From IMG/VR virus record IMGVR_UViG_3300043449_001054, positions 1 through 37,301 of that record: DNA of 37,301 bases, one strand, 5' to 3'. Shown here piece after piece: positions 1 through 37,301 of this stretch (the first letter of the stretch is position 1; each line of letters opens with the position of its first letter). Position numbers and translations under genes: made by a program. Below the pieces are notes generated by a model. That model ran no database searches. It worked only from the letters and a program-made list of their open reading frames with translations, and was not told the origin of the DNA. The stretch is from a virus. Taxonomy: Duplodnaviria > Caudoviricetes.

Positions 1-108
1 AGCCTTGGGATTTCTGAAAGCGATCTTATGAGAATGGCTTTTCGTGTGCTTAGACAGAAGTTTATCGAAAACGGCCTGTTGAAAGATACAGGCGAATTGC
101 CGGAATAA
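1..108 (+). CDS. 3' end of a small ribbon-helix-helix (CopG/Arc-like) DNA-binding protein, truncated by the window edge
   Basis: Frame 1 reads SLGISESDLMRMAFRVLRQKFIENGLLKDTGELPE*. LGISxSDLxRxA is typical of RHH helices. Not in the ORF track. Confidence 0.55.
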   Translation, partial: SLGISESDLMRMAFRVLRQKFIENGLLKDTGELPE

Positions 109-856
109 CGCCGGTACAGAATTTATAGGCAACGCCACAGGCCTTAAAACAAGGGGCAAATCATAAAACGGACAACGATGGACAGCTCGGCGGGATAACC
201 AAGACGTGGGGGCTGACTTAAAAAGGAAACGCGCTACCAGGGGCATGTGACGAAGCGCGAATGTTGAAGAGTGGTCAGCAAGCGAAGGTAAATAGTTTGC
301 TGGTGGGTGCAGAACAGTCATGGGGCTCAACAAAGCCTAACTGCATCAGCTACCGATTGTTGTTTGGGTAGCTTCAGGGTGTGTTTGGAAGTTTTTTGCC
401 CTGTATCTCGCTGGGTGTGGTTTTGACCACCTTTGGGCGAGTTATGCCTTTTTTACCCTAGCAGGGAGAGTTGTTAGTAACAAACAACCTGCTAAGGATA
501 ACTAGAAGCACTAAGCAGTAGGTAATGCGCGCGTATGTGGGCGCGAACCAATTTAGCGAATTTTGGGATAGCCCGACGGGGCGAAAACTGGAAATCCTAG
601 CCAGCCTCCCAAAAACCTTTCTAGGACTGACATAGGAATCAGACGATGACGCCAAGTAAAGCAAGCAAAGCAGGGCAAGCGTATGAGCGTGGCTTTTTAG
701 CCGCACAAAACCATCTTGCAAAGGATTCAAACCCTTACAAATTAAGTTCCGTCATTCATTTGAAATGCTGGTGGGACAAAGGATTCGATGATTATCAACA
801 TCCTGCCAAGGATAAAAATTAACCGCCGTTTCTCGCACGGTCACATTAGCCCGAAA

Positions 857-920
857 TCCGCCCGGAGAATGGCGGACAACAAAAACCCCGGCAGCCGTGA
901 GAAGCAAACACCGGGGTTTT
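857..920 (+). promoter_or_regulatory. Two hairpins in the leader of the replication operon
   Basis: TCCGCC-N8-GGCGGA (857-876) and AAAACCCCGG (882-891) / CCGGGGTTTT (911-920), just before the GAGG RBS and ATG at 945. Confidence 0.45.
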
Positions 921-944
921 CAAAAAACAACGAGGAAATTATAA

Positions 945-1793
945 ATGAAAACCGCATTGATAGCGAATGAAAAAGCGATTGTTAGGGATATTTCAAAAGC
1001 ATTTCAGCGCATGGAAACGGCTAAGCGTGGTTATGTCTGCGCCGTCATTGAGCTGGGCGAAAAGCTGATTTTAGCAAAAGAAAAAGTGCCTCATGGTCAG
1101 TGGACGGCATGGTTAAAAGCGAACTCGGAGTTCGGTTTTGATGACCGTCAAGCGCAAAAATACATGATGGTTTCAAGCAATAAATTATTGGTTTTAGAGT
1201 ATTTCAGCGACGAAAACTCTGTCAATCAACTCACAAAAGCAATCGCAGACGCCACGCCTGAACAACTCGAAAAAGTAGAGCAGTTGAAGCGAGAAGCCGA
1301 AGAAAAAGCAGCGCAAGCAGAAGCCGAAAAAAAGCGCAAAGCGGCAGAGCTGGAAGCAAAACGAGTCGAAGAAGAAACACTTTCGAAGGTGCAAACAAAA
1401 GAGCCTGAAATTATAGAAGGCGAGTTTGAAGAAGTCAGCAAAGAAAAGCCGAAAGAACCTGCGGAAGACGTTAAGCCTGGATTTGTGCAGGTTGAGGCTG
1501 AACATTTAGAAGAACTGCAAGACCGCTATCACGAAACCATTTCGGTCAATGAGTCATTGACGAAAGAGATTGACAGTATCGTCAAGGTATTTGAGTCTAA
1601 CGACCAGTTGACAACTGCCGCCGCAGAAATAAAACGATTGACCGATACCAACACCGCGTTGGATAAACGCCTGCAAGGGCATTTGAATTCTTGGCAAAAC
1701 GAACGTCGCGAACTCATTGGAACGCTCAACGCATGGAAGCGCCGCGCTGAAAAAGCTGAAAAAAAGCTGGCGGAGTTGGGCCATGGCAAATGA
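945..1793 (+). CDS. DUF3102-type protein with long C-terminal coiled coil
   Basis: N-terminal ELGEKLILAKEKVPHGQWTAWL...AQKYM motif, E/K/A-rich coiled coil, RBS GAGG. Confidence 0.7.
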   Translation: MKTALIANEKAIVRDISKAFQRMETAKRGYVCAVIELGEKLILAKEKVPHGQWTAWLKANSEFGFDDRQAQKYMMVSSNKLLVLEYFSDENSVNQLTKAIADATPEQLEKVEQLKREAEEKAAQAEAEKKRKAAELEAKRVEEETLSKVQTKEPEIIEGEFEEVSKEKPKEPAEDVKPGFVQVEAEHLEELQDRYHETISVNESLTKEIDSIVKVFESNDQLTTAAAEIKRLTDTNTALDKRLQGHLNSWQNERRELIGTLNAWKRRAEKAEKKLAELGHGK

Positions 1794-3288
1794 GCTTACG
1801 TTATTTGACTATCAAGAGCCGATTGTTAGTGATTTGCAGGCAGGATTTGCCGCAGGCCATAGAGTACAAATGCTGGCATTAGCTACCGGTGGTGGCAAAA
1901 CCGAGGTCGCCGCTTATCTGATGAACCTTGCTGCTAATAAGGGCAATTGTTCGGCTATGGTAATGGATCGTCGAAAGCTGGTAGACCAAACTAGCATGAG
2001 ATTGGATAAATATGACATTGACCATGGTGTGATGATGGCGGGCCATTGGCGCTATCACACGTACAAATCAATTCAGATTTGCAGCACGCAAACATTAGAA
2101 GCCAAGCAATCACTGCCGAATACCAAGCTGATGATTGTTGATGAGGCTCATTCAAGCCGTTTGTTCATCAATGAATTCATCAAGGCAAATACCGATGTAA
2201 AAGTTATCGGGCTTTCAGCCACACCGTTTACAAAAGGCTTAGCAAACGTTTACACCAATGTTGTCAACGGCCCAACTTATGCCCAACTGATCGCCAGCAA
2301 GCGCCTTGTTCCTTTGCGTGTCTTTGTGGCAAAGCAGATTGACATGACCGGTGCCAAGAAAGTGGCCGGCGAGTGGTCACAGGCAGAAGCCACAGAGCGA
2401 GGCATCAAGATTACCGGCGACATAGTTTCTGAATGGATCAAAAAAACCCATGAAGTGTTTGGAGAGCCGAAAAAAACTATCGTGTTTTGCGCTGGTGTTG
2501 CTCACGGTGAGCAGTTGGTAAAAGAGTTTGCAGCGGCTGGATATAACTTCGTCAACATCAGCTACAAAGACGACGACGACGCAAAAGACGCGGCATTCGA
2601 GGAATTCAAAAAGCCAGATTCATCCATCCATGGATTGATTGCCACCGACATTTTGACAAAAGGTTTCGACCAGGGAGACGTATTGATAGGCGTTTCTGCC
2701 AGACCTTTTACCAAGTCATTTTCAAGCCATGTCCAACAGCTTGGACGAGTCATGCGTACAGGCGAAGGTAAAGAGTTTGCCTTATGGCTTGACCATTCCG
2801 GCAACTATCTCCGCTTTTTGGATGACTGGGAGGATTTGTATCACAACGGTGTCAAAGAGCTTGACGACGGCAAAGAAAAGCCAAAACCAGAGCCAACAGA
2901 GAAAGAGAAAGAAGCCGCATTGTGCAGCAACTGTGGCAATCCTTGGGGGCCAACCGATGCTTGTCAGCATTGCGGACATATCAGGCCGCGCCGTAACTCA
3001 GTCATTCAGTTGCCTGGAGAGTTGCAAGAAATCCGTATCGGTAACAGCAAAGTTAAAGCCGCTGACAACGCAAAACAGCTTTATGCCATGTGCTGCACCT
3101 ATGCCAGAGAACACAGCGCACCGGATAAGCAGCGCGGACGAGCAGCTCATATTTACAAGGACATTACCGGCGAATGGCCTCCTAGAGAATTCATTTTTGA
3201 TCGCACCCCGTCAGAACCTATAAGCCAGCCTGTTTATGGACGAATCCAGCGCAAAAACATCGCGTTTGCGAAAGGTCGTCGAGCATGA
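1783..3288 (+). CDS. Superfamily II (DEAD/DEAH, RadD/YejH-like) DNA helicase with Zn finger
   Basis: Motif I ATGGGKT, DEAH, LSATP, TKGFD, QQLGRVMR, CxxC..CxxC. Start moved to ATG 1783 (GGAG RBS, overlaps upstream stop). Confidence 0.92.
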   Translation: MANELTLFDYQEPIVSDLQAGFAAGHRVQMLALATGGGKTEVAAYLMNLAANKGNCSAMVMDRRKLVDQTSMRLDKYDIDHGVMMAGHWRYHTYKSIQICSTQTLEAKQSLPNTKLMIVDEAHSSRLFINEFIKANTDVKVIGLSATPFTKGLANVYTNVVNGPTYAQLIASKRLVPLRVFVAKQIDMTGAKKVAGEWSQAEATERGIKITGDIVSEWIKKTHEVFGEPKKTIVFCAGVAHGEQLVKEFAAAGYNFVNISYKDDDDAKDAAFEEFKKPDSSIHGLIATDILTKGFDQGDVLIGVSARPFTKSFSSHVQQLGRVMRTGEGKEFALWLDHSGNYLRFLDDWEDLYHNGVKELDDGKEKPKPEPTEKEKEAALCSNCGNPWGPTDACQHCGHIRPRRNSVIQLPGELQEIRIGNSKVKAADNAKQLYAMCCTYAREHSAPDKQRGRAAHIYKDITGEWPPREFIFDRTPSEPISQPVYGRIQRKNIAFAKGRRA

Positions 3289-4262
3289 GCGCTTTGGTTG
3301 ACATCAAGATTCAAGCGGCTGGGCGATGGGTATCGATTTTTCAAAGCCTGGGTATGGACTCGCGCTATTTCAGCGGCAAGCACCAATCCTGCCCATTGTG
3401 CGGTGACGGCAAAGATCGTTTTCGATTTAACCGCGCGACTGAGTATGCACATTGCAACCAGTGCGGCAGCAAAAGCCCCGTTGATTTAGCGATTGCTTGG
3501 CTATCCAAACCTTACATCGAGACGGTGCGAGAGATCCGCGCTGTTTTAGGAGACACACAAATGACGACTGTTCACCCCACAACCGATACCGCTAAGAACC
3601 AAGCCCGAATTGATGCGATTAAAGCCACGCTGAAACCGTTGAATGGTCGATGCGCGGCATCTCAATACTTAGCAAAGCGTGGTGTGACATCGATGCCAGA
3701 ACGAGATTGCTACTTTGCGCCAGCGGTGGATTATTGGGGAGAAGTGGACGGCAAGCTCATGAAGTCTACGTATCCGGCGATGGTGTCTATTTTTCGCAAT
3801 TTGGAAGGCAAAGGCGCAACTTTTCACATCACGTACCTCACACTGTCTGGCGAAAAGGCCAAGGTTGATCAGGCCAAAAAGGTGCTGCCGGTGGTGCTGC
3901 CGCTATCAGGATGTGCCATTCAGCTATTCAAGCCCACTGATGGGATATTGGCGATTGCCGAGGGTGTTGAGACTGCATTAGCGGTTCATCAGCTTGACGG
4001 CCTGCCGGTGTGGGCGAGTGGTAACGCGCAGCAAATGGCAACCCTGGAACTGCCACACTTAAAAGAGCTTTGGATTTATGCGGATAGTGATCCCAGTTTT
4101 ACCGGACAGTCTGCGGCCTATGCGTTAGCGAGACGCTACGCAGGCAAATTTAAGGTGCGCGTGAATACGTTGATCGAGCGTCAGTGGATTGTAGATTCGG
4201 GTGAGCGTTACGATTTTTTGGACTACGCGCAACAGACCTTCAGGACGCAACAAGCCGCTTGA
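3285..4262 (+). CDS. Phage primase (P4 alpha-type Zn-binding domain + Toprim)
   Basis: HQSCPLCGDGKDRFRF...CNQCG, YLAKRG, IAEGVETALA, YADSD. ATGA overlap with helicase. Confidence 0.88.
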   Translation: MSALVDIKIQAAGRWVSIFQSLGMDSRYFSGKHQSCPLCGDGKDRFRFNRATEYAHCNQCGSKSPVDLAIAWLSKPYIETVREIRAVLGDTQMTTVHPTTDTAKNQARIDAIKATLKPLNGRCAASQYLAKRGVTSMPERDCYFAPAVDYWGEVDGKLMKSTYPAMVSIFRNLEGKGATFHITYLTLSGEKAKVDQAKKVLPVVLPLSGCAIQLFKPTDGILAIAEGVETALAVHQLDGLPVWASGNAQQMATLELPHLKELWIYADSDPSFTGQSAAYALARRYAGKFKVRVNTLIERQWIVDSGERYDFLDYAQQTFRTQQAA

Positions 4263-4325
4263 GCGAGACGGTCATCAATTTGATGACGGCTTTTGACGCA
4301 AGGCTATTGAGCGCAAAGTTTAGCG

Positions 4326-4757
4326 ATGGCGACGTTTACCGTAAGAACTGAAATTGATCGAGATGCGGTGCTGGCAGTGGTTCGGGAATCCGTGCTGCCG
4401 CAACGTATCGAGGTTAAAGCCTACAAGAAAAACCGCTCTTTAGCGCAAAACAGATTGCTGCATATGTGGATGAAATGTCTTGCCGACCATTGGCATCAGT
4501 CAACCGGCGAACTGTTCTCGCCAGACGCTTGGAAGATACAGTGCAAGCGTCAGTTTCTAGGTGAGGAAGTGGTGGAGCTGCCTGGGGGAAAGCTGCTGGA
4601 GCAGGTACGCAAAACCAGTGAGTTGAACACGCAGGAATTTACTGATTTTTTAGAACAAATTGAGATTTGGGCGGCTGACGATTTGGAATGTTTGTTGCCC
4701 AGGCCCGATGAGTATTACGAAGCGATGAGATATGAGCGTATTGAGGAAAACGGCTAG
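4326..4757 (+). CDS. ninB: NinB/YbcN-family recombination protein
   Basis: KNRSLAQNRLLHMW...KTSELNTQEFTDFLEQIE. Confidence 0.8.
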   Translation: MATFTVRTEIDRDAVLAVVRESVLPQRIEVKAYKKNRSLAQNRLLHMWMKCLADHWHQSTGELFSPDAWKIQCKRQFLGEEVVELPGGKLLEQVRKTSELNTQEFTDFLEQIEIWAADDLECLLPRPDEYYEAMRYERIEENG

Positions 4758-5016
4758 AGGTCAGCAATGCATGGTCAGGATTCCAGGCATTTGCAATCAC
4801 AACCCAGAAACCACCGTACTGGCACACCTCAACGGCGGCGGCATGGGCAAAAAGCATCACGATTTATTCGGTGCGTTCTGCTGCTCTGACTGTCATAACG
4901 AAGTGGATCGTCGAACCATGAAGAAAGGAAAAGACTTTGTTGATATGTGCTTTTACGACGGCATACAGCGCACACAGCAATGGTGGCTTGATAACGGCTA
5001 CGTGACAACAAAATGA
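4732..5016 (+). CDS. DUF1364/YbcO-like putative nuclease
   Basis: LRKTARGQQCMVRIPGICNHNPETTVLAH...CSDCHNEVD. Confidence 0.85.
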   Translation: MSVLRKTARGQQCMVRIPGICNHNPETTVLAHLNGGGMGKKHHDLFGAFCCSDCHNEVDRRTMKKGKDFVDMCFYDGIQRTQQWWLDNGYVTTK

Positions 5017-5354
5017 ATAAATTCAGAAACCGCAAAACCGTCAGCGATGGCATGACGTTTGATTCAAAGAAAGAAGCTAAACGGTATCAGGAATTGCTGC
5101 TGTTAGAGCGTGGCAAAGAGATTTACAACCTGCAAACCCAAGTTAGGTTTGAGTTGCTGCCCAGTCAAAAGCTGGAAGGCAAGACGATAGAAAGACCCGT
5201 GCATTACGTGGCTGATTTCGTTTATCACCGAGCAAGCGATGATCGAATGGTCGTTGAGGATGTGAAAAGCGAAGCAACCCGAAAATCACCCTGTTATGTC
5301 CTGAAGCGAAAGCTAATGCTTTTCAGAGAAGGCATACAGATTCAAGAAATCTAA
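5013..5354 (+). CDS. DUF1064 family PD-(D/E)xK endonuclease
   Basis: NKFRNRKT..DGMTFDSKKEA..Y; YVADFVY; VVEDVKS. Confidence 0.85.
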   Translation: MNKFRNRKTVSDGMTFDSKKEAKRYQELLLLERGKEIYNLQTQVRFELLPSQKLEGKTIERPVHYVADFVYHRASDDRMVVEDVKSEATRKSPCYVLKRKLMLFREGIQIQEI

Positions 5355-5369
5355 TTGAGAAAAATAAGA

Positions 5370-5678
5370 ATGGCACATAAGACACATGATTTATCAGTAG
5401 TGATTGGCGAATACACCGACCGCGATGGCAATACGAAGAAACGGTATCAGAATGTTGGAGCGCTGATGCAGGGCGATAACGGGCCATTCATTATGTTAGC
5501 GAAATGGTTTAACCCTGCCGGGGTACCAGACAGCAGAGGCGGCGAGTCACTATTGATTTCATGCTTTGAGCCAAGACAGCAGCAAGGTGGTTACCAACAA
5601 CAGCCACAGCAAAGACAACCACAACGCCAAGCACCCAGACAAGAACAATACGACGCTGAAGCTGACATCCCATTCTGA
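5370..5678 (+). CDS. Putative single-stranded DNA-binding protein
   Basis: GEYTDRDGNTKKRYQNVG core, Q/P-rich linker, acidic C-terminus ending DIPF. ATG at 5370. Confidence 0.7.
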   Translation: MAHKTHDLSVVIGEYTDRDGNTKKRYQNVGALMQGDNGPFIMLAKWFNPAGVPDSRGGESLLISCFEPRQQQGGYQQQPQQRQPQRQAPRQEQYDAEADIPF

Positions 5679-5680
5679 CG

Positions 5681-5842
5681 ATGACTGATAGCGAATGGTT
5701 TTATCAACAAAGGCCTGATGCCACAGAGGATCAAGAAGATGCCTTTCTTGAGCGTGTGGCCATCATGCTGGAACACACGCCAAGCCCTTCATGGGGCCAG
5801 GTGGAATATGCACGTAAACGGGCGTTGGAGGGGATGAAATGA
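5681..5842 (+). CDS. Small hypothetical protein (53 aa)
   Basis: MTDSEWFYQQRPDATEDQEDAFLERVAIMLEH...ALEGMK*. Tightly packed, below the ORF-track cut-off. Confidence 0.6.
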   Translation: MTDSEWFYQQRPDATEDQEDAFLERVAIMLEHTPSPSWGQVEYARKRALEGMK

Positions 5843-5931
5843 ATCGATTACTTAGAGCATTACACGCAGCTTTACTGCTAACGCTTGGAGCGGCTGCGAT
5901 CTGGATTTGTTTAATGTTGGTGGCTTCATGA
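5839..5931 (+). CDS. 30-aa hydrophobic peptide
   Basis: MNRLLRALHAALLLTLGAAAIWICLMLVAS*. ATGA overlaps at both ends, GGAGG RBS. Confidence 0.5.
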   Translation: MNRLLRALHAALLLTLGAAAIWICLMLVAS

Positions 5932-6164
5932 AGCTGCCTTGGTTTTGGGGTGCTGTGATGGTGATCAATTTGATGATGATTTTGCTTTTTGTTGGAGTGA
6001 TGTTTGCATTATTGAGTATCAATGCACTTACCCAGGTTGCCGAAAGACAGTCGAAAGCAAAGAGCAGCCTTATTGCCAGCACGGACAAGCCCAGGTGGCT
6101 ATGCGGCGATCGGTCACCGTCACAGGCTCACGGTATGAGCCTAAGCCCGCGGCACGAAGTATGA
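5928..6164 (+). CDS. Hypothetical membrane protein
   Basis: ATGA-coupled start MKLPWFWG..., N-terminal hydrophobic helix. Confidence 0.45.
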   Translation: MKLPWFWGAVMVINLMMILLFVGVMFALLSINALTQVAERQSKAKSSLIASTDKPRWLCGDRSPSQAHGMSLSPRHEV

Positions 6165-6211
6165 AAGGGGCTTATTCAGAGTAAAACCTAAGCTGGCCGG
6201 GTAAGTGCCAG

Positions 6212-6318
6212 CACCATCAAGGATGTTGTCTATAAATCCGTAAAAAGATCAGGGCTGGTACACCATTTACCTCTCGCGGAAAGTAAATATAGACCTTTAG
6301 ACAACATCCTTGATGGTG
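6212..6318 (+). repeat. Perfect 21-bp inverted repeat
   Basis: CACCATCAAGGATGTTGTCTA (6212-6232) / TAGACAACATCCTTGATGGTG (6298-6318). Confidence 0.9.
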
Positions 6319-6458
6319 AATGCGTAGGCGATACGCGACCGTTAATCGAGAGAACGCAGGACGCTGCGTACGGTGGAGCTAATACGCTATCAGAAACAAA
6401 CTGACAAGGCGTTGCGGCAAATCTGGCCTATGCCGGGATCGCATCCGGCCACCGTCAA
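6310..6458 (+). ncRNA. tRNA-like / C4-antisense-like structured RNA
   Basis: Closing stem TTGATGGTG/CACCGTCAA (one G-U). D-like arm GCGTAGGCGATACGC and T-like arm GCCGGGATCGCATCCGGC have complementary loops (GCGAT/ATCGC). Confidence 0.55.
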
Positions 6459-6698
6459 CAAGTTCCCGCCGCCTGAGCGTTAGAAAGGCCGTGGCCGGAC
6501 GTTACCTATGCCTGCGGAAAGCATCAGCCAAAGTTAATGTGATGCGGGTGCGGCACCTAAATGCAAACGCCGACATGCGCTGGACCATGCAAGTCGTCAG
6601 TGTGGGTGATTCCCTGGAAATAACGAGTTGTAGGGTAGCCTTGCAACAGCTAGACAAATCAATCCAAGCCGTGAAGGAGTGGAAACCCGAAGGACGGC

Positions 6699-6844
6699 AC
6701 CATCAAGACAAGGCATTGGCAGGCACGACGCCGGTCAGTGGGTGCAGGCAAGGTAGGCACTATGGTCGCGACTAACCTACTTCCGGCCCTTAATCCCGGC
6801 ACTCTGTGCGGATCGCAACCGCAACAGTGTCTTGTCTTGATGGT
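6699..6844 (+). ncRNA. Second long-stem structured RNA
   Basis: 20-bp stem ACCATCAAGACAAGGCATTG/CAGTGTCTTGTCTTGATGGT is complete only with two G-U pairs on the + strand. Internal T-like hairpin TGCGGATCGCAACCGCA. Confidence 0.55.
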
Positions 6845-6929
6845 AAATGTCGCACGCTCACTCGCCAATGGCGGACAGAGGTAGCCGTATCGCCCGGCTT
6901 TTAATAGGCGACCTACTAACGGAGGATAA

Positions 6930-7463
6930 ATGACACTTAGCTATTTAGAACTGATTGAACTGATTGAAGACGGTGTGATTGACGCAGACATCAGCCAAGT
7001 GAATCCGACATCCATAGATGTGCGCTTAGGTGATCGCATCATCCTCGAGTCGACTATCAGCAATAAAGTCGTTGATTTGGCTGCAAGGGAAGTGTTCGAC
7101 GCCTACGAATTCACGATGGGGCCAGACGGCTATGCATTGGCGCCGGGTGAATTCATCCTGGCGCACACAATGGAAACCTTCAACCTGCCGAACGACATCA
7201 CGGCAGAATTCAAACTGAAATCGAGCGGGGCAAGGACCGGGCTTGAGAATGCTTTGGCCACATGGTGCGATCCTGGGTGGCATGGATCGAAACTGACGTT
7301 GGAGCTGAAAAACTTTCTGCGCTTCCAGTCTATCCGGTTACGTCCTGGTGACCGCATAGGGCAGATGGTGTTTAAACGCGTGACGCCTGTACCAGAAGAG
7401 CGCAGTTATGCCACTGTCGGACGGTACAACAATGATTCATCAGTGCAGGCGGTGAAGCTTTGA
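6930..7463 (+). CDS. dcd: dCTP deaminase
   Basis: QVNPTSIDVRLG, LAPGEFILAHT.E, KSSGAR.G, DPGWHG..LTLEL, RIGQMVF, GRY. GGAGG RBS. Confidence 0.93.
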   Translation: MTLSYLELIELIEDGVIDADISQVNPTSIDVRLGDRIILESTISNKVVDLAAREVFDAYEFTMGPDGYALAPGEFILAHTMETFNLPNDITAEFKLKSSGARTGLENALATWCDPGWHGSKLTLELKNFLRFQSIRLRPGDRIGQMVFKRVTPVPEERSYATVGRYNNDSSVQAVKL

Positions 7464-7651
7464 GCAAGCACGAAGATGAGGTTTGCCGCTTGATTCAAGT
7501 CAGGGCAGACATGGGGCTGTCTAAGTACGGCACCACCATGGAGCGTACCGACTTGAACGAAGTGGATTGGCTCAGACACGCACGGGATGAGGCGATGGAT
7601 TTGGCTGTTTACTTAACGAGGCTGATCGATGATAAAACCAAGACTCTTTAA
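7460..7651 (+). CDS. Small all-helical phage protein (possibly MazG-like nucleotide pyrophosphatase fold)
   Basis: R..MG.SKYGTT..R.DL...DWL.HA.DEAMDLAVYL pattern. TTGA-coupled to dcd. Confidence 0.6.
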   Translation: MSKHEDEVCRLIQVRADMGLSKYGTTMERTDLNEVDWLRHARDEAMDLAVYLTRLIDDKTKTL

Positions 7652-7770
7652 GCGCGGTGGGTTTTGGTACTGCCGGTGTGCTAAGTACGCTGGAATTGGC
7701 TGGCATTGGCAAACCGCTTGGCAAAATTGGTGCATACAAAGTGGTGTTGATTTATTAGAAAATCATAAAA

Positions 7771-7779
7771 TGCTAAAAT
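7771..7779 (+). promoter_or_regulatory. Putative extended -10 promoter (TG-n-TAAAAT) for the ART-like/terminase genes
   Basis: TGCTAAAAT in an AT-rich intergenic stretch ~30 nt upstream of ATG 7810. No well-spaced -35. Confidence 0.4.
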
Positions 7780-7809
7780 AGAGCTAGACAAATCAACTTA
7801 GGTGGCAAC

Positions 7810-8907
7810 ATGGGTTTGCTTAATTTGCTGAAAGAACAGAAAGACGCGGCACTGAATGACTATCAGGGGTTGCTGTCGGCTTATCCTAATGCAAATAAAT
7901 TCTTTAGTGGCTTGGTGCAGAATTTAGCCGCAGTAGCTCCACCTGATCCAAGAGACGCACAGGCAAGTCAAGCGTATGCAATCAATCGGGCGTTTGATAT
8001 ACCTGGCGGGTTTGGTGGGGCTATTGATGTGTGGCATGGCTCACCTCACAAATTTGATGCTTTTGACATGAGCAAGATTGGCACAGGCGAAGGGGCGCAA
8101 GCTTACGGGCATGGGCTTTACTTTGCTGAATCGCCTGATGTTGCAAGGGGCTATCAAGACAAACTATCTGCCGCTCAAGTGATCGACGACCAAACCGTAG
8201 ATGAAGGCATTAAAAATGCCAAACGAATGATGACTATGTGGGGCGATGGCGATCAAGCAAAAAGCTATATGCAAAGGGTTTATGGTTACGACGAAAATCA
8301 AGCTGAAACGTTAATGCAGAAAGCAAGAGAGAATCACGCAGGCAACCTCTACAAAACCTCCCTGCAATGGCCAGACGCTTCAAGAGAAGCAACCGACCCA
8401 CTAGGGCCGCAACACTTTCTGGATTGGGATAAACCGCTGAGTGAGCAGCCTGAGATTGCAAAATTGCTTGGCGATGATGGCATTAATTCATTGTCAAAAG
8501 GCTATGAAACATACAAATTAATTGAACAATTAGCAAGAGAATCAAAGCCTGATAAAGATTTAAAATCATTTCAATCAAGGAATGAAGCTGTTGATTTTTT
8601 TAATAAGTCTTTGCAAAGCTGGAAAAAAACAGGGTTAGGGGACACTTTCAAGCCAACTGCAAAAACTATTGACAAATTATATGCAGTTGAATATCCAGTT
8701 TTGAGCAAATACAACAAAAGTGGTTCTGGGCCAGTAGAAGACGCAAGCGCTTATTTAAAAGAACTAGGCATTCCAGGCATTCGCTACCTAGATGGCGGAA
8801 GTCGTGGTGCGGGTGAAGGTTCATACAATTACGTTGTATTCGATGACCAAGTCCCAAAGATATTAGAACGCAATGGTAAGGGCTTGTTAAAAAGCTTTAC
8901 AAAATAG
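7810..8907 (+). CDS. ADP-ribosyltransferase-like protein (ART-PolyVal-type domain of phage polyvalent proteins)
   Basis: VWHGSPHKFDAFDMSKIGTGEGAQAYGHGLYFAESPDVA...GNLYK...LGIPGIRYLD...NYVVFD. Confidence 0.65.
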   Translation: MGLLNLLKEQKDAALNDYQGLLSAYPNANKFFSGLVQNLAAVAPPDPRDAQASQAYAINRAFDIPGGFGGAIDVWHGSPHKFDAFDMSKIGTGEGAQAYGHGLYFAESPDVARGYQDKLSAAQVIDDQTVDEGIKNAKRMMTMWGDGDQAKSYMQRVYGYDENQAETLMQKARENHAGNLYKTSLQWPDASREATDPLGPQHFLDWDKPLSEQPEIAKLLGDDGINSLSKGYETYKLIEQLARESKPDKDLKSFQSRNEAVDFFNKSLQSWKKTGLGDTFKPTAKTIDKLYAVEYPVLSKYNKSGSGPVEDASAYLKELGIPGIRYLDGGSRGAGEGSYNYVVFDDQVPKILERNGKGLLKSFTK

Positions 8908-8927
8908 AAAAAGTAGGTTTCTTTACG

Positions 8928-9197
8928 ATGGCAGCAATAAAAGGACAAGAGAAAACAGTAGGCTCAGGCAGAAAAAAAGGCGTACCCAATAAAATGAACG
9001 CTGACCTGAAGAATATGATTCATGGGGCGTTGCAAGATGCTGGAGGTCGTGAGTATTTGCTATTACAGGCACATGAGAACCCCTCGGCCTTCTTAACGCT
9101 GGTCGGCAAGATTATCCCGAAAGACATCAATCAAGAGATTAGCGGTAATGTCGGCTTAATGGCGAATATTATTATCAATGGCGTTAAAAAAGATTGA
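8928..9197 (+). CDS. terS: Terminase small subunit (putative)
   Basis: GSGRKKGVPNK...LK.MI..AL...GG..YL...A..NP.AF..L.GK..P, immediately upstream of terL. Confidence 0.75.
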   Translation: MAAIKGQEKTVGSGRKKGVPNKMNADLKNMIHGALQDAGGREYLLLQAHENPSAFLTLVGKIIPKDINQEISGNVGLMANIIINGVKKD

Positions 9198-10449
9198 TAT
9201 CAAAGCCGACGTTCCCGATGCGCTGATCCCTTTAGCGTCACCCGCACGGTATAAAGTCGTTTACGGTGGTCGAGGCAGTGGTAAGAGCTGGACAGTAGCG
9301 CGGTTACTGGTGGCGCTATGTGTTGCAAAACCTATTCGCGTCTTATGTGCTAGGGAAACCCAACGATCAATCACTGAGTCAGTGCATAAGCTGATTAAAG
9401 ATCAAATCGATTACCTTGGGGCGCAAGAATTCTTCCAGATTACAGAAAACAAAATCTCATGCGTCAATGGCTCGGAGTTTAGCTTTGCGGGTATTCGTCA
9501 ACAAGGCGTTGCAAACCTAAAAAGTTATGAGGGTGTTGATATTTGTTGGGTTGAAGAAGCCCAGGTGGTTACAAAGCGTTCATGGGACGTTCTGATACCG
9601 ACCGTTAGAAAACCTGGCTCTGAAATCTGGATTACCTTTAACCCTGAGCTAGACACTGACGAGACTTATACCCGTTTTGTACTTTCGCCGCCGACCGACT
9701 CAATCGTTATCAAATGCAACTATGCACACAATCCGTGGTTCCCAGCCGAACTAGAGAAAGAGCGTATCGACTGGCTCGAACGTGATCCGGTCGGCTACAA
9801 AACCACCTGGGAGGGTGAGTGTAGGCCAGCCGTTGAAGGCGCTATTTACGCTGTCGAGATGGCATCTTTGCAAGAGCATGGGAGGCTTTGCAATGCGCCG
9901 TATGATCCACTCTTAAAAGTCCACACTGTATGGGATTTGGGCTGGAATGACTCAATGGCGATTGCCTTAGTGCAAAGAGCCTCATCGGGCGAGATCAGGA
10001 TCATCGATTACATTGAAGACAGTCACCGCACGTTAGATAGTTACGTTGCCGAAATTCGCGATAAGAAACTGAATTGGGGTATCGACTTCATTCCCCACGA
10101 TGGCCGCGCTAAAGACTTCAGAAGCGGTAAGTCTTCAGAGGAAATACTCAGGGCATTAGGCCGAGTGCCATTTGTGCTAAGTCAAAGTGATGTCGAGAGC
10201 GGTATCAAAGCCGCACGTATGATGATTTCACGCTGCTGGTTTGATCACAAAGCTGGCGGCCTGGTCAATAGACTCAAGCGCTACCGAAGGACGCAGAACT
10301 TGACTACTGGCGAGTTTGGGTCGCCCTTGCATGATGATAATTCCCACGGTGCAGACTGCTTTCGCTATATCGCCATGGCCGAGCAGCAGATGACCAATGA
10401 CGATTGGGGCAGTCAAACACTCAAGTACCCAGAGCTTGGATATCACTAG
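9178..10449 (+). CDS. terL: Terminase large subunit (PBSX/XtmB-like)
   Basis: YGGRGSGKS Walker A, WVEEAQ Walker B, TFNP, WDLGWND nuclease, SHGADCFRY. Confidence 0.96.
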   Translation: MALKKIDIKADVPDALIPLASPARYKVVYGGRGSGKSWTVARLLVALCVAKPIRVLCARETQRSITESVHKLIKDQIDYLGAQEFFQITENKISCVNGSEFSFAGIRQQGVANLKSYEGVDICWVEEAQVVTKRSWDVLIPTVRKPGSEIWITFNPELDTDETYTRFVLSPPTDSIVIKCNYAHNPWFPAELEKERIDWLERDPVGYKTTWEGECRPAVEGAIYAVEMASLQEHGRLCNAPYDPLLKVHTVWDLGWNDSMAIALVQRASSGEIRIIDYIEDSHRTLDSYVAEIRDKKLNWGIDFIPHDGRAKDFRSGKSSEEILRALGRVPFVLSQSDVESGIKAARMMISRCWFDHKAGGLVNRLKRYRRTQNLTTGEFGSPLHDDNSHGADCFRYIAMAEQQMTNDDWGSQTLKYPELGYH

Positions 10450-10499
10450 ATATAGTAAAAATTACCCATAAATCTACACAAAAACACTATATCTAGTTG
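10443..10499. promoter_or_regulatory. Tandem NrdR-box-like operators
   Basis: TCACTAGATATAGTAA (10443-10458) and ACACTATATCTAGTTG (10484-10499), 41 bp apart. Compare consensus acaCwAtATaTwGtgt. Confidence 0.6.
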
Positions 10500-10524
10500 T
10501 TTTACTATTAGAATGCTATAAAAT
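10497..10524 (+). promoter_or_regulatory. Putative sigma70 promoter of the holin-portal-capsid operon
   Basis: TTGTTT (10497-10502), 16 nt, TAAAAT (10519-10524). Also TGCTATAAA as an extended -10. Confidence 0.45.
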
Positions 10525-10539
10525 ACTAATCATTAGTTA

Positions 10540-10553
10540 CTGTCGGGAGACAG
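10540..10553 (+). promoter_or_regulatory. TGTC-GGGA-GACA RBS hairpin, copy 1
   Basis: CTGTCGGGAGACAG just before ATG 10556. Confidence 0.8.
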
Positions 10554-10555
10554 CA

Positions 10556-10726
10556 ATGAAGTTTCTTTCTGATAGGTTCAAAGAACTATCGACCTGGCGC
10601 GCCCTTGTCTGGTGCGCTACCGCATTCGGTTTAGTCACACTTTCCCCAGAGCAAAGCAACGCCGTGATGGCTGTCGGCATGGCTTTAGCTGGCGGCATAG
10701 GCTTCGGGCCGGATAAGCTCAAATGA
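10556..10726 (+). CDS. Small membrane protein, putative holin (56 aa)
   Basis: MKFLSDRFKELSTWRALVWCATAFGLVTLSPEQSNAVMAVGMALAGGIGFGPDKLK*. Two hydrophobic segments, RxKExSTWR motif. Missed by the ORF track. Confidence 0.65.
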   Translation: MKFLSDRFKELSTWRALVWCATAFGLVTLSPEQSNAVMAVGMALAGGIGFGPDKLK

Positions 10727-10959
10727 TGGATGAAGACCGCTTTATAGAGCTGTTAGACAATGCGCTAGATAAACGCGCAAGAATCGACGCCAAATTGCAC
10801 GGCGCTCATCACGATTTTGTTCAGCGTTGGATCGAAAAAGAAAAGATCAAAGCGGAGCGCTGGGAAGAAATCAAACGCCAAGTCTTTGGCTGGGGCTTAA
10901 TCGCCATCATTGGCGCAATCGGCACGGTCGTCGCTAAAAAGGCTGGTATTCAAATATGA
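10723..10959 (+). CDS. Small protein with C-terminal TM helix (lysis-associated?)
   Basis: Charged N-terminus then VFGWGLIAIIGAIGTVV. ATGA overlaps at both ends. Confidence 0.6.
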   Translation: MMDEDRFIELLDNALDKRARIDAKLHGAHHDFVQRWIEKEKIKAERWEEIKRQVFGWGLIAIIGAIGTVVAKKAGIQI

Positions 10960-12935
10960 ATGATGACCAGTTAAAAGCCCTCCTCGATACTGAGATCAAA
11001 AACTCTCTAGGCTACAGCACCGGCCAGCTTGCGCGTGACCGTGAGAAAGCCCTTTACTATTACTATGGACAAGCCAAGGGCGATTTAGCGCCCAGCTCTA
11101 TCGAAGGCCGTTCATCGGTTGTCGATACGTCGGTGATGGACACCGTTGAATGGATGCTGCCGACAATCCTGCGGATGTTCACTGCTGGGGATAAGGTCGT
11201 CGAGTTCCAGGCCAAGCGTGAGCAGTTTGAGGAGCAGGCCAAACACGCGACTGAGTACATCGGTCATCATGTGTTTAAGGTTCAAAACCCTGGTTTTAGC
11301 ATCTTACACACCTGGTTCAAAGACGCGATGCTGTCGAAAGTGGGCATCGTCAAGGTGTGGTGGGATGTTACGCAAGACGAATCCCGCGAAGATTACAAAG
11401 GCTTGACCGACATCGAGCTAGGGATGTTGCTGCAAGACAAGCACGTTCAGCCTATCGAGCATTCTGAATACATTGATCAGATGACTGGTGAGATGTGCCA
11501 CGACATTGCCGTGAAACGCGTTGTGGATAAAGGCTTCTGTCGCATCGAGAACGTTCCGCCTGAAGAATTCCTGATCAGCCGTCGCGCCAAGAATTGCGAA
11601 GATGCGCCTTTTGCTGCTCACAGATTTGAGCGCACGATAGGCCAGCTTAAAGAAGCAGGCTATAAAAACGTTGATAACCTGTCCTCTGATGATTCAGATG
11701 GCACGTTAGCGCCTGAGCGCATTACCCGCAAGCTCCAGAATGATGAACTTGGGTGGCTGCGTGACACCTCGCAGACCAATGATCCGTCGATGCGTAGCGT
11801 TTGGGTGACTGAATGCTTCTTGAAAGTCGATTATGACGGTGACGGCATCCCAGAGTGGCGCAAAATCACCAGAGTGGGTAACACCATCCTTGCGAATGAG
11901 GAATGCGACGGCAACCCGTTTGTGACGATCACGCCGGTTCCCATTCCTCACCAGTTTTTCGGCTTATCGGTCGCCGATTTGGCGATGGAAGCTCAACGGA
12001 CTAAAACCGGCTTGATGAGGGCCATGATTGACAACATCTATTTGTCAGTCAACGGTCGCACCTGGGCAGTCGAGAACCAAGTCAATCTTAACGACCTGCT
12101 GACTAATCGTCCTGGCGGTGTGGTGCGCGTGAAATCGCCTGACGCTGTCGGCGCGCTGAGTGCTGGCGCGGGTAATCTGCGTGATGCTTTGGGCATGATG
12201 GACTACATCGACCAAGCGAAGGAAAACCGCACTGGTTTCACCCGTTACTCACAAGGCGGCAATGCTGACGCACTGAACCAAACCGCGACTGGCATTTCGA
12301 TCATCACCAACAAAGCCGATATGCGCTTGGAGTTGATAGCACGAAACTTTGCCGAAAACGGGGTTCGTCCTTTGTTCAGCAAAATCTTGGAACTCATCAG
12401 TAAATACCAAGACAAGGTTGATCGAATCAAAGCAACCGGTGGTTGGGTGGATATCGACCCTCGCGAATGGAAAAACCAATTCACTCTTGCAGTGAATGTG
12501 GGGCTTGGCACAGGCAATAAAGACGAAATCTTGCAGTCATTGCAAACCCTTGCAATCGCTATGGGCCAAGCGGCACAAGCCGGTATCGTCAAGCCTGACA
12601 ACATTTACGCGGCGGCGGTCAAATTGACTGAAACGCTTGGCTTCCCGAATCCATCGCAATTCTTCACCGATCCATCGACCTTGCCACCACCAGAACCGCA
12701 ACCTGATCCGGCCTTATTGCAAGTGCAAGCGGCTATCGAGATCAACAAACAGCAAATGGAACTGGAAGAAAAAAAGACGATGGCCAAAATCTCGCAGGAT
12801 CAGCTCAAGCTCGAAGCCGAAATCATGATGAAACGTGAAGAATTGGCGGCGAAGATTGGCATTCAGCAGGAAGAATTTAACAACAAAATTATCACTCAGC
12901 AGGTGCTAAATGGATTTGCAGGAACAGGCGCATAA
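10956..12935 (+). CDS. Portal protein
   Basis: 659 aa after terL; GRSSVV...V.DTVEW, KVGIVKVWW, IENVPPEEF, PIPHQFFGLS, NQTATG, VNVGLGTG, C-terminal coiled-coil barrel. Confidence 0.92.
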   Translation: MNDDQLKALLDTEIKNSLGYSTGQLARDREKALYYYYGQAKGDLAPSSIEGRSSVVDTSVMDTVEWMLPTILRMFTAGDKVVEFQAKREQFEEQAKHATEYIGHHVFKVQNPGFSILHTWFKDAMLSKVGIVKVWWDVTQDESREDYKGLTDIELGMLLQDKHVQPIEHSEYIDQMTGEMCHDIAVKRVVDKGFCRIENVPPEEFLISRRAKNCEDAPFAAHRFERTIGQLKEAGYKNVDNLSSDDSDGTLAPERITRKLQNDELGWLRDTSQTNDPSMRSVWVTECFLKVDYDGDGIPEWRKITRVGNTILANEECDGNPFVTITPVPIPHQFFGLSVADLAMEAQRTKTGLMRAMIDNIYLSVNGRTWAVENQVNLNDLLTNRPGGVVRVKSPDAVGALSAGAGNLRDALGMMDYIDQAKENRTGFTRYSQGGNADALNQTATGISIITNKADMRLELIARNFAENGVRPLFSKILELISKYQDKVDRIKATGGWVDIDPREWKNQFTLAVNVGLGTGNKDEILQSLQTLAIAMGQAAQAGIVKPDNIYAAAVKLTETLGFPNPSQFFTDPSTLPPPEPQPDPALLQVQAAIEINKQQMELEEKKTMAKISQDQLKLEAEIMMKREELAAKIGIQQEEFNNKIITQQVLNGFAGTGA

Positions 12936-13173
12936 CGCTATTTCAAGAGCCGAGCAAGCCGAGTATTTAATCAACCATCCGCTATTCGACGGTTTATTCC
13001 GCGAACTAGGCGAAGTTTATAACGATGCTTGGTTTAACACCCAGGCGCATGAGCATCAAAAAAGAGAAGATTTATGGCGAAGAATGCAAGTACTGAAACA
13101 CCTGAAGCAGCATTGCTTGACGATACTGCAAACGGGCAAGTCAGCGTCGGAAGTGCTGAATTCAATGCCTTGA
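12910..13173 (+). CDS. Conserved head-module hypothetical protein
   Basis: RAEQAEYLINHPLF...W..T......RE.LW...GK pattern, found between portal and scaffold. Confidence 0.7.
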   Translation: MDLQEQAHNAISRAEQAEYLINHPLFDGLFRELGEVYNDAWFNTQAHEHQKREDLWRRMQVLKHLKQHCLTILQTGKSASEVLNSMP

Positions 13174-13355
13174 TGGCATGGATCGATGAGCTGGAAGCTA
13201 AAGACCCCACGATTCGAGTGCATCAAGTTTTGACCAAGTACAGAGAGGCTCCTGACTACATCAGGGTGCGCTACAGCTACCCAGAGGTGAAAGTGGCTGA
13301 AATGTCGGGCTATGCGAAGGGCGATGGCTCTATCGTGCTTTTTGGCCCAAAGTAA
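13173..13355 (+). CDS. Hypothetical protein
   Basis: ORF 13074-13355. TGATG coupling suggests start at 13173 (MAWIDELEAKD). Confidence 0.5.
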   Translation: MAWIDELEAKDPTIRVHQVLTKYREAPDYIRVRYSYPEVKVAEMSGYAKGDGSIVLFGPK

Positions 13356-13365
13356 TTACTTAACC

Positions 13366-13382
13366 AGCGTCGTGATGACGCT
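13366..13382 (+). promoter_or_regulatory. Related hairpin AGCGTC-GTGAT-GACGCT before the scaffold gene
   Basis: 6-bp stem with GTC/GAC core like the TGTCGGGAGACA family. Confidence 0.55.
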
Positions 13383-13405
13383 ACTTTCCTTGCGAGGATT
13401 TAAAG

Positions 13406-14344
13406 ATGGAAGAAGCTACCCAGCAATTGGATGCTCCACTACAAACGGAATCGCCAGCGGTTGAAAACCAAGGCAACGATGATGCAGCGTTATTGTCTGC
13501 ATTCTTAACGGCACAAGAACAAGCCGACGACCATTCTGATTCAGAAGCCGGAAATCCTGCTTCCCAAGCGGATGAACAGAATCAACAGCCGTCTGATGTT
13601 TTTACCGTCAAGGTGAATGGCACTGAAAAGCAAGTAACACGCGATGAATTGATTGCTAATTTTCAAAAAGGCGAGGCTTCTAACCAGCGATTTGAAGAAG
13701 CCGCGAACTTGAGAAAAGAAGCCGAGGCGTTACGTGAGAATTTTCAAAGCCAGCAGTACGCTTTACAAAATGCGTTGAACAACTTTCAACAGATTGCACA
13801 GCAATGGGCGTCCGAGGGCCAACCCAACTGGCAAGAGTTGCTGGATAACAACCCGCATGAGTATTTGCGTCAAAAGGAAATGTGGCAGGCCAGAAGCGAG
13901 CAAGTCCAAAAAGCCCAGGCCGCACAGGCTTACCTGCAACAACAGCAGCAACAACAGCAACAGGTCTTTATGCAGCAGCACTTGCAGCAAGAAAGCCAAA
14001 AGCTGTTTGAGTTGATACCAGAATGGAAAGATGAGGGGAAACGGGTATCGGAGGAAAAAGATTTGATCGATTTCCTGACGAAGCAAGGCTATAGCCGAGA
14101 CGACCTGATTAACCTCAATCAATCCAGAGCCTCGAACATTAAGCTCGCGATTGACGCAATGCGTTATTCAAAGCTGGTGGAGCAGGCTAAACAATCTGGT
14201 AAGCGTGTGCAAGGGTTGCCACCCAGAGTAGAGCGACCAGGCGTCGCAACCAATCAGTCGGGAAGCCGTGAGGCTTATAACCGACTAGGAAAAACCGGTT
14301 CACTCGATGATGCAGCCGCCGCTTTTGCGGAGCTTTTCGGGTAA
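13406..14344 (+). CDS. Capsid scaffolding protein
   Basis: Acidic N-terminus, FTVKVNGTEKQVT.DEL...Q, Q-rich coiled coil, IPEWKD, C-terminal KTGSLDDAAAAF. Directly upstream of the capsid gene. Confidence 0.85.
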   Translation: MEEATQQLDAPLQTESPAVENQGNDDAALLSAFLTAQEQADDHSDSEAGNPASQADEQNQQPSDVFTVKVNGTEKQVTRDELIANFQKGEASNQRFEEAANLRKEAEALRENFQSQQYALQNALNNFQQIAQQWASEGQPNWQELLDNNPHEYLRQKEMWQARSEQVQKAQAAQAYLQQQQQQQQQVFMQQHLQQESQKLFELIPEWKDEGKRVSEEKDLIDFLTKQGYSRDDLINLNQSRASNIKLAIDAMRYSKLVEQAKQSGKRVQGLPPRVERPGVATNQSGSREAYNRLGKTGSLDDAAAAFAELFG

Positions 14345-14354
14345 CCACAACCAC

Positions 14355-14368
14355 TCGCCGAGAGGCGA
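14355..14368 (+). promoter_or_regulatory. Related GNRA hairpin TCGCC-GAGA-GGCGA before the capsid gene
   Basis: 5-bp stem with C-GAGA-G loop in the scaffold-capsid intergenic region. Confidence 0.5.
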
Positions 14369-14393
14369 CATATTCCCAAGCAGGAGAAGTTAA

Positions 14394-15377
14394 ATGGCCA
14401 TTGTTACAGGCACCTATCAGACCTTTCAAGCGAAAGGTATTCGCGAAGATTTAACCGATATCATCTATCGAATCACACCGACTAAAACCCCGTTTTTGTC
14501 AGCGATTCCTAAAGTCAAAGCGACTAACACATTCCACGAATGGCAAACTCAAGATTTGGCCGCAGTGAGCGCGAATGCCCAAATCGAGGGTGATGATGTT
14601 ACCTCGTTTGGCGCAGTCACACCGACTGTTCGTCTGGGTAATTACACTCAAATTTCAACCAAGAACGTCATCATCTCAGGCACCAACCAGGCGGTAAAGG
14701 CGGCGGGTCGCAACAATGAGATGACCTACAATCTTAGCCTCAAATCTGCTGAGTTGAAGCGTGATATGGAAGCAGCCCTTTGTTCTGCTGCCAATGGTGT
14801 AGCAGGCGCGGTTTCTAACGCGACCACTTCAGCGACTCATGCCGGTTCAACCTCTGCGGCGCGTTATCTGCGCGGTTTGGAAGGCTGGATTGCCACGAAC
14901 GTTGACCTTGGCGCAACCGGTGTGGCTCCTGTGTATACCATGGGATCATGGGCGGCACCGACCGACGGTACAGCTCGTGCATTTACCGAGTCTCAGTTGA
15001 AGAACGTGTTGCAGTTGGCCTACACCCAAGGGGGTGAGCCAGACATGATCATGGTAGGCCCAAGTCAAAAGCAAACCTTCAGCACTTTTACCGGTGGTAA
15101 CACTCGTTTCGACAAGTCAGAGGATAAAAGCTTAACCGCAGCGGTTGACGTCTATATCAGCGATTTTGGCACATTGCAAGTGATGCCAAACCGCTTCCAA
15201 CGTACCCGCACCGCTTTCGTGTTGGAGACTGAGAAATGGGCATTGGCAACTTTGCGTCCTTTTGAAACCGTTGACCTGGCGAAAACTGGCGACGCTGACA
15301 AAAAGTTGCTCACTGTTGAGTACACACTGGAGTCGCGTCAAGAGAAAGCCTCAGCGGCGGTCAAAGACTTGCTGTAA
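14394..15377 (+). CDS. Major capsid protein (DUF5309/SU10-like)
   Basis: GIREDLTDIIYRITPTKTPF, HEWQTQDL, RLGNYTQI, ELKRDME, YISDFG, LAKTGDA..EYTL. AGGAG RBS. Confidence 0.93.
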   Translation: MAIVTGTYQTFQAKGIREDLTDIIYRITPTKTPFLSAIPKVKATNTFHEWQTQDLAAVSANAQIEGDDVTSFGAVTPTVRLGNYTQISTKNVIISGTNQAVKAAGRNNEMTYNLSLKSAELKRDMEAALCSAANGVAGAVSNATTSATHAGSTSAARYLRGLEGWIATNVDLGATGVAPVYTMGSWAAPTDGTARAFTESQLKNVLQLAYTQGGEPDMIMVGPSQKQTFSTFTGGNTRFDKSEDKSLTAAVDVYISDFGTLQVMPNRFQRTRTAFVLETEKWALATLRPFETVDLAKTGDADKKLLTVEYTLESRQEKASAAVKDLL

Positions 15378-15386
15378 GCCCTATAA

Positions 15387-15414
15387 GCTGGGGTTAACAG
15401 CCCCAGCCTTTTTA
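15387..15414 (+). terminator. Rho-independent terminator after the capsid gene
   Basis: GCTGGGG-TTAACAG-CCCCAGC followed by CTTTTT. Confidence 0.8.
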
Positions 15415-15428
15415 TTGTCGGGAGACAA
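15415..15428 (+). promoter_or_regulatory. TGTC-GGGA-GACA RBS hairpin, copy 2
   Basis: TTGTCGGGAGACAA immediately after the terminator, before ATG 15431. Confidence 0.8.
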
Positions 15429-15430
15429 GA

Positions 15431-15727
15431 ATGGTTGAAGCCATACAAATTCAGGCATCGGGCGTCACGTTAACGACCAGCGGAACGTCGGCGCGTAATG
15501 CCATCCCAAACAACGCCAGCGGCAAAGCGCCGAATTATGTACGTATTCAGGTGACTAACTATGCCTACGTCAAATTTGGTGATAGTGCCGTGACTGCAAC
15601 AACCAGCGATGTATTGCTATCGCCGAACGAATCAACGGAATTTGCGATTAGCGGTAACACACATATCGCAGTGATTCAGCAAGCGACAGCGGGTGTTGTC
15701 AACATCACCCCGTTGGAGAACCTGTGA
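15431..15727 (+). CDS. Small beta-rich putative virion protein
   Basis: Follows the capsid gene; VRI....AYVKFG...TAT..D.LL pattern. Confidence 0.7.
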   Translation: MVEAIQIQASGVTLTTSGTSARNAIPNNASGKAPNYVRIQVTNYAYVKFGDSAVTATTSDVLLSPNESTEFAISGNTHIAVIQQATAGVVNITPLENL

Positions 15728-16026
15728 TGCAAGCGGCAGACATGCATACCAGCTTTCATGCCGACACCATGGGCGAGACGTTTGTCGTTCAAAACCAGCA
15801 AGACGTTGAGCCGATTATTGAGCATTGCAAGATGTTGAATGATACCGGTGCGGTCGGTGGTAGTGAGATGCGTCATGCCGCGTCATTTCCCATGGTGCTG
15901 GTGGAGTCTTACTGTAACCAGCACGGCATCACGTTTGCTGACTGGCTCAAAGACAAGGAACACATCAAACGGATGCTGCGTGATCCTGATCTGAAAGGCT
16001 TCAGGATCTGGCAAGGGCGCGTCTGA
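15724..16026 (+). CDS. Conserved phage hypothetical protein
   Basis: QDVEPIIEHCK...MRHAASFP.VLVE...L.DPD...FRIWQGRV. Confidence 0.75.
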   Translation: MMQAADMHTSFHADTMGETFVVQNQQDVEPIIEHCKMLNDTGAVGGSEMRHAASFPMVLVESYCNQHGITFADWLKDKEHIKRMLRDPDLKGFRIWQGRV

Positions 16027-16634
16027 TGGCGATCAGCACTTACTCAGAGCTAGTCTCAGCGATTGGTAATTGGATTCACCGTACCGACCTTGGCACGGTG
16101 ATCCCCGATTTCATTAGGCTGGCAGAGTCGCGGATGCAAAACGACCTCGATATTCGGCAACTCGATGTGATTACCACGGTAACCACAACGGGCGGAACCA
16201 ATGTGGTCAGCTTGCCGACGAATTTCAACCAGATGAAAGCGTTGTCAATCACCAGCGGCGGGATTGTCCAGGTGCTAGATTTCTTGCAGCCTGAGATGTT
16301 ACTGCAAAAGTACGGCAGCCAAAGCAGCACGTTTCCTAGAAGCTATGCGATCAGGGGCAGTAATCTCTTGCTAGGGCCAACCCCAGATGGTGCTTATTCG
16401 CTTTCAATGGAGTATCAAGCGACGATCACAGGGCTAACCGTGAGCAACGCTACGAATGACGTATTGACGGCTTACCCAGAGGCTTACTTACATTGTGCGC
16501 TGATTTACGCGGGGCAATACACGCGAGATGTCGAGCTAGTCGCAGGCATGGAGCAACTTTATGCCGCCGATGTCACTCGTATCAACGGCCAAAACTGGGC
16601 GCAACAAGCCACGATGTCGATTAAAACAGGATAA
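16026..16634 (+). CDS. Head-to-tail adaptor protein
   Basis: MAISTYSEL..AI..W.HR.DL...IPDFI.LAE, P.PD..Y, N..L..YP..YL. Confidence 0.8.
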   Translation: MAISTYSELVSAIGNWIHRTDLGTVIPDFIRLAESRMQNDLDIRQLDVITTVTTTGGTNVVSLPTNFNQMKALSITSGGIVQVLDFLQPEMLLQKYGSQSSTFPRSYAIRGSNLLLGPTPDGAYSLSMEYQATITGLTVSNATNDVLTAYPEAYLHCALIYAGQYTRDVELVAGMEQLYAADVTRINGQNWAQQATMSIKTG

Positions 16635-16637
16635 ACC

Positions 16638-18614
16638 ATGGCATTAGAAACAGGCACGTACATCAATGATCTTGTGATCACCAATCCGACCAGCACTGAT
16701 CCTAAAAGTCAGGGTGATGACCATCTAAGGCTCGTCAAAACGATTTTAAAAAACTCGTTTGCGGGATTCCCTGGCATGGTGATTGTTACCGGCACAGAGG
16801 CACAGGGCGCAACCGTCAACGATTACACCGTTACAGTTAGCCCTGCGCCTTCTGCCTACACTGCATCGATGCTGGTGGTATTTAAAGCGACGCATACCAA
16901 CACGAGCACTTGCACATTGCAGGTTAATGGACTGGGCGCAAAAACAATGCTGGATGGAATGGGCAACGCAATTGGCGCGGGGTTTATTTCAACGGGAGAG
17001 GTTGAAGCGGCCTATTATGACGGAGCTAATTTCTATTGCGTCAGCAAACAAACAGCACCGACTCAAGCAAGCACCGATAATTCGGCAAAATTAGCAACCA
17101 CGGCGCAAGTGCAATCCGCAATTTTGAACGCTTTCGCAAACTCGCCTGTTTTTTCGGGCGTTCCGAGAGCGCCAACAGCGACAACCGGCACAACCGGCAC
17201 TCAAGTTGCCACCCTTGATTATGTTGTTGGTACTGCTGTAGCGGCAGCATCTGCAAATACCGCACCTTTGTGGGTGAGCGGGACGACGTACAGTTACAAC
17301 GACGTACGAGTAAGCCCCATAACGTATATTGCATACCGTCGAAAGTCAGAAGGTGGCGGCACAACCGACCCATCTCTTGACGCTGCAAACTGGATTGTTG
17401 CCGCAAACATTCAAGCCGTTCCTATAGGCGGCTGTATTTTGATGCTGTATAGCGGTAATGTTGTCAGCGTAAACGGTGTAGATTACCTTAGGTGCGGAAC
17501 GTTGGCGCTAGAAGCAAGTTATCCAAATTACCCCACAAAGTGGGCATGGAAAGAGCCAGCGGGTTTTACGCCTTTTTATGGGATTGGTGCTGTTGAGCCG
17601 CAATTGTCCAGCACTTTTATAAACACAGGATCTCTGCTGTTGTGTATCAACTCAAGCGGTCAAATTGTTTATTCAAGTGATGGCATTACTTGGACGGCAG
17701 CAACAGGGCCATCTTCTGTTAATGCTATTACTTATCAAAACAACGTTTTTTGCGCGACACAAAGCACAGCATCAAGCAGAGTAACTTATACTTCTAGCAA
17801 CGGCACGGTATGGACGACAAATTCAACTGCACTGCCTACCGCAGGTCTGTGGGAAGTGAAATCGGCTAATAATCAGTTTTTGGCGGTTGATAAATCCAAC
17901 GGTTCTACCGCTGTTGCATATAGCACAAACGGCAGTTCTTGGACGGCTGCGGCTACCGTAGCCCACACAAATAGTTGGAGGACGCCAGCTTACCTCAATG
18001 GCTATTGGGTGCTGTTTGACAGCAACAGTACAACGTCCTGCTATAGCTCAACAGGTGCGTCGTGGACATCAATGACCGGCATGCCATCATCACCGTCTTT
18101 GCCGCAGTTTTTCGCGGCAAATTCCAATGCGATCATTGGCACGATAAACCAAAACACTACCACGTACGCAGTATCGACAAATGGTACGACATGGACAACA
18201 GGTACATTTCCTACGTCTGGCACCTATTATGTAAGACAGACCATTAACGATATCCTGTTTGTTAATATGAACGGCGGAAATTTTTACTTCTCGACAAACG
18301 GCACAAGCTGGACAAATACAGGGATAAGTTCCTCAACTTACCCCTATTTGGCATATTTTGGTGGCTCTTATTACGCTTGGGGTAGCGCTGGAACGCCAAA
18401 GGTTTCTACTGATTTAATAACGTGGTCTACCTTTCCTTATAACGTTATCGCGACTGCCGCAAACGTAGGGAATTCCACAGTTTTCAATAATTATTTAATC
18501 TGTCTCCCTTCATCATCAATACAGGCTCGTGTGATCGATATAGCAACCGTTTATGTCGGCCAAAACACGGCACCGTCTGTTAATCCATTCACCGCCTATA
18601 CGAGGGCGCAATAA
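16638..18614 (+). CDS. Tail fibre/spike with C-terminal Asp-box-like (S.[DN]G..W) beta-propeller
   Basis: N-terminal anchor MALETGTYI.DL...NP...D....GDDHLRL.K, ATTAQV/PTAPTA fibre repeats, ~7 S.[DNT]G..W repeats. Confidence 0.85.
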   Translation: MALETGTYINDLVITNPTSTDPKSQGDDHLRLVKTILKNSFAGFPGMVIVTGTEAQGATVNDYTVTVSPAPSAYTASMLVVFKATHTNTSTCTLQVNGLGAKTMLDGMGNAIGAGFISTGEVEAAYYDGANFYCVSKQTAPTQASTDNSAKLATTAQVQSAILNAFANSPVFSGVPRAPTATTGTTGTQVATLDYVVGTAVAAASANTAPLWVSGTTYSYNDVRVSPITYIAYRRKSEGGGTTDPSLDAANWIVAANIQAVPIGGCILMLYSGNVVSVNGVDYLRCGTLALEASYPNYPTKWAWKEPAGFTPFYGIGAVEPQLSSTFINTGSLLLCINSSGQIVYSSDGITWTAATGPSSVNAITYQNNVFCATQSTASSRVTYTSSNGTVWTTNSTALPTAGLWEVKSANNQFLAVDKSNGSTAVAYSTNGSSWTAAATVAHTNSWRTPAYLNGYWVLFDSNSTTSCYSSTGASWTSMTGMPSSPSLPQFFAANSNAIIGTINQNTTTYAVSTNGTTWTTGTFPTSGTYYVRQTINDILFVNMNGGNFYFSTNGTSWTNTGISSSTYPYLAYFGGSYYAWGSAGTPKVSTDLITWSTFPYNVIATAANVGNSTVFNNYLICLPSSSIQARVIDIATVYVGQNTAPSVNPFTAYTRAQ

Positions 18615-19066
18615 TGTACGTGCTTATTCGTAGTGATAATATAGTTGCTGTATCGCAAGAAACCCCAATCAACGCTGTTGCTTCTATAGATGTGTATGAT
18701 TGCGAGTTTGGCTTAATATACGATCCCCGTCCGTCATCGGGTATTGTGCCAATTCAAATGGATTTTCCTGAAAAGTCATTCAGTGAATATCAGATCATAG
18801 ACGGTGTTCCTGTTCGGATTATGCCTAAATCTATAAAAGTGCCACATGCGATTAGTCCGAGGCAAATCAGGCTTGCTTTAACTAGCGAGGGATTGAGGGA
18901 TGTCGTTGAAAGCGCTATTGCCGATGGCTCTCAGGAATTAAAAGACTGGTGGGAGTTTTCACTAAGCTATGAAAGGAATCACCCTTTGATTTTATCCGTA
19001 GCAAATCAGTTAGGTGTATCGCCTGAGAAGCTGGACAAACTATGGATAAAGGGCTTTGAGTTGTGA
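18614..19066 (+). CDS. Tail-fibre-associated protein (putative chaperone)
   Basis: VP..ISPRQIRLAL...L...VE.AI...WWE......R..P....LG...LD.L pattern directly after the fibre gene. Confidence 0.65.
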   Translation: MYVLIRSDNIVAVSQETPINAVASIDVYDCEFGLIYDPRPSSGIVPIQMDFPEKSFSEYQIIDGVPVRIMPKSIKVPHAISPRQIRLALTSEGLRDVVESAIADGSQELKDWWEFSLSYERNHPLILSVANQLGVSPEKLDKLWIKGFEL

Positions 19067-20616
19067 GTTTAGTCAAAATATCAAGCACGGGCGGAACTGG
19101 TTTAAACAAAGACTTATCACAACACGAATTGCCCAACAACGCTTGGACGGATGCACAAAACATCCGTTTCCTTGATGGTTACGCTTGGCAATTCTACGGG
19201 CATGGTGAGGTTTACAATTCGCCAACCTATGCACCGCAATACCTCATGCCTTGTAATGTCGCAGGGCAACGGTATTGGGTGTATACGACCGCCTCTAAAA
19301 CCTACGCGGTAACGATTTCGGGTGGCGTGTCTGTTCACACAGACATTACGCATTTGACGCCGCGAACGGGTGTGGTCAACCAGTGGACTGGGACGCTATT
19401 GTCAGGTGTGCCGATTCTCAACCCTGGCGATACAACCAACTGCCCAATGGCTTGGAATTTGAGCCTTGCCAGTAAGTTTGTTGATTTGTCGAATTGGCCA
19501 GCAAGCACCTACTGCAAAAGCCTTAGAGCCTATAAGAACTATCTAATTGCGCTCAATGTCACGAAGTCAGGCACGAATTACCCTTACATGGTGAAATGGT
19601 CGCATCCTGCCGACCCTGGCGCATTGCCTGCCTCTTGGGATCACACCGACGCGACTAAACAAGCCGGTGAGGCCGATCTTGCTGAGGGTTATGATCCGAT
19701 TGTAGACGGGTTACAGCTCCGCGACTCGTTCATGATTTACAAAGAAGCCAGCATCTGGAGAGCGGATTTTATCGGCGGCAATTACATCTTCAGGTTTGTG
19801 AAGATTGCCAATAAATCAGGCGCAATGAATCGAAACTGCATTGCCGACATCGATGGGGCGCATGTGGTGTTGACGAACAATGACGTCATCATCACAGATG
19901 GGCAATCGGTCAACTCGGTACTGGACAAACAAACGCGCCGTTGGTTGTTTCAAAACATTGATGTTGATTACTACAGCAAAGCGTTTTGTTTCACAAACCC
20001 ATTTTTTAATGAGGTTTTCATCTGCTTCCCGTCGATTGGGGCAACCGCGTGTGATAAAGCGATTGTCTACAACTACAAAGACAAAACCGTTTCAATTCGG
20101 GATCTGCCGAATGTCAGCCATGCCAATTTTGGGCCGGTTGATAACGGGTTGATTGGCAACTGGGCGCAAGATTCGGCACCCTGGGCTTCAGATTTAACGT
20201 TGTGGAATGGCGGAGACTTTGTACCGTCGGCGGCACGTTGCCTGATGGCCAGCGCAAACACCAAACTTTATATGTTAGATGCGTCTAGTTCTTTTGATGG
20301 GGTAATCCCGTCGGCATATCTGGAACGTCGTGGGTTATCGTTTGATGCACCAGAAACCATGAAACTGATTAGAGGTGTCAGACCGCGCATTGTCGGCAAT
20401 ACCGGCGACACAGTGCTAGTGACTATTGGTAGTCAAACAGACCCATGGTCTGAGCCGTCATGGGGGCCGCAAATGGCTCATACCATCGGCAGTACGATAG
20501 CCAATGATTGCCTGGTGAATGGGCGTTATATCGCTATCCGTTTTGAAACAGGAACCGCTTATCAATGGCGCTTAGATTCGTTCGATGTTGATGTCGAGCC
20601 GTCTGGGAGCTGGTAA
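19063..20616 (+). CDS. Tail nozzle / P22 gp10-like head-closure protein
   Basis: 517-aa beta-rich protein; G.NKDL...ELP.NAWTD..N.RF, VKWS..ADPG, GRYIA.RF. Confidence 0.75.
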   Translation: MSLVKISSTGGTGLNKDLSQHELPNNAWTDAQNIRFLDGYAWQFYGHGEVYNSPTYAPQYLMPCNVAGQRYWVYTTASKTYAVTISGGVSVHTDITHLTPRTGVVNQWTGTLLSGVPILNPGDTTNCPMAWNLSLASKFVDLSNWPASTYCKSLRAYKNYLIALNVTKSGTNYPYMVKWSHPADPGALPASWDHTDATKQAGEADLAEGYDPIVDGLQLRDSFMIYKEASIWRADFIGGNYIFRFVKIANKSGAMNRNCIADIDGAHVVLTNNDVIITDGQSVNSVLDKQTRRWLFQNIDVDYYSKAFCFTNPFFNEVFICFPSIGATACDKAIVYNYKDKTVSIRDLPNVSHANFGPVDNGLIGNWAQDSAPWASDLTLWNGGDFVPSAARCLMASANTKLYMLDASSSFDGVIPSAYLERRGLSFDAPETMKLIRGVRPRIVGNTGDTVLVTIGSQTDPWSEPSWGPQMAHTIGSTIANDCLVNGRYIAIRFETGTAYQWRLDSFDVDVEPSGSW

Positions 20617-20629
20617 AATTATTTAAATA

Positions 20630-20643
20630 TTGTCGGGAGACAA
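20630..20643 (+). promoter_or_regulatory. TGTC-GGGA-GACA RBS hairpin, copy 3
   Basis: TTGTCGGGAGACAA before ATG 20648. Confidence 0.8.
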
Positions 20644-20647
20644 AAAA

Positions 20648-21061
20648 ATGGCCGCATTAACGAACTATCTCGAAAACAAACTTATCGACCACATTTTTCA
20701 AAGCACCGCTTACACCGGCCCTTCCACGCTGTACATCGCGTTATTCACAGCGGTTACCGATGGCGAAGCAGGCACGGTCACAGAAGTCTCGGGCGGCTCT
20801 TATGCGCGCGTGGCCGTCACGGCCAATGCCAGCAACTGGTCAGACGCTACCGGCAACAACGGCACCACCGCCAATGTAAACCCGATCGCCTTCCCCGCTG
20901 CCACCGCAGATTGGGGCACCGCAACCCATTTCGGCATCTACGATGCATCAGCCGCAGGCAATCTGCTCGTTTATGCAGCGCTCACCGCCTCCCGCACAAT
21001 CACCAACGGCTCAACCGCCTCATTCGGAGCCAGCACCTTAACCGTGCAGCTCGATAACTAA
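20648..21061 (+). CDS. Putative virion/tail accessory protein
   Basis: MAALTNYLENKL.DH...LYIALFT...EVSGGSYARVAVT...I.FP.AT..WGT.THFGI.DA...GNLL. Confidence 0.75.
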   Translation: MAALTNYLENKLIDHIFQSTAYTGPSTLYIALFTAVTDGEAGTVTEVSGGSYARVAVTANASNWSDATGNNGTTANVNPIAFPAATADWGTATHFGIYDASAAGNLLVYAALTASRTITNGSTASFGASTLTVQLDN

Positions 21062-21216
21062 TGATCAACTCAGCCATCGAGTGGGCGCAGTTAGCTTTGT
21101 TCGCCTTACTCGTTGGCGGCGTCTGTGTTTTGCTGGTGACGGTCGCACTGGTCATGGGCCTCGGCTATCTAGCACGGGCGCTTTGGGAATTGGATTTTAA
21201 ATGGGTGGTGGAATGA
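21061..21216 (+). CDS. 51-aa single-TM membrane peptide
   Basis: MINSAIEWAQLALFALLVGGVCVLLVTVALVMGLGYLARALWELDFKWVVE*. TAATG and ATGA coupling. Missed by the ORF track. Confidence 0.55.
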   Translation: MINSAIEWAQLALFALLVGGVCVLLVTVALVMGLGYLARALWELDFKWVVE

Positions 21217-21689
21217 ACTATACAGATTTGAAAGCAGCGATCCTAGCGACCGCAGAGTGTCAGCCGTACGTTATAACGAACGACATGCCGAAAGATTACG
21301 ACTACGCCGCAAAAGACGCAGCGATTGCGACCATATTCAACGCAGAGGCTGGAACACGGCTTGTTGAGCGTTTTGAAAATGCCATCGGCATTATGAGTGC
21401 AGTGGGCGCGGTGACTGGCGCGGAAATCCTTGAAAAGCTTGATCAAGCGAAAGCGCAAATTCCCGCATTGAAGTGGGCGATGCTGGCGATGGCTAGTGAT
21501 ACAGGTATTAACCTGGGCGATCATGAGACACAGCAGATGCTAGACACCATGGTGACAGCCTCCGTACTGACACAAGCTGAAGCCGATGCTGTGAAAGCGT
21601 TAGCTGTGCAGCCTTCATCACTGGCTTATCAAACAGTCGGCCAGCCTATAACTGCTGCTGATGTTTCAATCGCTCTGAGGAATTTCTAA
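21213..21689 (+). CDS. Hypothetical protein
   Basis: ORF 21201-21689; ATGA-coupled start at 21213. Confidence 0.65.
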   Translation: MNYTDLKAAILATAECQPYVITNDMPKDYDYAAKDAAIATIFNAEAGTRLVERFENAIGIMSAVGAVTGAEILEKLDQAKAQIPALKWAMLAMASDTGINLGDHETQQMLDTMVTASVLTQAEADAVKALAVQPSSLAYQTVGQPITAADVSIALRNF

Positions 21690-22114
21690 TGGCTATTACT
21701 CACGTACAAACACAAGTTCTTTGGTCATCAGCCAGCACAGTCACAGTTTCTTCTGCTACTGAGGTTGTCTCTGATGCTATTACGCTAGACTCCACTTGCG
21801 TTGCACTTAGTATCCAAGTCAGTGCTGATAATGCAGGAACGCCGGCTTCTGGCGATACGGCTGTATTTAGAATTCAATGGTCAAATGGAGATGTTTTAGC
21901 TAATACCGGTGATGACTATGACACTTCTGAACATGCCCAGTATCTAACAACACTCGATACTTATGCGACTAACACCCCTGGTGAAGATCCTGCTAGAAGA
22001 ACAATCGATGTTCCACCAACTGCTACTAAATTTAAACTAGCGGTTACTTGTGCTAACGCGGCGACTCGGAACGTTGTTGTTGCTGCACGGATAGACGAAC
22101 AACGAGCAGCGTAA
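21689..22114 (+). CDS. Beta-sandwich-like putative virion protein
   Basis: T/S/A/V-rich 141 aa, TAATG-coupled on both sides. Confidence 0.65.
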   Translation: MAITHVQTQVLWSSASTVTVSSATEVVSDAITLDSTCVALSIQVSADNAGTPASGDTAVFRIQWSNGDVLANTGDDYDTSEHAQYLTTLDTYATNTPGEDPARRTIDVPPTATKFKLAVTCANAATRNVVVAARIDEQRAA

Positions 22115-23499
22115 TGACTGTTATTGTTCCAGAGAGGAAAGTTTGGAGTAGACAGCCACCTAATACAAGTGCAACAAGTAAAGTTAGCAATGGGTTAGTT
22201 TTTGCCTATACGCCAACCGCAGGAAGAATGAACCTGGTAACAGGTGCGCCATTATCTGTTATTGGTACAGTTAGTGATAGAGCGTCAGTAAATGGTTTAG
22301 GTTTAAACACCACTGCATCCGCAGATGTATTATATTCAAGTGGGACATTAAATATCCCCGCATCCTCTGGCGTGTCATTTGCCGTAGTTGCTGAAGTTGA
22401 TAATAACTCAGTTACTAGAAAACGTGCTATTAGATTATCCAACCCAACTAATGGTACAATTTTTCTTCTTGATTTCAGCACATCCGCAGTAGCTCCGGTA
22501 TCCGTAGCAATACAAGATACCGCTGCTGTATTTGGCTTTAGGGAGCAAAGTAGTTATAACGCTAAACAACTGTATATTGTAGTTGCAACTCATGCCCCTG
22601 GACAAATAAACCCAATGATGTGGGTAAATGGGATTCTGGGGGCTCAATTGCCTGTGAACTGTAATGGCACTAGGATGGGCACTATTACAGATATTTATTT
22701 AGGTAATAACAACTCTGCTGCTCCATTAACAGGAAAATTATATTCTGCCGCAGTTTGGAACAGGGATTTAGATATTGCGGAAGTCAAATCAATCTCAGAA
22801 AACCCCTGGCAAATCTTCGCTCCAAGACGGCAGTTATTTTATTTCAGCAACACTGGTCAAATAGATTTAACAGCAAACGCCACATCAGTTGCAACGTCAT
22901 CAGGCACACTAGATTTAGCGCAATCACTAAGCGCACAAGCCGCCGCACTCGCCTCTGTCAATGGCGATATTACTCAAACCACACCACTTGCAGGGGATGC
23001 ATTTAGCAGTGCCTCAGTATCAGGCACGTTAAGCACATCGGGTGGGTTAACGGTTGATCTAGCCAGCAATGCACAAGCCGCAGCGACGGCAGCAGGCGCA
23101 TTATATTCAGCCATGGCATTGTTAGGCAGTGCGTCAAGCGCATCAACAGCCACCGGTGCGATTGTCGATAAAACACCGCCATTAGCCGGTGCGGCTGTTG
23201 CCAGCGCTACCGCATCAGCAACGTTTTACTCAGAACCTAAACCGGTTCCCGCTTATCGATATGCACCAGGCATAGCCCCAACCGAATTACTCCCGCTCGT
23301 CACGTTCATCATGACTGAGCTGTACAACATTAAATCAGCATTAGATTCAGTAGCTGATGGGCATTTAGATAAAGTCTATTTGCCACCAACAAAGCCAACT
23401 ATAGGCGACATACGTTACGCAGACGGCTCAACCTGGAACCCTGGCAGTGGGCAGGGCATTTATTACTACAACGGCAGTATTTGGAAGTTATTGGGCTGA
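22114..23499 (+). CDS. LamG/ConA-like domain protein fused to a conserved small tail protein
   Basis: LYIVVAT...MWVNG...IYLG...G.LY.AAVWNR.L...EV..ISENPWQIF, Ala/Ser-rich stalk, C-terminal P.KP..GDIRYADG..WNPGSGQGIYYY. Confidence 0.7.
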   Translation: MTVIVPERKVWSRQPPNTSATSKVSNGLVFAYTPTAGRMNLVTGAPLSVIGTVSDRASVNGLGLNTTASADVLYSSGTLNIPASSGVSFAVVAEVDNNSVTRKRAIRLSNPTNGTIFLLDFSTSAVAPVSVAIQDTAAVFGFREQSSYNAKQLYIVVATHAPGQINPMMWVNGILGAQLPVNCNGTRMGTITDIYLGNNNSAAPLTGKLYSAAVWNRDLDIAEVKSISENPWQIFAPRRQLFYFSNTGQIDLTANATSVATSSGTLDLAQSLSAQAAALASVNGDITQTTPLAGDAFSSASVSGTLSTSGGLTVDLASNAQAAATAAGALYSAMALLGSASSASTATGAIVDKTPPLAGAAVASATASATFYSEPKPVPAYRYAPGIAPTELLPLVTFIMTELYNIKSALDSVADGHLDKVYLPPTKPTIGDIRYADGSTWNPGSGQGIYYYNGSIWKLLG

Positions 23500-23502
23500 T
23501 AA

Positions 23503-23952
23503 ATGGCTATTGATAGTGGAAATCTTAGCGTACACATGGTGACTGATGATTCTGAGCTGTATGCAATTTGGCCTAGAATTAGCGATGGCATTAATCTGGT
23601 TAAAAAGCGATGCAAAGGCGTATTTTATCGGCCTGAAGATGTTTATCACGCAATTAAATCTAATCAAGCGCAGTTATTAATAGGTGTTATTGCTAAACAA
23701 TATCAAGGCTTTGCCATTATAAAAAGCGCAGATTATCCCGATGGAAAAGGGCTGCATATTTGGGTAATGCATAATGCAGGCACTGATAAGCAATTTGTAG
23801 ACAATTTTTTTGAGGCGATTGCTGAGATTGCACGTTTGAGTAATGTTATTAGGGTTTCATATTCATCTAGTCGAGAAGGCTGGGGCAAGATATCTGAAAA
23901 ATGCGGTTATAAGCGCACGGCCTCAGTGCATTACTTTGAAAAAGAAATTTAA
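23503..23952 (+). CDS. GNAT-fold-like head/ejection assembly protein
   Basis: W..I.....PEDVY..I......L, LHIW, SSR.GW. Located immediately before the ejection genes. Confidence 0.55.
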   Translation: MAIDSGNLSVHMVTDDSELYAIWPRISDGINLVKKRCKGVFYRPEDVYHAIKSNQAQLLIGVIAKQYQGFAIIKSADYPDGKGLHIWVMHNAGTDKQFVDNFFEAIAEIARLSNVIRVSYSSSREGWGKISEKCGYKRTASVHYFEKEI

Positions 23953-23962
23953 ACATTTAGTT

Positions 23963-23974
23963 TGTCGGGAGACA
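23963..23974 (+). promoter_or_regulatory. TGTC-GGGA-GACA RBS hairpin, copy 4
   Basis: TGTCGGGAGACA before ATG 23979. Confidence 0.8.
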
Positions 23975-23978
23975 TTAT

Positions 23979-25322
23979 ATGAGCGGCGGAAGTAGCGCAC
24001 CATCAAACACTAGCAGCACTACAACGACAATACCTTGGGGGCCAGCAGGGAGACGGTTGTCTAATGATAATTCTGTTTATGACCCCAGTTCAGGGATGTA
24101 TCAACTCAAAGACGACGCCAAAGGGCCAATGAGTTTGTTTGGTCAGTTGTCGAATTTTGCAAATCAATATGGAGGCCTGACAGAGCAAGAGCAAAACTAT
24201 CTGAATTCATATCAACAAAACATCGATACGAATCGGTCTAACTTGATGGATTTCGCCTTCAACCAGGCCGCAGGTTTGCAAGGCAAGTTAAACAACGGCA
24301 CTTATGATCCTCGGTATCAAACCCAGGCCTATACAGCAGGCGCGAACACGGCAGACGCGAACACGGCAGACGCGAACACGGCAGTCGCGGCGTTAGCGAA
24401 TGCTTACACCGGTAATATGATAAACGGGAGGGCTGCACAGGGCGTGCTTGATCCAACCAATTCGATGCTTAGTTTGCTATCTGGTCAGCCTGATAATCCG
24501 TACCTTAGCGCAATGAACCAGGGCAACATCAATCAAGCTCTGAGAGGCTATGATGATGCCCTTAGTAATTTTACACAGCAGGTGATCCCGTCGATTAACA
24601 ACGACGCATTTGCCGCTGGTCAATATGGCAGCAGTCGCCAAGGGGTGGCTGAAGGTCTAGCCGGACAACAGATGTTGCGTAATGCGCGTGATTTAGGCAT
24701 CGCTGCGATGGACAGCGGCAATCGATTGTTTGGAGGGGCGTATGAAAACGCACAAGGCAGAAAGGCAAGCACAGCGCAGAGTTTGAATGACCAAGCGTAT
24801 GGCATGGAGCAATTCAATGCAGGTCAGTTTCAAGACATCAGCAAATTTAACGCAAATCAATTGCAAGACATCAGCAAATTCAACGCCACCAATTTGAATA
24901 ACATGAATCAGTTCAATGCGGGGCAGTTGCAACAGAATAACCAATTCAACGCCACCAACCTGAACAACATGAATCAGTTCAATGCGGGGCAGTTGCAAAA
25001 CAACGACCAGTTTGCCGCTAATCTGGACATGCAGCAGAAAGAGATGGCAAAACAGAACGCATTGCAGGGCTTGCAAACGCTCAATGATGCGAATAGCAAT
25101 TTGTGGAGCGCACAAGATCAATTGTTTGCCACCCAAATGAACAATGCAGCGATGCCGATGAATCGTCAGATGGACATGCTTAACGCACAAGCAGGGGTGT
25201 TTTTGCCTGGTGCAAGTTTAGGCGGGGCGACTACGCAAAGAACGCCAATCTATAGCAACAATGCTGGAAACATTCTTGGTGGCCTTGGTAGCGCGGCTGG
25301 TTTGTTGAGCATGATCAAGTGA
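23979..25322 (+). CDS. DNA ejection (internal virion) protein
   Basis: MSGGSS..T.TT..PW, NPYL, AGQYGSSRQGVAEG, N/Q-rich repeats, Gly-rich C-terminus. Confidence 0.75.
   Translation: MSGGSSAPSNTSSTTTTIPWGPAGRRLSNDNSVYDPSSGMYQLKDDAKGPMSLFGQLSNFANQYGGLTEQEQNYLNSYQQNIDTNRSNLMDFAFNQAAGLQGKLNNGTYDPRYQTQAYTAGANTADANTADANTAVAALANAYTGNMINGRAAQGVLDPTNSMLSLLSGQPDNPYLSAMNQGNINQALRGYDDALSNFTQQVIPSINNDAFAAGQYGSSRQGVAEGLAGQQMLRNARDLGIAAMDSGNRLFGGAYENAQGRKASTAQSLNDQAYGMEQFNAGQFQDISKFNANQLQDISKFNATNLNNMNQFNAGQLQQNNQFNATNLNNMNQFNAGQLQNNDQFAANLDMQQKEMAKQNALQGLQTLNDANSNLWSAQDQLFATQMNNAAMPMNRQMDMLNAQAGVFLPGASLGGATTQRTPIYSNNAGNILGGLGSAAGLLSMIK
24341..24385 (+). repeat. 3 x 15-bp in-frame tandem repeat (ANTAD)
   Basis: CGCGAACACGGCAGA x2 plus CGCGAACACGGCAGT. 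Confidence 0.9.
24810..25022 (+). repeat. ~6.5 x 33-bp (11-aa) repeats [QK]FNAxxLxxxx
   Basis: QFNAGQFQDIS KFNANQLQDIS KFNATNLNNMN QFNAGQLQQNN QFNATNLNNMN QFNAGQLQNND QFAAN. Confidence 0.85.
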
Positions 25323-25738
25323 ACAATCTAGCCAAAGCGGGGAACATGCCAGATATCTTGGCGGCAGAGGAAATTCTTAAAACCATGCCTCCGGCAAAGC
25401 TCGACCTTGAGCATTATGTGATTCCTGGGGTGTATTGCAGAGTCTTGCATATCCCAGCCGATACCGCAGTGACGGGGAAGATTCATTTAAAACAACACAT
25501 ATCAATTCTGGCGAGCGGCGAACTATATGTTGCTGATGGTGAGACATCAAAGCACATCAAGGGGCCGCTAGTGATGATTGATAAGCCAGGTATAAAGCGG
25601 TTTGTAGTAACCGTGACGGACTGCACTTTTATAAACGTGTTAGCCACAGATAAGACCGACATAGACGAGATAGAAGCGGAATGTGTTGTGGATAATTTTG
25701 ACGAATTTGAAGAAAAAATGAAGTTACTGGAGGTTTGA
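25319..25738 (+). CDS. Cupin-like protein
   Basis: HY.IPGVY.R.L.IPA.T..TGKIH...H..IL..G...V...PG.KR. Confidence 0.75.
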   Translation: MNNLAKAGNMPDILAAEEILKTMPPAKLDLEHYVIPGVYCRVLHIPADTAVTGKIHLKQHISILASGELYVADGETSKHIKGPLVMIDKPGIKRFVVTVTDCTFINVLATDKTDIDEIEAECVVDNFDEFEEKMKLLEV

Positions 25739-25739
25739 A

Positions 25740-26291
25740 ATGTCATTTGCAGCAATAGGCGCAGCATTAGGAATCGGCGGGTCTTCTGCGCTTGGTGGCG
25801 CAGCAGCAACCGGCATAGGCGCAGGGTTAGGTACGGCAGGCGCAGGCGCATTAAGCGCGGCGATACCGTCAACATTTGCAGGACTAGGCGCAGGCGCATT
25901 AGGCACAGGCGCGGCGAGTGGATTGGCCTCAGCAGCTCCGATGGGGTTAGCGGGGGCATCGTCAGGTGGGCTATTGAGCGCACTCACTCCAGCGTTTGCA
26001 ACGGGTGTTGGGTCAGTAGCAGCACCGGAGATGATCGGCGCAGGCATGGGCGCAGCGTCGGGAGGCTTCCTGCCATTATCGATGACGACACCGATTATGG
26101 GCGCATCTTCACCCATGCTAGGGGCAGGTTTAGGTTCTTCAGGCTTGCCACTTGGCAAAATAGCCAGCGGTTTAGGCTTGGCATCAAACATGATGAACAA
26201 ACCGCAGCAGCAGGTACAACCCGCACCCGCACCCAGAACCGGCGGCGGTCAGTTTACGCCCATTCAGATGAGACCTTTGGTCAGGAGGTAA
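25740..26291 (+). CDS. Gly/Ala-rich hydrophobic ejection protein (P22 gp7-like role)
   Basis: Low-complexity G/A/L/S sequence, GGAGG RBS, position in the ejection module. Confidence 0.65.
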   Translation: MSFAAIGAALGIGGSSALGGAAATGIGAGLGTAGAGALSAAIPSTFAGLGAGALGTGAASGLASAAPMGLAGASSGGLLSALTPAFATGVGSVAAPEMIGAGMGAASGGFLPLSMTTPIMGASSPMLGAGLGSSGLPLGKIASGLGLASNMMNKPQQQVQPAPAPRTGGGQFTPIQMRPLVRR

Positions 26292-26294
26292 ACA

Positions 26295-27761
26295 ATGGGA
26301 TTGCTTGACTCAATATCAAACCTCAAATTCGAGCCCAATCCGGTGGGAATGGGCTTGTTAGGCTTGGGCGCTAGTATGCTGCAAGCCTCAAACAATCAAC
26401 GTGTGCCGATTGGCTTCGGGCAACTGCTTGGCAGTGGCTTAGAAGGCTTTAGCAGTGGTGCCAATAACTATCTGGCGCAGCAGATGGCCTTGCAAGAGAT
26501 GGCCGATAAAAAAGCACTTCAAGACGCGCAGATTGCACATTACCAGGCGTTGAACCGTAAAGCTGAGAATGGGGCTGATCCTTATTACCAAGTCATGGAA
26601 ACCAGCAACGGCCTATATCGATTTGATGCGCGTACCGGCAAGTATGAACCGCTTACAAACAACGGTGTGCCGTTGATGAAATCAGCGTCTGACCCACAGC
26701 AACAAGCGGCGATTACGCTTGCCCAGGAGCTAAACAAAATCAATCAACAAAAATTGGGTGATGGTCGTGAAGTGCCGATGATAAATTCAAAAGCACTGGG
26801 GTTGACGGGGGGCAATACACAAACCATCGCACGGTCGTTAATGCCTGCGTTAGCATCGGTGGAATCAGGAAATAATCCGAATGCGGTGTCATCTGCTGGG
26901 GCTAGAGGCACTTATCAAATCATGCCTGAAACAGCAAAAGACCCAGGCTTTGGGGTTACGCCTTTGAAAGACGGATCAGAAGCAGAGCAAAAACGCTTTG
27001 CCCAAGATTTGCTTGCTGCCTATACAGATCATTTTGGCGGCGACATTAACAAAGGTTTGCAGGCATACAACATGGGGCCAGGCAATGTCGAAAAAGGCAA
27101 TAGCAATCAAGAATACGCAAACAAGGTTATGACAGCGGCAGGGCTAGGCCAATCAACGGCTGATAAAGCGAAAGCCGAGCAGGATGCGCTTACCAAGGCA
27201 TCTATTGAGCGCGAAACGGCAAAGGCTCAGATTGATAATCAATCTATGGCTGAAAAAGCAAAAAACGAAAGCATGCTAAAAGCGCGAGACTTATTGCCTG
27301 GCATCCGTGACCAAGCCGGTAACATGATGTCTAATATCGATAAGTTGCTATCAGATCAGGCGCTAGAAAGCGTCGTGGGCAAACCAAACTGGATGCAATC
27401 CGCATTTCTTAATGGTTCACCTCAAGCAAACTTCAAGCAACTTTTTCAACAAGTTACGGATCAAAGCTATCTGGCAGCGTTCCAAGCTCTTAAAGGGGCT
27501 GGCGCAATCTCTGACCAAGAAGGCAAAGCGGCAAGCAATGCAATGGCAAGGTTATCAACGGCAACTTCTGTTGATGCGTTTAAAGAAGCGGCAAATGATC
27601 TTAAAAAAGTTCTGAAGTCATCTGTTAATCGTGCTTATGACATGGCGCAAGGAAAACAATTTGATCCTGAAGAATTAAACAACAGACCAGATTGGTTAAA
27701 TGACAAGCCATCGCAGCCAAAAATACGCCGCTGGAACCCTGAAAAAGGAGTGCTTGAATGA
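26295..27761 (+). CDS. Ejection protein with internal lytic transglycosylase (SLT) domain
   Basis: VESGNNPNAVSSAGARGTYQIMPETA...AYNMGPG...Y; C-terminal AFQALKGAGAISDQEG. Confidence 0.85.
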   Translation: MGLLDSISNLKFEPNPVGMGLLGLGASMLQASNNQRVPIGFGQLLGSGLEGFSSGANNYLAQQMALQEMADKKALQDAQIAHYQALNRKAENGADPYYQVMETSNGLYRFDARTGKYEPLTNNGVPLMKSASDPQQQAAITLAQELNKINQQKLGDGREVPMINSKALGLTGGNTQTIARSLMPALASVESGNNPNAVSSAGARGTYQIMPETAKDPGFGVTPLKDGSEAEQKRFAQDLLAAYTDHFGGDINKGLQAYNMGPGNVEKGNSNQEYANKVMTAAGLGQSTADKAKAEQDALTKASIERETAKAQIDNQSMAEKAKNESMLKARDLLPGIRDQAGNMMSNIDKLLSDQALESVVGKPNWMQSAFLNGSPQANFKQLFQQVTDQSYLAAFQALKGAGAISDQEGKAASNAMARLSTATSVDAFKEAANDLKKVLKSSVNRAYDMAQGKQFDPEELNNRPDWLNDKPSQPKIRRWNPEKGVLE

Positions 27762-29686
27762 TTGTTGAAATTCCAGGTGAAGGGCAGGTTGAATTCCCAG
27801 ATGATATGAGTGATGCGGATGTTACCGCAGCCATCAAGAAGATAACAGCGCAGCCACTTATCAAGAACCCAGCGATCCAACAAAATATCAGGATGGCAAC
27901 GAACATGGTGTCGTCGGTGCCGGAGTTTTTAGTTGATTTGCCATTCCAAGCAGGTAATTGGGTAGGCAACAAAATCAATAGCGCAATCGGCAACTCACCC
28001 TATACAGGGACTGGCACACCTGTCGGTGATGCCAAACGAGAGTTTCTAAAATCAATCGGCGTTGATGCTAATACGACAGGCAAAACCGAGGATGTGGTTC
28101 AAGCGGGCTTGAATGCGGCCATGGGTGGCGGTACAGCGATGAAAGGTGTCCTGAATGGCGCATTGCCAGCAAGTTCAGCTTGGGCAGCAAAACCGGTCGC
28201 TCAAGCTGCTGGCGCTATGACGGGCGTGATGGCTCAGGATTACGCAAAAGAATCAGGTCTACCAGAGTGGGCGCAAATCGGCGCAAATGTCGCCGGCAAT
28301 GTTGCAGGCTCCAACGTTGCAGGCATGGCCGGAGGGGTTGGCAAAGGCGTTTTATTTGGCGGGAAGGCATTATTGTCTGACGCCGAAAAACAAGCGATTG
28401 CCGCCAGGGCATTTTACAACCAGGCGAATAATCCAGATTTGGCAATTGAGCGATTACAAAACCCAAATCTACGCACAGAGTTTTTAAAAGGCAGTAAGCC
28501 GATTACGGCTGAAATCACTCAGGATGCTGGCATATCAGGACTCAACAAAGGGTTTGGGGGCAATCAAATCGCCACCAGTCTAGGGCTGGATCAGATCAAT
28601 AACAACCGTTATGCCGACATCGCTAATGCGGCCAATGCAGCAATGAATGCTGCCAACCGTCGTGTTCAAAAAGGCGGCACAGACATCCTAAATCATTTGG
28701 AAAACATCAAAGGCAAAGCGTATGACAAATTTGCTGACGGCAAAGATTTGCTAACTACGCCAGTTGATGTGTCGCCCGTTTTAAGTGAAATCGACACGCT
28801 AAAAGCGAATTATGCGGGAAGGACTGGCGTCGAGAAATTCTTGAACAAAACAGAACGAAACTTGATGCCGGATGGCAACCCAGTGCAGCCATTCAGAAGA
28901 ATTTGGAATGCACGGCAGGATATTGATGAAAAGATTTACGGCATAAAGTCAGATTACACCAAAGCTCCAACGCTGAAGAATACTTATGACTCAGCGGGTA
29001 AGCAAATACGAACATCGATAAACGATGAATTGAAAGCGGTAGACCCTGACTTTGAGCCTTTTTTGCGGCGTTACTCAAAGGCGCAGCAATACGGTGATGC
29101 GATCCGTACCGGTAGATCATTACAGAATCAAATTGAAATGACACCAGTGACCGCCGCGCAGAATGCGGATGATGTGGTAGGTGTAAATCGGTTAAGCCCT
29201 GCCCAGGCCAGAAAAATCAATGATCGATTGACAGACCTAGCCGGTAATGACAGCGCACTGGCTGGCATGTTGACGCCCAGGCAGACCAAAACATTCAAGA
29301 ACGTACAGAATGAACTTGAGCGGTCATTAGGTCTTGAGATACCACGAACAGGCGACTCAATTACTGCCAACATTCTGACCAGAGGAGGGCTGTTATCCAA
29401 TGACATCCTCGATAGCATTATCGGCGCACAAAAAGGCGATAAGCCTGGTTTACTGAGGGAAATTGGCCAAGGGGTTGGTATTTTGGGCAACAAGATTGGG
29501 CTGGCTAACCCGCTAGAACGTGAGGTGCTGCGTCACGTAGGTAATGCCGCAATCAATCCTGATTACGCTTTACAGTTGCTCGAATTGGGCCGGAAAACGG
29601 CAAGAGGGCCGCTAGATGTTAAAAAAGCCTTACGTGATCAAAGCGGAGCAGGTTTGATTGGTTCTTTATATGGCAGCTTGAAATGA
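27758..29686 (+). CDS. Large ejection/DNA-transfer protein
   Basis: N-terminal VEIPGEG.VEFPDDMSD..V..AI, G/A-rich segment, helical body. Last gene of the ejection module. Confidence 0.7.
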   Translation: MIVEIPGEGQVEFPDDMSDADVTAAIKKITAQPLIKNPAIQQNIRMATNMVSSVPEFLVDLPFQAGNWVGNKINSAIGNSPYTGTGTPVGDAKREFLKSIGVDANTTGKTEDVVQAGLNAAMGGGTAMKGVLNGALPASSAWAAKPVAQAAGAMTGVMAQDYAKESGLPEWAQIGANVAGNVAGSNVAGMAGGVGKGVLFGGKALLSDAEKQAIAARAFYNQANNPDLAIERLQNPNLRTEFLKGSKPITAEITQDAGISGLNKGFGGNQIATSLGLDQINNNRYADIANAANAAMNAANRRVQKGGTDILNHLENIKGKAYDKFADGKDLLTTPVDVSPVLSEIDTLKANYAGRTGVEKFLNKTERNLMPDGNPVQPFRRIWNARQDIDEKIYGIKSDYTKAPTLKNTYDSAGKQIRTSINDELKAVDPDFEPFLRRYSKAQQYGDAIRTGRSLQNQIEMTPVTAAQNADDVVGVNRLSPAQARKINDRLTDLAGNDSALAGMLTPRQTKTFKNVQNELERSLGLEIPRTGDSITANILTRGGLLSNDILDSIIGAQKGDKPGLLREIGQGVGILGNKIGLANPLEREVLRHVGNAAINPDYALQLLELGRKTARGPLDVKKALRDQSGAGLIGSLYGSLK

Positions 29687-30099
29687 TTAACAGCCGAAAA
29701 TTAGACGATTTACATCCACTGGTTGCCGATTTATGCAGCCAGTTTATTCAAAAGTGTGATGAAGCCGGTATCGATGTCATCATCACTTCAACCTATCGGG
29801 ATCATGCCTCACAACAGGCACTTTATGACCAAGGCCGAACAACGCCAGGTAAAAAAGTCACGAATGCCAAGCCTGGACAATCGTTTCATAACTGGCGCGT
29901 TGCTTTTGACTTTGTGCCGGTCGTTAATGGCAAGGCACAATGGAGCGATACCGACACATTCACCCGATGCGGCGAGATAGCCGAGTCACTCGGTTTGGAG
30001 TGGGCAGGCCGATGGAAAAGCTTCAAAGAGCTGGCGCATTGCCAATACACCGGCGGTCTAAAGCTGGCCGATTTCAATGCCGGTTTGAACCTTTCGTGA
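29683..30099 (+). CDS. Endolysin, M15 (L-Ala-D-Glu peptidase, CwlK-like)
   Basis: TSTYRD...Q..LY.QGRT.PG..VTNAKPGQSFHNWRVAFD...LEWAG.W....E.AH.Q. Confidence 0.92.
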   Translation: MINSRKLDDLHPLVADLCSQFIQKCDEAGIDVIITSTYRDHASQQALYDQGRTTPGKKVTNAKPGQSFHNWRVAFDFVPVVNGKAQWSDTDTFTRCGEIAESLGLEWAGRWKSFKELAHCQYTGGLKLADFNAGLNLS

Positions 30100-30103
30100 C
30101 CGG

Positions 30104-30290
30104 TAATGTACGTTTTTAATGTACGTTTAGCTGAAAACCATTAAATATCAGCCAAGAAAAAGGGCCTTTCGGCCCACTTCAGGCCAGCAATGCCAAGGTT
30201 TACGCGGCTTTGCGTACATTAAGTTGCGTAAATCTTTTTAAATCCGGTTAGTAATGTCTGTTTTTATGTACGTTTTTTTTGCGGACATTA
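30104..30290. mobile_element. Putative attP with six integrase arm-type repeats (TAATGTMCG-like)
   Basis: Direct copies at 30104, 30117, 30252 and 30264; inverted copies at 30212-30221 and 30281-30290. Immediately downstream of int. Confidence 0.7.
30154..30175 (-). terminator. Terminator for the int transcript
   Basis: Minus strand GGGCC-GAAA-GGCCC-TTTTTCTT. Confidence 0.65.
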
Positions 30291-30300
30291 TACGGCGGTA

Positions 30301-31425
30301 TCAACCAAACCGCTCGACCGCTTTAAGCCCGTACTGATCCTCACCGTCTGGCATAAACCTCGCGTAATGTTTGAGCGTGGTCGTCACCTGGCTATGTCCC
30401 ATTTGTTTTGCCAGCCAGTTTATATTTTCGCCAGCCGACAGCATGAATGACGCAAAAGTGTGTCGGGTTTGATACGGGTTGCGGTAACGAATGCCTGCGC
30501 GTTGCAATGCACGTTTCCAGTCTCGCCATATTTGTTCGGCTCCGTCATAGGGCTTGCCGTCTCGCATGAATATCTCTTTGCCCAGGATAAACGTTTCAGC
30601 TTTTTGCTGCTTTAGTGCATCCAGGGCAGGGGGTAACAGCTTGATGTCCCTCGTGCCGGATGTCGTTTTGGTCGTTTCGGCTTTGCTGGCGTCTTGTGTC
30701 TTGGCCTTATTGATTCTTGCAACACCTCGGATGAAATCAATATCGCCCCACTCTAACGCGACCAGTTCACTGGTGCGTAAGCCTGTCCAGATTGCAAACT
30801 GGCAGAAATGTTTGAATGATCCGCTTAGGCTATTTAGTAGCGTCTCGACTTCCTCTTTTGTCAGCGGGTCAACGTGATCCTCTTTTGGTGGCTCGATCTT
30901 TTTGAACGTGAAATTCGTGAGCGGGTTGGTGTCGATAATTTCGTCATCTACCGCACATTCAATAGCTTGTCTAAGCGCAGACACCAGCTTGCGTATTTGG
31001 CGATTACCGCATGTCAGTTTCTCGCAGTATTCGCGCACATGCCTGCGCTTGATGTCGGCGATCTTCATCTTGCCAAATGCGCCATCCAGTTTCTTGGTGG
31101 TCGTCGTCAGCGTGGCGTAGGTACTGGCTTTTGATGTCTGCTCGGTGCGATCCAGCAGCACTTTCAGCCAATGGCCGACTGTTTCATTGTCGGATAATGG
31201 CGATTTTACTTTGAAGCGTTTGCTGTTCGGGAATGAGGCTTGATAATCAAATGCGCCTATTGCAATTGAATCAATAATCTCATCCCGAAACAGGGCTAAT
31301 CTTCTAAGATTGGAAGGCGTGGGCTTGCACTTAACACGCTCCCTGCATCGCTCTCCTTCATACTGGAATTCGATTTCGATGCTAGATTCTGACGCCGCTT
31401 TGACGCCGCTTCCGTTTCGTGCCAT
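30301..31425 (-). CDS. int: Tyrosine integrase with N-terminal arm-binding (DUF3596-like) domain
   Basis: SIEIEFQYEGERCRER...FP.S; TGLRTSEL, TKT, YQTRHTFAS, MGHS...HY. Confidence 0.95.
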   Translation of the reverse strand: MARNGSGVKAASESSIEIEFQYEGERCRERVKCKPTPSNLRRLALFRDEIIDSIAIGAFDYQASFPNSKRFKVKSPLSDNETVGHWLKVLLDRTEQTSKASTYATLTTTTKKLDGAFGKMKIADIKRRHVREYCEKLTCGNRQIRKLVSALRQAIECAVDDEIIDTNPLTNFTFKKIEPPKEDHVDPLTKEEVETLLNSLSGSFKHFCQFAIWTGLRTSELVALEWGDIDFIRGVARINKAKTQDASKAETTKTTSGTRDIKLLPPALDALKQQKAETFILGKEIFMRDGKPYDGAEQIWRDWKRALQRAGIRYRNPYQTRHTFASFMLSAGENINWLAKQMGHSQVTTTLKHYARFMPDGEDQYGLKAVERFG

Positions 31426-31583
31426 TTATCCCACCAGCCAAGATTGATCAGGTATATTCGATCAGATAGCTTACGCCAAGCAATGTTTTCCTTCCAGCTA
31501 TCATTACGACAATGCCTGAGCGCATAGTCCCGATGGATGCCGGTAAGGTCTGAAAACTTATCTACGGTTACCCAGTTTGTCAT
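31296..31583 (-). CDS. xis: Excisionase
   Basis: WVTVDKFSDLTG.......W.E...W.K..D...LIN...WDKW. Overlaps the int start. Confidence 0.75.
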   Translation of the reverse strand: MTNWVTVDKFSDLTGIHRDYALRHCRNDSWKENIAWRKLSDRIYLINLGWWDKWHETEAASKRRQNLASKSNSSMKESDAGSVLSASPRLPILED

Positions 31584-31747
31584 CTGCTCACCTCGTTCTG
31601 ACGCTTAAACATAATCGCTTCTTCAAGTGTGTGAAAATAATGCCGTCTTATTCGCGTACCCGCGTAACGTTGGACAGTTGAGTTTACGAAATATCTGTCT
31701 TTGTCTTTATAAACACCCTGAACCCCACTAGACGGACGAGTCTTCAT
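31580..31747 (-). CDS. Stand-alone AP2-like DNA-binding mini-protein (55 aa)
   Basis: MKTRPSSGVQGVYKDKDRYFVNSTVQRYAGTRIRRHYFHTLEEAIMFKRQNEVSR*. GGAG RBS, ATGA-coupled to xis. Confidence 0.6.
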   Translation of the reverse strand: MKTRPSSGVQGVYKDKDRYFVNSTVQRYAGTRIRRHYFHTLEEAIMFKRQNEVSR

Positions 31748-31907
31748 GATTGCTCCGTCTCTCTTTATTGCGTCGTTTTAACTCTCGATTTATAAAGGTC
31801 GATTCGCGTTGACTGGTGTCGGCTTGGCGACGGTGCATCGAGCTTAAATAGTGCAATTGCTCATCGGTAAATATCTTGTACTTGTCTAACAATTGACTAG
31901 GTGTCAT
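31728..31907 (-). CDS. Small hypothetical protein (59 aa)
   Basis: MTPSQLLDKYKIFTDEQLHYL...; GGAGG RBS, coupled. Confidence 0.55.
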   Translation of the reverse strand: MTPSQLLDKYKIFTDEQLHYLSSMHRRQADTSQRESTFINRELKRRNKERRSNHEDSSV

Positions 31908-32053
31908 TCTGCCTCCATGACTTTTTGAGAGAGCATTGCGATAGTGTTTGACAGTTGATCAGAGAGATAATCCGGCAATTTGTAGCTGATGACGCCCACT
32001 GCTTCAAGGGCGGCCAGTAGCTTTAGTAACTCAATCATTTCTGATTTGGTCAT
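31904..32053 (-). CDS. Small hypothetical protein (49 aa)
   Basis: MTKSEMIELLKLLAALEAVG...LPDYL...; ATGA overlaps at both ends. Confidence 0.6.
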   Translation of the reverse strand: MTKSEMIELLKLLAALEAVGVISYKLPDYLSDQLSNTIAMLSQKVMEAE

Positions 32054-32304
32054 TTGCCGACCTGCTTGTTTAATTGAGTGTCATGCTTTACAGCCAGCAT
32101 CATGTCAGCATATTCATACGCCGTCGTGCATACGTCATGCGCTGCTGCTTCGAACGTATCGTATTTAACGTCGCCATTACTGGCAAGAATCCCTTGAAGG
32201 GCTGCGGCTGCAAAGTAATCCCTTAGGCCCATGCCTGCATGTCGCAGCGATAACCCTGCTTCTGTGCTATCGAGTATTGGGAATGCGGGTTCAAATTCTT
32301 TCAT
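32050..32304 (-). CDS. Conserved phage early protein (GMxLRDYFAA family)
   Basis: PAFP...GMGLRDYFAAAALQG...AYEYADMML; GGAG RBS before ATG 32304. Confidence 0.8.
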   Translation of the reverse strand: MKEFEPAFPILDSTEAGLSLRHAGMGLRDYFAAAALQGILASNGDVKYDTFEAAAHDVCTTAYEYADMMLAVKHDTQLNKQVGK

Positions 32305-32560
32305 CACTCCCCCTTGATTTGGATTTATCACTTACGTTTATCTCCAATATTTTGGAGTTACTACCTATCCCAAGCACTGGAATCATTCGTACATTAGCTA
32401 AACAGTGCTTAAACGAGTCTTCAATGGTACGTGTCAAATTGATCGTTCTATCTGCCGCTACACGTTCTAACTTTCTGATCCTTTCTTCTAGCGCGGCGTT
32501 TTTGCGTTTTTGTTTTTCGAGTCTGCGTAGCAGTCTTTTGTACTCAAGTTCCCAATTCAT
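32291..32560 (-). CDS. Hypothetical coiled-coil protein
   Basis: ORF track; GAGG RBS, ATGA coupling. Confidence 0.65.
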   Translation of the reverse strand: MNWELEYKRLLRRLEKQKRKNAALEERIRKLERVAADRTINLTRTIEDSFKHCLANVRMIPVLGIGSNSKILEINVSDKSKSRGSDERI

Positions 32561-32892
32561 TCCTCACCTCTCAAAAACTGTTTAATCTCGTCATCCGTGA
32601 GTGGGGTTGCAATGTGCCATTCGTCGGAGATAGATTCATAAAGTCCATCACGTACCCCTTTGATGATGTCGATAACTGGTTCAAATCGATCATGGTTTCT
32701 AACCCAGCACAACACCCCGTGTGGCGGGATGTTTTCGTACCAGGGCTTTGGTTGGTGTTTGATGCGGTACTCGCGTGTAATTGCGTAAGGTGGTATATCC
32801 TGGGCAAGGTCAGTCCATTCCCCATTGTGCTTCACTTCAATAGCAGTGCCTTCAGCCCAAGCATGCAACAAATCAGCATGTTTATGTCTCAT
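32557..32892 (-). CDS. Conserved phage early hypothetical protein
   Basis: HKHADLL.AWAEG..IE......W.D.......EYRIK motif. Confidence 0.75.
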   Translation of the reverse strand: MRHKHADLLHAWAEGTAIEVKHNGEWTDLAQDIPPYAITREYRIKHQPKPWYENIPPHGVLCWVRNHDRFEPVIDIIKGVRDGLYESISDEWHIATPLTDDEIKQFLRGEE

Positions 32893-33083
32893 TCATCAGC
32901 CTCGTCAATATAAAAGCCATCACCAAAAATCAGCGGAATAGGGTCGTAGTTTTCGCCCTCGATTTCTTCGATTTGCTTTTGAAGGTCAATTAAGCGCTTA
33001 TAGAGCGCGGAGACTTCTTCGTATTTTTGTTGGCCTTCTGTAAGAAGCGCATTGTGTAATCGTTTTAAATCGTTCAGTTTCAT
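32889..33083 (-). CDS. Hypothetical protein
   Basis: ORF track; coupled on both sides. Confidence 0.65.
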   Translation of the reverse strand: MKLNDLKRLHNALLTEGQQKYEEVSALYKRLIDLQKQIEEIEGENYDPIPLIFGDGFYIDEADE

Positions 33084-33229
33084 CTTTTATCCTTTGATTT
33101 CTTGAGAATCTTGTCTCGTTTATCCTGGCAGGTAGTGCAACGTTTCTTTGTCCTGCTCATCGTTGTTTCGGTCGCCTTGCAATCCAGGCAGGTGTATTTG
33201 CGCTTTGATAACGAATCATTCCACGACAC
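33080..33229 (-). CDS. 49-aa CxxC..CxxC zinc-finger mini-protein
   Basis: GTG start with GGAGGT RBS: MSWNDSLSKRKYTCLDCKATETTMSRTKKRCTTCQDKRDKILKKSKDKR*. Missed by the ORF track. Confidence 0.6.
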   Translation of the reverse strand: MSWNDSLSKRKYTCLDCKATETTMSRTKKRCTTCQDKRDKILKKSKDKR

Positions 33230-33791
33230 CAAACACCTCCGGTGCTATTGACTGAAGTTGACGCTCAATTTCAACAGCCACATCGTAGACTTCGCTTTGC
33301 GCTGCTGGAATCTTGCGTAATCGGATAAAGTCGCGCCATGCCTGTAAATTGCCTGTTGCGTAAAGCGCTGTTTCCTGAGCTTGCGGCAACACAAACCGCG
33401 CATCCTGTTTGGTAATTCCAGCCTCTCGCATTTTCTGGTAAAGCAGTCGGCTCTTTTCGATGTGTTTTCCATATTCGTAGGAAAACAGACTGTGATCAAT
33501 CGCATCCGGTACATGAAAATCAGCTTCTGACTCGTCGCAATACCTTGATGACCTGACCAGGTAGTCAAGGTGCTTTGATCGGGTTAACTGAGCTAGGCAC
33601 ACGCGGCTGATGCCATCAATGTGAAAGGTGGCATAAGCAAACCGCAGCGTCGAAAGATGGCCCGATTTAACGCAGTGCGCGGCTCGTTTAGCGTTGCTTT
33701 CGCTGTCTGTCTTAGCGTCGTAGCAGATGGACGCAAAGCGACCAATCTTTTGCACGGGGTTAATCGTGTGATCGACCAGACTAATCTTCAT
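33216..33791 (-). CDS. thyX: Flavin-dependent thymidylate synthase (deviant motif)
   Basis: GHLS, FHIDGISRV..AQL.R.......SSRY, QDARFVLP, GNL.AW..FI.LR....AQ.E. Confidence 0.88.
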   Translation of the reverse strand: MKISLVDHTINPVQKIGRFASICYDAKTDSESNAKRAAHCVKSGHLSTLRFAYATFHIDGISRVCLAQLTRSKHLDYLVRSSRYCDESEADFHVPDAIDHSLFSYEYGKHIEKSRLLYQKMREAGITKQDARFVLPQAQETALYATGNLQAWRDFIRLRKIPAAQSEVYDVAVEIERQLQSIAPEVFGVVE

Positions 33792-34105
33792 GCGGTCACC
33801 CACTGGCTGCAAATAAAGCTTTTAAACTCAGGTCTAAGTTTGAAGTCACTAGCCGGTACAGGCCAATTTGCTTCGTTTTCTTCCAGCTCCTCTTTTCTAG
33901 ACTGACGAAACATCGCAAAGAATGTTTTCAGTTCTTCGGGATCGTACAGTTCAAACCGTCTTGAGTGTATTGAGTAGTAAGCCACTGGCTTAGGTGCGTC
34001 TATTTGATCCAGCAAAGACTTAAACATTCTTTTATCAATTGATATCAATCTAAAGGCTTCTGTTCTATTGATCAGGTGATTAGGTTTTTTTTCAAAATGA
34101 ATCAT
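33788..34105 (-). CDS. Putative winged-helix (Xis/AlpA-like) DNA-binding protein
   Basis: LINRTEAFRLI.I....F...APKPV......LYDPEEL..F. Confidence 0.55.
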   Translation of the reverse strand: MIHFEKKPNHLINRTEAFRLISIDKRMFKSLLDQIDAPKPVAYYSIHSRRFELYDPEELKTFFAMFRQSRKEELEENEANWPVPASDFKLRPEFKSFICSQWVTA

Positions 34106-34587
34106 TTAATCCTCACGCTCATGCCTGACTCAATCACAGCACCGGGGCAACCCCCAGCAGCTTTGATACCTGCCTTATCGACTGTTATTTCTGTCTTTGT
34201 GCGCCAAAATTCTTCTGGGATCATGTTTTCGTCAATGATCTTTACGGCTGGTGGTGTATTAGCCAGCTTGACGCTGATTTCTGCGTTTTCTACCTTTAAA
34301 TGATCAATTCTGAGCATGTTGTTTTTTAAATAGTCACGCAGCCAAGCCGCTTTTTGTTCTAACGCTTTCGCTCTTTCTGCTTGTTTCTTGGCCACGGCTT
34401 TGATGCCTTCAGCGTCGTGATCCAGCATGACAATCATCTTAGCCACGCTAATGATTTTGTCGTCGATTTGACCATCCAGACCTTCAAGCGTATCTAGTGT
34501 GGTTTGGGTATCGATGTCGTTTTCTGGATCGGTTAGAAAATCCATTGCAGCAATGTAATTTGCTGATAATTGATAGAGTGCTGTCAT
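34102..34587 (-). CDS. Siphovirus Gp157 family protein
   Basis: LYQL...DTLEGL....DDK...LRDYL..NM...PPAV.I.DE..IP.EF...VDK..IK...PGA. Confidence 0.88.
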   Translation of the reverse strand: MTALYQLSANYIAAMDFLTDPENDIDTQTTLDTLEGLDGQIDDKIISVAKMIVMLDHDAEGIKAVAKKQAERAKALEQKAAWLRDYLKNNMLRIDHLKVENAEISVKLANTPPAVKIIDENMIPEEFWRTKTEITVDKAGIKAAGGCPGAVIESGMSVRIK

Positions 34588-35108
34588 TACGCTGCTTCCT
34601 GTAGTTTGTTTTTCATAGCGTCTTTAACGCTGGTAAGCGATGATTTGTATTCTTTTGGGATGGATTGCCACGCCGTTGAAAGCTGCTGCAAGTCTGCCAC
34701 GCTGGTTAATAGCGCTTCAAAGTCGGCTTGTTTCATAGCCGGTTGCTGATCGATGGCATCATGCTCGACAATTTCAAACGCCAGCATCCAAAGATAACGA
34801 CGCATGTAGGTGTGCAGCGACCCAAGGCATTGAATGGCATTAGCGCCCTTTACGGTTGCGTCTGCGGTGGGCGAGTAAAAGACAATCTTTTGCTCACTTT
34901 CGGTGTCAAATATGATTAATTCAGCTTGTACGTCTGAAAAGGACATCGCACCACATAAGCCCACATCAAGCATGATGCGGTTAATGTGCGGCATGAAATC
35001 GCCCAGTTCAAAATATTTGTATTTGCTGTACGTGTTGACACCGCTTTTAGTCATTTCGACCTTTTGCAGCTCAACCCGTGCTTTTTGTAATTTTAAGTAA
35101 ACGCTCAT
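34587..35108 (-). CDS. erf: ERF-family single-strand annealing protein
   Basis: VYLKLQKAR..L.....KSG.N....YKYFELGDF, IQ.LGS..TY.RRYLW..AFEIVE.D.ID. Confidence 0.85.
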   Translation of the reverse strand: MSVYLKLQKARVELQKVEMTKSGVNTYSKYKYFELGDFMPHINRIMLDVGLCGAMSFSDVQAELIIFDTESEQKIVFYSPTADATVKGANAIQCLGSLHTYMRRYLWMLAFEIVEHDAIDQQPAMKQADFEALLTSVADLQQLSTAWQSIPKEYKSSLTSVKDAMKNKLQEAA

Positions 35109-35350
35109 AGCCATTGTTCCCTAGCATATTGATTTGAGTAGGCATCGATATAAGCCTGATGTGTGCTAACCGGCTTGATGCCGTGCTTGCAATGAAAGCG
35201 ACCTAAAGAAGCCATGCGACGTCGAGCCATTTTCATGACAATTGTTTCTTGCTCGGCTTGATTGCGCTCAATCCACATATCCATTGCAGCCTCTAATCCT
35301 AATTGATGGGCGTATTCGTCAATTTGTCTTGATACGTGACAGTAGTTCAT
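35105..35350 (-). CDS. Hypothetical protein
   Basis: ATGA-coupled start MNYCHVSRQIDEY within ORF 35105-35395. Confidence 0.6.
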   Translation of the reverse strand: MNYCHVSRQIDEYAHQLGLEAAMDMWIERNQAEQETIVMKMARRRMASLGRFHCKHGIKPVSTHQAYIDAYSNQYAREQWL

Positions 35351-35502
35351 TGCTGTTTCACCGTGATTTTTTTGACTGGATGAATAAAGCCCCAAGATTT
35401 CGCGTCTTTAATTGCAATTTCTTTGGCTTTGATTGCGTCGTCAATTGGCAGCGTCACGCTAAATGACGGGCCTTTTCTGTAATTGATTTCAACGTAGATC
35501 AT
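35347..35502 (-). CDS. Small hypothetical protein (51 aa)
   Basis: MIYVEINYRKGPSFSVTLPIDDAIKAKEIAIKDAKSWGFIHPVKKITVKQQ*. GGAGG RBS, ATGA overlaps. Confidence 0.6.
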   Translation of the reverse strand: MIYVEINYRKGPSFSVTLPIDDAIKAKEIAIKDAKSWGFIHPVKKITVKQQ

Positions 35503-35882
35503 TTCGCCTCCGCCACGTAAAAAACGTGGTTTTCGATGACTCGCGTCACGTTTCCTGGCTTGTGAGGTTTTGTTCCTGTGTTCCAGCTATCAGCACCTTT
35601 TGCAATGCTGTTGCTTGCCGATGCCATGATTGAAGCCGCAAGGGCTTTGTAATACTGCATCATGCCGATTGGTGGCTTGCGTTTTGTGACGCCGTTTATT
35701 TGGCAAATAGATACGTTTTGCTTGGCTGCTCTATTCAAAGTCGCCTGACCAATAGCCACTAGACCTTCTAACGACTCGCCTCTGGCTTCTGAGTGCATGA
35801 CTTTTACAAGGCAGTCAACTTCTGACCTTGACGCAGCGTGAGCGGTTGCCATGCAGGCTAGTAAAATCACCAGCGCTCTCAT
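35499..35882 (-). CDS. SleB/Hydrolase_2-like cell wall hydrolase with signal peptide
   Basis: MRALVILLACMATAHA signal; CL...MHSEARGES.EG..A.....LNR...GA......I.NH.FY. Confidence 0.8.
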   Translation of the reverse strand: MRALVILLACMATAHAASRSEVDCLVKVMHSEARGESLEGLVAIGQATLNRAAKQNVSICQINGVTKRKPPIGMMQYYKALAASIMASASNSIAKGADSWNTGTKPHKPGNVTRVIENHVFYVAEAK

Positions 35883-36016
35883 TTGTTTGCACCAAACACA
35901 AACATGGATGCGCTTTTGTAAGCACCGATCCAGGTCGAAGCCATGAAGGTGATGATTTCGCCTTTGTGGTGGATATTTGCGTAATACATGCCGCCTGCCA
36001 TTTTCTTAATGCTCAT
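35879..36016 (-). CDS. Small hypothetical protein (45 aa)
   Basis: MSIKKMAGGMYYANIHHKGEIITF...; GGAG RBS. The longer ORF-track version runs through the repeats. Confidence 0.6.
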   Translation of the reverse strand: MSIKKMAGGMYYANIHHKGEIITFMASTWIGAYKSASMFVFGANK

Positions 36017-36042
36017 GATTGCTCTCCAGATAATTAAAAACC

Positions 36043-36127
36043 TTGCCTTGCCTTGCTTTGCCGCGCCGCGCCGGGCCTTGCCGAGCCATGCCGCGCCGTG
36101 CCCTTCACCGCCCGGCCACTCCATGCC
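36043..36127 (-). repeat. GGC-NN pentamer array D (17 units), putative guide-like ncRNA
   Basis: Minus-strand NN: AT GT CG GG AG AC GC AT TC AA CC GC GC AA AA AA AA. Confidence 0.9.
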
Positions 36128-36136
36128 GTTCAATTT

Positions 36137-36178
36137 GGTGTTTCCACCCGATAGCAGACTCGTCGAACCCACTACCGG
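36137..36178 (-). ncRNA. Linker hairpins between arrays C and D
   Basis: CCGGUAGUGGGUUC-GAC-GAGUCUGCUAUCGG: 14/14 pairs using 5 G-U pairs on the minus strand, then GGUG-GAAA-CACC. Confidence 0.75.
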
Positions 36179-36194
36179 CTGAATCAACAGCTCC

Positions 36195-36259
36195 TTGCCT
36201 TGCATCGCCCAGCCTGGCCCAGCCGCGCCCCGCCCCGCCATGCCTCGTCTTGCCGGGCC
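36195..36259 (-). repeat. GGC-NN pentamer array C (13 units)
   Basis: Minus-strand NN: CC AA GA AT GG GG GC TG CA TG GA AA AA. Begins 9 nt after the RAMP-like gene stop. Confidence 0.9.
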
Positions 36260-36268
36260 GTTAAAAAA

Positions 36269-36883
36269 CTACTTCCATTCAGAAACTACAAACTTGCCAA
36301 ACACTCCGCGAAACGTACCCAAACCAATCGCCAAGCCACCTTCTTCAATAAGGTTTTTGATTTCGGCTTCTTTGATTTCTTGGTTTGGGTAAATCGTGAG
36401 GTTGAATTTCAACGCCCAAGGCAGTGGCAATACCGGGCGCTCTTTTGGATTTGGGATGCCTTTCTCTAGCCTGGCAACTGATCGATGTAGATAAATGCCG
36501 CTTTTAGCATCGACAGAATCACCAAATGTTCCGACTTCAATTGGTTTTTCGTCGCGTATAAATTCAATATCTTGTGTCCCGTCAGTCGCCGTGATCGACA
36601 CGAAACTCAAGCAAGCGTTGCAAATGTCTTTGTAAGCGCGTTTGTCTCTCAGTCGTTTGGGCGCTGAGTTCGTGTTGTGTGCGCTCAAGAAAGACGACAG
36701 GTTTACAGTCGGTAAAACCAATCGGTTTGAGTTGGGTTTGAGATATATTTTGTCTTGCCATGATAGTTTTGTTTTGTTGTCGCCAGCGTAACGGTCAAAC
36801 ATGATTGGTTGCAGTCCTGTCAGCGTTACTTGTCTGGTAACGACTTCCAGTCTGGTGTCTGATGCTGTATTTGTTTTTGCCAT
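36269..36883 (-). CDS. Stand-alone Cas7/RAMP-like protein (204 aa), putative RNA-guided effector
   Basis: VTLTGLQPIMF first strand, LVLPTVNLSSFL (cf. RAMP IPGSSLKG), RP...W.LKFNLTI, C-terminal Gly-rich loop GGLAIGLGTFRGVFGKFVV. ATG 36883. Confidence 0.7.
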   Translation of the reverse strand: MAKTNTASDTRLEVVTRQVTLTGLQPIMFDRYAGDNKTKLSWQDKIYLKPNSNRLVLPTVNLSSFLSAHNTNSAPKRLRDKRAYKDICNACLSFVSITATDGTQDIEFIRDEKPIEVGTFGDSVDAKSGIYLHRSVARLEKGIPNPKERPVLPLPWALKFNLTIYPNQEIKEAEIKNLIEEGGLAIGLGTFRGVFGKFVVSEWK

Positions 36884-36905
36884 TGTCTTTACTCGTAAAA
36901 AATGA

Positions 36906-36975
36906 TTGCCTTGCCAAGCCCTGCCTTTCCGCGCCATGCCTTGCCGTTCCCCGCCATTCCCGGCCAAGCCACGCC
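36906..36975 (-). repeat. GGC-NN pentamer array B (14 units)
   Basis: Minus-strand NN: GT TT CG AT GG AC AA AT GC AA AG TT AA AA. Confidence 0.9.
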
Positions 36976-36980
36976 CCTGT

Positions 36981-37026
36981 GGTAACTAAAGTCACCTAGT
37001 TAGCCACTCAATGAATGGTTAGCTGG
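36981..37026 (-). ncRNA. Linker hairpins between arrays A and B
   Basis: CCAGCUAACCAUUC-AUU-GAGUGGCUAACUAG (imperfect 14-bp stem), then GGUGAC-UUUA-GUUACC. Same layout as the C-D linker. Confidence 0.65.
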
Positions 37027-37038
37027 CTTATTCAGCCC

Positions 37039-37083
37039 TTGCCTTGTCTCGCCTTGCCATGCCTCGCCGCTCCCTGCTTGGCC
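37039..37083 (-). repeat. GGC-NN pentamer array A (9 units)
   Basis: Minus-strand NN: CA AG GC GA AT AA GA AA AA. Confidence 0.88.
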
Positions 37084-37100
37084 CCTAAAATTCACATAAG

Positions 37101-37232
37101 TTGATCACCCAAGCACTTGACTTGAGGTTCCGAACAAGCCTTGTTTTTGTCCTGCGGTATAAGCGTCCGCAATCCAGTTACACTGCTAGAGTCTTGTTAA
37201 CGCAGCTCTAGGACTGCGGCTTGGGCGATCAA
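37101..37232 (-). ncRNA. Structured leader RNA with long closing stem and pseudoknot
   Basis: UUGAUCGCCCAAGC/GCUUGGGUGAUCAA 14-bp stem (one G-U on the minus strand) enclosing hairpins. Confidence 0.5.
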
Positions 37233-37301
37233 GTAAGCCTCTTGGCTTAATTCATCACCCAAAAAAAACACCGCGTCCCTGCGGCAAGTTGGTCTGAGAG
37301 C

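Follow-up and report, generated by a model that had tools for sequence, protein, structure and literature searches.

According to the available parts of two preprints (bioRxiv 10.64898/2026.04.26.720920; 10.64898/2026.04.26.720927), published VIPR systems read their targets with a gap, i.e. one target base is skipped between NN pairs of the guide, and a zero-skip target failed for SUSP1 in competition binding as well as in GFP repression. The same one-skip rule is seen in the complex structures of SUSP1 and P. fulva, the skipped base sitting in a pocket that has the thumb on one side and the alpha-bundle on the other; in type II, the alpha-helical bundle (K33, R39) keeps hold of both this base and the non-target strand. 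In the same sources, SUSP1 filaments engage the target first at the 3' end of the guide, target searches are given for types II, III and V, the published clades are without self matches of at least 80%, and Class 1 CRISPR is described as unpairing every sixth position. Arrays of published VIPR are expressed as small RNAs to which Vipr binds, their 3' tail is conserved and structured, and silencing acts on transcription. The one-base skip is the signature of VIPR, and it has been argued to serve the ignoring of wobble positions. The locus described here is VIPR-like, yet, judged from its sequence and its predicted protein structure, it departs from the characterised type in two defining properties, namely the skip rule and the alpha-helical bundle.

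The phage, its vipr locus and the predicted Vipr protein

All 37,301 bases of the virus record (the whole stretch analysed, here called the window) represent a temperate phage, among whose genes are those for an integrase, a terminase, an SU10-type portal, a capsid protein and an adaptor. The integrase is 78% identical to an integrase named Methylomonas, which suggests a Methylomonas-type host; however, the host remains uncertain because close capsid relatives were not found in 346 Methylococcaceae-family genomes, where the best hits were four matches at 45-62%. Elsewhere in the window, an int-alpA RNA was matched by Rfam at 561-626 (+) with 49.9 bits, which exceeds the gathering score; a 365-aa protein encoded at 7810-8907 (+), ahead of the terminase genes, resembles ART-PolyVal (ADP-ribosyltransferase-like) of Pfam weakly, without reaching the cut-off; and 33/66-base tandem repeats lie at 24811-25004 (+), within the 447-aa ORF downstream of motif copy 4 (Table 1).

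The 204-aa vipr-like gene is surrounded by four pentamer arrays with 9, 14, 13 and 17 units (minus strand, 36043-37083), in keeping with the flanking GGY-NN pentamer arrays of VIPR, for which 9-16 units are published. The locus is minimal and phage-encoded, as in VIPR, and no CRISPR-length repeat occurs in the 37.3-kb record. No vap gene, the accessory gene of type II, was recognised beside vipr, the record ending 218 bases upstream of array A; on the downstream side follow a 48-aa ORF that has no family and a gene resembling endolysins. The spacers after arrays A and C fold better than shuffles and arrays B and D end in T runs, while the terminal AA/GA units of the arrays recur throughout the clade. 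A search of Rfam returned no family for the arrays or for the leader motif described below. Among the scaffold triplets of the window and clade arrays, non-GGY forms were counted as follows: GGA 192, TGC 135, AGC 60, CGC 60 and GTC 39, compared to 3,268 for GGC; the target spacing in matched guides is unaltered by them.

Table 1. Positions in the window of the vipr locus, the leader motif copies and two further leader hairpins
Feature	Position	Strand	Remarks
Array A	37039..37083	-	9 units; exchanged in near-identical strains
Spacer A/B	36976..37038	-	three small predicted hairpins, z -2.07
Array B	36906..36975	-	14 units; no detected target
vipr-like gene	36269..36883	-	204 aa; predicted RAMP/Cas7 fold, glycine-rich loop, SUSP1 alpha-bundle missing from the prediction
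Array C	36195..36259	-	13 units; no detected target
Spacer C/D	36128..36194	-	long predicted hairpin, -23.1 kcal/mol, z -2.56
Array D	36043..36127	-	17 GGC-NN units, of which about 13 vary; behind these, AA-type units at the end and a T run
First six units of array D	36098..36127	-	joined NN contain TGTCGGGAGAC
Motif copy 1	10541..10551	+	ahead of 56-aa ORF upstream of portal gene; 13/26 to D
Motif copy 2	15416..15426	+	behind major capsid gene, ahead of 98-aa ORF; 12/26 to D
Motif copy 3	20631..20641	+	ahead of gp80-like gene; 16/26 to D
Motif copy 4	23963..23973	+	ahead of 447-aa ORF; 14/26 to D
Own scaffold-gene leader hairpin	13366..13382	+	altered five-base loop; leader of the same gene in relatives is D's best match, 21/26
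Own capsid-gene leader hairpin	14355..14368	+	GAGA loop; stem pair differs from motif on both sides

The predicted model of the Vipr protein (pLDDT 82.7) has Csm3 and Cmr4 as its best folds (Foldseek E 1.8e-5 to Csm3), and its comparison with the Class 1 Cas7/Csm3/Cmr4 backbones gave a VIA Z of 9.2 with an rmsd of 3.7 across 159 residues. By sequence, its profile matches a single PDB entry, SUSP1 Vipr (E 0.013; ~24% identity between the window Vipr and SUSP1 Vipr), and a profile match to SUSP1-type VIPR (95.9%) covers the C-terminal glycine loop, so that the predicted model and the profile together return the RAMP fold and the glycine-rich loop of published VIPR proteins. We found 2,393 homologues of the clade at E 0.001 or better, and no Pfam family for Vipr.

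The predicted models differ in the alpha-helical bundle of type II. In the model of a SUSP1-type protein (pLDDT 94.9) helices 27-36 and 43-56 lie between the first strand and helix 1, whereas the equivalent region of the window Vipr holds one 4-residue helix only, leaving its segment ~23 aa shorter. The segment is ~26 residues long in most of the 38/40 parsed clade rows, as against ~49 in the 29/39 parsed control rows; lengths of 18 in six rows and of 170 in one are probably slips of the pattern. The MAFFT alignment across the clades is unreliable in the middle, and the bundle argument was made without it.

Array D, the leader motif and related phages

An earlier note on this DNA had proposed that the variable dinucleotides of array D spell a late-gene motif of the phage itself. 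The first six units, read on the minus strand from 36127, are GGC-AT GGA-GT GGC-CG GGC-GG TGA-AG GGC-AC, just as claimed, and 11 of their 12 joined bases equal TGTCGGGAGAC, which occurs exactly at the four positions given there (Table 1) and has no extra copy at one mismatch. Four copies compare with an expectation of 0.30 and were reached by none of 100 shuffles. Each copy is followed by an ATG 4-6 bases downstream. That a structural gene stands behind every copy, as the note had it, holds for the gene at 20648 (gp80/head-protein homologue); the genes at 10556, 15431 and 23979 belong to the late operon and have no family match in the libraries tried. The motif folds into a short hairpin with a GGGA loop. 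As the loop varies among related phages (GGGA, GTGA, GAGA) and the stem pair of the phage's own capsid leader is changed on both sides, we infer that the motif is more likely to be a leader element of the RNA, one that overlaps the ribosome-binding site, than a promoter. Among the literature matches listed (titles and abstract starts), no paper on phage leaders was found for the motif. A scan for the motif plus ATG was set aside, its listed matches being compatible with chance.

When the NN of all four arrays were shuffled within arrays, a comparable run on a four-copy word appeared in 1 of 20,000 shuffles. Words with at least three copies were matched in 20 of 20,000 shuffles, and in 10 of 4,000 when all four skip rules were allowed; an 11-base run is nothing unusual if any place in the window may supply it (47/100 shuffles).

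Among 80 capsid relatives, the hairpin precedes late genes in 9 of the 16 closest, 7 of the 16 (~87% identity) are without it, and distant ones almost never have it. The close relatives with the hairpin are L407-L414 and L422; a sister group (L415-L421) is without it in the sampled stretches. The first 15 bases of D are found exactly at one site each in L411, L413 and L422, reaching the start codon, and against the scaffold-gene leader of L411-L413 D matches at 21 of 26 bases without a gap. Within 233 kb of close relatives, each of these values was reached by 0 of 400 shuffles; within the 927-kb relatives set, 1 and 4 of 100 shuffles did so. In each score, 11-12 bases belong to the motif from which the search had set out. 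No perfect target of D was found among the viral contigs (its central 15 bases gave 19 zero-skip matches, the best at 20/26). The simplest reading is that D would be a guide against a related phage outside the exact sampling, with partial by-catch at home: since the phage and its rivals have this leader hairpin in common, its own four motif copies would be partially matched as well. Given a gapless code of the clade, array D is quite probably aimed at the late-gene leaders of relatives. With the query used, vipr was not found in five partial sister-phage records. For arrays A, B and C no target was found in the relatives sets searched.

It is unlikely that, under the same gapless code, the true target of D is an unrelated sequence and the overlap with the leader hairpin a coincidence. 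The joined NN of D also give an open frame whose first codon is ATG, guides can aim at ORF starts, as the Burkholderia guide described below shows, no site better than 21/26 (81%) was found for D, and the motif was noticed post hoc; against this, the four-copy word is hardly ever reached by shuffling, and the relatives extend the match on both sides beyond what the phage's own genome offers, with the first 15 bases exact in some and 21/26 elsewhere.

Little room is left for self-silencing, i.e. repression of the phage's own late genes by D, early in infection or in the lysogen, through binding to the four motif copies. Such a role would fit four exact 11-base matches that all lie ahead of late-operon ORFs, as well as the gapless reading supported below. 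However, the match stops after 11 bases, as the earlier note had cautioned, the own sites reach 12-16 of 26 bases (Table 1), and the exact run sits at the 5' end of guide D only, whereas SUSP1 filaments engage first at the 3' end. The leaders of the phage's own scaffold and capsid genes have altered hairpins. In near-identical strains, compared on low-depth contigs from three runs of a single study, D and A differ, but vipr is nearly identical, and so are arrays B and C as far as they are covered. Nor do the arrays of related phages show a clear excess of matches to their own repeated words: the 54 guides of 25 related records gave 3 matches to own words of at least three copies (1.2 expected), and these are scattered common words, mostly within ORFs. 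Published clades lack self matches of at least 80%, and the same was found here: the best own motif site of D is 16/26, and B, C and D remain below 80% under four skip rules. Short array A reaches 16/20 within the window, at shuffle level, and self-targets of arrays A-D in the window under the four skip rules are at shuffle level only. Because the own sites are partial, D is swapped between near-identical strains and own-word matches are scattered, a conserved self-timing switch is unlikely. Guide D fits relatives that share the motif; silencing of late genes in the phage itself is unsupported. A further link drawn by the note, from array C to motif copy 2, is unsupported: the 9 bases continuing that copy are present, yet the remainder of C departs (12/20), and the copy number of its best 9-mer (2) is below the shuffle mode.

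Junction statistics and target matches in the clade

The joined reading of D depends on the code of its clade. The clade set consisted of 178 related loci and the window, with 428 arrays in 174 of the 179 loci. We kept 320 arrays with 3,698 junctions: array ends were trimmed, since all skip rules score positive when they are left in, and short, duplicate, overlapping and internally repetitive arrays as well as the L214 minus-strand arrays were dropped; arrays later assigned to a second Vipr (L168/L283) were still included. T-to-A junctions (T|A) between NN units are depleted in the clade, with 155 found and 224.7 expected (ratio 0.69); the genomic ratio is 0.68 for adjacent bases and 0.94 at one gap. 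The zero-skip z was +7.15 and +8.46 in two runs and the one-skip z -1.3 and -1.4. Alternative trims gave zero-skip z of 7.75-9.0, and the signal is present in short (6.05) and in long arrays (5.74). The 3-skip z of ~+3 and the 4-skip z of -4.5 are both without explanation. In the SUSP1-clade control (259 arrays in 78 of 79 loci; 172 arrays and 1,603 junctions kept) T|A occurred 132 times, compared to 132.7 expected, with a zero-skip z of -0.98 and a one-skip z of just +1.48. For 293 clade guides, a three-periodic coding model gave z of +6.19 in sense and +6.01 in antisense, but for 162 control guides it gave -0.24 and -0.71. The NN junctions of the clade thus appear to behave as neighbouring DNA bases, which would correspond to a gapless reading.

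Direct matches between guides and targets agree with this. The target search works, as the control recovers the published one-skip rule: 13 of 185 control guides have one-skip matches at a score of at least 16 (0.3 expected), and none has a zero-skip match at that score. For 362 clade guides searched against 1.98 Mb, 4 zero-skip matches were found at a score of at least 18 (0.6 expected), together with 2, 2 and 1 for one, two and three skips (1.4, 0.6 and 0.2 expected). A later search, with second-Vipr arrays removed, covered 273 guides of 8-20 units and 3.45 Mb. At 30 bits or more it returned 2 zero-skip matches (0.25 expected) and none for the other rules; at 24 bits or more, skips 0-3 gave 9, 1, 6 and 7 matches (4.5, 4.0, 4.5 and 6.25 expected). 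Other rules, too, lie above the null at moderate scores (3-skip 5 versus 2.25 at 26 bits or more; 6 versus 2.0 at a score of at least 17; one 21-base run under two skips), and most clade guides have no match in the 3.45 Mb. Among individual pairs, a guide of L261 matches its sister phage L156 at 25/26 with zero skip, and a guide of L171 matches L172 at 18/18, the site being missing from L171's own complete record; the first cross-locus run had shown no overall excess and had flagged the L171-L172 pair only.

Several guides point to vipr genes themselves. When 319 guides were compared with a profile of 152 vipr genes, 5 reached a zero-skip score of at least 18 (1.67 expected), and none did so with one skip. 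One of L251 (L251:3609) spells the conserved PIMFDR of vipr, with a lower match to its own gene, and one of L209 (L209:10611) translates to KEQDILNLFQK, where its own vipr has KEQDILNLFEE with 22 of 34 bases shared. Since the L209 guide keeps the peptide and yet shares only these bases, the joined NN represent coding sequence with intact third positions, the peptide being spelt in synonymous codons. A peptide search of joined guides gave 5 matches at a score of at least 45 (1.7 expected), of which the L209 match alone is convincing.

A guide common to Burkholderia phage vB_E436 and several related loci was searched as a prediction in 301 Burkholderiaceae genomes, in joined form and allowing 3 mismatches. 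It matched 8 of the 301, compared to 1 match of the reversed control: over its first 22 bases, 22/22 in four genomes and 21/22 in two, the six sites sharing one sequence and lying in phage-like regions, all near ORF starts and five of them just after. The matches in L528 and L534, which lie in another operon that appears to be chromosomal, were judged to be chance. In their own sequence, nine clade records, of which five carry the guide, match it at 17/22 at most. With the query used, vipr was not found in five target genomes of this guide.

Other loci of the clade showed further features. The region L168:9995-12329 (= L283 region) holds two Vipr genes, one of the window clade and one nearer the SUSP1 profile. 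Ahead of this second gene stands an array with a near full-length one-skip match in an AAA-ATPase-like gene of the related phage L284. A G-rich guide (L209:10866) has a partial 21-base run against L164:11709 under the two-skip rule. Very long arrays of 47-74 units (L205:1294 and 2286, L208:9671, L214:3944) are probably several guides end to end, and in many of them two or three units are duplicated internally. At L003:9390-9870 four arrays are split by a repeated, apparently structured spacer, a candidate ribozyme, and at L001:10715-10790 a tRNA-like sequence, seen by eye, lies directly 3' of the array of the closest relative.

Taken together, it is very probable that the clade uses a gapless (zero-skip) code; the one-nucleotide skip of VIPR was not found in it, while the control clade behaves as published. 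The only full-length one-skip match in the clade search belongs to the array beside the second, SUSP1-like Vipr of L168 (62.5 versus 23.9 bits). The earlier note had warned that a skipping code would make the match of D coincidental, and under the one-skip rule the match would indeed be chance; the junction statistics of the clade and the gapless matches favour the joined reading instead. That we are dealing with an ordinary one-skip VIPR, every gapless match being chance, is highly improbable: this rule is the published one, tested in SUSP1 and seen in both structures, but it cannot account for the junction statistics, the vipr-codon matches, the 25/26 match or the Burkholderia prediction at 22/22, and the 273 clade guides show no one-skip excess. 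For D itself, the note had allowed for a gapped target elsewhere; no real one-skip target was found, with 0 matches in one search of viral contigs and 1 chance match without extension in another, none in the 346 Methylococcaceae-family genomes at up to 3 mismatches, and a best value of 17/26 in the 233 kb of close relatives, equalled by 96 of 100 shuffles. Hardly more credible is that the joined NN reflect the writing of guides, copied from a contiguous template in steps of two bases, with recognition by another geometry or of an RNA target, for, although sequence correspondence alone cannot separate acquisition from recognition and loss of the bundle would also remove the clamp for the non-target strand, a guide must match its target to be retained, the coding signal is equal in sense and antisense, as expected of DNA targets, and the low self-matches point to avoidance of just this gapless match.

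A probably gapless VIPR-type locus and its relation to known systems

In our reading, the locus probably represents a VIPR-type guide complex with a zero-skip code, in which D would silence the late genes of relatives via the shared leader hairpin. By analogy with SUSP1, each repeat would be bound by one Vipr protomer, with GGC buried and NN offered to double-stranded DNA, and transcription would be blocked. As the alpha-bundle is missing from the predicted protein, there may be no pocket for a flipped target base, and successive NN would then pair with successive target bases; the absence of the bundle may in this way cause the gapless reading.

More broadly, we lean towards the view that a widespread Vipr clade uses the zero-skip code that was tested and rejected for SUSP1, that the alpha-bundle module sets the skip length, that one phage (L168) can carry both codes, and that D has as its target a leader hairpin standing ahead of several late genes, such that one guide could shut several rival structural genes at once. 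If the clade is gapless, the VIPR code is not fixed, which points to a protein element setting the skip and to a contiguous-target state comparable with CRISPR, and targets could be predicted for arrays unexplained by one-skip searches. Such a clade also suggests a programmable DNA binder of 204 aa whose specificity follows another rule. We found no report of a zero-skip VIPR in the literature searched, though the supplements of the preprints (type definitions, target tables) could cover this clade.

As far as the available parts of the preprints describe VIPR type II (Escherichia phage SUSP1, Pseudomonas fulva prophage), the window locus resembles it in its small phage RAMP-fold gene flanked by GGY-NN pentamer arrays, in targets within competing phages, vipr genes included, and in the lack of a self-target at 80%. 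Unlike type II, the clade appears to match its targets gaplessly and not with one skip, has lost the alpha-bundle by prediction, frequently uses GGA, TGC, AGC and CGC units, and has arrays that end in AA/GA units and a T run. The solo, vipr-targeting vrRNAs of SUSP1-family phages (bioRxiv 10.64898/2026.10.15.759431, available part) are alike in that the clade guides aim at the vipr of rivals and match their own less; in those, it is the wobble position that is skipped, whereas the L209 guide of the clade reads the wobble bases, and a synonymous change would therefore permit escape. Divergent VIPR arrays with non-canonical units (bioRxiv 10.64898/2026.10.21.760802, available part) likewise vary in their repeat units, but this variation concerns the fixed triplet and not the target spacing. 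Finally, the locus shares with the Cas7/Csm3/Cmr4 backbones of Class 1 CRISPR the predicted fold and, in the gapless reading, the contiguous target, but differs from Class 1 systems in having no CRISPR array or cas operon and in devoting three of every five guide bases to scaffold.
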